DNA of 58,804 nucleotides, from contig NC_090410.1 of assembly GCF_036365525.1 (NCBI RefSeq), positions 11,687,391 through 11,746,194 on the forward strand, read 5' to 3'. Below the pieces are notes generated by a model. It was not told the DNA's origin. It was given only the letters and a program-made list of their open reading frames with translations, and did no database searches. Both the position numbers and the translations under genes were made by a program. Below are positions 1 to 58,804 of this stretch, in pieces. The stretch's first letter is position 1. Each line of letters begins with the position of its first letter. The stretch is from Heterodontus francisci. Its lineage: Eukaryota.

Positions 1-291
1 TTACTTCTCTTTTCTATTTGCATGTGAGTATCGTGTGTGCATGCTAGCGTGGGCGCATCATATATATGTAGGTGTTAACCGTATTAGAATTTAAGTTTAA
101 GGTTTAATAAATTTCACTTTTCTTCTTTAAACCTAAGAAAGCCTGTTTATGTTCATTTCTTTGCCTTATAATTGGAAAACTGAACAAGGATTCACAAAGG
201 GGGAGCTCAAAACACACCGTTTAAAAATAAAACCCTGTTACAATAAGACCTGGTGAAGACAGTAAAAGACATTTCTCACCTGGTCATAACA
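1..291 (+). mobile_element. LTR, 3' part (cut by window edge), same family as 8974, 21235, 24508 and 28684
   Basis: Ends ...CCTGGTCATAACA and aligns by eye to the last ~290 nt of the LTRs at 24508-25335 and 28684-29602. Confidence 0.85.
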
Positions 292-830
292 GTAACCACT
301 TTACTTTTCAATTCTATCCATCTAGAAATAAACTCTCATGCTTGGTTTGCTTTTTTTATGGCCTTGCTAATCTTTGTTGCTACTTTTAGTTATTTGTGTT
401 TCAGATCTCTTTGCTCCTCTACCCCATTTAGATTATTCTAAGTGATTGTAACCTCCCTACTTTTCTTAAAAAGTAATCTCACAATTATCCATGTTGAAAT
501 TAATTTGCTAAATATATACCCATTTTGCAAGTATAATTTCTTGTAATTTTTGCAATCTTTCTCAGTATTGACTCTTCTCCCATCCCTCGCCCAATTTAGT
601 GTCATCTGCAAACTTAGAAACTGTTTTTTTTTAAATTTCAAAGTCAACAGTGATTCCCCACACTGATCCTTGTGGATAGGAGCCTTCAAAAGGGAACTGG
701 GTAAATACTGAAAAGAGAAAATGTTGCAGGGTTATGGGGAAAGAACGGGGGAGTGGGACTAACTGGACTGCTCTTTACCAGTGCAGACTCAGTGGGCCAA
801 ATGGCCTCCTTCTGTGCTGTTCTACAATTC
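292..830. mobile_element. Decayed CR1 LINE fragments (minus-strand RT region, then a plus-strand 3' tail)
   Basis: GTGTCATCTGCAAAC (FADDT antisense) near 600; tail ...GGCCAAATGGCCTCCTTCTGTGCTG. Confidence 0.65.
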
Positions 831-878
831 TCAGGTGCTTTACAGGAATATATTCAGACAAAATCTGAAATCAAACTA

Positions 879-1215
879 GGTACAATAACAGTGATTGTTA
901 TTGGACTAATGATCTGAAGACACGAGTTCAAATCCCATCGTAGAATTAAAGACAGTTAAACAAATCTGGAATTTAAAAAAAAACTAGCACTGATAATGGT
1001 GGACACCAATCTGTTGAATTGCTGTAAAACCTATCTTGTTCACTAATATCCTTTAGGGAAGGAAACTTGCCTGGTCTACATACGAGTCCAGACTCACAGA
1101 AATGTGGTTGACTCCTAACTGCCCTCTGCTATGGCTTAGCAAGCCACTCAGTTGTCACCTCCACCTTCCCAAGAAGGATTAGTAATAAGCTACAAATGCT
1201 GAATGAATAAATAAA
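879..1215 (+). mobile_element. tRNA-derived SINE
   Basis: B-box-like GAGTTCAAATCCC and an A-rich tail; body matches the antisense copy at 12258-12640. Confidence 0.65.
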
Positions 1216-1767
1216 ATATTTTTTAAAAAGGTTTTCGGACTGATGACCAACAGCTTGGCCAAGCAGGAGGGCGAGATAGAGGGAATTCCAGAGCTTAGGG
1301 CTTCGGCAGGTGAAGGCACAGCTTTAATCAACTTCAAAAACTTGGCATTCCTCCAACCAAGGCCTCTTATGCAACTCCACTCCCTCTTGCTTCACCCTAC
1401 CACTGGCAACTGTACCTTCTGCGGTCTGGGCTCCAAGTTCTGGTATACCATCCCGAAACCTCTGCCTTTCCACCTCCCTCTCCTCCTTTAAAACTCTTCT
1501 GAAAGCCTACGTCACTGACCAAATTTTTAGCAACTGCTCCTGACATCGCCTTCATTGACTGTTACTTTTTGTCTGACTATTATGAAGGACATTGGGACAT
1601 TTTTCCACATTAAAGGTGCGCTACAGATGCATGATGTTAAGACTGGTTACATTCTACCAGTGCAGTGAATATTTTCAACAGGGTGGAAACCTTTTCCTTG
1701 CATACAATACTAAGCACTATAATCCGGTAACCATTGCTCCCTTCATTCTGTCCCAACATACTCCAAT

Positions 1768-1899
1768 GTTCTGAAGAGTCACTGACCTGAAACGTTAACG
1801 CTGCTTCTCTCTCCACAGATGCTGCCAGGCCTGCTGAGTATATCCAGCATTTCTTGTTTTTATTTCAGATTTCCAGCATCTGCAGTATTTTGCTATTAT
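1768..1899 (+). mobile_element. Penelope-like pLTR fragment (family A) with a minimal hammerhead motif
   Basis: GTT-CTGAAGA-GTCactGACct-GAAA-CG-TT-AAC at 1768-1799, followed by the CTCTCTCCACAGATGCTGCC...GCAGTATTTTGC body shared with four other loci. Confidence 0.7.
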
Positions 1900-1900
1900 A

Positions 1901-2470
1901 CTTCGCTGTCTCCGGAGAATCCTTGGCATCAGGTGGCAGGACGGTATCTCCAACACAGAAGTCCTCGAGGCGGCCAACATCCCCAGCATATACACACTAC
2001 TAAGCCAGCGGCGCCTGAGACGGCTTGGCCATGTGAGCCGCATGGAAGATGGCAGGATCCCCAAGGACACATTGTACAGCGAGCTCGTCACTGGTGCCAG
2101 ACCCACCGGCCGTCCATGTCTCCGCTTTAAAGACGTCTGCAAACGCGACATGAAGTCCTGTGACATTGATCACAAGTCGTGGGAGTCAGTTGCCAGTGAT
2201 CGCCAGAGCTGGCGGGCAACCGTGAAGGCGGGGCTAAAGCGTGGCGAGTCAAAGAGACTTAGCAGTTGGCAGGAAAAAAAAACAGAAGCGCAAGGAGAGA
2301 GCCAACTGTGTAACAGTCCCGACAACCAATTTTATCTGCAGCACCTGTGGAAGAGTCTGTCACTCTAGAATTGCCCTTTATACCAACTCCAAACGCTGCT
2401 TCACAAACCACTGATCACCTCCAGGTGCTTACCCATTGTCTCTCGAGACAAGGAGGCCAAAGATATAAGA
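1901..2470 (+). mobile_element. RTE-clade LINE, 5'-truncated 3' fragment
   Basis: Nearly identical to the 3' half of the copy at 6082-7170; encodes RMEDGRIPKDTLYSEL...; frameshift in the A-run near 2275. Confidence 0.85.
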
Positions 2471-2504
2471 TAGGAAGAGACTCCAACGTAGAGTCCATTA
2501 CCAG

Positions 2505-2866
2505 CATCAGCTTCGACTCAGGAGTAGCATCCCTGTTAGAAGCTTGTAGGGTCAAGCCCCACGCCAGAGATTTAAGCCCATTACCTAGGCTGACACTTCA
2601 GTGCAGTACAGAAAGAATGCTGCACTGTTGGAGATGAGATGTTAAACTGAAACCCTGTCTTCCCTCTCAGATGGACGTAGGCAAGGAAATTTCCCCTTAG
2701 TATCCTGGTCAATACTTATTCTTTAATCAACATTAAGAACAGAATTTCTCTCATTACTTTGGGAGCTTGCTCTGTTCAAATTGGCTGCTGTATTTCCTAC
2801 ATGACAACAGTGATGATACTTCAAAAGTATGGGCATTGGGTGTAAAGTATTTTGAGATGTCCTGAA
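2505..2866 (+). mobile_element. Deu-domain SINE (SacSINE1-like)
   Basis: GGCTGACAC...CAGTGCAGTAC...TGCTGCACTG...GAGATGTTAAAC core shared with other copies in the window. Confidence 0.65.
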
Positions 2867-2884
2867 GTACATAGAATTAAAGAA

Positions 2885-4145
2885 ATTTACAGCAGGACCT
2901 GTCCATTTACTTCCATTTTCACTTCCAGGGTTAGGTCCCTGCTTATCACCATTGTTAAGAAAACCAAGACATTCATTCTTAATCCATATTCCACACGCCT
3001 CGCGTTCACTTTGTTCACAATTTCCTGTACGGCCTCTTCTGACTCTGCAATCAGTGCAGTGCCATCTGCATATCTCAAATTGTTGATGTTCAACCTACCA
3101 ATATTTCAACCTGGATAGAACTTCTATGTCTCTGAAGATAGCTTCAGCGTACAGGGACATCCCTGATTCACTCCTCTTTTGAATAGGAATCTGTCTGACA
3201 AGCTGCTATCAAGTCTCATTATTACTGATTGCTTCCAATATAGATTCTGAATTCTCCTTTTATCATTTCTGTCAATTTCTAATTTATCTAAATACTCCAT
3301 TATTTTCTGATGGTAGACTCTAGCAAATGCCTTCTCAGTCTATAAAGCATATATACACAGGTTTTTGTGCTTCCATATATCTTTCGATCATTACCCAAGT
3401 TAAAGATGCCCTGTCTTGTCCTGGTCTATATTCTTCACGTGCTCTAACTTTCGCATGCAATACTCTCATATTATGCCTTTTCTCCAGTTTTTCTATTTCC
3501 TTGCAACAGTCTTCATACCACCTTTCCTTGCCTGCACCCCCGCATGTTTTTTCTTATCTGCCTTTCTACATCATATTTTTCTTTATTCTTATTCTGTCTC
3601 CTTTTCTCCATTAGATCTTGTATTTCATCAGTCACTCATTCTTGATGTTTCCTCATCCTCTTTCTTAGGGACCTTTCAGTTACTGTATATTTCATGCTCT
3701 ATTTCAACCTTTCCCAATGCCTTTCTATTGTTTCCTCCTCACTAAGATATTGCACTGTCCCTTCCTGAGGTAAAATGTGAGAGTAACCACCACAGCATAA
3801 CCTCTTCATCACATCTTCTTCTCTCAGTCTGTCTAAGTTGGCTTGATCTTTCATGCGATTTCTTTTTGGGATTTTCAGCCTGATCTTTATCTTCATTACA
3901 AGCAGGCAGTGATCTGAATTGATGTCTGCACCTGGGTAAGTGAAGGCATTCTTGATGCTGTTCTTGTATCTTTCATTAATCATCAAAAAATCTATTTGAT
4001 TTCTGTAAACATCTCCTGGACTCTTCCAGGTGTAGTGTCTTCTTGGATGTTGTTTGAAGAGCATATTCAAGATGACCAAGTAGTTTTCCTCACAGAACTG
4101 TATCAGGTGCTCACCTCTGCTGTTCTTCATTTCTAGTCCATAAGC
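2885..4145 (-). mobile_element. Decayed RTE/BovB-like LINE of a second family (APE endonuclease and RT remnants)
   Basis: Antisense translation gives YTWKSPGDVYRNQIDF...YPGADINSDH (AP endonuclease) and NINNLRYADGTALIA (RT YADD motif, mutated). Confidence 0.8.
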
Positions 4146-4409
4146 TCTATCTAGGCCCCTCATAATTTTATACACCTGAATTAAATCTCTCCTCAGCCTC
4201 CTCTGTTCCAAAGAAAACAACCTCAGCCTATCCAATTTTTCCTCACAGCTAAGGTTGTGAAAGGGATATCTTCCTTCTCGTTAATGCGTAGGTATCAATT
4301 CGGATGAAGCTACTCCAGTCCCAGAGGGTCTGCAATCAACCTTACTTACTACTCACTCATCTCTGCAGCCTGACCCTGTGTGGTACCTCACCTCAGTTGC
4401 CTTTTCTTG

Positions 4410-4965
4410 TGAACAGGAGGAGGCCATTTAGCCCCTCGAGCCTGTTCTACCATTCAATCTGCTATCCAGCATGATCCCACTTTTCAGTTCTTGGTCCGTG
4501 GCCTTGTAGGTTGATCTGCAACCTAACCTTTGTCTCACATCCCTCAATGCCTTTGGTTGACAGAAATCTACCAATCTCGGTTTTAAAATTAATTGATCTA
4601 ACACCAATTGCTTTTTGCAGAAGAGAGTTCCAAACTTCTTTGCATGAGGATGTGTTTCCTAATTTCACCCCTGAAAGGTCTGGCTCTAATTTTTAGACTA
4701 TGCCCTCTAGCCCTTGACTCTGCAGCCAACAGAAATAGTTTCTCCCAATCTGCCCTATCTGTTCCCCTTAATATCTTGAAAATTTCGATCAGATCACCCC
4801 CTTAATCGTCTAAATTACAGAAATTCTACCCTAGTTTTTGTGTAATTTCGCCTCATAATTTAACCCTTGGAGTGCAGGTATCATTCTGCTAAATAGACCA
4901 ACATATGCTTCCTAAGTTGTGGTGCCCTGAGATGCTCCCTATGCTCCAGGTGTGGTTTAGCCAAG
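4410..4965 (-). mobile_element. CR1 LINE 3' fragment
   Basis: Antisense CR1 C-terminal region and 3' UTR (GGAGGCCATTTAGCCCCTCGAGCCTG). Confidence 0.7.
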
Positions 4966-5400
4966 GCAGCGGCGCCAGGTTTGTACTCGGGCCGCCCGGG
5001 TAACCAAAGGCCGGTTCCGCTACCTCCACCAACCGCCCAGCCTCTCCCCGAGCGGCTGGGCGGACCCTGCCCGAGTGGAAAATCCCGAGACAGTGCCCAC
5101 TTTTCCTCCCCCGCCTCCGGGTTCCTCACCTCGCCGTTTGCCGTCGCCTGGCGGACCAGCACTTCACTTTCCTGCGCCGCCATCTTCCCACCGTCGCAAA
5201 CTAACTGCGGGATTTCGGCGGAGGTCAAACGAGATCTCGCGTCACATGACCTCCGGAAGCGTGTGATGTGCGATTCCGCCATCATTGATCCTGGCGGAAA
5301 TGGCCGCCTCAGGACATTGCTCCCACCAGCTCCTCTTCAGTGTTGTGCCAGTGGCAGCAACTCATTATTTTACGACTTTAGACGACGTGCTATTGTAACA
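4965..5400 (-). promoter_or_regulatory. CpG island / housekeeping-type promoter
   Basis: CpG-dense; YY1-like GCCGCCATCTT overlapping the ATG, GTCACATGAC E-box (5241-5250), ETS motif CCGGAAG. Confidence 0.8.
5130..5183 (-). CDS. CLPTM1: First coding exon (MAAQESEVLVRQATANGE), probably CLPTM1; the remaining exons lie beyond the left edge
   Basis: AAGATGGCG start in a CpG island; phase-0 GTGAGG donor at 5129; resembles the recalled MAA(A)QE... first exon of CLPTM1; the human gene is on 19q13 like the other genes here. Confidence 0.5.
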
Positions 5401-6081
5401 AGACATATCATCGGGAATTTTAATCTCATGGTCGTTTGAAGCGTACAAAGCTATGGGATCAGCAAGTGATACAGGGGAATTGACAGGCAAAAATCAGCCG
5501 GTTCACCGAGCCTGGGCCACACCATGATAACTAAATACTTGTCCCTTCACCCCCATAGCCTGGGAGAGGCAAAAAAGATAGAGAGAAAAAAAAAGGTTAA
5601 TCCAGATGGTTAACTTTGCATCTGGACTTCAGTGGGCGGGGCTCATATTTTCTAAATGATGACTGCCATTAGGAGAAAGGGTTTATACTGCTGGTACGCA
5701 GATTTTTTGGATTGGTGACGTGTTAAGGTTTAAAATGTTTGAACTCTGGTTGGAAGATCACGCAACATATGGTCATGTGATACATTACGCTGTGGCATCT
5801 GATCACATGACATCTGTAATTGTTATTGCATCACCCTATAAACTTCAAATCTTTAAGTGTCTTTGCTTGAGCTTGCTCTCCAGCAGCCATTGTGTGAAAA
5901 CCAGGAAGTCACACGTGAGCAGATGAAACAGGGAAACCAAAGGAAGGGGATTGATTCACAGAGGGGAAGCTATGTTTCCACCAGTAACTCATAGTAATTG
6001 ACTGAAATACCCTTCATAACCAGCAGTAATACAGGCACAATAATCATTAATAGTGCATATGCAATTGATAGTAACAGGTAT

Positions 6082-7170
6082 TTCTTTCTTTTGGGCCTCC
6101 TTATCTCGAGAGACAATGGATACGCACCTGGAGGTGGTCAGTGGTTTGTGAAGCAGCGCCTGGAGTGGCTATAAAGGCCAATTCTAGAGTGACAGACTCT
6201 TCCACAGGTGCTGCAGAGAAATTTGTTTGGCGGGGCTGTTGCACAGTTGGCTCTCCCCTTGTGCCTCTGTCTTTTTTCCTGCCAACTACTAAGTCTCTTC
6301 GACTCGCCACATTTTAGCCCTGTCTTTATGGCTGCCCGCCAGCTCTGGCGAACGCTGGCAACTGACTCCCACGACTTGTGATCAATGTCACAGGATTTCA
6401 TGTCGCGTTTGCAGACGTCTTTAAAGCGGAGACATGGACAGCCGGTGGGTCTGATACCAGTGGCGAGCTCGCTGTACAATGTGTCTTTGGGGATCCTGCC
6501 ATCTTCCATGCGGCTCACATGGCCAAGCCATCTCAAGCGCCGCTGACTCAGTAGTGTGTATAAGCTGGGGATGTTGGCTGCCTCGAGGACTTCTGTGTTG
6601 GAGATGCGGTCCTGCCACCTGATGCCAAGGATTCTCCGGAGGCAGCAAAGATGGAATGAATTGAGACGTCGCTCTTGGCTGGCATACGTTGTCCAGGCCT
6701 CGCTGCCATAGAGCAAGGTACTGAGGACACAGGCCTGATACACTTGGACTTTTGTGTTCCGTGTCAGTGCGCCATTTTCCCACACTCTCTTGGCCAGTCT
6801 GGACATAGCAGTGGAAGCCTTACCCATGCGCTTGTTGATTTCTGCATCTAGAGACAGGTTACTGGTGATAGTTGAGCCTAGGTAGGTGAACCTTTGAACC
6901 ACTTCCAGAACGTGGTCGCCAATATTGATGGATGGAGCATTTCTGACGTCCTGCCCCATGATGTTCGTTTTCTTGAGGCTGATGGTTAGGCCAAATTCAT
7001 TGCAGGCAGCCGCAAACCTGTCGATGAGACTCTGCAGGCACTCTTCAGTGTGAGATGTTAAAGCAGCATCGTCAGCAAAGAGGAGTTCCCTGTTGAGGAC
7101 TTTCCGTATTTTGGACTTCGCTCTTAGACGGGCAAGGTTGAACAACCTGCCCCCTGATCTTGTGTGGAGG
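6082..7170 (-). mobile_element. Young 5'-truncated RTE-clade LINE with an open RT C-terminus and a CCHH zinc finger
   Basis: Uninterrupted ORF with LLFADDAAL, FTYLGS and CSTCGRVCHSRIGLYSHSRRC; AAAG-type tail; TSD AACAGGTAT at 6073-6081 and 7171-7179. Confidence 0.92.
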
Positions 7171-8567
7171 AACAGGTATAACACCCCAATATCCTACCTG
7201 TAATCCTATAAACTTTCTGGTATTTACCCTGAAACTATAGCCCCTGCTCTGCATAGTATGTAGTTTCCCAGTGTTCCTTTCCTTGTCTCCTTGGACTCCA
7301 GTTCTGTGTGAAGTTAACAACTCTGAACTGGGAGCCTCTGTAAGAGCTCATCTTTACTTGGGCTTCACGTCAAATTTGGCCAGCACAGACTAACCTGAAC
7401 TAAACCGAGAGATCGCACAAAGGGCAGCAAGTTCAGTGATGGGGCACTTCAGACAGCGTCCTCAAATCAGCTCAGCAAACTAATCTCTGGGCTTTGATTT
7501 CAATAATGGAAAATTTTAACAGAATGATAGTAATTACAGCATCGGAAGAGGACATTTGACCCCCAGTGCCCGTGCTGGCACTCTTCTGCTGTAAACCCAC
7601 ATAGATCCTTTTACATTGCTCCTTTTCAAGTAATTATCCCATTCCCTTATTAAATGATGTTGTTCTCTCTACTGCAGTAAGCCACTTGTGGTGAAGCATC
7701 TCATGGTCTAAAAGCCATCAGTTCAAGAACCTTCCTTTTCACTCCCCCTTTCCTGGACCAAGGCCCCAGAAAGGTCCTACAAACAGCAGTGAGAGAAATG
7801 ACCAGATAAACTGTTGATCTGGTCATTTACCAGATACTTCCTAAGACCTATTGGCTCAGGTATCATTCTATTCCATTTGTTCAACTTGGCGTCTCAGCTG
7901 AGTACAGATGGGCAGGTGGGTAATGTCTTTGAGCCCCACTGTAAGTGACGGCTACATTTGTGTGGGTCTTTCTAGTTTTGCAATGAATGGCTGACCACAC
8001 AATGAAAGATACGTTTTATTTATTATCCTGAGGGTGGCTTTCAGTTCACTGCGATTCTGAAGTCAACAGAGACAGGATAGAATACAAACTCAACAGTATT
8101 AAACAGCCATCTAAGACATAAGGGACCAAGTTACTAGGATCAGTTTTATTTTGACTGTTGGCACAAGAGATGTATCCGTTGCTTGCAATAGTACAAGAAA
8201 AATAGTCAAGTAGTGATGACTATCAATGTCTGTATTTAACCCTATTCAGTTATCTATTTATCTAAGTATCAGCCAGTTGGTAGCACTCTCACCTCTGAAT
8301 GAGGAGGCCATGGGTTTAAGTCTGTCTCCAGGACTTGAGCCCAAAAATCAAGGCTGACACTCAGTTCAGTACTGCGGGAGTGCTGCATTGTCGAAGGTGC
8401 TTTCTTTTGGGTGAGATGTTAAACTGAGGCCCCATCTGTTCTCTCAGGTCATCATAAAAAATCCCATGGCACTATTTCAAAAAAAGCAGGGGAGTTATCC
8501 TTGGTATCTTGGCCAACGTTTCTCCCTAAATCAACATTACAAAAACAAATTATCTGCTAACTCACAT

Positions 8568-8874
8568 TAAAATCTGGCTCGGGTCTAAAATTAAAGGCCG
8601 ACCCGACCACAGCCATCCCAAACCCGACCCGAGCCCTTTAATTTTTTTTCTTGTCCTACCCGACCCGACCCGACCCGAATTTCCTTCATCTGTTTTGGCA
8701 GCAGACTATTCCTGCAGCTGGAGTTGTGGGGAAACGTGGGTAAGCCTGATCCCAGAAGCAGTGTCCGGCCCAACCCAACCCAAGCCCAAATGCTGGACTC
8801 GGAATTTCGACCCGACCCGAACCTGACAAATGTAGTCGGGTTTAGTTGGGTTCGGGTCGGGTAACCAGGCTTTA
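8568..8874. mobile_element. Non-autonomous hAT transposon (MITE)
   Basis: TIRs TAAAATCTGG / CCAGGCTTTA, perfect 8-bp TSD ACTCACAT, subterminal ACCCG repeats. Confidence 0.9.
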
Positions 8875-8973
8875 ACTCACATTGCTGTTTGTTGGAGCTC
8901 GCTTTGCGCAAATTGGCTGCCATGTTTCTTACATTACAATAGTGGCTACACTTCAAAAGAACTTCATAGGCTG

Positions 8974-9892
8974 TGTTACAACCAGGTGAGAAGGGGTCTA
9001 CTGGTTCCCTCTCAGCCTTTTCCTGGTTTAACCATAACAGGGTTTAATTTTAGAAACACCGTGTTTTTAGCTCCCCCTCAGTGAATCCTTCTTCACTGCT
9101 TTCCAATTGTAAGGCAAAGAAATCAGACAGGTTTCCTCAGATTTAAACAAGAAAGGTGGAAGTTTATTAATCTTAAACTCTAATCTGGTTAATGACTATG
9201 AATATGTGACGTGACCACGCTAACATGTATATGCGATAAACACACACGCAGATAGAGACAGAAACAGTAGAAAAGAATAAAGGGGAAAAGTTTGAGGCAA
9301 TATTGGGATTATAGTTAGTCCTTTAAGTTCAATGTGGAGTCTTTGGTTGCTGGTAAGTCCTTCAATTCATTGGGGCCCAGTGCACACTTCAACTTGTTTC
9401 GATGTCGCAGTCTTTTCTCCCTTGAGGTTTACGTGTCTTCAGTGGGTCCGGTGGCTTGGGAGAAGGAGAGAGATAGAGACAGCCAGGAGAGAGGCTTCCT
9501 TGTTCCAGCTTCAGTTGCAAAACTGCCGTCTTAATTCAAACTGTCCTGTGTCTCATTCAAAAGCCTGGATCAGCCGGTCAGTCATGTGACCAGCTGGTTT
9601 AACCAGTCCTGCCTTTGTGGATTTCAAAGCTCTTGGTGGGGCGGGTGTAGGGCTGTCTCTTACTCTGACAAGATGCGGATCACCATTGCCCAGCCCGATC
9701 TCTGTTAATTGAATCAGTGAGCAATTCTTTTGACTCTCCAAGCACTGTCTGTTAGTATGCAAATGTTCTTCCAGCCAAGTGTCTGGTGATCTTCAAACAA
9801 CTCATCTCTTCACTCCAGCAACAGTATAAAATCAATGTTCATATGACAAAATTAATATGCCTCATTATTGGCAGGTGGGGGTTTGCATGACA
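8974..9892 (-). mobile_element. Solo LTR (Gypsy-type)
   Basis: TG...CA termini (TGTTACA / CATGACA) and a perfect 5-bp TSD GGCTG. Confidence 0.92.
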
Positions 9893-10191
9893 GGCTGTAA
9901 AGAGCTTTGGGACGTCCTGAGGTCTTGAAAGGTGCTACGTAAATGCATGTCTTTCCTTATTAACTGTACAGTAGATCTATTTGATAGTTTATAACTTATA
10001 TCGCAGTGTGATACGACTGCTTGTTCTACCTTCCACTATACCAAAGTCAAGAATATCGCATGAAGACATGTTATATGTCCAATACATAGAACTTATAGCA
10101 CAGAAATAGGCCATCTGGCCCAAATGGTTAATGCCAGTGTTTATGATCCATGCAAGTCTCTTCATAGTTCTTCATCTAACCTTATCAGAGT

Positions 10192-10386
10192 AAGAAAAGC
10201 AAAATAATGCAGATGCTGGAAATCTGAAATAACAACAAAAAATGCTGTAAAACACTCAGCAGGTCTGGCAGCATCTGTGGAGAGAGAAGCAAAGTTAACG
10301 TTTCAAGTCAGTCTGAAACTGTTAACTTTGCTTCTCTCTCCACAGATGCTGCCAGACCTGCTGAGTGTTTTCCAGCACTTTTTGTG
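10192..10386. mobile_element. Fold-back Penelope-like element, family A
   Basis: Head-to-head arms meeting at about 10310; perfect 11-bp TSD CTTATCAGAGT (10181-10191 and 10387-10397). Confidence 0.85.
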
Positions 10387-10410
10387 CTTATCAGAGTTAT
10401 CTTCTATTCC

Positions 10411-10854
10411 TGAAAAAAGAGACATGCTGTTGAAGCTTTTTGTCTAACACTCATCAGGACAAATGCAAGAATGCCAAATTTCAAACAGAGCAACAATTTA
10501 AACTGCATGAGAAAAAGGTGCTGTTTGGTTGGCAAGTCGACTCTGATTGCTCAAGGCATTGCCACGGAGAATGCACCAGGGAGCTATTGTCCCACACGCT
10601 TTTGTTTAATTCAGAAATGGTGCAATGCTTGGACATGTTCCTTTTGTTTTGAATTGAACAAAAGTGTGGGGGCAAAACAGTTCCTTGGTGCATTCTCCAT
10701 GGCAACGCCTCGACCAATCTGAGTTAGCTTGCCAACCAAAGAGCACCCTTTTCTCATGCAATATAAATTGTCTCGCCCTTTGAAATTTGGCATTCTTGCA
10801 TCTGTCCTGATGAGTGCAAGACGAAAAGCTTTGACAGCATGTCTCTTTTTTTCA
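10411..10854. mobile_element. 444-bp fold-back element, family B, with a hammerhead motif in each arm
   Basis: Arms of about 10411-10617 and 10647-10854 are imperfect reverse complements around a ~30-nt spacer. Confidence 0.88.
10802..10837 (+). ncRNA. Minimal type-I hammerhead ribozyme motif
   Basis: Stem I CTGTC/GACAG, core CTGATGA (10807-13), 2-bp stem II GT-gcaag-AC, GAAA (10823-26), palindromic AAGCTT stem III, UH = TT (10831-32). Confidence 0.7.
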
Positions 10855-12257
10855 TGTGTTTATCTAGCTTTCCCTTCAATACATTTATGCTATTCACCTC
10901 AACTACTCCCTGTGGTACCGAATTCCACATCCTCGCTACACTCTGGGTAAAGATGTTTCTCCTGCATTCCCTATTTACTTGTTCCTATATTTATGGCCCC
11001 TAGTTTTGGTGTCCCCAACAAGTGAAAACATTCTCTACATGGTCCCTATCAAACCCTTTCATAATCTTAGATCCTCTATCAGATTACCCCTCAGCCTTCT
11101 CTTTCCCAGAAAAAAGCCTGTTCAATTGTCCTGATAGGTATAACCTTTCAGTTCTGGCATCAGCCTCATACCTTCTTCAGTGCCTCTACCTAGTTTATAA
11201 TACGGAGACCACACTATGCACAGTACTTTTTATATGTGGTCTGGCCAAATTTCCAAACAACTGCGAGGGGCAAAGTTTAGAGGGGATGTGCGAGGCAAGT
11301 TCTTTACACAGCGGGTGGCGAGTGCCTGGAACTTGCTGCCGGGGGAGGTGGTGGAAGCAGGTACGATAGAGACTTTTAAGAGGCATCTTGACAAATACAT
11401 GAATAGGATGGGAATAGAGGGATATGGTCCTCAGAAGGGCAGAAGGTTTTAGTTTAGACAGGCATCAAGATCGGCGCAGGCTTTGAGGGCCGAATGGCCT
11501 GCTCCTGTGCTGTACTGTTCTTTGTTTAACATAACTTCTCTGCTTTTCAATTCTAGCCCTCTAGAATGAACCCATGCTTTGTTTGCTTTTTAATGGCTTT
11601 ATTAACCTGCATAACTACTTTAAATGATTCATGCATCTACATCCCCAGATCCTATTGCTCCTCTACACCATTAAGACTTATTTTCCAAGTTGTTACTCAT
11701 TCTACCAAGGTGCACATTTAACTATATTGAAATTCATTTGCCATTTACTCGCCCATTCTGCAATTCTGTGAGTGGCTTCTTGTATTCTGTTGCAGTCATC
11801 CTCTGTATTAACTACATCCCCCAATTTAGTGTCATCCACAAATTTTGATAGTGTACTCCATATTCCGGAGTCCAAATCATTTATGTAACTGGTGAAAAAC
11901 AGTGGTCCGAGCACCTCTCCCTATGGAATACCACTTCCCACATACAACCTCTACGCTCTGTCTTGCATTCTGCTGCTTGTACCTGACTCCACATGTTCTA
12001 TTTACTTGTGAACTGATGACAGAGAGTTAGAGTAACTGTACCACCAACTTGTATGAGCATTCACTGTGAAATTCCCCATTTAACAACTTAAGTAAAACCT
12101 TCATATAATAGATCCCAAAGCTAGAAAGTTCATAGTTCATTGTTGATAATCCTTGAGAGTTAACCCAATTTTTTAGCAGAATGGCATTACATCAGGTTGT
12201 GCCCTATATCCCTTTGGCATAAACAAAGACTATAAATTCTTCTTTAAAGATCATAAT

Positions 12258-12640
12258 CTTCTATTTCATTCACAGGATGTGGGCATCACTGGCAAGTCCA
12301 GAATTTGTCGCTCATCTCTAATTGCCCTTGACAACTGAGTGTCTTGCTCGGCCATTTCAGGGGGCAGTTAAGAGTCAACCACATTGCTGTGGGTCTGGAG
12401 TCACATGTAGGCCAGACCAGGTATAGATGGCAGATTTCCTTCCCTAAAGGACATGAGTGAACCAGATGGCGTTTTATGACAATCCGGTAGTTTCATGGTC
12501 ATCATTACTGATACTAGCTTTTTATTAATTATTGAACTTAAATTTCCCCAGTGGCTGCGGTGCAATTTGACCTCATGTCGCCCGATCGTTAGTCCAGGCC
12601 TCTGGAATACTAGTCCAGTAACATAACCACTATGCCACCA
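12258..12640 (-). mobile_element. tRNA-derived SINE (same family as 879-1215)
   Basis: Antisense head GTGGCATAGTGGTTATGTTACTGGACTAG and shared body. Confidence 0.7.
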
Positions 12641-12659
12641 TAATATCATACGTGTAATT

Positions 12660-12673
12660 TTTATTAATTTATT
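12660..12673 (-). terminator. Candidate SDHAF1 polyadenylation signals (two AATAAA)
   Basis: TTTATT at 12660-65 and 12668-73, about 125 nt past the stop codon. Confidence 0.5.
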
Positions 12674-12795
12674 AGTGTGACCACTACAACCTTGTTCATT
12701 GGCTTCAATATATATCCTGTGGCTTAATTCTTATCCAATTTACAGTTTTTGCACAATAATACGGACATGTTTCATAATCAGGATATTAACAGTCT

Positions 12796-13098
12796 TCAGT
12801 CCAGCTCTTTAAACTGTCGTGGCGAGTCTTTCATCTTTTGTAGCCCAAGGTTCTTTGATGGATTGAATCTAATGAAAGCTGCCAGTTGTTTGGTGTTTGA
12901 ATCCCTTAATAGGTCTAACTGTCTCTGCCCTCTTCGTAACAGGTACTCAATGTGCATCACGTCAGTTTTGGATATTTGGGAGTTCTTGCGAAATTCATCA
13001 TGAATCAGAGGCAAAAATCCAGGTTTCTCTTTGGCAGCCCGGAGAAATTGTTTGTAAAGGTTTAAGACCTGTTTCTGTAGTTTGCTGTATCTAACCAT
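12796..13098 (-). CDS. SDHAF1: Succinate dehydrogenase assembly factor 1 (LYR-motif protein), 100 aa
   Basis: SKLQKQVLNLYKQFLRAA...EFRKN...DVMHIEYLLRRGQRQL matches SDHAF1/LYRM8; splice acceptor TTTTTGAACAG just upstream (13125-26). Confidence 0.93.
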   Translation of the reverse strand: MVRYSKLQKQVLNLYKQFLRAAKEKPGFLPLIHDEFRKNSQISKTDVMHIEYLLRRGQRQLDLLRDSNTKQLAAFIRFNPSKNLGLQKMKDSPRQFKELD

Positions 13099-13379
13099 TG
13101 TGTCATATCAGGATCTACCTGGATCTGTTCAAAAACAATAAAAATGATGTTATGGCACTTTCTGCATTTTATTCCCAACTAAAATGTTCACATTGACAAA
13201 ACTTACGCTTGCAATAGTTTTTAAAAATTACTTCTATTCTTGTTCATTTTCAAGTTGGGTTCCAAGAGATCGTATCAATCCACTAATAAGAGGACATTGT
13301 TTAAAATTAAACTAATGTGCCCAATGAGAGTGCACAGATGGAACTAAATGAACAAGTTCAATTGACAGCGCATTCAAGT

Positions 13380-14050
13380 CATTGGCAGGACAGGTTGAGA
13401 GAGCAGTTAACAAAGCATACAGTATCCTGGGCTTTATTAATAGGAGCATAGAGTACAAGAGCAAGGAAGTCATGTTGAACTTATATAAGACACTAGTTCG
13501 GCTGCAGTTGGAGTATTGCGCCCAGTTCTGGGCGTCGCACTTTAGGAAAGATGTGAGAGCATTGGAGAAAGTGCAGAAAAGATTCACGAGAATGGCTCCA
13601 GGGATGAAGAACTTCAGTTATGAAGATAGATTGGCGAAGTTAGGACTGTTTTCCTTGGAGAAGAGAAGGTTGAGAGGTGATTTGATAGAGGTTTTCAAAA
13701 TCATGAGGGGTCTGGACAGAATAGATAGAGAGAAACTGTTCCCACTCGTGAAAGGATCGAGAATGAGAGGGCACAGATTTAAAGTAATGGGTAAGAGAAG
13801 CAAAAGTGACATGAGGAAAACCTTTTACAGGCAGCGAGTGGTTAAGGTCTGGAATGCGCTGCCTGAGAGTGCGGTGGAGGCAGGTTCAATTGAAGCATTC
13901 AAACGGGAATCAGACTGTTATATGAAAAGGAAGAATGTGCAAGGTTACGGGGAGAAGGCGCGAGAATGGCACTGAGTGAATTGTTCATTCAGAGAGCCGG
14001 TGCAGACACGATAGGCTGAATGGCCTCCTTCTGCGCTGTAACAATTCTGT
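13380..14050 (+). mobile_element. CR1 LINE 3' fragment
   Basis: ORF with LYKTLVR.QLEYCAQFW...RRLRGDLIEVFKI, followed by the CR1 3' UTR. Confidence 0.9.
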
Positions 14051-14122
14051 GCACTGACAGTTCAAAATAGTGATTTCTTTAAAAAATAAAGAACTGGATT
14101 TGTATAGTGTCTTTCACAACCT

Positions 14123-14472
14123 GGCGGCACAGTGGCGCAGTGGTTAGCACCGCAGCCTCATAGCTCCAGTGACCCGGGTTCAATTCTGGGTACTGCCTGT
14201 GTGGAGTTTGCAAGTTCTCCCTGTGTCTGCGTGGGTTTTCTCCGGGTGCTCCGGTTTCCTCCCACATGCCAAAGACTTGCAGGTTGATAGGTAAATTGGC
14301 CATTATAAATTGCCCCTAGTATAGGTAGGTGGTAGGGAAATATATAGGGACAGGTGCGGATGTGGTAGCAATATGGGATTAGTGTAGGATTAGTATGAAT
14401 GGGTGATGGTCGGCACAGACTCGGTGGGCCGAAGGGCCTGTTTCAGTGCTGTATCTCTAAACTAAACTAAAC
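14123..14472 (+). mobile_element. HE1-like V-SINE, full length
   Basis: tRNA-like A/B boxes, V-domain TGTGTGGAGTTTGCAAGTTCTCCC, CR1-like tail ending in CTAAA repeats. Confidence 0.9.
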
Positions 14473-14569
14473 ATCTCCCAAGGCGAGGCATGTTGCTGGA
14501 GAACAAAAACACTGGAAAGTAAGGTCAGCTCAACAACAAATTACCCTGGCTTGAGGGATTGTTTCCATG

Positions 14570-14680
14570 AGAGATGGGATGGGGATGGCATCAGAGCAAT
14601 GAAATGGGATGGGATGGGGATGGCAAAAGGGAGATGACATGGGAATGATGGAATGACATGGGAGGGAGATGATGGAATTT
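14570..14680 (+). repeat. Degenerate GGGAT/GGAAT purine-rich simple repeat
   Basis: GATGGGATGGGGATGGC...GGGATGGGATGGGGATGG. Confidence 0.6.
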
Positions 14681-14689
14681 GTTAAGCGT

Positions 14690-15380
14690 GGCAAAATGGC
14701 TTGGACAATTATTTAATACAACTTATTATTCGAAAGCTACTTTTTGTGCTAAAAATGAAGATTCACTAGATTTGAATGAAAAAGTTTTAGAAAAGCTGTC
14801 CGGTGAATTAAAAGAATAATCAGCGTTGATTCTGCAGACAAAAGAAGATGATAACAGTCTATAACCTTCAGAGTTTTTACACAGTCTAACTCCAGCGGGC
14901 ATGCCACCGCACAAACGTAGACTCAAGGACAGAACAGTTATAATGTTGCTACGAAACTTGAATCCTACACAAGGACTTTGTCATGGAACAAGATTGGTCA
15001 TTGGGAAGCTGTTTTCTTTGATGACACATGCTGGAATTAAACGGGCAGATTGCAAGGAAATAGAGTGTTTATTCCTCGTATAATATTGAGCCCATCAGAC
15101 GTAAATCTACCTTTTCAACTCAGCAGAAAACAGTTGCCAATTAGACTTCCACATTCTATGACTATAAACAAATCACAAGGCCAGACTTAACAAACTTTGC
15201 AGTTATATTCCTAGGCCTGTTTTTACACATGGACAGCTTTATGTAGCTTTTTCCAGAGTGAGAAGTTTTGATTCTGTTAAAGGCTTTGGTGAAAGAATAA
15301 CTAGATATCCTGTAGTTAAAAAAGCACTGTTGCAATAAAGATACTAACTTGAGTGTCAATGTTTTGCGGGTCTCTGCTAG
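14690..15380 (+). mobile_element. Helitron remnant (PIF1-type helicase C-terminus and 3' end)
   Basis: Broken frames give [43 protein letters not shown] and VFTHGQLYVAFSRV; ends GCGGGTCTCTGCTAG followed by T. Confidence 0.88.
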
Positions 15381-15394
15381 TCAATGGTGGGATA

Positions 15395-15850
15395 CCGAGA
15401 AGCATACAGGAGCAGAGGGGCCTTGGAGTGCGTGCCGAAAGCTCACTGAGGGGAACAGGACAGGGAGATAAGTTGGTTAAGAAGGCATACATGAAACTTT
15501 CCTTCATTATCTGAGGCATAAAATATAAGAGTAGGGAGGTTATGCTAGAACTGTATAAAACACTAGTTACACTACAGCTAGAGTACTGCGTACAGTTCTG
15601 GTCACCACATTACTGGTAGGATGTGATCGTACTAGAGAATGTACAGAGGAGGTTTACGAGGATGTTGCCAGGAATGGAGAATTTTAGCTATGAGGAAAGA
15701 TTGGATAGGCTGTGGTTGCAATCTTTGCAACAGAGGTGGCTGAGGGAAGATTTTACACAGGGTTACAGACCAAGAGATGGAAATTGGGATTAGGCTGGAA
15801 TGCTCTTTTTTTTGGCTGAATTGCCTCCTCCTGTGTTGTAAATATTATAT
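15395..15850 (+). mobile_element. CR1 LINE fragment
   Basis: CTGTATAAAACACTAGTTA...GAGTACTGCGTACAGTTCTGGTCACC. Confidence 0.75.
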
Positions 15851-16230
15851 GTTTCCACCTGAGGTTGCAGACAGGACCTCAGTTTAACATCTCAGCTGAG
15901 TTTGGCACACCCACAATACTGTACAGAAGTGTCAGCCTAGAATTTTTCTTTAGGCCTCTAGAGATTGACTTGAACCTACAATCTTCTGACTCAGAGTGCA
16001 ACCCACTAGCCACGGCTGATTACTGAAGACAGACAAAGGGAACAGATAGAAAAGTAGGGTCAAGTCCAAATTCAGGGTGGAGAGCATGCTTGTTACTTTT
16101 GAAACTGCAATAAAAAAGTATGAATGCTTTCACAGAAGATACACAAGTGTAACATGGTTTCATAGTTGGACTATGCAAAACCCTTTCCATTAACTTGATG
16201 TGTTCTTTATCCAATGAGTTTCTCTTTGAT

Positions 16231-16388
16231 ATAACAACAGAAAATTCTGGAAACACTCAGCAGGCCTGGCAGCACATGTGGAGAAAGTTAACATTTCTGA
16301 ACTGAAACTTTAACTCTGTTTCTCTCTCCACAGATGATGCTGCCAGGCCTGCTGAGTATTTCCAGCAGCCGCAGTATTTTGCTTTTGT
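16231..16388. mobile_element. Fold-back Penelope-like element, family A (decayed)
   Basis: GGAAACACTCAGCAGGCCTGGCAGCA ... TGCTGCCAGGCCTGCTGAGTATTTCC inverted arms. Confidence 0.75.
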
Positions 16389-16439
16389 ATAAATGTTTCC
16401 CTCAGCGCATTGATCACATCCAACTTTTGTTTCCCAATT

Positions 16440-16880
16440 TTGAGACGGCGCAAAACCGTCGTAACTTCAGCAGTCCACTCCCTCTGTTACCCATTTACAC
16501 AGGGTTGGGCCTTTCTCCCACTGCACTCGTTGCCCTTCATGTCGGATTAGCGTCCCAGTTCCCATTTTTTACAGCCGGCAATTTAATCCCAAAACCACCA
16601 AAATCGCACCCCCTCCCCCCCCATTTACACAATAGAGGTTTACCCGCAAAATCCCGCTACTCCTACCGCAGCGCCACCACTCCACAACACCGACCCCGGT
16701 CCGCCCAGCGCAGTGCCACCACGACCCTGGTCCTCCCACCACAGCGCCACCAGGACCCCGGTCCTCCCACCACAGCGCCACCAGGACCCCGGTCCTCCCA
16801 GCACAGCGCTACCTGCCGTCGCTGGACCTCCTCCCAGCTGATCGCTACCTGTCTGCAGTGCTGCTTCTTGCAGTTCCCCT
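16440..16880 (-). promoter_or_regulatory. GC/CpG-rich segment; candidate SDHAF1 promoter and non-coding first exon
   Basis: Nearest CpG-rich region upstream of the SDHAF1 acceptor; CAG/GTAGCG donor-like sites at 16812 and 16848. Confidence 0.45.
16692..16812. repeat. 31-bp GC-rich minisatellite, about 4 copies
   Basis: ACAGCGCCACCAGGACCCCGGTCCTCCCACC-type units at 16710, 16741, 16772 and 16803 (partial). Confidence 0.9.
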
Positions 16881-16934
16881 TGATCTGGCAAACTTCTGTG
16901 CTAGAGATTATTGATAAAATAAAATCATAGCCCA

Positions 16935-18330
16935 TGGAATTGGGGATAATTGTTGGTGACTTTGTGACACTGGCAAAAGCGGACAGGAAACGACTTGAGT
17001 GTAAATCAGTGTCAAAGCAGTGGGAAGGAGCTAAAGAGGGTTTAGAGGGAATAAGGTCCCACAAAGAGAGTGGGACTCACAAATCTGAACCCTCCCAGGT
17101 ATCAATACAGAGATGGATGACAAAAAGAAATCTTGTTAGACACCGCAAGCTCAATACCACAGCAATCATAAAGCATAAAAAGTGCAGGGATGAAATTAAG
17201 AAAATTAGCAAAGCAGAGAAGACAAGTTAAAACCAAGGAAAATCCAAAGATGTTTTATAAATTAATGAAAAGCAAGAGGATAAACTAAGGAAAAAATGGG
17301 CCCAATTAGAGACCTAAAAGATAACTTGTGTAGAGGCGGAAGACGGGGGCATGGTTCTTTGCGTTGGTTTTCACAAGAGGGATGAAGCAGGCATTGTAGT
17401 TGAGGAGTGTGAAATGTTGGATGGGGCAAATGTAGTGAGGGAGAAAATAGCAAGGTTTTGAGCATCCTTGAAAGTGGATAAATCACCAGGCCCAGATGAA
17501 ATATATCCGCAACTTCAAAGGGAAGCAAGGGAAGAAATAGTCGATGCTCTGACCACCATTTTCTAATTTTCTCTGGCTACACGTGTGGTGCCAGAGGACT
17601 GCTAATGTTGTACTATTTAAAAAAGGAGGGATTAGCCCAAGTAATTGCAGGCCAGTAAGCCTAACTTCTGTGGTGGGCAAATTATTGGAAAAAATTCAGA
17701 GACACATGTAAATCATCATTTAAGAGAGGCACAGCTTAATCAAGGATAGTCAGCAGGGATTTAGTGGAAGGTTGCATCCCATTAACTTGATTGATTTTTT
17801 TCTGAGAATGAAGGTAGTGCATTTGATGTAGTCTGTGGAGTTTAGCAAGGCTTTGAAACAGGTCCCACACAGCAGACTGGTCAGAAAATTCAAAGTTAAT
17901 AGGATCCAAGAGGAAGTGGCAAGTTGGCTCAGTAGCAGGAAGCAAAGGGTTATATGGTCAATGGATGTTTTTGTGATTGGAAGGTTGTTTCCAGTTGGGT
18001 TCCACAGGCCTCAGTACTGGGTCCCTTGCTGTTCGTGGAGTATATCAATGATTTAAACTTTAAATGTAGGGGGCATGAGTAAGAAGTTTGCAGACGACAC
18101 AAAATTTTGCCACGTAGTTGATAGCGAAGAACAAGGTTGTAGACTATGGCAAAAATTCAATAGCCTGGGCAGAAAAGTGGCAAATGGAATTAAATCCAGA
18201 GCAGTGTGAGAAAATGCATTTGGGGAATACAGAAATAAAGAAGCCTTACTACAATTGTACAGGGTACACATCTGGAGTACTGTGTGCAGTATTGGTCTCC
18301 ACATTTAAGGATATACTTGCATGGGAGACA
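16935..18330 (+). mobile_element. Decayed CR1 ORF2 fragments
   Basis: Remnants of EFSKA...VPHSRL and KFADDTK motifs with many stops. Confidence 0.75.
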
Positions 18331-18332
18331 GT

Positions 18333-19675
18333 TAGAATTAGAATATTACAGCGCAGTACAGGCCCTTCGGCCCTCGATGTTGCGCCGATCATCTGACCTA
18401 CACTATTCCATTTACATCCATATGTCTATCCAATGGCCACTTAAATGCCCTTAAAGTTGGCGAGTCTACTACTGTTGCAGGCAGGGCGTTCCACGCCCCT
18501 ACTACTCTCTGCGTAAAGAAACTACCTTTGACATCTGTCCTATATCTTTCACCCCTCAACTTAAAGCTATGTCCCCTCGTGTTTGCCATCCTCATCCGAG
18601 GAAAAAGACTCTCACTATCCACCCTATCTAACCCTCTGATTATCTTGTATGTCTCTATTAAGTCACCTCTCCTCCTCCTTCTCTCTAACGAAAACAACCC
18701 CAAGTCCCTCAGCCTTTCCTTGTAAGACCTTCCTTCCATACCAGGCAACATCCTAGTAAATCTCCTCTGCACCCTTTCCAAAGCTTCGACATCCTTCCTA
18801 TAATGCGGTGACCAGAACTGCACGCAATACTCCAGGTGCGGCCTCACCAGAGTTTTGTACAGCTGCATCATGACCCCGTGGCTCTGAAACTCGATCCCCC
18901 TACTAATAAAGGCTAACACACCATATGCCTTCTTAACAGCCCTATTAACCTGGGTAGCAACTTTCAGGGATTTATGTACCTGGATACCAAGATCTCTCTG
19001 CTCATCTACACTACCAAGAATCTTCCCATTAGCCCAGTACTCTGCATTGCTGTTACTCCTTCCAAAGTGAATCACCTCACACTTCTCCGCATTAAACTCC
19101 ATTTGCCATCTCTCAGCCCAGCTCTGCAGCCTATCTATGTCCCTCTGTACCCTACAACACCCTTCGACACTATCCACAACTCCACCGACCTTCGTGTCAT
19201 CCGCAAATTTACTAACCCACCCTTCTACACCCTCATCCAGGTCGTTTATAAAAATGACAAACAGCAGTGGCCCCAAAACAGAACCTTGCGGTACACCACT
19301 AGTAACTAAACTCCAGGATGAACATTTGCCATCAACCACCACCCTCTGTCTTCTTTCAGCTAGCCAATTTCTGATCCAAAGCTCTAAATCACCTTCAACC
19401 CCATACTTGCGTATTTTCTGCAATAGCCTACCGTGGGGAACCTTATCAAACGCCTTACTGAAATCCATATACACCACATCCACGGCTTTACCCTCATCCA
19501 CCTGTTTGGTCACCTTCTCGAAAAACTCAATAAGGTTTGTGAGGCACGACCTACCTTTCCCAAAACCGTGCTGACTATCGCAAATGAACTTATTCTTTTC
19601 AAGATGATTACAAATCCTGTCTCTTATAACCTTTTCCAACATTTTACCCACAACCGAAGTAAGGCTCACAGGCTC
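18333..19675 (-). mobile_element. Young 5'-truncated CR1 (HER1-like) LINE with an open RT frame, nested in an older CR1
   Basis: About 425 uninterrupted codons (DFSKAFDKVPH, GVPQGSVLGP, KFADDTK); TTCTAA-type tail; short ACAGT duplication. Confidence 0.92.
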
Positions 19676-19679
19676 ACAG

Positions 19680-20985
19680 TATAGCAAAGGTTCACTAAAT
19701 TGGTCCCTGGGATGAAGGGGTTGTCCTATGCTGAGAGGCTGAGTAAACTGGAGTTTAGGAGAATGAGAGGCGATCTCATTGAAACATACAAGATTCCAAA
19801 GGGGCTGGATAGGGTAGACACAGAGATTGTTTCTGCTGCTCAGGGAATCTAAAACAAGGGGACATAATCTCAGGATAAGAGGCCGATTATTTAGGACTGA
19901 AATGAGGAGAAATAATTCACTCAAAAGGGTTGTGAATCTTTGGAATTCTCTACTTCAGAGGGTTGTGGATGCTCCATTGTTGAATACATCGAAGGCTGGG
20001 ATAGACCGGTCTTTGGTCTCTTGGGGAATTGAGGGATATGGTGAACAGGCAGGAACATGAAGTCGAAGCCGAAGATCAGCCATGATCATATTAAATGATG
20101 GAGCAGTTTCGATGAGCCCTATGGTCTACTCCTGCTCCTATTTCTTGTGCTCTTGGGAGGACAAACAAGGCAAAGGAATGCACAATAAATGGTAGGATAT
20201 ATATAAGTTAGACCACAGCTAGAATACTGCACACAGTTCTGGACACCACATTACAGGATCAGAAAGGGTACAGAGCAGATTTACAAGGATGTTGACTAAG
20301 AATGGAGAATTTTAGCTGTGACAAAAGATTATAGAGGCTGGAGTTGTTTTCTTTGGAACAGAAGAGGCTGAGGGGAGATTTAACTGAGGCGTATACAATT
20401 AGGAGGCCTGGATAGAGTGGATAGGAAGGATCGGTTTCTCTTAGCAGAAGAGTCAATAACTAGGGGGCATAGGTATAAAGTAATTGGTTGAAGGATTAGA
20501 GGGGAGCTGAGGAGTAATGTTTTCAGCCAGAGGGTGATGGGGGTCTGGAACTCACTGCCTGAAAGGGTGGTAGAGACAGAAACCTTCATGGTATTTATAA
20601 AACACTTGACTGTGTACTTGAAATGCTGTAACCTATAGGACTATAGCTTGAAAGTGGGATTAGACGGAATAGCTCTTTTGGCCAGAGCAGAAATAACAGG
20701 CTGAATAGTCGCCTTCTGTGCTATAAATATTTTTATGTGTTAGTAATTGTTTGAGAGGCAGGAGAGAGTGTAGAGCTGTAGGAAGTGTAGTACTCAGATG
20801 ATAAGTGGTGTTGCTCAGGCCTCAGCTTTTCACTATATATTAATGATCTGGCTGAAGGAACAGTTGTATATACAAGTTTCCAGCTAACAGTTGGAAGCAC
20901 AGTAAGTTACAAAGGGATATAGACAGATTACATGAGTGGGCAAAACTGTTAGATAGCATTCAATGTGAGTAAATGTGACGTAATC
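19680..20985 (+). mobile_element. Stacked CR1 3' fragments
   Basis: Repeated RGDL...VWNSLP-type C-terminal segments and tails. Confidence 0.75.
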
Positions 20986-21145
20986 TAAAGCCTGGCTCGG
21001 GTATAAAATCAAAACCTGACCCGACCCAGAGTCTTTTAATTTTTTCTCATGCCCAACCCGAAAATATTATTGAAACATAAAAAAATCATAGACTAAAAAG
21101 AAAGCAATACAAAACAGTAGTCCAGCCTGACCCAGAATGCTGGGA
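20986..21145. mobile_element. Truncated hAT MITE, same family as 8568-8874
   Basis: Begins with TIR TAAAGCCTGGCTCGGG; ACCCG repeats; no second TIR seen. Confidence 0.65.
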
Positions 21146-21234
21146 CAACTGTAATTTTCAAAACAGGTGTTAAATTTTTGTTTTGTTGACATACCAAGGA
21201 ACATATATAAAAGGTCAATAGAGTTGATGTACAT

Positions 21235-22089
21235 TGTTACAACCAGGTGAGAAAGGTGTCTAGGGGTATTTTGCTTAGGGATCTTATTGTAACAGAGTTG
21301 AATTATTAACACACTGTGTTTTGAGCTCCTCCTTTGTGAATCCTTGTTCACAGCTTTCCAATTATAAGGCAAAGAAATAAGCATAACCAGGCTTCCTTAT
21401 GTTTAAAGAAAGTGAAATTTATTAAATCTTAAACTCTAATACTGTTCACGCCTACAGATGTACGACACGCCTATGCTAGCATGCACACGTGATATACACA
21501 TGCAAATAGGGACAGAAAAGAGGAGGAAAATATAGTAGAGAAGTTTGAGGCAATTTCAGAAGAGTTTCTTGTTTACTGTGATTTGAGCTCACTTGATTGT
21601 AGGTAGTCTTGCTTTTCTCGTTGGGGCCCAGTATTCTTAAACCTTGTTCATGTAGGAGACTTTTCTCTCTTTGAGGTTCACTTGTTTTCACAAGATTCAG
21701 TTCCCTAAGAGATGAGCAGGCAGGAGAAAGGTCTTCTCAAACCAGGAGCTTTCGGAGTTCAAATCCCTTGTTGGAAGTTCAAATCTCAACAGCCAGCTAG
21801 TCATGTGACTAAAACTGTTCTGACCACTTCTGTGTTTGTGGATTCTGCTATCTTGGCAGTCAACCTGGAATGCTAGCTCTCCCACCTTCAATGTCTGGTA
21901 ATCAAAAGTCCATTGTTCGTTAAATGGGTCAGGGCACAGTCCTTTGTCCCTTGTTCCAACTGCACTAGTTACTATGCAAATATCTTTCCAGTCAGGGGTT
22001 TGCAATCTTAAGTTTTAACGTTCATGTGATGAAATCACCTGTGCCTCAGTCTTGGCAGGTAGTTGGTGGGGGGGGGGGGTTGCCTGACA
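21235..22089 (-). mobile_element. Solo LTR (Gypsy-type)
   Basis: TGTTACA...CCTGACA termini; flanked by the 4-bp direct repeat ACAT. Confidence 0.88.
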
Positions 22090-23959
22090 ACATATTAGCC
22101 ATGTTCTAACAATGTCAGAATAGACGTGAGGGGCTGAATAGCCTACTCCTGTTCTCATTTTACCTTCACTACTTCACTCCTCCCAGCACAGTGCCAGCTA
22201 TCAACCTTGCTGTCCCCTTTCTCCTAGTGCCACCTGCCAGCATCGTACACCTACCAGCTTACCCTTCAGCGCACAGTCACTTTCCACCCCAGTGCTCAGG
22301 CCAGCCACTCAACCCTGCTCCTCTAAGATTGCTGCTGACCACTCTTGCTCCCCTCAACAAGCACAGTTTGGCTCCCCTGTACAGATCAATTAATCATTGT
22401 TTCTCCAAGCAAAATAGCACGACCTACAAAAGACAATATAATTGGCTGCTCTCTCTCCTCTCAAGCCTCCACCCTCTATTTTGTCCATGCACGACTATAG
22501 TCAATGATTCTTAGCACATTCATCTCAAGTACCACCTTTCTCCTCCTACCACCCTCATGTCAAAAGCTGGTTAGAGTTAAGTTCTGATGAGCACTTCACT
22601 GCCGACAAAAATCAATTATAATTTTATGAAATGATGTTTACACAGCAGATGGCCAACTCAATAACTAATACCGGAATTCAAATGAAAAGCTTCCATGAGG
22701 CAAGGATGCTTTATTTCTCCACTATCTTTTACATCATCAAAAAATACATTGGTGTACATGTGCCAAAACTTTGCTGCAGAGGTAATCTTAATTGTGCAGC
22801 CAACTGTCACACACATCTTGGTGATAAAGTAACTGTTTTGCAAGAGAATTTTTTCTTCTGGAAAACATTTGTGTGAAGCAAAAATATGGAGAGTTAAGTG
22901 AACAGCACTATACCTTAATTGTTAAATTTCTCACTGGATTTTAAAGGACTGTCAGCAAGAATGTCCAGTAGTACAAGTTAAGGCAGAAACAAAAATATCC
23001 TTTTCATTCAACACAAACATTTTTATGTGCACACCCTGGTTATAAAGCAACATTTCAGTGACACAGGAGTAAATCATTGCCCTTTTTTTTTTAAAATAAA
23101 GTGGGTATTTGGCAAGATAATGCAAACTTTAAATGTCAATTAAGTGTTATAAACTCACCAGGAAAGAATATAGGAAACATTAGTAAAAATAAGACATGTT
23201 CATCATCCAACCTTTTACTCAGCTGATGTGACATTGTCCTCTGCATAAATAATTTAGCTCAATACAGAATCAAGGCAGCATTGATGCAAGATTTAAAGCC
23301 TTTTGTTCACAAAGGTTGCACCCACAGGTTTTGCAGAATAAATTAAAAAGATATAACAAATATAGTTGTGACCTGCTATCCCAAGAAACAAGTGTCATAC
23401 AATCTGCTAGCTTTCAAACAGTATTAGCTAAAGTTATTACTGTGGGAATCAGCAGGAAGCTCAGACCTCTGCCCTAGTGAGCCAAATACCCAAGTATAAA
23501 AGACACTAGGTTCAGAAGAGATGAACACTGTTCTTTCACAACTGTTAATTAAATGAGTAGTGATGCGCATTATTGAGCCATGGTCTTGGTCTGATGCAAT
23601 ATGATATTAATCTCCATAGTTTACATTAGGACCAGCAACTTTTCATCGAAATGTTTACACAGAGATCCCAACAGTGACTTGGGCATTGTCTTTTGTCAAA
23701 CTAGTTTACTTAGCACATTCTGTACAGATTTACAAGTAACTAGTGTAAACTGGGAATATTAATCTTGCAAATATAAAAGTAATGGATGTCTCTATTTCAT
23801 CATGAACCAAATGCTATCTGCAAAGCATGTCAACCAACAAGTCCCAACCTATTCAGGAACTTCAAGCACCGGAGGAGAAGGAATCATTGTATTCAGGATC
23901 ATCAGGACACAAGTCCATAGACAGAGTGTCAGTGCTTCCAAGACGTAGGCAACTAGCAT

Positions 23960-24077
23960 TCACATTTCATCATTTAGGCCATAGTCCTCCTCTGGATAAT
24001 CTCCCACTGTTACAGACTGTGGCTTCACAAAGGCACCATACTTGTACTGACACTGAAAATACCTCTTCCCATTCACG
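23960..24077 (-). CDS. TBCB: Tubulin-folding cofactor B, exon 6 (end of CAP-Gly domain, stop)
   Basis: [38 protein letters not shown]; AG acceptor at 24078-79. Confidence 0.95.
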
Positions 24078-24211
24078 CTGCAAAAGAAACAAAAGCAATT
24101 ATTTGAAGAAACTAATTCTACTGTGGTAGTTTTACATTCTAAATGCTATTTCAGCACATGATTCAATAACCAATCACTGGCAGCAATCGAATTCCACAGC
24201 AAAGACTTTAC

Positions 24212-24284
24212 CTGCCATCATGTTTTCCTAAAGGTTCATCGTATTTCAGTCCAATCCAGTATCCTGGTTTAAAATCAGTTTGAC
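24212..24284 (-). CDS. TBCB: TBCB exon 5 (CAP-Gly GKHDG motif)
   Basis: [25 protein letters not shown]; canonical AG/GT; phases 1 and 2 fit the neighbouring exons. Confidence 0.95.
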
Positions 24285-24507
24285 CTGAAACAGAAAACAT
24301 ACATGAGACATACACTATTGATTTGAGACAATGTGCAAACTTAGACTGAACACTGGAATGTTTACTATGAATACACATTAAGTGGCAATGCAATGTGCAA
24401 CTAGATCTACAACTAGACACAATGGGCTCCTGGCTGACCCAAAGAGGCCAGGCCTGTGGATCCTTGTTTCAGGTTTGAAACTGTGCTACTGGAACTAACA
24501 AGCTAAA

Positions 24508-25335
24508 TGTCATGAAGACCCCCACCTGCCAAGAATGAGGAATATTAATTTTGTCATATGAACATTAACTTTAAACTGTTGCTGGAATGAATAGATGACT
24601 TGTTTAAAGAGATCAGCAGTGGCTGGAAAATATTTGCATTCCAAGAGACAGTTGCATCAGAAAATGGGAACTGCTCAATTAACAGAAATTGGTCTGGGCA
24701 ATGGTGAGCCACATCTGGTCGGTGTAAGAGACAGCACTACACACCTCCCCCCCCCCCCCCCCCCCCGCCCCGCCCCGCCAAGAGCTCTGAAATCCACAAA
24801 CCACAGGAGCATTTGTTCCAAATAAAGGGTTAGTCACATGACTAACTGTTGGCCAACTTGGAGTTTTAAACTGCTCACAGAACATCTGGGGTCAGACTGC
24901 AGATTTCAACTGAACTTGGAACAGAGCCTCTCTCTCTCTCTTTCACTATCTCTGGACCCACTGAAGTCACTTAAACCTCAAGAGAGAAAAGGCTCCTACA
25001 TCGAAACAAGTTTTAAAGCATGCACTGGACTCCAATGGAATGGCAAAAACTCTTCAGATATTGCCTCAAACTTTATTTTTCTGTCTCTATTTACATGCGC
25101 GTATTGTGTATGCATGGGCGCGTCATGTAACCGTAGGCGTCAACCGAATTTCAATCTTTTTTCTTTAAAGCTAAGAAAACCTGTTTGTGCTGGTGTCTGC
25201 CATATAATTGGAAAGCGGTGAACAAGGATCACCAAGGGGGAGCTCAAAACACTGTTTAAAATTAAACCCAGTTACAGTAAGACCTGGTGAAGCATGAAAG
25301 GGAACCCTAGACCTCTTTCTCACTTGGTCGTAACA
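24508..25335 (+). mobile_element. LTR (Gypsy-type) in TBCB intron 4
   Basis: TGTCATG...CGTAACA termini; homologous to 28684-29602; no TSD. Confidence 0.88.
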
Positions 25336-27213
25336 CCTTCTTAACCTGTCCTGCTACCTTCTGGGATCTGTGGACAAGGTCCCTCACTTCTTCTACACTT
25401 CTCAGTATTTTCCCATTAATCGTGTATTCCTTTGCCTTGTTTGACCTCCCCAAATGCATCACCTCACACTTCTCCAGGTTGAATTCTAGTTGCCACTTTT
25501 CTGCCCATCTGACCAGACCATCAATATCTTCCTGCAGCCTACAGCTATCCTCCTCGCTATGTACCACACGGCCAATCTTTGGGTCGTCTGCAAAATTCTT
25601 GATCATGCCCCCTACATTTATGTCCAAATCGTTAATATATACCACAAAAAGCAGGGGACCCAGTACTGAGCCCTGCGGAATGCCACTGGAAATAGCCCGC
25701 CAGTTGCAAAAACACTTGTCAACAATTACCCTTTGTTTCCTGTCACTGAGCCAATTTTGTATCCACTTTGCTGCATTTCCCTGGATCCCATGGGATTTTC
25801 TTTTAAGTCTGCTATGTGGGACCTCGTCAAAAGCCTGGCTAAAATCCATCAATTGCACTACCCTCATCTATCTTCCTTGTTACTTCTTCAAAAAGTGGGG
25901 CAGCACAGTGGCGTAGTGGTTAGCACCACAGCCTCCAGGGACCCGAGTTCGATTCTGGGTACTGCCTGTGCGGAGTTTGCAAGTTCTCCCTGTGACTGCG
26001 TGGATTTTCGCCAGGTGCTCCGGTTTCCTCCCACAGCCAAAGACTTGCAGGTTGATAGGTAAATTGGTCATTGTAAATTGCCCCTAGTGTAGGTAGGTGG
26101 GTGGTAGGGATTATGGGATTACTGCAGGGTTAGTATAAATGGGTGGTTGTTGGTCAGCACACACTCGGTGGGCTGAAGGGCCCGTTTCAATGCTGTATCT
26201 CTAAATAAATAAATAAAATTCAACCAAGTTGGTCAAACCAGATCATACCTCAACAAATCCATACTATCATTGATTAACCTGTGCCTTTCTAAGTGGCAGT
26301 TTATCCTCTCTCTCAGAACACATTCCAATAACTTGCCCACTACTAAGGTTAGACTGACTGGCCTATAATTATTCGGTCTATCCTTCGCTCCCTTTTTAAA
26401 CAGAGGTACAACGTTAGCAGTTCTCCAATCCTCTGGCACCACACCTGTATCCAGTGAGGACTGGAAAATGATGGTCAGACCTTCTGCTTTTCCTCTCTTG
26501 CTTCTTTAACAACCTAGAGTACATTTCATCTGGCTGTGGTGATTTATCAACTTTCAAGGATGCTAATCCCATTAATACTTCCTCTCTACCTATGTTTATC
26601 ACATCCAATACTTCACACGCCTCCTCAACTACAATATCTGCATTGTCCCCTTCTTTTGTGAAGACAGACACAAAGTATTCATTAAGAAACATATCAACAT
26701 CTTCTGCCCCTCCACATAGGTTACCTTTTTGGTCTTTTATGGGCCCTACTCTCTCCTTAGTTATCCTCAATGTATTGATAAAACATCTCTGGGTTCACCT
26801 TGATTTTGCTTGCCAATATTCTTTCATGCCCTCTCTTTGCTTTCCTAATTTCCTTTTTGATTTCACCCCTCCACTTTCTATACCTCTCTCGGCTTTCTGT
26901 AGTATTGAGTTCTCGGTGTTGGACATAAGCTTTCCTTTTCTGCCTCATCTTACCCTGTAGCTCCTTGACATCCAAGGAGCTCTATATTTGGCCGTCTCAC
27001 CCTTTTTCTTTGTGGGAACATGTTTACTCTGAACCCCTTGAATCTCCCCCACTGTTCTAACACTGATTTACCTTCAAGTAGCTGTTTCCAGTCCACTTTC
27101 GCTAAATCACTCCTCAGTTTAGTAAAATTGGCCTCGCCCCAATTGAGAACTCTAACTCCTGTTCTACCTCTGTCTTTTTCCATAATTATGTTAATTATGA
27201 CTGAATTATGATC
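25336..27213 (-). mobile_element. CR1 ORF2 fragment interrupted by an HE1 SINE
   Basis: DFSQAFDEVPH, GIPQGSVLGP, VPEDWRTANVVPLFKKG. Confidence 0.88.
25897..26216 (+). mobile_element. HE1-like V-SINE
   Basis: A/B boxes, V-domain, TAAA tail. Confidence 0.88.
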
Positions 27214-28683
27214 AGTAGTGAAAGAGAGATTGTAGGTCAGATAGACCAGGCAGTGACAAGAGACAATCTCCTGCATTTTCCCTGAACGTATAGTGAATCA
27301 GGCCATGATCAAATCAGCTTCCCCAGAGAATAAATTGGCACTGCAGGCAGATGACCATGAGGTCTGTCTGCCTGAGACTTTCTTTGCAAAGTTAGAAGAC
27401 CCAGGGAATGAAATAAATGAATCTTTCCTAGTTGAGGCTCAATGAGCTGACCCAGTATTGAGAGAGTTAGCACAGGCTGTCCAGTCTGAAATTGAAGCAG
27501 AGGGAGTCCGTGACTGCTACTATCTAAAGAATGAGGTATTCGATGAGGAAGTGGAGTTCTCCTCACAGACCTGAGGGCAAGGAGTGGACAGTGTTTCACC
27601 AGTAAGTGGAGCCGCAGAGGTACCAGAGAAAAATATTAAAAATGGCCCACAAGATTACAGTGGCTGTACACGTCTGTACATGAAAAACCTAAGTCTGCAT
27701 AAGACAGCAGTTTGACTGGCCAAATCTCCACAAAAATGTGGAGGAGTATTGCAGGAGCTGCCACATGTGCCAGGTTGAGGGGAAACCCCAACCTACAGTG
27801 AAATCTGCACCCCTAAGTCCTGTATCGGTGTTTGGAGGACCCTCCAGCAGAGGGTTGGTGAACTGCAACCCTCTGCTGAGAACAAAAGGGGACATGCAGG
27901 CATAAGACTGGCAAAAGGTTAGAAAGGAAAGGGGAAAAAAAGGGACCAAGATGGCAGGTTAAAGGAATTGAGGGAGCAATCCCGGAAGAAAACCCCTACT
28001 GTCCAGTCAGTCAACCCCAAAATGTTTGAAAAGTTAGACTCCACATCCTCCTATGTAAATGCAGACACTAGAAGCACCCCACCTGAGTTGCTAACAGCAT
28101 TTACAGGAACCTGCAGAGAAAAAGAAAGTCAAGAGGGCAGAGAAACTGTGAGGGTGATGCCTCACCTAGTCAAAGTGCCGCAGGGACATGCAGTAGAATC
28201 TGGACAAATACCTGCAAGCAGGAGTGTCTCAGAAGACAAAGGGAAGATTAGCAAGGAATCCTCCCCCACGGTGAGAAAAGGGAACCAACCATTCCCCAAG
28301 GTGAAAAGCCCTTGCATGACTCAAAGCACTGAGAGCGTTCAGAGTGGTTCCACGTACTGTCGCCGCCCATGAGCAGAACTCCAACCTAGGGCTAATTAAA
28401 TTTAACCCCTCCCCCTGCAGACCTCAACACAAATAAAGACACTCTAGGCAGTCCTGGAAATGTACAAACTGAAAAACTTCCCCAAAAAATTACATGTTTA
28501 TTGGGAGGCCAAAAAGGGCAGTTTAAAGCAGCACTGCTACCAAAAGACAGGCTGTAACAGGTTTTAGAATTTCTGAATGAATGAGAGAGATGCATGTGTG
28601 TTTTCCAGTACCTACTCTTCTCTCTAGTCCCTCTTATGAAATGCTTTTTAAAAAATCACTTTTCATTCTGCTGGGTGTGGAGG
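27214..28683 (+). mobile_element. Decayed Gypsy internal region (integrase zinc-binding domain) ending in a PPT-like tract
   Basis: Translation ..KMAH...VH...FDWPNLHKNVEEYCRSCHMCQVEGKPQP (HHCC); GGGTGTGGAGG abuts the LTR at 28684. Confidence 0.75.
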
Positions 28684-29602
28684 TGTCATGAAGACCCCCA
28701 CCTGCCAAGAATGAGGCATATTAATGTCATCCTATGAACATCAATTTTAAACTGTTGCTGGAAAGAAGAGATTACTTGTTTAAGGAGATAAGCAGTGACT
28801 GGAAAAAATTTGCAATCTAAGAGACAGTCATCCAGAAAAAGACAATGGAAACTGCTCACTGATTCAATTAACAGAGATTGGTCTGGGCAACGGTGATCCA
28901 CACCTTGTCGGTGTAAGAGCACTACACCACCCCGCACCCCCACCCCAAGAGCTTTGAAATCCAAAAACCACAGGAGCGTTTGTTCCAAATAAGGGGTTAG
29001 TCACATGACTAACCTGCTGGCCAACTTGGAGTTTTGAACTGCTCACAGGACACCCGGGGTCAGACTGCAGATTGCAACTGAACTTGGAAGAGAGCCCCTC
29101 CCTCTCTCTCTTTCACTAATCTCTGGATCCAATGAAGTCACTTAAACCTCAAGACAGAAAAGACTTCTACATCGAAACAAGTTTTAAAGTGTTCACTGGG
29201 CCCCAACGAAACGGCAACTTACCGGCAACCAGAGACTCTACATCGAACTCAAAGGACCATAAATAGATCCCAGCTACTGCCTCAAACTTTTCCCCTTTAT
29301 TCTTTCTACTTCTATCTCTATCTGCGTGTATTTATCGCGTATGCATGCTAGCAGGGTCACATCGCTTATTCGTAGTCGTTAACCAAATTAGAGTTTAAGA
29401 TTAATAAACTTCCACCTTTCTTGCTTAAATCTAAGAAAACCTGTCTGATTGCTTTCCAATTGTAAGGCAAAGAAATCAGTGAACGAGGATTCACTGAGGG
29501 GGATCTAAAAACACGGTGTTTTTAAAATTAAACCCTGATACAGTTAAACCAGGGAAAGGCAGAGAGGGAACCCCTAGACCCCTTTCTCACCTGGTCGTAA
29601 CA
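28684..29602 (+). mobile_element. 3' LTR of a Gypsy-type element
   Basis: TGTCATG...CGTAACA termini, preceded by the PPT-like tract. Confidence 0.9.
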
Positions 29603-30381
29603 AACAAGTTTTCTTTTATAAAAAAAAGGAAAAGTTTTCAGGGTACCTCAGAAGCATGCAACATTTCAACACAGAAATACACTCACTTGGTATCCAACCA
29701 AGGCTCTAGAGAAAAGCAGTAAAATTCACAGGCCAGCATAGTTTTAGAACCATTATTTCTTACATTTACTATACAAAAATCCTCTCTTCCCCTTTAGATG
29801 TTACCTCAAAGCTTACTGTTCTGTGACAGAACATGTTGCGACATAACGGTTAGCCAAAATCAAGGGCATGGAATGTATCAGGGACCAAAGCTGCATTAAA
29901 AGCGGTTCCATTAACGCTGGCAGCCTGATGAGCAATGGTCTTCCAAATTTAGATGGACCATAAATACATTTAGTCAACTCTAGTTTTCATCTCAATCAAC
30001 AAAAGATACAACACAAAGGAATCTGTGTGGGGATAAGGAGGGCATCTGATACCCATAGAAGAATGAAATACCACTTTTGAGGAGAGGAAGATACTTTAAA
30101 TGTGAAACTATCCCTTTTTAGATCAGCCAAATTCACATACTTAGAATTTATTACGAACATAATCCATAGCTGCCCTTGATATTTATGGTTGTTAAACAAT
30201 TAGGGCTAAGCCCACAAACTCTGAACAACTGTCCTGATTTGAGAGATCAGCTGCTTTCCCAGATTACAGTCCAAATTATAGCTTTTTGTCTCAGAGCATG
30301 CAGGTGGTAAATAATGCAAGGCAAATTTTCCTTCAAACTTTACCACTGTGGATTCTACTGCCAAGTTACAAACCAACTTAC

Positions 30382-30573
30382 CAACATACATTACTGTTCC
30401 CCGTTTGGATGGCTGCCCCGAGATTAGAACCTCACACCTTGCACCAACTAGAATAGCATCTGCCAAAATCTTTTCCTCTTGTACCCTTTGCTCAAGCTCG
30501 ATCTGTTCCTTTGCTTTCTGCTCCTCGTTATACAAGCCCAATTTACTGCGTTTCAGGAACAAACGCATCGAAT
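30382..30573 (-). CDS. TBCB: TBCB exon 4
   Basis: [18 protein letters not shown]...VGARCEV...KRGTVMYVG; 192 nt, AG/GT. Confidence 0.95.
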
Positions 30574-31394
30574 CTAAAATAGAAATCAGTTAATTGTTTG
30601 GTTACAAACTGTCAGAAGCACTTTCAGCTAACATTGCTCCAACAAGCTGGAGACATAGATCAACAACTTAGTACAAATGTTAACTGAACAAATGGATCCT
30701 GGGGGGGGGGGGGGGGGGGGTGGAAAATGAAACTTTCCTGACCATTGTTACACACTAAACTTTATCCATCAGCTCTCAGCAATGCCAGCTTGGTACTTTC
30801 TCCCAGATGCATCCATTAACTCCCCTTCCCCATGGAAGAGAATACCTGATTGATTCAAGATCAACCTAGATCCAACTACAACATTTTGTATTTTTTCCTT
30901 TACACAGGGATGGATGGATTGAGTGATTTTTTTTTAAATGAGCTACTGGAAATGGAAATTAGAAGCTGGCAAAAAACTATGAGGAAAACAGGCCTGTTTG
31001 ACCTGATAATTAATATCAGATAAGGGAAAACAGTATGAAGTGGTTGCATTTTGACCATATTCCTAGTTACTCAGCAGATACTAAGCAACACTACTTATCA
31101 ACATGGAATGCTGCCATCTCACCACTGTGCCAGCTTGGACAAAGACATTTAGCTAGCTGGTGCCCATTCTCGATTCCTTGTTTTGCAATGCTGCCGTACA
31201 AGTTAGAGATTAATAGGAGCTCCACAAGGATCAGTTCTCAAAGCTTCTCAACACTGATTCATCAAAAGTTATTCAAGAACTAAACTTCAGAATTTTTGCA
31301 CTAGAACAGCCAAATTAAGTGAAATGTGAAGTCAAAAGCAATTATAAATTTAAAAGTAAGGGTTAAACTTCATAAGTAATTTCTAGCCTGAGCC

Positions 31395-31842
31395 AAACAT
31401 GGTCCCATTCCCTTATTATCCCTGTGCTTGCTGACTTACACTGCCTTCCAGTCAAGCAACATCTTGATTTTAAAATTCTCACCCTTGTTTTCAAATCCTT
31501 CCATGGTCTTGCCCCTCCCTATCTCTTAATCTCCTCCAGCCCCAAAACCCTCACATATTGGGCTCCTCTAATTTTGGCCTCTAGAGCATCCCCATTGGTG
31601 GTTACACCTTCAATTGCCTAGGCCCGAAATTCTGGGATACCCTTCCTACACCCCATAGCCTCTCCACATCACTTTTCTCCTTTAAGATGCTCCTTAAAAC
31701 CTACCTCTTTGACCAAGATTTTGGTCATCTGACCCAACATCTCCATAAGTGGCTCAGTATCATTTTGCTTTATAATGCTCCTGTGAATTGCCTTGGGATG
31801 TTTTATTACATTAAAGGCACTATGTAAATACAAGTTGTTGTC
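31395..31842 (+). mobile_element. L2 LINE 3' fragment
   Basis: LADLHCLPVKQHLDFKIL motif; CCTTAAAACCTACCTCTTTGACCAAG tail. Confidence 0.75.
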
Positions 31843-31849
31843 ATCTTAC

Positions 31850-31946
31850 CTGTTCGCTGGTCATAAGCTTCATTGGACATTTCATACTTTATAACTTTAG
31901 ACACATCCTCAAACTCGCCAATCTTCACTCCACTTTGATCTATTAC
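31850..31946 (-). CDS. TBCB: TBCB exon 3
   Basis: [32 protein letters not shown]; 97 nt, AG/GT. Confidence 0.95.
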
Positions 31947-32845
31947 CTACAAAACAAACATCTGAAATAATCACCCTAGTTAACTTTAAAGGAAAGATAG
32001 CAATAACCATTCTGCACAATTCCAGTATAGTAAAGACAGACTGATAATCTGCCCCAGAAATCCAAATCTTCAGTACTGTGCCAAAACTTCCTATATAACT
32101 GCAATCCATACTTAACAGAACTTCTCCACCTACATGTGGCATTTTGGTAATTTAGTGAATCTTATATTTATCAACTGTAGGATTAACACTTTAAAAGATT
32201 GTAATACTATTACATTTTTTTGTTTGTCAGCTCAGCAGCAATGATGGGGCAAAATGAATTCACTTTGTAGCAATTTCACACCACTCCAAAGACTAGTACT
32301 ATTTCAAAAAAAAGGTTCATCTGATTCATTCTTTTAGATTCCAGGAAGTGAAATTTCTCTCAAATGAAAACTGTACAAGAATATGGCAATCTCCATTTTT
32401 AAAAATTCTTTAACATGATCAAAACTGTATGTTTCAGAATACATTGCTATTTTGATGTGGGATATTAGAGAAAATTATTCTACAATTCTCCATTAAGACG
32501 AATTTTGAATTTTGGGCCTGTACGTTGGTTATATACACAATTTACTAACTAATTCACCTTTATTTTGTATTGCCAGATTTTAACTAAACATCTATGGTAA
32601 GTATTTGAAAGAGCATCAGTTTTTGTACACAATTAGCTGTGATAATTAAAGATTGAGGAGCAAGAGAGTGAGAGTAGCCTAAAGAGATATGATCTAAGCA
32701 GCATTTAGATGGAGGGAAAGTTGGGCCAATTTCAAACTAGGTCCAGTCAGTAAGTGGCAATTAGGGATTTTAAACTGGAGACAGATTGAAAGAGAAACAA
32801 CAGCACTAGGAAAGGGAATAGGTTTACTGAATACACTCAGGATTG

Positions 32846-33049
32846 TTTATTTTATTTATTTAGAGTTACAGCACTGAAACAGGCCCTTCGGCCCACCGAG
32901 TCTGTGCTGACCATCAACCACCCATTTATACTAATTCTACATTAATCCCATATTCCTACCACATCCCCACCTTCCCTCAATTCCCCCACCACCTACATGT
33001 ACTAGGGGCAATTTATAACGGCCAATTTACCCATCAACCTGCAAGTCTT
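32846..33049 (-). mobile_element. HE1-like SINE, 3' half
   Basis: Antisense tail ACAGCACTGAAACAGGCCCTTCGGCCCACCGAGTC. Confidence 0.8.
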
Positions 33050-33437
33050 TCTTGAAGCAAAATGCCTAAAATCAGTAAGGGATCAAGCAACACTAGTTAA
33101 GAGCAATGGATGACGACAACAGCAGCAACTTCAACAACTGTATTTATACAGTACCTTTAAGGTGGTAAAACATCCCAAAGCACTTCACAGGAGTTTTATC
33201 AAAAAACATTTGACACCAAGCACAGAGATATTAGGATAGAAGGCAGTAGGTTTCAAGGACCCTCTTAAAAGGAGGAAAGAGAGATGCAGCAGTTTCAGGA
33301 GGTTATTCCAGAGTTTAGGGCCTTGGCAACTGAAGGCACTGCTGCCAATGGTAGAGCGATTAAAATCAGGAATGCTCAAGCAGTCAGAATTGGAGGAGTG
33401 CAGAGACCAGAGGGTTGCGGGGCTGGAGGAGATTAAA

Positions 33438-33879
33438 GAAAGACTTGTATTTATATAGCGCCTTCCGTGACCAATGGGCATCCCAAAGTGCTTTGCAGCC
33501 AATGAAGTACTTTACGCCCCTGTTGTAATGTAGAAAATGTGGCAGTGAATTTGTGCACAGCAAGCCCCCACAAACAGTGTGATAACGTCCAGACAATCTA
33601 TTTTTGTAATGGTGATTGAGGGATAAGTATTGGTCAGGACACCAGGGATAAGTCCCCAGCTGTTTTTTGAAATAGTGCCATGGGATCTTTTACGTCCACC
33701 TGACAGCCTTGGTTTTAACATCTGATCCAAAAGAGGGTACCTCCGACAGTGCAGCACTCCTTCAGTACTGCACTGGAGCGTCAGCTTTGATTGTTGTGCT
33801 CAAGTCCTCGAGCAAGACTTGAACCCACAACCTTCTGCCAGAGTGGTGAGTAAACCACGGACTGAGCCACAGCTGACAC
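33438..33879 (-). mobile_element. Deu-domain SINE nested in an antisense L2 fragment (about 33120-34020)
   Basis: Antisense head CTGAGCCACAGCTGACAC and Deu core CCGACAGTGCAGCACTCC. Confidence 0.78.
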
Positions 33880-34995
33880 CATTTACAAAGATAGGAGGGA
33901 TTTGAAAACAAGGATGAGAATAAAAAAATTATTTAACAAGGAGCTAATGTAGATCAGTTAGCACAGGGGGTGATGGGTAAACAGGACTTTGTTAGACTTA
34001 GAACACAGGCAGCAGAAAGCGCTAGCAATCTGGTAGAAAGTACTTGGAACGGTGTCTATAACATGATAATTGAAGGAGAGGAAGGCACATTGCAAACCAA
34101 AGTTTTGGATTTCAAAAAGTCTAAATTTGAAAGGAAGATGGTGGAATTGACTGGAATAGGATGAGAGAAATCAGTAGACCAATTTACAGACCAACAACGA
34201 AAACTATTCAGCAATGCTCAACATTGCCGAAATATAATAAGTGTACTTCTGTGAAGATGCAGTGGGATGATGAAACTGAGAACTGGGAGAATGACAGAAG
34301 GAACACACTCATCCACACAACCTCCAGGAAACAATGACCCCGACAGCACATCACTAATCCTATATCCTGGGATATTTAGCTCCCAAATCACTACAACTTC
34401 ATACTCATCAAGCTGGATTCTTGCTTTCAATAACACTCCTAAAACTTAAAACAAAGTGTCTTATGTTGCTTAGGATGTTCCAAAATGCTCCACCAAAAAT
34501 TAATTCTTTTTGAACTGCTGCAAATATTACATAGGCAGTAGTAATTTTGTGCACAGCAAGTTCCCACAAAAAGCAATGACTGAGACGAACAGTTTAATTG
34601 TTTTTGGTAGCAATAGTAAGGACAGGACAGCTTCTTGAGCAGCTTCAAATAGAGCCATTGATATGAATAGGCAGACATTTACTATTAGTCCGACATCACA
34701 TTCAGAAAGATAGCAGGCACAATTGTGAAGCACTGCTTTAATTCTGCATTCTAGTGCCAGCCTAGATTGTGTTCAGTGCTGGAATTAGAGAAATCAACAA
34801 GACCAAGGAAGACTGAAAAAAACTATGGTATTAAAGGACAATTAAAAAAGGAATATTAAAAAGTACAAGATTAAAAAGCAAGATCTTTGTAAATTTACAA
34901 TCTTTATCTGAAGTAAAAATTCTATTTTCAAACTAAACAGTTGAGAGGTTCACATTTAGTGAAAACAGTTACCTGACGGTGCTATTTATACTCAC

Positions 34996-35139
34996 ATGTA
35001 TCCGGCAGCGGTCATCAACAGGATAGGATCCGAGCAGTGCATCATCTTGGTCCACCAAGCTGATGAATTTGTCATCTGGACTGAATAGCTGCAGCTCCAT
35101 GCAGGAGGCAGGACAGCCCACAATCAGTTCCAGTTTGCA
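34996..35139 (-). CDS. TBCB: TBCB exon 2 (ubiquitin-like domain)
   Basis: [19 protein letters not shown]...[17 protein letters not shown]; 144 nt, AG/GT. Confidence 0.95.
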
Positions 35140-36526
35140 CTATTGTAAAAAATGAACAGCAAGGTTTCAAAACAGGTTCATCACAATAAACAGAAACTGG
35201 ATCCTGGGTTTGCATACCTTAGTCTTATTTTAAAATTGGTACAAATTTTACTTTGCAGAGTAGTATAAAAATTTTAAAAAGCTATGCTTCCTCATCAGTG
35301 GGGCCATATGCCTTAAATCTAATTCTTAACTATTCTCTTCATTGCATTCTTCTAGCCAGTGTTCCCTCTAACTTTTTTTGTGGTGTGCAACTTGTTCATT
35401 TCAATGCATGGTATCTTTTAAATGTTTTAGCAGCCGTGCATGCGAATTATCTTAAACAGAACTGAGCAGCCTGCATGGTACCTTCTGGGTTGCTGCACAT
35501 CCACACACCTTAGGGGGAACATAGAACAGCAATAGGTCATCTAGTCCCTCGAGCCTACTCCATCATTCAATGAGATCATGGCTGATCTGCTACCTAACTC
35601 CATAACAGAAGCATTGCTTCCAGCAGCCTTCTACTTTAAAAACATGACAAGCTGGACACTGCACAGGCAATCTTATCTCCTTGATACTTCTTTGACCAAG
35701 CTTTTGGTCAACTAACCTAATATCTCCTTATGTGGCTCGGTGTCTTGTTTTATTTTAATAATGCTCCATGAAGTGCCTTGGGACATTTTATTATATTTAT
35801 ATAGTGCCTTTAATGCAAGCTGTTGTTGATTCAACAGCCAGAAAATATGAGTGATCAAGGACTTCCCAAAACAACAGATGCAAGGTATTGTGAAATTTCC
35901 AAGGCAGGGAAACAAATTATACAGACTCTGGGCAAATTAGCATCTTAACCTTGTCAAAGCCCTTTTTGCAAAAAATACTTGTGAAAACACTTTAAAAGAC
36001 AACATTAAAATAAACACTTTCTCCAAATCTTTCAAAAAGTGCAAAGACATAACATCCTGAACACCAGTGTACTCTGTTCTATTCCCAACCTGAGTAACTT
36101 ATGTATTAAAGGGAACTTTGGTTGTGTGTGGCCTCTTTGTTGTACTGCGTGGTACACTCCAGACTGCTGTGCACTTGCTCAGCTTACAGTAAACAATGAC
36201 TCCAACATCACACCACTAATCCTATATCCAGTTATATTTAGCTCCCAATCACTACTAGATCACACCCATCAAGTTACATACTTACTTTCTTTAATACTCC
36301 TAAAACTATTAAAATAAATTGTTTGGTTGATAGGAAAGCTAAGCAGAGAGAAGCAATCAATACCTCTGCCTTACTATCTTGCTTGGCTTCTGAACCTGTT
36401 CTATTCCAATCTTTAACTTTCCCCCCAATAATACATTTAAAATTTTGATGTATCCCACCAGATACCTATTCTCTTTTCTCATATCACAAATGCCCAATCC
36501 CAGTAATCAGCTGAAGCACCTTTCCT

Positions 36527-37080
36527 AAATAAAAACAAGGTGCTGAAAATACTCAGCATCTGCAAAGAGAGCAGAGTTAACGTTCCAGATCTGGGACCTT
36601 TTATCAGAACTGGCAAAGGTTAGAAATGTTTTAAGCAAGTGGAGCAGGAATGGGGGAAGACAACAAAAAGGACAGCGTGTGATAGGGCAAGAGAGATTAA
36701 CTGACAAGGAGGTCATGGGGCAAAGGGAGAGTACTAATGGTATGGTGAAAGAGCAACACCATTAGAACACTCCCTTTGCCCCATGACCTCCTTTTCAGTT
36801 AATCTCTCTTGCCCTCTGCCTCATCAGGCACCGTCCCTTTTGTTCTCTTCCTCCCCCCTAAACCCCAACCGTCCCTGTTGTTCTCTTCTCTCCCACCTCC
36901 ACTTCACTTGCTCAAAACCTATTACATTTCTAACCTTTGCCAGTTCTGATGAAAGGTCACAGACCTTAAACGTTAACTCTGATTCTCTCTCCACAGATGC
37001 TGGCAGACCTGCTGACTATTTCCAGCACTTTCTTGTTTTTATTTCAGATTTCCAGCATCTGCAGTATTTGGCTTTTATAT
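36527..37080. mobile_element. Longer fold-back Penelope-like element, family A, with a mutated hammerhead in each arm
   Basis: Inverted arms; AGTT-CTGATGA(36946-52)-AAGGTCacaGACCT-TAAA-CGTT-AACT; degenerate 15-nt TSD (36512-26 and 37081-95). Confidence 0.8.
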
Positions 37081-37499
37081 TGGAGCATCTTTGCTTCTGG
37101 TCCAAGGTCAGGGCGTTCCCCCCGTGCAGCAATGCACAGGACAGCACACAGCTTTCAAGGTGGGCCCAAGCCAGTGTTTTGTCCCTCTAATTTTCTCCAA
37201 ATAAATGGCACGCCATTCCATTCTAAGCATCTGCCTTAAATCAATATCGGATGTTCTCCTGAGGTACTGGTTGAGGTAGAGGCGATGGATCTGCACATAA
37301 TCTGGGAATGTCTAATGCTGACACCATGCACTCCAAGTGGAAAAATATTCCCATCTTCCAATGTATTCCATATCCTGATGCATGTAAAAAACTATTTTTT
37401 AAGTGGTGACAACTAGACAGCTTTGAACCGTGAAGAACATAAGACAAGTTATAGAAAGCAAAAAAGCTGCACATAGGCACTTACTAAAAGATTCTACAG

Positions 37500-38270
37500 C
37501 ACTTAGAGCCCACGGTCTACGCAGCTTGCACCGGGCAGCCGGTTTAAAACTTCACCCGTCAATGAAAGCTAGCATAAAGAGTGCAGGCGCACCTTAAACC
37601 CCGCCCATGTCAATCTGACCCCGAATCTCCGCCCACTTGACCGCGCCCCTAAACCCCGCCCATGCCAAGCTGCGCCTGCCCATGACTCCGCCCACGACTC
37701 TGTCCAACTCCAGCCGGCCCCGCCCCTGAACTCCGACCATGGCAACGCCCACGTCTAACCGACTCCGCCCCATGTCCTGACCCCCACGGGCCTTCGGTGT
37801 GCCTCTCCCAAGTTTTATTTCGCGCTCCCCGGGGCCATCACTCACTCACTTTCAGCTCGGACACGGTGATGCCGCGGTTGAATCTTTTCTCCGAGACAAA
37901 CGAAGTCAACGAGCTGGTGATCCGCACCTCCACCGCCGGCGCCGACACCACCTTGTACGACTCCTCCTCCATCTCAGTCAGCTTGGCCGCACTGCCGGCC
38001 TGCGAGCGTGTCCTCCGGCTCCGGTGGGCGATGCGCGGGCCTCGGTTTTCAGGCGGGGCCGGAGGGCGGCTAATGGGGCTCTCTCAGCGGGGAAGTTACT
38101 GGCTAACGGGCGGCGCGATTTAAATCTTTGTGCCGTTTCCTCTCGCGCAGCCCGATTCCAGAATCTTCCAGCACCGGTGGTTGGATGATCGGAAGGCCAC
38201 GCCTACCGTCCAATCAAGAGAAGACCAGGAGGGGCACGTGTTCATTATGTTCGTCTCCATGGTAATTATT
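37500..38270 (-). promoter_or_regulatory. TBCB CpG island and promoter
   Basis: CpG-dense; clustered CCGCCC boxes at 37600-37770; CCAAT 38210-14, CACGTG 38235-40, X-box-like GTCTCCATGGTAAT 38253-66. Confidence 0.8.
37850..37972 (-). CDS. TBCB: TBCB exon 1 (coding part)
   Basis: MEEESYKVVSAPAVEVRITSSLTSFVSEKRFNRGITVSELK then GTGAGT; the six exons sum to 747 nt (248 aa plus stop). Confidence 0.95.
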
Positions 38271-38289
38271 AAGGCTAAGTAATTACAGA

Positions 38290-39500
38290 ATAATTATAAA
38301 ATTTCACTGTATTTCTTGAGTTTATCCATTAGTAGCCTTATTCTGATTTTTCTTTTGTTATTTGTGTCAGTAAATTCTTTTTCTGCTGGACTTTACTGAT
38401 CACCATTTTAAGTGTTTCACTTCTTTGTCAGTAAATCTTTCCAGTTTATTTTCCCTAGTTCCATCCTAGTTCCCTAAAATATTTTTTTAAAATGTTACTT
38501 TGGTCCTCGTCTTACTTACGTCCTTCTCGATCTTTATCTTACACCTTATTATGTTGTGATCATTATTGGCTAGATGTTCCCCAGTGCTTACTTATATCTG
38601 CTCTGGTTCATTTCCCCACTATTAGATCCAGCAATGGATCTCTCTTGTTGGGCAAGAAAGGAGTCCTCCACACTTTGTAAAACACCACTCTCTGTACCCC
38701 TTTTTCTACCTCTTTACCCCCAAATTAACTGGGAAAATTAAACCCTATAAAATTACTATTCTGTCCTTTACTCATTTCACATATTTGCTTATAGATTTCT
38801 TTCCCCACCTCCTTTCCAGTGTTAAGTGGCTTGTTAATATAGTCCTATTAATGTGATCGATCCCTTATGCAGATCTTTTATTGCAATCCATATGTACTCT
38901 GTTTCTAACCTTCTGTTCATTACATATCTTCTACTGCCATTGTTATCTCTAATTAGAACACCTACCCCAACCTCCTCTTCCTTCCCTAATGTTTCTGATT
39001 ATGTTGTAATCTGCATTATTTAGTTGCCAGTTCTTTATGCAGCCACATTTGTTATTCCTACTACATCTGGTTCCTCACTACTGACTTTTGCCTGCTGTTC
39101 CCCTATTTTATTTTGAATGGTATGCACATTGATGTATGAGCAATTTAATTTGTCTTTAACAGTTGTTCCTTTTACTTTATTTTTAATGGTTCTTTTGTAT
39201 TTCTGCTTTATAATTGCATTTGTTACCCTTGTTCCTTACCTTGGTCTGATCTTTCATCTCCTATTTCAATTATCATCAGAATTATTTTATTTTCACCAAA
39301 TTCCTCCTTTCCTACTAGTTTAAAGACCTATTGACAGCCCTATTTACCCTTTCCACTAGGTTACTGGTCCCACTTCGGTTCAGGTGGAGCCTGTCCCAGT
39401 GGGATAGCTCCTTCCTGTCCCAGTACTGGTGCACTGTCCTACGACATAGAACCTCTTCTTTCGTCACCAGTCTTTCAGCCATACATTCACCTTGCTGACT
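38290..39500 (-). mobile_element. Highly decayed CR1 (endonuclease region and ORF1 end)
   Basis: Antisense remnants resembling the CR1 endonuclease start and the DGLHL esterase motif near 39380-39420. Confidence 0.5.
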
Positions 39501-39855
39501 TGCCTATTAGCTGGGGCTGGGGTGGTATTTTAGAATATTATTTAAAATTTATTGACAATCAGAAGAATCAAAAAGTTGACTCTGGTAATTAGGTTCAAAA
39601 CATCTAACAGGCCATCTACGGGGCAGCAAGATGACTCTCTGTATCTAACATCACTCTATTATTGCAAGACTGCTTTGCATATAAGTCAACATCAACCAGC
39701 TAGTCTACTAACATAGTTTTACTGAACTCTGTGTCACTGTCCCAAAAGAAAATTCAACAGCACAGTGAATGCTAGAACTTTATACTTGAATTTAGACATA
39801 AAATGGTGGGTGTGTCAAGGCATCTGAGAAGGGAATCACTTCTAAACCTAATTTA

Positions 39856-40025
39856 GTGTCAGCCATGGCACTGAGTAGCACTCTCACATCAAGAGTCAGA
39901 AATTTGCGGTTTTGAGCCCCTGTCTAGAGACCTGAGCACATAATCCAGGCTGACATTTCTGTACTGAGGGAGTGCTGCACTGTTGGAGTTGCCGTCTTTT
40001 GGATGAGATGTTAAACCAACATCCC
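39856..40025 (+). mobile_element. Deu-domain SINE, 5' part
   Basis: GTGTCAGCCATGGC head and GTACTGAGGGAGTGCTGCACTG core. Confidence 0.7.
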
Positions 40026-40689
40026 CTCCAAGTGACACACCATCCTGAATTGGATATTTCTCACTGTGCATTCATCATTTCTGGATCAATAGCCTGGAAA
40101 TGTCCTACCTAACACCTATGTGGAAGCACCATCACCACACGGACTGTAGAGGTTCAAGGAGTAGGCCCACCACCATCTTTTCAGGGCAAAGAATGAATAA
40201 TAAACATGGCCTTGCCCATGATACCCACATCCCGTAAACAAGTAAGAAAAAATATCAATCCCATTCACCAAAAACGTCAGTTCCAACAGTTCTCAAATGT
40301 TGATAGCGTGACAGGGTACAGAGAGCTATTAGTAAAATGAACAATTGAAAATATTACATCAATTAAAGTGTTAAATTTAAAATTATTTTGAGAGAACAAC
40401 CTTTTTCCACCTGCTCGCTCTAAGCCTGATGTTGTGTCTTCAGTGTACCAGAATGAGGAACTCACCAAAAAGCAGCAACTATAATTGGCTCCATGTCCCA
40501 TTGGTCTATGCCAATCAGCACCGAGAGAAAGCTGGTCACAAGCCAAGGCTTTATCTTAAACTATATAAGAATGAACTTCAGTGAGCTGAGATCTGGGACT
40601 GGACAAATTATGACTTAAGCAATATTACAAAAATTGTATTAGAGAACTTCACAACAGTGAAAATAGAGAAATATTTGGTTAAAGAACAT

Positions 40690-41040
40690 TTGTCGATAAG
40701 ACCGATCTCTTGCTCTCTTGACCCTTTTACCACTAAACTCCTGACCACCCAGCTTCCCTTCCTGGCTCCCATGTTTGTTGATATTGTTAACGGTTCTCTG
40801 TCCTCAGCTACTGTCCCCTTCCTGTCAAATCTGCTATCATCACCCTTCTCTGCAAAAAAAACCCTTAACCCCTCTGTCCTTGCAAACTACCACTCCAACT
40901 TCCCTTTCTCTTCTAAAGTTCTTGGATGTTCACCTCCTAAATCTGACCCCTTCTTTCCCAGAACTCCATATTTGAATCCCTCCAATCAGGTTTCTGCCCC
41001 GCCACAGGACTGAAATCAATCATCAAAGTCACAAAGACTG
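40690..41040 (+). mobile_element. L2 LINE RT fragment
   Basis: SCSLDPFTTKLL...IVNGSLSS...KKTLNPSVLANY. Confidence 0.7.
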
Positions 41041-41044
41041 TGAC

Positions 41045-41720
41045 CACATCCCTGTTTCTATTGATGTCATTGGTACCGATATGGGCCACTACCTCTGGCT
41101 GACCCCCCCCAGAATGTTCTGCAGCCACTCAGCAACATCCTTGCACCAGGGAGGCAACATATCATCTTGGAATCACATCTGTGGCTGCAAAAATGCTTGC
41201 CTGTTCCCCTAACTATTGAATCTCCGGTCACTTGCTTTTCTGACCTTCCTCTTTCCACCCTGCACGGCTGAGCCACCCACGGTGCCATGTAGTTGGCTCT
41301 TGTTGTACTCTACAGAGAAACCATCAGTACACCAGTATTCAGAATGGAATGCCATTTAGAGAGCAATGTAACACTTGTGCAACAGCGTTCAAGGTGGCAG
41401 CTCACCTCCACCTTCTCTGTGGCAATTAGGGATGGGCAAGCCTTGCTAGTGAAGCCCACATCCCATGAACAAATAAAAAGTAATGCCCTTCGGTCTCCGG
41501 CACTACCTGCCTGGTTCTCCTCGTCTGTTTGTCAGTCACCCATTCCCTTTAGGCCTGCACACTGTTAAGCTCTGAGGTGACCACCTCCTGGAATGTGCTA
41601 TCCCCAAGAAGAATCCTGGCATTCTCACATGGAATAGGATACACATTCCACAGCACTGAGTTGCCCTGCTGTGCCTCAATTTGTTAGATTACTATTTAAA
41701 TTTACCAGAAATAATAGTTA
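41045..41720 (-). mobile_element. CR1 ORF1 (SGNH esterase) remnant
   Basis: GDSIVRG...CCLPGAR and VVAHIGTNDI motifs. Confidence 0.75.
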
Positions 41721-43469
41721 AGACTTATCCCTGATCTGGACAAAAAAACTCATCACTTGGCTCCTCCTCTTGTGCTGCCATCACTTTAGATTTTTTCTTT
41801 ACTTCTATCCCTGACGTTCGAGCTCCTTTACCTCCTGGCCATCTGAATGAGTACGACTTACAGGTACTAGCTACTTGTAACTCTCCCGCCCCTCCACCCC
41901 TGAACTCCCTTAGGTCCGTACTCTCTTACCCCGGCTCTGCCATTCTTTCCTAGAAACTGACCTCTGAAAGACGGGGATACTAAGTTCTAAAAGTTAACTG
42001 AAGGCACTGAAAATTATATCTTATCAATTTAAAACACAATATAAACTACTACCAAATGAATTTCAACAGCAGAAAACAAACAATTTAATAAAGCAAACTA
42101 GCACTTCCTTGTTGCTCAATCTGCTCCCGCTGCGGCACCTTTTCATTTTAGTATTTCGTGTTCAGCGCATGCTTTGGCTCTGATTTACTACTCTCGCCGA
42201 CTCTCTGCCGCTGCAGTTTCCCCTCAGCCTTGCTCTGTCCACCACTGCTTTTACCTGGTGGTCTTCTCGCACTGTTTCCCCTGAGGTTTGCCGTCTCCCA
42301 GACATGCCATGTGATTTCTCAGTAAAGTTAAGGCTGTCTTGGAATCTCGCAAGAGGGCTCTGCAATCTCGGGATTTTTCAAAAATGTTTATTTTGGGGTA
42401 AGATTACCATTGGAGGCGGTGGGAAATGTGTAACCATTGAGACCTAAAGACAGCGCACTCCGTCTTGGCATCTTGTTTCTCTTTTTGCAAATGTGTTCAG
42501 CTCAGTGTGAGGGGCCTGGGGAGAGAGCAGGGGAGTAGGATTATAATTGGATAGTTCTTTCAAAAAGCCAGCACAGACACGATGGTCCGAATGTGCTGTA
42601 TCATTCTATGATTCTATCCTTGTGTGAAGAATTGACTCCATAATTACTGTACCATACTCATCCATTAGTATGTTTCCGAATGTCCTGTGGCCTTGTTCAT
42701 GGTTAGCAGCGTATCTTTTAGCTGTGTTCACTGTAACAAGCTGAGGGAACGCAGTCTCACCACAGGAGCAAGTAACAGGCCTTGTACTTAATGGAAATTT
42801 GGAATTCCCCATCCACATTTTCGCCCACCCCCACAAATAACATCTGTTGAGGTGGGGGGAGGGGGGGCAGGTGCAATTAGAAATTTCAAGAGATTGAAAG
42901 GTTTTTCTTAGTCAAGGGGATTAAAGGATATAGGTTGGGGGGAGGGTGGCAGAGAGGGTAAATGGAGTTGATACATATACGCCATGATCTAATTGAGTGG
43001 CGGAAGATGCTCAAGGGGCTTAATGGCCATTTGTCCTTATTCTTGCAGAAGGTGTAAAATTAAGAAATCTTGTGGGGAAGAAGCATGAAAGGAATAAGCA
43101 GTGACTGGATGCCAAGATGTCTGGTGGGGAAGTGATAAGCATCAGGGATGAGGAAAGGTTTGGACATCACAATGTCATGAGAGGGGAGAAAGTACAGATA
43201 TTCAAGGCCAGCCTCACCACTCAAGCATGTAAAATGTCCAGAGAACAATACACAGATAAAACTATTTTACGCATGGGTGGGTGGGTGAAGGGAAGAGGTG
43301 GGCTGCATGACACCTGGACAAACATACTGGTGCTTTAACTGTGTACTGCACGTGTGCTTACAACAACTTGCATTTATATAGCAGCATTAATGTCCCAAAA
43401 AGTTGCCAATATGCACTAAACCTCCATTAATCCTACACACTTAACAGTATAAAGGATACATACTTTACA

Positions 43470-45145
43470 CTATAGATGATACAAAAACATTCCAGTAATA
43501 GCTGTAAATCAGGAGGTGGAAGGAAGAGAGGAACTTGGTGAAATTACAATCACCAGGGAAACGGTGCTGAGCAAGCTGATGGAACTACGGGCTGACAAGT
43601 CCCCAAGTCCTGATGGGCTTCATCCTAGGGTCTTAAAAGAGGTGGCTAATGAAGTAGATGTGTTAATTTTTCAAAATTCGCTAGATTCTGGAAAGGTTCC
43701 ATCAGACTGGAAAGTAGCAAATATAACTCTATTCAAGGGGGATGAGACAGAAAACAGGTAACTATAGACTAATTAGCTTGACGTTTGTCATGAGGAAGGT
43801 GTTAGAATCGATCAGTAAGGTGGCTATAGCTGGGCACTTAAAAAAAACTCAAGATAATTGGGAATAGTCAGCATGGTTTTGTGAAAGAGAAATCATGTTT
43901 AACCAATTTATTGGCGTTCTTTGAAGGAGTAACATGCGCTGTGGATAAAGGGGAGCCCGTTGCTGTACTGTACTTGGATTTCCAGAAGGCATTTGGCAAG
44001 GTGCCACATAAAAGGTTATTGTCCAAAGAGCTCATGTTGTAGGGGGTAACATATTAGCAAGGATAGAAGATTGGCTGGCTGGCAGAAAACAGAATATGCA
44101 TAAATGGGTCCTTTTCTGATTGGCAGCATGTGACGAGTGGATTCCTGCTGGGGCCTCAACTTTTTACAATTTATATCAATGACTTAGATGAGGGGAGCGA
44201 TGGTATGGTAGCTAAATTTGCAGATGACACTGAGATAGGTAGGAAAGTATGTTGTGAAGAGGACATAAGGAGGTTGCAGACCGATTATAGATAGGTTAAG
44301 TGAGTGAGCAAAAATCTGAAAGATGGAGTATAATGTGGGAAAACGTGAAGTTGTTCACTTTGGCAGGAAGAATAAAAAAGCAGAGTATTACTTAAACAGA
44401 GAACAACTGCAGAATTCCGAGGTGCAGAGGGATCTAGGTGTTTTAGTGCATGAAACACAAAAAGTTAGAATGCAGGTACAGCAAGTAATAAAGAAGGCTG
44501 AAGGAATGATATCCTTTATTACAAGAGGAATTGAAAATAAAAGTAAGGATGTTGTGCTTCAGTTATACAGGGGATTGGTGAGTCCACATCTCGAACACTG
44601 TGTGCAGTTTTGGTCTCCTTATTTAAGGAAGGGTGTAAATGCATTGGAGGCAGTTCAGAGGAGGTTTACTAGATTGATACCTGGAATGAGGGGGTTGTCT
44701 TATGAGGAAAGGTTGGACAGACTGGGCTTGTTTTCACGAGTTTAGAAAAGTGAAGGGAGACTTGATTGAAGTTTATAAGATCCTGAACGGTCTTGACAAG
44801 GTGGATGTGGAAAGGATGTTTCCTCTTGTGGGGGAGTCCGGAACTAGGGGGCACTGTTTTAAAATTAGGGATCGCCCTTTTAGGACAGAGATGAGGAGAA
44901 TTTTTTTTCTCTGAGGGTTGTGCGACTTTAGAACTCTGCCTCAGAAGGTGGTGGAGGCGGGGTCACTGAATATTTTTAAGACAGAGGTAGATAGATTCTT
45001 GTTAGGCAAGGGAATCAAAGGTTATCTGGGTAGATTGGAGTGTGGAATTCTAGACCCAAACAGATCAGCCACGATCTTATTGAATGGCAGAGCAGGCTAG
45101 AGGGACAGAATGACCTACTTCTGATCCTAATTTGTATGTTCGTAA
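43470..45145 (+). mobile_element. CR1 LINE, decayed RT and 3' end
   Basis: DKSPSPDGLHPRVLKE, KVPSDWKVANI, KFADDT, LYRGLVSPHLEHCVQFW. Confidence 0.9.
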
Positions 45146-47725
45146 ATTACCAGACACCTCAGGAACTCTTAACTAGTTTTGCACAGGGCTCCCATGAGTA
45201 CTCAGAGGACTCAATTCAGACTTTTGATGAGTTCTTTACTCAGAAGTATAAAATTAGTACCAATCTTCTCAATACTGCACACAACGTATGTTGAATTTTA
45301 GTGCTTAATAAAGGGTATTGATCAAATGTATCTTTGAGACCACAAGCCTGCATTCAATTAAATGGAACACAATTGCCCTAAGCTTTGGTCCCTAGGCAGC
45401 AGAATTGGAGAGTCAAAGGCCAATATGGATTCAGGTTGCTGCAAAGGCGATGGAAGAGCTGCAGAGTTAGAAAATTTTCTACAGGGCTTTCATGTTTTAG
45501 AAATGATATTTAAATTAATGTCTTACTCCACCTGCACCCCTCCCCCGCCAATTGCTGCTCACCAGCTGCAGCCAGTAAGCCGACTATAGTCTGCTGGGCC
45601 GTGGCTTTGGCTGGATACCTCCCCTGGCGTCCCACACGTGCTACAGAAAAATACAGCCACCCACTAATCAGTATCTTCGCAAGTTCCATAGTTTGAGTAG
45701 TTCCCAGTCCCAGTCAGTGCACTTTCCAATGCGCCATGTCAATCATCCCCATTGAAATGTATGGAAGAAAAAGGAGATGATCAGAGAGAGCATGAAAAAG
45801 CTGATGAGGAAAGAGGGAGAAAAGCTGGAAAGGGCGAGAGAGAAGCAGCAACTCAAAAGATAATACAGAAAAATAACAGGAGGCCATTCAGTTAGATTGA
45901 GGCTGATCTGTACCTCAATTCCATTTATCCACCATTGCTCCATGTGCCTTGATACCCTTAGCTCTATCAAAAATCTATCGATCTTAGTAAATTGAACCAG
46001 CATCCACAGCCTTTTTGGGGAGGCCATGCCAGATTAAAAAAGCTTTCTGATTTCACTCTTAAATGGCCTAGCTCTAATTTCAAATTTATGTTTCCTAGTA
46101 GTGGATTCCCCACCAATGGAGATGTTTCTCTGTATCTACCTTAGTGAATCTCTATCATTTTAAACACCTCAATTAGATCACCCCTCAACCAGCTGAACTG
46201 AAGGGAAATGAAAACATGTTTATACAACCAGTTCTTGTAATTTAACCCTTTAAGCTGTGATACCATTCTGATGAATCTGTGATGCACCCCTTATGAGTCC
46301 AGTATCTCACTCAAGGTGAAAAAAATGTAACAGAGCAAGTCATCCCACTCAGAGAGAGATGGGCCAAGGCAGTTCACCTGGTATAACACAAACACTGCAT
46401 GCGGACACATTAACACATTACCTACCCACCCGTCACCTTCAGGCAAGTTTCTTCCAACTAATTTTTGAAAGAAATTTGCTCACAACAGAATGCACAGAAA
46501 AACTCCCCACAGACGAGAAAGTATCGCAGGAATCCTTTCCAAACCTTGAATTCCTGCTGTGTTCTTGGAATATTCAGAAATATGACCAAATGTGCAGCAG
46601 CCTCTCCCAGAAAATTAAAAGGGCCAGAGTAAACTTAAAACCAGCATAAGATATTGGCCCCTCAAGCCTCCCCCACTATTCAATAAGATCACAGCTGATC
46701 TTCTACCTCAACTCCATTTTTCTGGACTATCCCAATGGCCGTCGATTCCCTTAGAACCCAACAAGTTTATCAATGTCAGTCCTGCACAAACACAACACCC
46801 TAGCATTCACAGTCCTCTGGGGTAGAAAATTTCAAAGATTCACAACCATTTGGAGAGATTTCTCCTCATCTCAATCAGAAATAAACACAAAAGGTCAGCG
46901 CTGTCTCATGTGCACACCACCTCCCAACGCTTGGAGAGGTTCACTTGGAATCACCTTGCTCTCTCCAGGCTAGAAGAAGTCAAGAAAAGCAACCCTACCG
47001 TGTTAGAAACATATTTTAAATATTTTAATAAAGGAGAAACCAGTCATTTGTTATCAATTGCAAATCACAGCATGAACAATATTTATAGCCAGAGGTAATG
47101 CCACCAAATGTAGTGCACAGTTCAGTTTCTAGTAGAACTCGATTAAGTGCAAATAATAAAAATAGTGACCATCAACTCTCCAATGGCCCACTCTGCAAAC
47201 AGCAGCAGATGTATTGTTCAGTCAAGGCCTCAATTCCTCAGATACTTTAACGCATCAGATCGGAGATAAACATTTCCAAAAATTGGGGCTTGTTTTTGAC
47301 CAAATGCTATTTCTGAAGCTCGTGGGATTTGTATTGCTCTCTGCTCGTACCTGATACTGTGATGAGAACTACACTGATTGCCTGTCCTTAATTAGTTCCT
47401 TTGCATCTTTGTCTATGTACACAATATATAATAATCTATCTGTAGTAAGACACTGATAAAGCTTCCCGTTTTGCTCTCTGGGTTACATTTAGACTGTACA
47501 GTTACATAAATTAGAAGTGATTTGAGGTTCGAGCTCCAAGGGATTTAGTTTCAAACTACTAATAAATAAAGGAGTTCGTTTCAGCCTGTGATGGGTGCAG
47601 CTTAGGGATTCCTCATCTGAGGACTTGGAACGTCAGTGCACCAGCAGCTCCGACAGTCAATGGGCAAGCACCAAGAAACTGGCAGTGCCCACGCAGCAGA
47701 AGGTACTTTAGCACCCAGACTCCAG

Positions 47726-47779
47726 CTACACCACAGTCCCACTTGGTGAATTAGCCTGATTTTGTGCCGCCAGTAAACC
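47726..47779 (-). CDS. DMWD: DMWD-family terminal coding exon
   Basis: Acceptor TTTTCTATTTTCAG, then GLLAAQNQANSPSGTVV*; SP(S/G)GTVV is the conserved DMWD/WDR20 C-terminus. Confidence 0.88.
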   Translation of the reverse strand, partial: GLLAAQNQANSPSGTVV

Positions 47780-49389
47780 CTGAAAATAGAAAACACACAC
47801 ACACAGGTCACCACAACACAACGGTTAACAAGGGGGCACAATCTTAAAGTTACAGCTAGGATGGCCACAAAGGGTAGTGGAAATCTGGAACTCTCCACAT
47901 AGTAACTATCAAAAGAGAATTGGGTAGATATTTGTGCGGGTAACATTTACAGCGCTTTGGAGAAAGAGAAGGGGAGTAGGATGAATTGGATAGTTCCTTC
48001 ACAGAGCAGGCAAAAGGAAGATGGGCCGAACGGCCTCCTCCTGTGCTGTATGATTCTATAATCACTGCACCCACCCAGCCACCCCCGTGACAGAGAGAGA
48101 TTGCAAAAGGAACAGGAATAGCTGGTTCAGCCCCTCAAGACTGTTTCACCATTCAGTTACACTGTAGCTGATCTGTACCTCAACCCATTTTACCCACCTT
48201 TGATCCATACCCTTATCTAATTTAAAAAAAACCTTTGTGCTCAGCCATGGAAATTTCAATTGACCCAGCATCCAAAGAACTTGGGGTGAAGGAGGAAGAG
48301 TTAAAGTAACCACCACCCTTGTGCAGGGCCTGCTTATAGAGTATACACCTACACCTAGGTGGTGGGTCCACTAACCCCAAGTGCTTTCCCAAGGTTTGAA
48401 TGGCAAAAACTGAAAACGATACCGTATTCCTTCAAACAAAGGTGTTAGTGTCACATAGGAGAGCGGCAAAGTGGATGATGCCACCTCATGGTCCCTTTCT
48501 ACACCACTAGGAACATTCATATATGGTCAAAGTATCCGTAACCCAGCTCTTTAAAATAAACACCTTAGGAGCCCTGTGTTCTAATGATTCTAACACAGCA
48601 ATACAGCCAGTCCGTAGTGGTATACAGTGACTTCCCCTGATGGCTCAGTGTTTAGTGCTGAGCCGTACAGACGATCCTAGATTAGAGACCCAGTCTGTGA
48701 GATGATCTCAGTCAAGACAGCAGCATCAACGTCACGAGTGGTCACAGCACCTGGCCATGAGGGCATGTAGGAAGTCCTGCTCCTGGGTGCTATCCAGTGT
48801 CCCAACTTCTGTCCGGGGGAGTGGGGAGGGTAGTGTAAGGAAATCAGCCATGATAGAGTAGAGTTGTTAAGGTGAAAGAAACTGAAGTGTTTCTCAGTAT
48901 AGAGACTGAAGGCAGACAGTAAAAGAACTTGGTGAGGAAGGCAGGTGGGGCAAGCGGGACTTGGTGTAGAAGATGATGATCCTAAGGAGAGGTAGGAGGG
49001 GGATGAGGTGTCCGAATGTGGAAAAGGAGATGGAAGGGACTGAGGTGGAATTTAAAGATGTCTGTTAAGCTGTCACCACAGCAGCATTTCCACCATGCTC
49101 AGTGAATGTACTAAGCAACTAAACTACACTAACCACGAATGACCCAGCTTTAATCCCTGGCTTATGACTAGTTACTCATCACCTCCTGGGCACAGGATAG
49201 AAAAGTACTTGCTGGGCTCCTGCCCAGGTGGGTATCAAGTGAGTACTGTTGGCCAGAGTTTGCAAGGACCTCAGTGAGGAGAGGGATCAGGATCAGCTGT
49301 GACATCTTCACAGAGAATCAGCCTGTCAACACACACAATGTCGGATTATCCTTTAAAAATGGCCATGAATGAAATACCAGAGCGATGAT

Positions 49390-49900
49390 ACCTGGAGTAT
49401 TGTGTTCAATTTTGGGCACCACATCTTAGGAAGGATGTACTGACCTTGGAGGAAGTGCAGCGGAGATTTATGAGAACAATACTTGGACTCCAAAGGTTAA
49501 ATTATGAGGAGAGATTACACAAACTAGGGTTGTATTCCCTGGAAGTTAGAACATTAATGGTTGATTTGATTGAAGTTTTCAAGGTATTAAGGAGAACTGA
49601 TCAGGTAGATAGAAACTATTTCTGCTAGATGGTGAGTCTAGCACTAGGGGAACATAGCCTAAAATTTAGAGGCAGACTTTTCTGGAGTGAAGTTAAGAAA
49701 CAATTCTACACACAAAGGGTGGTAGAAGTTTGGAACTCTCTTCCACAAATGGCAATTGATGCTAAATCAATTGTAAATTTTAAATGTGAGATTGGTAGAT
49801 TTTTGTGAATCAAAGGTATTGAGGGATATTGGGTAAAGGCAGGTATATGGAGTCAGGTCCATATCTTACTGAATGGCGGAACAGGCGTGAGAGGCTGTTC
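49390..49900 (+). mobile_element. CR1 3' fragment in the last DMWD intron
   Basis: LEYCVQFWAPHL...YEERLHKLGLYSLE. Confidence 0.75.
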
Positions 49901-50049
49901 ATATGACTGGTTCCAGGGAACTATACGCAGAAAGGGTAAGCGTCACCAGGAAGGAGGGGAAGAGAAAAAAGTAGCAAGGAAAATGATCCCTGAGCAAATG
50001 TCCAGGGATGTCCAGTGGCCTCTTGAGCATACCTGGTTTGAATTGCTCC

Positions 50050-51118
50050 ATCATTGGGGGGCTGTGCCTTCAGCTGCCTGGGCCCTAATTTCTGGAATTC
50101 CCTCCCTAAACTACTTCTTCCTCCTTGAAGATGCTCCTTAAAACCTACCTCTGACCAAGCCTTTGGCCATCTGCCCTTATATCTCTTTAGTGGCTCAGTG
50201 TCCAATTTTGCTTTATAACCCCCCTGTTGAGAGCCTTGGCATGTTTTATTATGTTGAAGGTGCTATAAAGAAGCTATTGTTGTTGCAAGTTCATAATCCT
50301 ACCACCTTTGGGGAGGGGTTCACTCATTATTGTTTAGCTATTCCTGTAGGTTAGATGCACAACAATTTGTATTTATATAGCACCTTAAACGTGGTGGAAC
50401 GTCCCAAGGTTCTTCACAGGTGCATTAGCAGACTAAAGAAGATAAAAGGACAGACGACCCAAAGATTGGTTGCAGAGTTAGGTTTAGGATCATCTTAAAA
50501 AGGTGAGAAAAGCGAAGAGGCTTAGGGCGCAAATTGCTGAAGGCACAGCCGCCAATAGCGGAGCAAAGAAAATTGGGGATGCGCGAAGGGCCAGAATTGG
50601 TGGAGTGCAGAGACCTTGGAGGGTTGTAGGGCTGGTGAATGTTACAGAAATAAGGGAGATTACATATGGGTACAAACTACTCCAAGAACCTGTGTTACTT
50701 GTGCTGTGATTTTCTAGTACTCGGAGAATGTTAGCAAGCTCTTCTCAAACAGCACTTTGCAACGGCTTATTCTCAACTAACAACGACAACTTTCACTTCT
50801 ATAGCACCCTTAATGTAATCAAACATCCCAAGGCATTTCGCAGTAGAGTTAGCAAATAAAATTTGACACCGAGCCGCATAATACTGGGAGATACTCCGAG
50901 ATACTGGGACAGGCTGGTCAAAGAGCTGGGTTTTAAAAGCAGTCTTAAAAAGAATGAAAAGTAGAGGCTGAGGGGTTTAGGAGGGGAATTCCAGAGATTA
51001 GGGCCTAGGCAACTGAAGGCATAGCCACCAATGGTGGAGTGTTTAAAATAGGCCAGAATTGGAGGAGCGCAGAGATCTTGGGAGGGTTCTAAGGCTGGAG
51101 GAGGTTACAGAGATAACT
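50050..51118. mobile_element. Cluster of L2 3'-tail fragments on both strands
   Basis: Three pieces homologous to 31395-31842. Confidence 0.65.
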
Positions 51119-51151
51119 ACTCTTGTCAGTCTCTGCACCTCCCATACTCAC

Positions 51152-52429
51152 CACTTTACCTGGCCGTGCCCATGTGCAAATAAAGCCTTCTTGGCAAGCA
51201 GTGACTATGCAGTCCTCCAAGAATATCAACACCGTTAGTCTCTCGTGTGCAATCTTTTTACAGACCAGAGGCTCCAGCAAGGGCACCTCGTCCATGCGGG
51301 GACACAAAGTGGTCCCCAAAGTCTTCGCTGAGTCAAGTTTGTTTCTCAGGACCAGGTTGAGCTTGTCATTACTCTTGCTGATGACGTGCCCGATGCTGTG
51401 GTTCCGCTTGTGGTCTTTCTCCACGCTTTTATCTTTGCGCTCATGGAGTGTCAGTGTTGCAAATTTGCTGATGCTGAAGGGGATGCCCCCGTCCGTCGCG
51501 TGGGCCTTGCTGTTGGCATTCGTAACAGCCGGGTGTGGCAGACTGTTCGACCGGGAGAGCGAGTGCGGGATGGAGTTGACCATGCTGGCTTCCAGCGTGA
51601 GACTGCTGGTGTGGCTTCCGCAGCTCAGGGAGCCAGGGATGGCTGTGTTCACCACGTTTGTATGCGTCCGAGCTCGAGAGAGGGGCTGATGGGGGAATAG
51701 AATGTCTTCCGTCAAATCCCACAGGCAGAACTGAGTGTCCTGCCCTACGGAGCCAAACCGGTAGGTTACGTTTGTTGCCTGGCCATCCGTGGAGTTGTGC
51801 TTGGAGAGTCGGGATAAAGTGCTGTTTGTCCGGTTGCGGGTGAAGGGGGCATGCTCCTGAAAGTCCTCGTCACTGCCACTGAACTCTGGCGGGTCCCCAT
51901 CGTCAACGCTGCTCGTGTAAGGGTCAAAGGCCACCACGCTGACCCAGGACTTGTGGCCATGACCCCGAGCGATCACCCGGCAGTCCCAGAAGGACCAGAC
52001 CGTCACCAGGTCGTCCTCACCCCCCGTCACAATGTACCTGCCGTCTGGACTCCAGCACACGCACAGCAGCCCCCCAAAGTAGCTCTTCATCACACCGTAC
52101 AGCTCCATCGAGTCGAAATGGAAAACCCTCAGGCTGCCGTCTTGACTGGCGCACGCCACGTGCTTGCCATCAGGGGCGAAGGCGAACTCGTGGAGGGCGC
52201 CCTCGCCGACTGACCATTTCAGCAACGGGTTCCGGCTCGACTTGCTTTTGCAGGTGTACACTGCAAAGCCAGGCCCCTGTTTAAGCGGCTGGTAGTGGGG
52301 GGCGGTGGTGCCACATGGGTGCTCTACATTGTAGAGGTACAGGTTGCCACTGGTGTGGGCGACAAGGAAGAGGCTCTCTGACTCTGGCATCCATTTCAAG
52401 CAGGTCACCTTGGTCTTGTCGATGAATCT
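51152..52429 (-). CDS. DMWD: DMWD-family exon 3 (WD40 repeats), 426 codons
   Basis: RFIDKTKVTCLKWMPESESLFL...SYFGGLLCVCWSPDGRY...PLLEPLVCKKIAHERLT...WARPGKV; AG at 52430-31, GTGAGT donor. Confidence 0.92.
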
Positions 52430-52893
52430 CTACACAGCAAAGAGAAAGAAACCACCTTTAAACATCTGTAAAGAAACAGGAAAACAAAAACTAGCAGCAC
52501 TGGAGGGATTTGGGATCCCGGCCCATCCCTCACAGGAGTTTCCAGTCCCATTGATGGCTGCCTGGGGTAGAAGCCCGGGAGTGGAAGGGGGTGCCCTCTT
52601 ATCCAAAATATGCCCAAGCGCAGATCAGAGAACCTTGGCTTTCAGTGAACAACATAAAGTGGACTAGGGGCAATTATCAGCACAAAACTTGCCCATGATG
52701 TGGAGAAAATCATGAATTGGATGAGCTTTGGGAACATGGTGGGAGCTGGTAATTCTGGAGAGTTTAACCCAGGATATAAATCCCATTACAGCTTTCAAAT
52801 ACTTCGGATTCAGGGATTTCCTGCAAATTTCAAAATATTGAGCATTTAAAAGTACATTTGGCCAATCACACACTGCATCTCCTCCAAGGTTTG

Positions 52894-53147
52894 GGAGTTT
52901 GCAAGTTCTCCCTGTGACCGCGTGGGTTTCCGCCGGGTGCTCCGGTTTCCTCCCACAGCCAAAGACTTGCAGGTTGTTAGGTAAATTGGCCATTGCAAAT
53001 TGCCCCTAGTTTAGGTAGGTGGTGGGGAATATGGGATTAATGTAGGATTAGTATAAATGGGTGGTTGTTGATCGGCATAGACTCGGTGGGCCGAAGGGCC
53101 TGTTTCAGTGCTGTATCTCTAAATAAATAAATAAAAATAAAATAAAA
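52894..53147 (+). mobile_element. HE1-like SINE, 5'-truncated
   Basis: V-domain and tail. Confidence 0.82.
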
Positions 53148-53585
53148 GGTTCAAGCAAGTGAAAGGTCAGGTTTAGGATACAGAAAGAGCTGGGTTTAAA
53201 TCTAACCCACATGGATGACTGTTGGGATCCCAAGTCCAATTCATTCTGTGAGTTCAGTGGGAAGAAAGTCCCAGTACATAGTGTACATGCCATGATTGGA
53301 CGACAGTTGTGGGGAAAGGGTAAATAGAGTGATCATAAAATAACTATCGGAATGGAGTGAATGGGAGGAAGATCTCACTAAATGGAAGTCTTGTCTGTTA
53401 TGGCCCTCAGTAGGCGGCCACCCAGTCCTCTCAGTCCAGGGAATAGGGAAGAGTGATGACCGTCTCTCAGTTACTTCTCTTCCTTATTCATCCCAGTGGA
53501 AAGGCTGGAATAAGGCAAATAGTCTTTCCCATAGCTCAAAGGTGAATTAAACCAGTGCATGGCCACGGGTAGACTCGGATACACT

Positions 53586-53915
53586 CGGCACAGTGGCGCA
53601 GTGGTTAGCACCGCAGCCTCACAGCTCCAGGAACCCAGGTTCGATTCTGGGTACTGCCTGTGTGGGGAGTTTGCAAGTTCTCCCTGTGTCTGCGTGGGTT
53701 TTCGCCGGGTGCTCCGGTTTCCTCCCACATCCAAAGACTTGCAGGTGATAGGTAAATTGGCTGTTGTAAATTGTCCCTAGTGTAGGGAGGTGATAGGGAA
53801 TATGGGATTACTGTAGGGTTAGTATAAATGGGTGGTTGTTGGTCGGCACAGACTCGGTGGGCCGAAGGGCCTGTTTCAGTGCTGTATCTCTAAATAAAAA
53901 ATAAATAAAATAAAA
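53586..53915 (+). mobile_element. HE1-like SINE, followed by an antisense L2 tail (to about 54345)
   Basis: A/B boxes, V-domain, A-rich tail. Confidence 0.88.
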
Positions 53916-54505
53916 AGTCAACAACTTGCATTTACTTGACACCTTTAATGAATAAAAAGTCCCAAGGCATTTCACAGGAGCATTATCAACTAAATTTGAC
54001 ACTGAGCCACATAAGGAGATATTAGGACAGATGACGACTGGTCAAACAGGTAGATTTTCAGGAATGTCTTAAAGGAGGAACAAGGGGTAGAGAGGTTTAG
54101 GGAGGGAATTCTGAAGCTTAGGACCTCAGCGGTTGAAGGCATGGGTGCCAATGGTGGAGCGTTTAACATCAGGGATGCGCAAGAGGCCAGAATTGGAGGA
54201 CCACAGAGATCTCAGAGGGTTGTACAGTTGGAGAAGGTTACAGAGATAAGGAGGGGGGCGAGGACATGGAGGGATTTGAAAACAAAGATGAGAATCGTAA
54301 AATCGAGGCACTGGTCAACCAGGAGCACAGTGGTGATGGGTGAATGCTTAAGCTACACTGTAAGGACAGGGGTAGTACACTCAGGAACGTTCTCAGTCAC
54401 TCTAGGACCAGATAACCAAAACTGCTGCCCATTTGGTTATAAAGTGACTGTCCAAATCACAGTCGAACCTCGAAAGTGCAACTCATATTTGGGCGATCAT
54501 ACTAC

Positions 54506-54688
54506 CTCTTCATTGAACAACTTGCTGGTTTCTTTCTTGATCGGATCCAGGTACTGGACTTGTCCTGCGGAGAAGCCGACTACAAGCGAGACACTGTCGG
54601 GCGTGGCAGTGAACTGGTTAAAATCATGACAGGTGGGCTGTGTCCCTTTGTATATACGCTTGTCAATGGGTTTACTCAGATCTGCCGC
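54506..54688 (-). CDS. DMWD: DMWD-family exon 2, 61 codons
   Basis: AADLSKPIDKRIYKGTQPTCHDFNQFTATPDSVSLVVGFSAGQVQYLDPIKKETSKLFNEE; AG/GT; absent from the ORF track. Confidence 0.93.
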
Positions 54689-55885
54689 CTAAGGAGAACA
54701 TAAAAGGCTCATTTTCAGTCAAGATGACTTTGGGTGTCAGTACTACAAGCAGCTAAACCAGCTAACATTTTACAACTCGTATCAAATTAATGGCCCAAAT
54801 CCCTCCAAGGCGACAAGGCTGCAACTGTAAACAAGAAGCCAAGTGTGTGCTGCAAGTATAACAGAACTGTTTTAAGATGGAAAAAATCTACATCTTGTTT
54901 GCCTTCAAAACTCCAGGCATAACATGTTAGAAACATATGAACAGGAGGAGGCCATTCATCCCATCGAGCCCATTCCACCATTCAACTAGGACAGGGTTGA
55001 GCTGTATCTTCACTCCAGCTACCCGGCCTAGGTTCAGTAACCAATACCATTGCATAACAAAAACATATCGATCTCAGTTTGTAAATTTTCAATTGAGCCC
55101 CAAGCCTCAACAGCTTGTATGGGGAGGAAGAATGTTCCAGATTTCCATTACCCTGCAATTTCTGAGCATCCAATAAAATCATGGCTGATCTTCAACCTCA
55201 CACCACTCTCCCACCTGATCCCCATATACCCTCATATCCATTGTGCATCGACAGGGTAGATAATTATAAAAGTTCACAACTTTATGCATGAAGAAGTTTC
55301 TCATCACAGTCCTAAATGGCTGACCCCCTTATCCTGAGACTATAACCCCTAGTTCGGGACTCTCCAGCCATTGAAGTATTTTCTGAAGTGTATTCACTCC
55401 AGTCAGCACTGTCCCATCGAACACTCCCAAGTTAAGTACAACACAGGAGTGAAGGTCTTTTTGCTAGCTCACTGAGTAACTCTGCTATCAGGCACTAACA
55501 TCTTTAAAAATACACATGTATTTCACTGGTCTAATGGATCAGATGTCCTATATTCTAGTGAATTTGCTGCCCCGGACCTGCTTTGCTTTCCTTTAGCACA
55601 TGCACCAATAACCACCATACCCCATTCTTTCATTCGCTGCTACTAAATCCCAACTCTTGATTGCCCCCACTACCTGGCCCAGTCCTCCACAAGCCCTGCT
55701 ACCTGAACCCAACCCTTGACCCCAACACTACCTGGCCCCAGTCCTCCACCACTGAGCCCCGCCGCCTGACCTCTGCTCAGTGTAAACATTAACTAGGGAG
55801 GGGGGCGGCGCCGGACTCAGCGCCCGGGCCTGGTCAGTGGGCCTGAACCCCTCACCCCGCCCGGCGGCTCTGGCCCCGGCCTCAC

Positions 55886-56137
55886 CTTCCTGGGACCCCG
55901 GTAAAGGTAGAGGTAGAGCTCGCGGCCCACATTAAAGCAGATGCGGTCCCCGCTGCCGCTCTGGTCCCGCACGTTCACCATGGACACCCGCACAGGGTTA
56001 GTCCCCTGGGTGGCGCTGAGGGGCACCCGGTTCGGGCGGCTATACTCGGACAGGCTCAGCAGCTTGTAGGCTCCCTCCCGGGTCCGGAACTGCGACTTGA
56101 TCTCGTTCAGCTCCTTCCCTCCGCCCTCCGCCGCCAT
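55886..56137 (-). CDS. DMWD: DMWD-family exon 1 (coding part), 84 codons
   Basis: AAGATGGCG start; MAAEGGGKELNEIKSQFRTREGAYKLL...DRICFNVGRELYLY...RK then GTGAGG; lies in a CpG island. Confidence 0.93.
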
Positions 56138-56173
56138 CTTCAGCCGGAGCCGCAAAACAGCGGCTACCGTTCG

Positions 56174-56390
56174 CTCCGCCGGCAGCGCCACCTCCCGCCA
56201 GACCTCCGCCGGCAGCACCTCCTCCCTACCGGCAGCGCCACCTCCCGCCAGACCTCCGCCGGCAGCGCCACCTCCCGCCAGGCCTCCCCCGGCAGCGCCA
56301 CCTCCCGCCAGGCCTCCGCCGGCAGCGCCTCCTCCCGCCCGGCCTCCACCGGCAGCGCCTCCTCCCGCCCGGCCTCCACCGGCAGTGCCA
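56174..56390. repeat. 30-bp GC-rich minisatellite directly upstream of the DMWD ATG
   Basis: GGCAG at 56181, 56211, 56231, 56261, 56291, 56321, 56351 and 56381 (one 20-bp unit). Confidence 0.95.
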
Positions 56391-56625
56391 ATCTGACAAT
56401 CCTTGGTGATGAATTCCATAAAAGGTGCAACACAGAAAGCGGCCGTTCGGCCCATCTGGTCAATACTGGCGTTTATGCTCCACACGAGCCCCCTCCAATT
56501 CACTCCATCTCACTCTATCAGCATTGCACAAAGCTGACTGGAAAAAGATATTGACCCATGGTGGATTTGAATCAAGGAGTCTTGCTCCAGTTACCACAAA
56601 GCAAATCAGGATTTAGTTTGAAGCA

Positions 56626-56806
56626 AATAAAAATAGAAAGTGCTGGAAAAACTCAGCAGGCCTGGCAGCCTCTGTGGGGAGAGCAGAGTTAAGCTGAAAC
56701 ATGAACTCTGCTTCTCTCTCCACAGATGCTGCCAGACCTGCTGCTTTCTTCCACTACTTATTGTTTTTACTTCAGATTTCCAGCATCCACAGTATTTTGC
56801 TTTTAC
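56626..56806. mobile_element. Fold-back Penelope-like element, family A
   Basis: Inverted arms meeting at about 56695; 14-nt TSD with 2 mismatches (56612-25 and 56807-20). Confidence 0.82.
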
Positions 56807-56894
56807 TTTAGCTTCAAGCAGATGCAGAGGTTTCAATAATTCAAGACAACAGATTCAAGAGCATTGTGCAAGAGTTTGTTTATAGAGATTTCAT

Positions 56895-56900
56895 TTTATT
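56895..56900 (-). terminator. Candidate poly(A) signal of the unidentified upstream gene
   Basis: AATAAA on the minus strand about 305 nt past the TAG at 57206. Confidence 0.5.
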
Positions 56901-57205
56901 TGGAACAATGTTTAAAGGGTACATTATAATATCACCTTGATAAAACACACACTTTGGTCTAATCCATAGAACTTATCAAAATCCCCTTATTGGGACCCCC
57001 AAACAAGTCCTCATCTTCGGCAACATTTAACCTTCCACAGGAGATTGGAGGGTTTAGTCAAACAGCCAACAGCAATAGGAAAGGTCACAGGGAACTGAAT
57101 GAAGGGCAATAGGGCTATGTCAAAATTTAACAAATAGCATCAACTCAGGGCTGATTGCAAACACAAAGGAAAGGAGCTCATGAATCCTCACGCAATTGAC
57201 AAGAG

Positions 57206-57377
57206 CTACTGCAAGGCATGGACTTTCGCTGCAAATAGCAGCACTTGCTTCTCCAGCTCCTTGTTCAGTTGAGACTGCGAGGCTCGTGGGTTTTCCTTCA
57301 CAAACTCCGCAATGCCAAGGACACATTGTTTCTGAGGGCAAGAATGGAAGGTGATAGTTTTGTTAAACAGCTTCTGA
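57206..57377 (-). CDS. Probable terminal coding exon of an unidentified gene
   Basis: Acceptor TCTCTGCTGTTTTCAG; QKLFNKTITFHSCPQKQCVLGIAEFVKENPRASQSQLNKELEKQVLLFAAKVHALQ*; non-repetitive; downstream AATAAA. Confidence 0.6.
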
Positions 57378-57489
57378 CTGAAAACAGCAGAGAGATGTGA
57401 ATGCTCCCCACAACTGTCATCCTTCAAGAACCACAGATTATTCTTGGGTGGGCACGAATTAGAGGAGTGGAGCAATGCTCCCTTTCAAA

Positions 57490-58225
57490 TGTAAGAAACA
57501 GGAGGAGTAGACCATACAGCCCCTTGGAGCCTGCTCCACCATTCAATGTGATCATGGCTGATCTTTGGGCTTCAATTCCACTTTCCTGCACGCTCCCCCT
57601 ATCCCTTGATTCCCTGAGAAACAAAAATATCTGTCCATCCCAGTCTTAAACGTATTCAATGATGGGGTAGAGAATTCCAAAGATTCACAACCCTTTGAGT
57701 GAAGTAATTTCTCATCTCAGTTCTAAACGATCAGCTCCTCATTCTGAGATTCTCCAGCCAGGGAAAACAATCTCTCAGTATCTACCCTATCCAGCCCCTT
57801 CAGAATCTTGCATGTTTCAATGAAATCACCTCTCATTCTTCTAAACTCCAAAGAATATCAGCCCAATTTACTCAGCCTCTCATCATAGGAAAACCCCCTC
57901 ATCCCAGGAACCAATCTAGTGAACATTTGCTGTCCCACCTCCAATGCAAGTATATCTTTTTTTTTAAAAAAGATATGGAGACCAAAACTGCACACAGTGC
58001 ACCAGATGTGGTCTCACCAAAACCCTGCACAACTGGAGCAATACTTTGTTACACTTGTACGCCAATCCCCTTGCAATAAAGGTCAACATGCCATTTGCCT
58101 GCTGCACATGCATGCTGACGTTGTGTTCCTCGTACGAGTACACACTCTGAACATTAACATTTAGATCTTCCACGCCTTTTAAAAATATTCTGCTTTGCTA
58201 TTCTTACCGACCAAAGTGAATAACC
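57490..58225 (-). mobile_element. CR1 3' fragment
   Basis: Antisense LCRVLVRPHLVHCVQFWSPY and CR1 tail. Confidence 0.8.
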
Positions 58226-58226
58226 T

Positions 58227-58572
58227 CACAGTAGCGCAGTGGTTAGCACCGCAGCCTCACAGCTCCAGCGACCCGGGTTCAATTCTGGGTACTGCCTGTG
58301 TGGAGTTTGCAAGTTCTCCCTGTGTCTGCGTGGGTTTCCTCCGGGTGCTCCGGTTTCCTCCCACAAGCCAAAAGACTTGCAGGTTGGTAGGTAAATTGGC
58401 CATTATAAGTTTGCCCCTAGAACAGGTAGGTGGTAGGGATATATAGGGACAGGTGAGGATATGGTAGGAATATGGGATTAGTGTAGGATTAGTAGAAATG
58501 GGTGGTTAATGGTCGGCACAGACTCGGTGGGCCGAAGGGCCTGTTTCAGTGCTGTATATCTAAATCTAAAAC
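58227..58572 (+). mobile_element. HE1-like V-SINE
   Basis: Near-identical to 14123-14472. Confidence 0.88.
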
Positions 58573-58804
58573 AAAAAAATCTGCCACTTGTTGCCCAGTC
58601 TCTTAACTGCTTCTCCAGGGGCTCCCTCTACACTGTCCCCATCAAACACTCCCAGGGGGATTTCCCCATTGCACCCCCTGCCCTGCCACCCTGTGAACTG
58701 TTCCACTGTGTTATATTATTAGCACCCGTGCTCCCCTCTTTTCTCATGACAATCCCTTGGCCATTGTGGGAAACCCTTCATTCCTGTACTCACTCTGTGG
58801 GCAA

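Follow-up and report, generated by a model that had tools for sequence, protein, structure and literature searches.

How does a head-to-head palindrome come to lie, as one unit, within a single perfect direct repeat? The question is raised by positions 10192-10386 of a 58,804-nucleotide stretch of Heterodontus francisci DNA (contig NC_090410.1; hereafter the window, meaning the whole stretch analyzed), where a pair of inverted arms is enclosed by an 11-bp duplication.

Anatomy of the insertion at 10.2 kb

Both strands of the window were searched for the 11-mer CTTATCAGAGT, which was found only at 10181-10191 and 10387-10397, the two borders of the palindrome. The initial annotation took these repeats as a target-site duplication (TSD). 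We compared TSD candidates with random boundary pairs under two scorings, +1/-2 (2,000 pairs) and +1/-1 (1,000 pairs), and the claim was borne out: the repeat matches at 11/11 positions (p = 0.0005 and 0.001), with zero matches among the 2,000 random pairs. The arms have a 71-nt core with 94% complementarity, are identical at 62/66 positions and have one private base in common. With the element on the minus strand, the tail is at the left side. Where exactly the tail-less arm ends, near 10386, is blurred by several bases, since the TSD is similar to the next bases of the element; this likeness may stem from base pairing between the RNA and the target end.

The insertion interrupts an older host repeat. 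Removal of the insertion and of a neighbouring palindrome (10413-10851) restores this repeat, which then aligns across both junctions with three paralogues (scores 72, 52, and 49, versus shuffle maxima of 38-45; alignments extending to query position 222-229). The host-repeat paralogues, at about 65-70% identity, are too loose to tell one TSD copy from two, and the closest one (56.4 kb, score 71) stops at the junction. The neighbouring palindrome, 15 bp away in the same host repeat, represents a second palindromic family. Its arms (181 nt, 85% complementary) have symmetrical outer ends without a tail; the window has no further copy of it, and no significant TSD was found around it. Near 10806-10835, a palindromic helix III, a weak helix II and core words like those of a hammerhead were noticed by eye, and these were not matched by the descriptor used below.

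Copies of the family in the window

A BLAST comparison of the window with itself gave five copies of the family (1768-1898, 10192-10386, 16227-16386, 36527-37078, and 56626-56806; Table 1). The copy set of the initial annotation was therefore incomplete, since the single-arm copy at 1768-1898 had been missed; the other four are palindromes, and the three short ones are similar in size (160-195 bp). Positions along the element are given below as those of the tailed arm of the 36.5-kb copy (the reference). In these terms, the outer ends are at 37076-37079 for arms with a tail and at about 37036-37046 for those lacking one. The tail of 32-33 nt is on exactly one arm in all four palindromes, in agreement with the one-arm extension of up to about 30 nt noted previously, and is also present on the solo copy.

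Table 1. Positions of the features in the window
Feature	Position	Strand	Remarks
Older host repeat fragment, interrupted by the 10.2-kb insertion	10085..10180	.	resumes at 10398-10412 and beyond 10852
10.2-kb copy, TSD copy 1 (11 bp)	10181..10191	+	boundary-pair test
10.2-kb copy, 3 additional bases separating the tail from the TSD	10192..10194	-	
10.2-kb copy, tailed (main) arm: putative 5'-truncated pLTR, from the loop of hammerhead helix II to the long 3' end	10195..10312	-	aligns to reference 36959-37076
10.2-kb copy, tail of the main arm	10195-10226	-	
10.2-kb copy, inverted tail-less arm, reaching from helix II (3' strand) to the vicinity of the short 3' end	10313..10386	+	
10.2-kb copy, TSD copy 2	10387..10397	+	identical to copy 1; boundary-pair test
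Single-arm copy, from helix I to the long 3' end	1768..1898	+	lacks an inverted arm; TSD non-significant
16.2-kb copy, inverted tail-less arm	16227..16297	-	
16.2-kb copy, tailed arm	16298..16386	+	30-nt internal deletion
36.5-kb copy, degenerate TSD copy 1	36512..36526	+	12/15 with 37081-37095 in the second scoring; weaker in the first
36.5-kb copy, inverted tail-less arm	36527..36757	-	
36.5-kb copy, unpaired centre spacer	36742-36757	-	given to the tail-less arm by base composition only
36.5-kb copy, tailed arm	36758..37078	+	longest piece of the family in the window; reference
Predicted minimal hammerhead-ribozyme motif	36942..36978	+	1 descriptor match, 0 in 15 shuffles
36.5-kb copy, degenerate TSD copy 2	37081..37095	+	12/15 with 36512-36526
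56.6-kb copy, TSD copy 1	56612..56625	+	12/14 with 56807-56820
56.6-kb copy, inverted tail-less arm	56626..56692	-	
56.6-kb copy, tailed arm	56694..56806	+	
56.6-kb copy, TSD copy 2	56807..56820	+	

Degenerate TSDs of 14 and 15 nt had also been proposed for the 56.6-kb and 36.5-kb copies. The former stands under both scorings (12/14; p = 0.005 and 0.001), whereas the latter does so only under the second (first scoring, 8/9 with p = 0.07; second scoring, 12/15 with p = 0.009). No significant TSD was found under either scoring for the 16.2-kb copy (p = 0.20 and 0.07) or the solo copy at 1768 (p = 0.20 and 0.19). TSD-like repeats thus clearly exceed chance at two of the five copies (10.2 and 56.6 kb), do so depending on the scoring at one (36.5 kb), and are non-significant at two. 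Since the outer TSD encloses both arms, it argues for a one-step origin of the two, which supports the single-event integration previously preferred to two independent insertions.

Some changes within the arms were also observed. The 16.2-kb tailed arm has lost its 30 nt between two short direct repeats. A CT-rich stretch just after helix I carries a deletion of 3-8 nt in three of the four tail-less arms (36527-36660, 56626-56692, and 16227-16297) and in no tailed arm. A local duplication of about 40 nt in the long tailed arm (36825-36895) is absent from the inverted arm of that copy.

Hammerhead motif and relationship to Penelope-like elements

We searched the window with a relaxed descriptor of the minimal hammerhead ribozyme, the core letters of which are those that we take to be standard. 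The only match was at 36946 (motif 36942-36978), and none was found in 15 shuffles. Features of the descriptor other than the core letters were taken from the account of metazoan hammerheads (PMC4209133). The putative ribozyme consists of helix I (36942-36945 with 36975-36978), the core (36946-36952), an unpaired base (36953) and helix II (36954-36958 with 36962-36966); helix III is palindromic, and the predicted cut is after 36974. No other perfect local stem in the 321-nt arm is as long as helix II, the first pair of which varies in the reads described below (A>G at 36954, T>C at 36966; these are unphased, and pairing is possible). A core mismatch at 36967 is private to the reference copy, as 26,153 of 27,435 reads have G. 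The distance from the motif to the two 3' ends downstream is about 100 and 130 nt.

A plain core pattern gave four unrelated matches and missed the true motif. The Rfam search gave no hammerhead match in the family, only miRNA-shaped matches below the threshold. We rejected a microRNA hairpin, since all of these were far below the gathering score; such matches are attributable to the palindrome.

The motif, together with the published anatomy (PMC3846280, PMC8557442), supports the earlier suggestion of a Penelope-like element (PLE), with the family as the putative pseudo-LTR (pLTR) of such an element. PLE traits found here are the hammerhead in the pLTR, a tail at one end with two classes of 3' ends, an inverted 5'-truncated copy (4/5), and a TSD around the whole unit. 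A MITE or fold-back DNA transposon was rejected on the grounds that the outer ends differ by the tail, the TSD is 11-15 bp, and a single-arm copy is present. PLE membership rests on non-coding features because no autonomous ORF was found. There is no coding part within the five copies, and a Pfam search of 30 of the 50 window ORFs of at least 110 aa for a partner with the single ORF of endonuclease-bearing PLEs (telomerase-like RT and GIY-YIG endonuclease) gave no GIY-YIG domain, only LINE-type RT and endonuclease pieces outside the copies. A protein search with the 41-aa frame of the solo copy gave no longer relative. Partial head-to-tail tandems forming pLTRs are absent from the window; head-to-tail joints are present in runs X14 and X6, among the joints listed. 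A scan of metagenome and viral contigs with a 22-mer pattern gave 0 matches, and the seven loci found with a 20-mer pattern were all rejected as chance, matching 20-21 nt only.

Most of this anatomy has been described in other systems, and thus the finding itself is at the level of annotation. PLE pLTRs carry minimal hammerhead motifs (PMC4209133). Those of metazoans resemble the present one in the short helix I, the unpaired base before helix II and the palindromic positions 15.2-16.2, and they occur mostly as single truncated copies with some opposite-strand pairs 100-700 bp apart (PMC4209133); here, helix II is 5 bp and the ribozyme is a predicted one. Rotifer Penelope elements such as the endonuclease-bearing Pen2a_Av of Adineta vaga have an inverted pLTR, a 31-bp tail on one arm, TSDs of 8-10 bp, and palindromes at the inverted junction (PMC3846280), and the scheme of inverted pLTR, tail, and TSD has been given as general for PLEs (PMC8557442). 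The inverted 5'-truncated pLTR, the one-end tail of 30-40 bp, the TSD around the whole unit (about 8-10 bp there) and the junction palindrome are thus common to these accounts and the present family. In contrast to Pen2a_Av, no ORF is included here, the TSDs are 11-15 bp, the junction palindrome is hammerhead helix II/III and the copy number is far higher. In Poseidon of Anolis carolinensis (PAc), too, a hammerhead precedes, by about 100-130 nt, a pair of 3' ends flanking a tail, and its start site is 111-118 nt past helix II (PMC11167929); unlike in PAc, no ORF start at helix II was found here, a stop following four codons on in the solo copy. The parts of that paper considered here do not treat inverted arms.

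RNA folding of the 3' region gave z values of 0.2 and -2.1 for two copies, which do not support a firm structure. In both, 36994-37002 would pair with 37053-37061 in a 9-10-bp RNA stem, with the short 3' end in a U-rich loop. Two stretches, at 36930-36943 and 36973-36999, resemble splice acceptors (a branch-like word, pyrimidines, and CAG) by what we take to be the consensus. The first ends right at helix I, the start of the single-arm copy, and 265 contigs of run X2 start with unlike flanks at 36944, also at helix I; the second is followed by an ATG, from which a frame is open as far as the end of the tail. In the Penelope element of Drosophila virilis, an intron ends at helix I (PMC4209133).

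Reads of the family beyond the window

Four sequencing runs, the raw run X14 and three contig runs, were aligned to 36762-37600 at 80% likeness. X14 contained 57,612 family reads, with a depth of 32,409 at 36982 versus 0-1 on the unique flank. This corresponds to roughly 58,000-96,000 arms, given an assumed genome of 3-5 Gb and even sampling, although a capture library need not sample evenly. In related organisms B and C, 12/30 and 16/30 bins had depth, and the unique flank at 36.5 kb had no continuous cover; no orthologous empty site was found in them. Loose ends with unlike flanks are found behind 37076/37078 in all four runs, and also behind 37033 in all four, where some of them reflect clipping of reads at an indel in the reference. 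The depth of the tail is 68% of that of the core, which is compatible with a tail-less arm in up to about half of the insertions, an estimate inflated by edge loss. Because 53% of the peak depth is gained between 36939 and 36982, most copies would either start within or at the hammerhead or be divergent on its upstream side; such depth steps can also arise from subfamily divergence or clipping.

For the read joints, 15 of 250 were listed, and opposite-strand joints are given without orientation. No dominant shared centre is found among these 15. The joints listed for run X6 include two opposite-strand ones (36941/37038 with a side of 39, and 36984/37042 with a side of 35); in both, the short side would end exactly at 37076, which fits an inverted piece formed by the tail alone. 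Among the joints listed for X14, 1,230 reads (211 + 512 + 507) join the short 3' end head-to-tail to 36973-36975, with at least three variants of the intervening letters; the span 36973-37043 is a possible tandem repeat of about 70 bp. When an ambiguity of 2 nt is allowed, the short 3' end is thereby joined immediately ahead of the predicted cut site. The joint is absent from those listed for the three contig runs, and it may represent one satellite of about 70 bp or a captured locus. If dispersed, joints of this kind would be genomic evidence of ribozyme cleavage in vivo; for PAc, RNA ends at the cut site were reportedly not seen in RNA reads (PMC11167929).

Junctions between the arms and origin of the palindromes

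In the 10.2-kb copy, the start of the tailed arm is at 36959 and that of the tail-less arm at 36965; the corresponding positions are about 36961 and 36967 in the 16.2-kb copy, and 36965 and 36973 in the 56.6-kb copy. Three of the four junctions are thus in hammerhead helix II/III (36959-36975), and the fourth is about 200 nt upstream. Removal of 3, 7, and about 16 nt from a palindrome centred on helix II would give the three centres. Compared with the read-depth background, the clustering of the junctions is modest (23% of the depth is gained in 36954-36982; P of about 0.04 with n = 4 junctions). The fold-back point therefore does differ between copies, as initially stated, but is not scattered. 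At the fourth junction, near 36.7 kb, the 16-nt centre spacer has 12/16 purines versus 46/183 in the tailed strand; the purine share is 71-74% in the tail-less strand and 25-27% in the tailed strand. This composition (P = 4e-5 versus the whole tailed strand, 0.002 versus its nearest 30 nt) suggests that the tail-less arm extends beyond the tailed arm there, a geometry that suits priming at both nicks of the target more than plain fold-back. The spacer has a 9-nt loop and a 6-bp stem that closes it, and could also be a snap-back loop.

We consider it very probable that each palindrome is one abortive PLE insertion consisting of the hammerhead-bearing pLTR only. As for the route, priming from both target nicks is the most likely one, with about an even chance of being correct. 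The element endonuclease would make a staggered cut of 11-15 nt, and both free 3' ends would serve as primers of reverse transcription. Starting at the far site would give the arm with the 32-33-nt tail, and starting at the near site the tail-less arm. The templates might be two RNAs or two pLTRs of one tandem transcript. Both cDNAs would stall, often in the structured hammerhead, and be joined head to head with the aid of the self-complementary helix II/III; fill-in would then produce the TSD. The anatomy, TSDs, motif, two classes of 3' ends and junction positions used here are from the present data; that the palindrome family acts like the lizard PLE, as well as the manner of joining, we infer. 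For the lizard element, cutting and extension of both strands in vitro, two internal start sites bounding the tail, and a predicted dimer have been reported (PMC11167929). If each nick primes at one of two start sites, one arm would always end at the near site, and two-nick priming thus fits the arm asymmetry more directly than simple fold-back. Priming at both target ends, joining of two cDNAs by short complementarity and a single TSD are also known from LINE-1 twin priming; however, L1 arms are different parts of one RNA without overlap (PMC2912911), whereas here both arms copy the same pLTR stretch. The simplest reading by this analogy is that the two-nick route would be the PLE form of L1 twin priming. 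In a literature search, with most subscription journals outside its reach, no application of twin priming to PLEs and no shark PLE hairpin was found. Taken together, an abortive PLE insertion by two-nick priming is the best overall explanation, and we lean slightly towards it.

The target-primed reverse transcription with fold-back or template switch proposed initially, close to the self-priming idea of PMC3846280, is a strong rival, even if we judge it rather unlikely. A cDNA primed from the far site alone would stall in the hammerhead, its 3' end would fold on helix II or another short stem, copy back, stop near the short end and join the target. This snap-back of one cDNA predicts the same centres, namely the helix-II palindrome less 3-16 nt, and a longer tailed arm at the centre, which is observed in three of the four palindromes; the near-identical 10.2-kb arms with their common private base, and the stem and loop at 36.7 kb, also agree with it. 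However, it leaves unexplained why copying always stops at one short site, a site that head-to-tail joints use as well. The arms of the 56.6-kb copy are identical at only 49/62 positions, below most cross-locus pairs, and the composition of the 36.7-kb spacer, which points to a longer tail-less arm, could not result from copy-back of the tailed cDNA without a later deletion. Private variants are shared in 2/4 same-locus pairs versus 5/32 cross-locus pairs, which does not separate the two models. The one-step origin in the initial proposal thus stands, but its route is not singled out.

Both other possibilities fit worse than two-nick priming or snap-back. The similar sizes of the three short copies, and centres derivable from one palindrome by deletion, would suit a non-autonomous, MITE-like hairpin master copied whole, with later deletion as the only source of the different centres. 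We find this improbable, given the 36.5-kb centre about 200 nt further upstream, the single-arm copy, the lack of a dominant centre among the joints listed, and outer ends that do not form terminal inverted repeats of the same length. A pair of independent insertions at the same position, or an inversion-duplication that a single copy underwent later, would be helped by the abundance of the family (depth of about 32,000 versus 0-1) and by hot spots, the existence of which is indicated by this abundance and by the second palindromic family 15 bp away; with one TSD around both arms, no inner TSD seen, and identical polarity and tail asymmetry in 4/4 cases, such a history is highly implausible.

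The formation of inverted pLTRs and hammerhead cutting in vivo are called open questions in the PLE literature (PMC8557442, PMC11167929, in the parts considered here). The value of the present family is that of a test set, being abundant and having short insertions that fit one read; its junction geometry could decide between two primers and snap-back by computation alone. A more speculative extension of two-nick priming, which we think has only a small chance of being right, is that a PLE dimer primes both nicks at two RNA start sites, with the hammerhead setting where the cDNA stops and pairs. Part of the RNA would be cut by the ribozyme in vivo, and the reverse transcriptase would proceed from the near start site as far as the cut end and then begin anew, giving head-to-tail repeats of about 70 bp in a telomerase-like manner; the family would then be a fossil record, in tens of thousands of events, of the second half of PLE integration. 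The reiterative part is suggested by the 1,230 X14 reads.

Other features of the window

Decayed pieces of LINE-type endonuclease/RT are found on the minus strand at 3702-4280, 6141-7193, 18401-19954, and 25310-25867, unlinked to the palindrome family. An open frame at 51092-52429, also on the minus strand, has a WD40 stretch of about 95 codons and is probably an exon or a retrocopy of a WD40 gene.

Follow-up and report, generated by a model that had tools for sequence, protein, structure and literature searches.

The window, i.e. the whole stretch of 58,804 nucleotides of Heterodontus francisci DNA analysed here, is chordate DNA rich in LINE fragments with RT domains. It contains a palindromic insert of 444 bp with a hammerhead motif in each arm. 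The features at and around this element are the following:

10085..10410 (10085-10191 and 10398-10410), minus strand: 3' end of the host CR1-type LINE, left part, interrupted by the neighbouring hairpin
10192..10391, no strand: neighbouring hairpin of a second set of palindromes, family B (tail 10195-10232; 11-bp TSD 10181-10191/10387-10397)
10411..10854, no strand: whole palindromic insert, a head-to-head inverted repeat (alignment and folding)
10411..10616, minus-strand sense, 3' end outward: left arm, putative pseudo-LTR (pLTR) copy (orientation from the hammerhead core)
10427..10462, minus strand: decayed mirror hammerhead of the left arm (alignment to the right arm)
10617..10646, minus strand: spacer, putative tail of a parent ORF (11 codons 10646-10614, TGA stop 10613-10611)
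10647..10854, plus-strand sense, 3' end outward: right arm, putative inverted pLTR copy (arm alignment)
10714..10718, plus strand: CCAAT box-like motif (left-arm counterpart 10550-10546, one change)
10762..10767, plus strand: TATAAA motif lying upstream of stem I by 40 nt (in the left arm 10502-10497, with one change)
10794..10800, plus strand: leader complementary to stem II/loop II, a possible pseudoknot or competing hairpin (folding)
10798..10842, plus strand: minimal type-I hammerhead of the right arm (descriptor, Rfam, folding)
10855..11263, minus strand: right part of the host CR1-type LINE (matches the C-terminus of an RT ORF in the window, tblastn E 5e-8)

Judged from the sequence, the element sits within one minus-strand CR1-type LINE fragment, the two sides of which run collinear to a diverged paralogue at 11260-11530. 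The insertion point lacks about 10 nt that the paralogue has, a rough figure given that the paralogue is ~60-70% identical. An SDHAF1-like LYR gene in one ORF (12796-13107, minus strand; protein from the ORF 12799-13098, nearest clusters chordate) points toward the element, which lies ~1.9 kb past its stop codon with five candidate poly(A) signals (12668-11589) between. Read-through from this gene past the poly(A) signals would make a 200-bp double-stranded rod.

Several other features were noted in the window. Inverted RT-encoding LINE 3' fragments, presumably RTE-like, lie at 1901-2461 and 6091-6650 (89-93% complementary, ~3.6 kb apart), and the frame 6138-7193 is open for 351 codons. WD40 protein exons, which we take to be DMWD/WDR20-like, are found at 51089-52429 and 55817-56509 (minus strand), and a GC-rich tandem repeat (56174-56390, 30-bp unit x 7.6) lies just upstream of the start of this gene. 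A second GC-rich tandem repeat occupies 16691-16813 (31-bp unit x 4). Exons at 30206-30589 (minus strand) and 37686-38123 are presumably TBCB-like, a GC-rich probable first exon lies near 5100 (~4881-5336, minus strand), and an inverted pair, 50046-50284 and 50779-51039, is 69% alike over ~265 bp with ~500 bp between its members.

Architecture and decay of the palindrome

The preliminary description of this DNA proposed two inverted arms of ~207 bp around a spacer of ~30 nt. The alignment bears this out: 10411/13-10616 and 10647-10851/54 share 173 of 204 bases with one gap, and the 30-nt spacer is continuous with the left arm. Both arms terminate at the identical base of the element, and host flank is absent from them. 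The palindrome folds at -292 kcal/mol (-284 was also computed; z = -30.7), and none of 100 shuffles equals it. The window holds one copy of the element, and no head-to-tail repeat or tandem array of it.

The 31 mismatches between the arms comprise 21 transitions and 10 transversions (K2P 0.17), and seven of them are flagged as CpG-type. The ribozyme and leader region differs at 6 of 44 positions and the remainder at 25 of 160. Thus, the decay spares the ribozyme region no more than the rest, no sign of selection is seen in this copy, and the decay looks neutral.

Also as described earlier, there is no clear TSD: of 2000 random position pairs, 726 match as well as the flanks do at their best. 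Nor does the element have a fixed TSD (TA, TAA, 8 bp or 9 bp) at its ends, where the longest exact repeat is 3 nt; the preliminary description had named a fixed TA or 8-bp TSD as evidence against its own reading. A one-sided tail of 30-40 bp was not found on the element either.

Hammerhead motifs, promoter motifs and coding potential

The right arm carries a complete minimal hammerhead at 10802-10837, exactly as first described. Stem I (10802-06/10833-37) can be extended via 10798-801/10839-42 around a bulge. It is followed by the core (10807-13), a stem II of 2 bp (10814-15/10821-22; with its loop 10814-22), GAAA (10823-26) and a 6-nt palindrome (10826-31), and the predicted cut falls after U10832. 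The mirror hammerhead reported on the minus strand of the left arm is also there, ~350 bp away from core to core. Its core is intact at 10457-10451 and, in agreement with the earlier account, C17 at the cleavage site is retained (10432) while G12 of GAAA is lost at a CpG (10441). In addition, stem I pairs (10431, 10462) and loop II (10446-47) are altered. At 10431 the left arm lacks the stem I pair adjoining the cut site, while U17 is found in the right arm; these two states are reciprocal, as produced when one CpG decays on opposite strands. The hammerhead is thus intact in form on the right arm only.

A minimal-hammerhead descriptor run on both strands of the window has the right-arm motif as its sole match. 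On dinucleotide shuffles, any match occurs in 4 of 300, and one with a stem I of at least 5 bp and a palindrome of at least 6 nt in 0 of 300. Both the descriptor and the strict filter were composed after the motif was seen and miss decayed sites, so this result speaks for non-randomness and not for completeness. The preliminary description had further proposed a scan with hammerhead models. Rfam does give one match on the element, to the RAGATH-1 hammerhead, but it is weak (19.6 bits, E 0.18, with the gathering score at 56.3), and the Rfam scan of the whole window contains no hammerhead match. The RAGATH-1 model (RF03152) resembles the element in its very short, G-C-closed stem II with a 7-nt loop and in the AU step that precedes a stem I of 5 bp. 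However, it has a long stem III in place of the 6-nt palindrome, and the score is far below the gathering threshold.

Folding was done with ViennaRNA, which keeps pseudoknots outside its model. In the full-length, arm-only and from-10792 transcripts, stems I and II have a probability of 0.0, while in the isolated 45-nt core stem I reaches ~0.9 and stem II 0.35. In the short transcripts the stems are blocked because the leader (10794-10800) pairs over 7 bp with 10815-10821; restricted to the loop, the pairing is 5 bp (10795-99 with 10816-20). A complement of the leader of length 7 is found in 0.13% of random 12-nt windows and a 5-nt loop-only complement in 0.9%. Given that pseudoknots are outside the model, these bases may instead form a helix between loop II and the leader, propping up a stem II of 1-2 bp. 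The 2-bp stem II together with the leader-complementary loop suggests a pseudoknot-supported hammerhead variant. The two loop changes in the left arm break this pairing, and no compensatory change is found between the arms. Helices between stem I and stem II are known among hammerheads (PMC10085705). According to a review, minimal hammerheads of Penelope-like elements (PLEs) usually have no tertiary contacts (PMC6155905), and the stem II of the hammerheads in File S2 of PMC8557442 has at least 3 bp.

Cleavage by hammerhead dimers is summarised in PMC6765202. Here, a double-hammerhead dimer through the palindrome has a computed energy of -18.1 kcal/mol (best dimer fold -20.7), and a folded monomer -7.6 each, -15.2 for two. 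The double-hammerhead dimer is plausible energetically. However, each strand of the element carries a single sense ribozyme, so that no transcript of this locus holds a ribozyme dimer, and the rod buries the one ribozyme present (stem probability 0).

The CCAAT and TATA motifs, like both ribozymes, face outward. Their spacing in the right arm occurs twice in the window. By the usual TATA spacing, transcription driven by them would start at ~10792, just before the ribozyme, and exit the element. In PLEs the pLTRs hold the promoter, which is TATA-less in the case described in PMC2377424; in a rotifer, the pLTR is reported to include a TATA box along with the initial 12 ORF codons (PMC3846280). 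In the element an ATG lies inside the right-arm hammerhead core (10810), with ~14 codons to the element end. The short end of the arm has a pyrimidine tract followed by CAG, both in the element (10410-10425, minus strand) and in family B (37030-37047, plus strand); just downstream of the ribozyme, this resembles a 3' splice site.

Read on the minus strand, the spacer gives QKEHVQALHHF and then the stop, which we take to resemble the C-terminus of some PLE ORFs. The spacer may thus represent the final codons of the ORF of a parent, in which case the left copy would consist of an ORF end plus pLTR. The earlier statement that the element has no ORF is right as to a real gene, although stop-free frames of ~80-102 aa are present, and the ORF of an autonomous PLE with RT and GIY-YIG domains is absent from it. 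Pfam has no match below E 0.05 for five frames of the element, and nothing for the element among 17 ORFs chosen from the 330 of at least 60 aa in the window. A word-based protein search with the 82-aa minus frame gave no candidates, nor did its last 40 aa against longer proteins; this search requires three 5-residue words in common, which 11 informative residues probably cannot provide. With a two-row profile built from the sense frames, 54 candidates came up, all above E 10, and the Atlas protein search with the element was blank. Two matches were rejected: the only one by phmmer among 1.84 billion representatives is an artefact (a tandem-repeat protein with no matched stretches and no BLASTP alignment), and the only one in the PDB has an E-value of 0.9 and was judged to be chance. 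A six-frame motif scan of the window showed no further PLE-like coding fragment, and two exact-pattern scans of prokaryotic genome contigs had 0 matches, as expected. Text and supplement searches did not find the spacer peptide or the element sequence in print; the published EN alignment ends short of the C-terminus. Protein and text searches thus gave no sequence link to any RT/GIY-YIG element, with 11 codons of putative ORF tail to compare. A description of the element's family was not found in the literature searched.

A rod with a facing hammerhead in each polarity is the plan of viroid-like circular RNAs. The element could be read as an integrated copy of such an RNA, replicated by a symmetric rolling circle in which the partner for the dimer comes from tandem copies. 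Its size, its rod fold and its single hammerhead in each polarity agree with that plan, although the left one is decayed, and the dimer (-18.1 kcal/mol) can be set against two folded monomers (-15.2). However, the arms differ like neutrally decaying DNA duplicates, there is no head-to-tail repeat or DNA multimer in the window, Pol II promoter motifs lie inside, the termini are 21 nt beyond the cut sites, and the PLE route discussed below explains the same anatomy with published precedent. We regard an integrated viroid-like circle as extremely improbable. There is likewise very little to be expected of a related reading, in which the palindrome is itself a replicating, self-complementary RNA of ~440 nt with nearly the same sequence in its plus and minus strands, circularised and copied either in a viroid-like manner or by a PLE RT. 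Its hammerhead would then be a new variant active in multimers only, with a palindromic stem III and a 1-2-bp stem II propped by the loop II-leader pseudoknot, and silent in the rod.

Family B palindromes in the same window

Four further palindromes, here called family B, lie at 10192-10391, 16227-16386, 36527-37078 and 56625-56805, with a single arm at 1771-1897. They have no similarity to the 444-bp element. All four extend by ~30-40 bp at one end only, and three have TSD-like repeats of 11-17 bp, which are equalled by 2, 12 and 88 of 2000 random pairs (855 of 2000 for the fourth palindrome). The fold-back centre differs in all four. The hairpin at 10192-10391, with arms 94% alike, lies in the same CR1 remnant, ~13 bp from the left end of the element.

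In the ~550-bp palindrome at 36527-37078, both arms contain a hammerhead-like core, one on the plus strand at 36946 and the other a decayed mirror near 36607. The cores point outward, and the palindrome has a one-sided tail and a 15-bp TSD-like repeat. This core is not called by Rfam and is missed by the minimal-hammerhead descriptor. The single arm at 1771-1897 also keeps a hammerhead-like core, whereas the short hairpins fold back within the ribozyme or just past it and have thereby lost the core. Over hairpins of the window Rfam also gives miRNA matches, but these do not reach the threshold and stem from palindromy alone.

A one-sided tail of 30-40 bp together with an inverted truncated copy is described as a PLE signature (PMC8557442, PMC11167929). 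The genome thus apparently forms head-to-head palindromes of the PLE type routinely and afresh at each insertion, formation anew being favoured by the four differing centres. For the 444-bp element, which has no tail or TSD of its own, this argues by analogy. Variable truncation can be demonstrated in family B alone, as the 444-bp element has a single copy in the window.

Family B bears on three other explanations of the element. The first is a palindrome of fixed length, non-autonomous and amplified in trans by a PLE protein, with either strand serving as template. Both ends carry the cis signals, RNA reading through the palindrome would finish in a pLTR whichever strand is transcribed, mobilisation of sequence in trans is possible with pLTRs alone (PMC3846280), and non-autonomous PLE derivatives are reported (PMC8557442; bioRxiv 10.64898/2026.07.22.740005). 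However, the different centres of all four family B palindromes favour formation anew, the rod of -292/-284 kcal/mol buries the ribozyme, and the outward promoter motifs would not transcribe the palindrome. We consider amplification in trans unlikely.

The lack of a TSD and the ~10 nt of host sequence that the site has lost could also be accounted for by insertion of a single pLTR fragment to which the inverted arm was added afterwards, through local fold-back duplication during repair. This is quite improbable: the arms end at one identical element base and include no host flank, and there are four family B palindromes in 59 kb, three of them with TSD-like repeats.

Finally, long inverted repeats without an ORF are what a DNA-transposon derivative (MITE, fold-back or Crypton-type palindrome) would have, with the hammerhead being incidental, and to our knowledge palindromic non-autonomous Crypton derivatives without TSDs exist. 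We find such an origin very improbable, given that a hammerhead with a 5-bp stem I and a 6-nt palindrome appears in 0 of 300 shuffles, that a TA or 8-bp TSD is lacking, and that hammerhead-like cores matching in place and orientation are present in the unrelated family B.

Probable origin from a Penelope-like element

We suggest, as the likely explanation, that the 444-bp element is a dead, 5'-truncated PLE insertion with two head-to-head pLTRs in a CR1 fragment. By its anatomy it very probably belongs to the PLEs: there is an inverted copy joined head-to-head, as seen from the arm alignment and core orientation, and near the 3' end of the repeat lies a minimal type-I hammerhead with a palindromic stem III. 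The link to PLE pLTRs with minimal, dimer-type hammerheads made in the preliminary description is therefore supported by anatomy as well as by published precedent. The PLE parentage, promoter activity, ORF tail and insertion mechanism are what we infer for the element. Against an origin as a PLE insertion, the searches gave no sequence link to an RT/GIY-YIG element, and it has no tail and no TSD, unlike family B; the tail is described as optional in PLEs (PMC8557442, PMC3846280), and some PLE copies are reported without a TSD, the length of which is variable (PMC3846280).

The closest precedents are dual minimal type-I hammerheads on opposite strands, 100-700 bp apart, which have been attributed to truncated PLEs (Schistosoma Cercyon and a Cotesia bracovirus PLE; PMC4209133). 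These share with the element the G10.1-C11.1 pair and the palindromic 15.2-16.2 region. Stem II, however, has 2 bp here and 7-8 bp in the schistosome families and, unlike the PLEs described there, the element has no extra nucleotide after position 9 and a loop II complementary to the leader.

The inverted pLTRs of Penelope/Poseidon, Neptune, Nematis and Hydra elements are also comparable, with a head-to-head arrangement, arms of ~200 bp and a TATA-like motif (PMC3846280, PMC8557442, PMC2377424). The pLTRs described in PMC3846280 are 181-218 bp long with a TATA box inside, and head-to-head is their commonest inverted form. As in the element, an ATG lies by the ribozyme with ~14 codons to the end, and one copy is slightly longer at the 5' side. 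The element differs in having no ORF body, no 30-40-bp tail and no TSD. Animal non-LTR retrozymes are similarly non-coding, have a type-I hammerhead and a proposed pLTR origin, and are reported in the one chondrichthyan sampled (bioRxiv 10.64898/2026.07.22.740005). Yet retrozymes are head-to-tail tandems with ribozymes on the same strand, while the element is one inverted pair without a tandem array.

The element most likely arose by a single old insertion from an endonuclease-bearing PLE. The RT/GIY-YIG protein would have nicked an A/T-rich spot in the CR1 remnant, and only the RNA's 3' end would have been copied, twice. The left copy (minus strand) would run through the pLTR plus 30 nt into the ORF end, while the right copy halted at the pLTR start, and both would be joined head-to-head with their 3' ends outside. 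For this, RT may have been primed by both nicked strands at one and the same site of the RNA; alternatively, the first cDNA may have turned back on itself. The Anolis Poseidon protein is reported to nick and extend both strands and to begin RT at two fixed internal sites (PMC11167929), and double-strand extension from fixed internal RNA sites would give the layout of the element directly. Self-priming is a published alternative (PMC3846280). Inverted ends in head-to-head orientation are commonly left behind by PLE insertion.

In the parent, each pLTR would have been a Pol II promoter with a minimal hammerhead immediately after it, cutting only as a dimer through the 6-nt palindrome and probably aided by protein. 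The Anolis Poseidon hammerhead is described as cutting only with the help of protein and as dispensable for insertion in vitro (PMC11167929). The ribozymes in the element would be passengers, the left one broken and the right one without a partner on the same strand.

The further proposal of the preliminary description, a distinct non-coding fold-back retroelement that works as a rod RNA of ~200 bp, finds no support. Ribozymes on opposite strands cannot dimerise in one transcript, the rod sequesters the sense ribozyme, the ribozyme region decays unspared, and inverted ends are routine in PLE insertion. The arrangement is already known for PLEs, and the element most likely adds another relic of that kind. 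A ribozyme on each strand together with a rod fold is, in animal DNA, alone no sign of a viroid-like agent. Were the palindrome nevertheless a replicating RNA, it would link PLE pLTRs directly to two-polarity ribozyme circles in a vertebrate.

If the element is a PLE insertion, head-to-head remnants with ends at the RT start form a record for testing double-strand priming; in vitro work suggests, without settling it, that PLEs prime on both target strands (PMC11167929). Experimentally, the most worthwhile feature is the combination of a short stem II and a leader complementary to it. It may represent a PLE hammerhead with a Watson-Crick contact between stem I and stem II, and many genomic copies would allow this contact to be tested by covariation.
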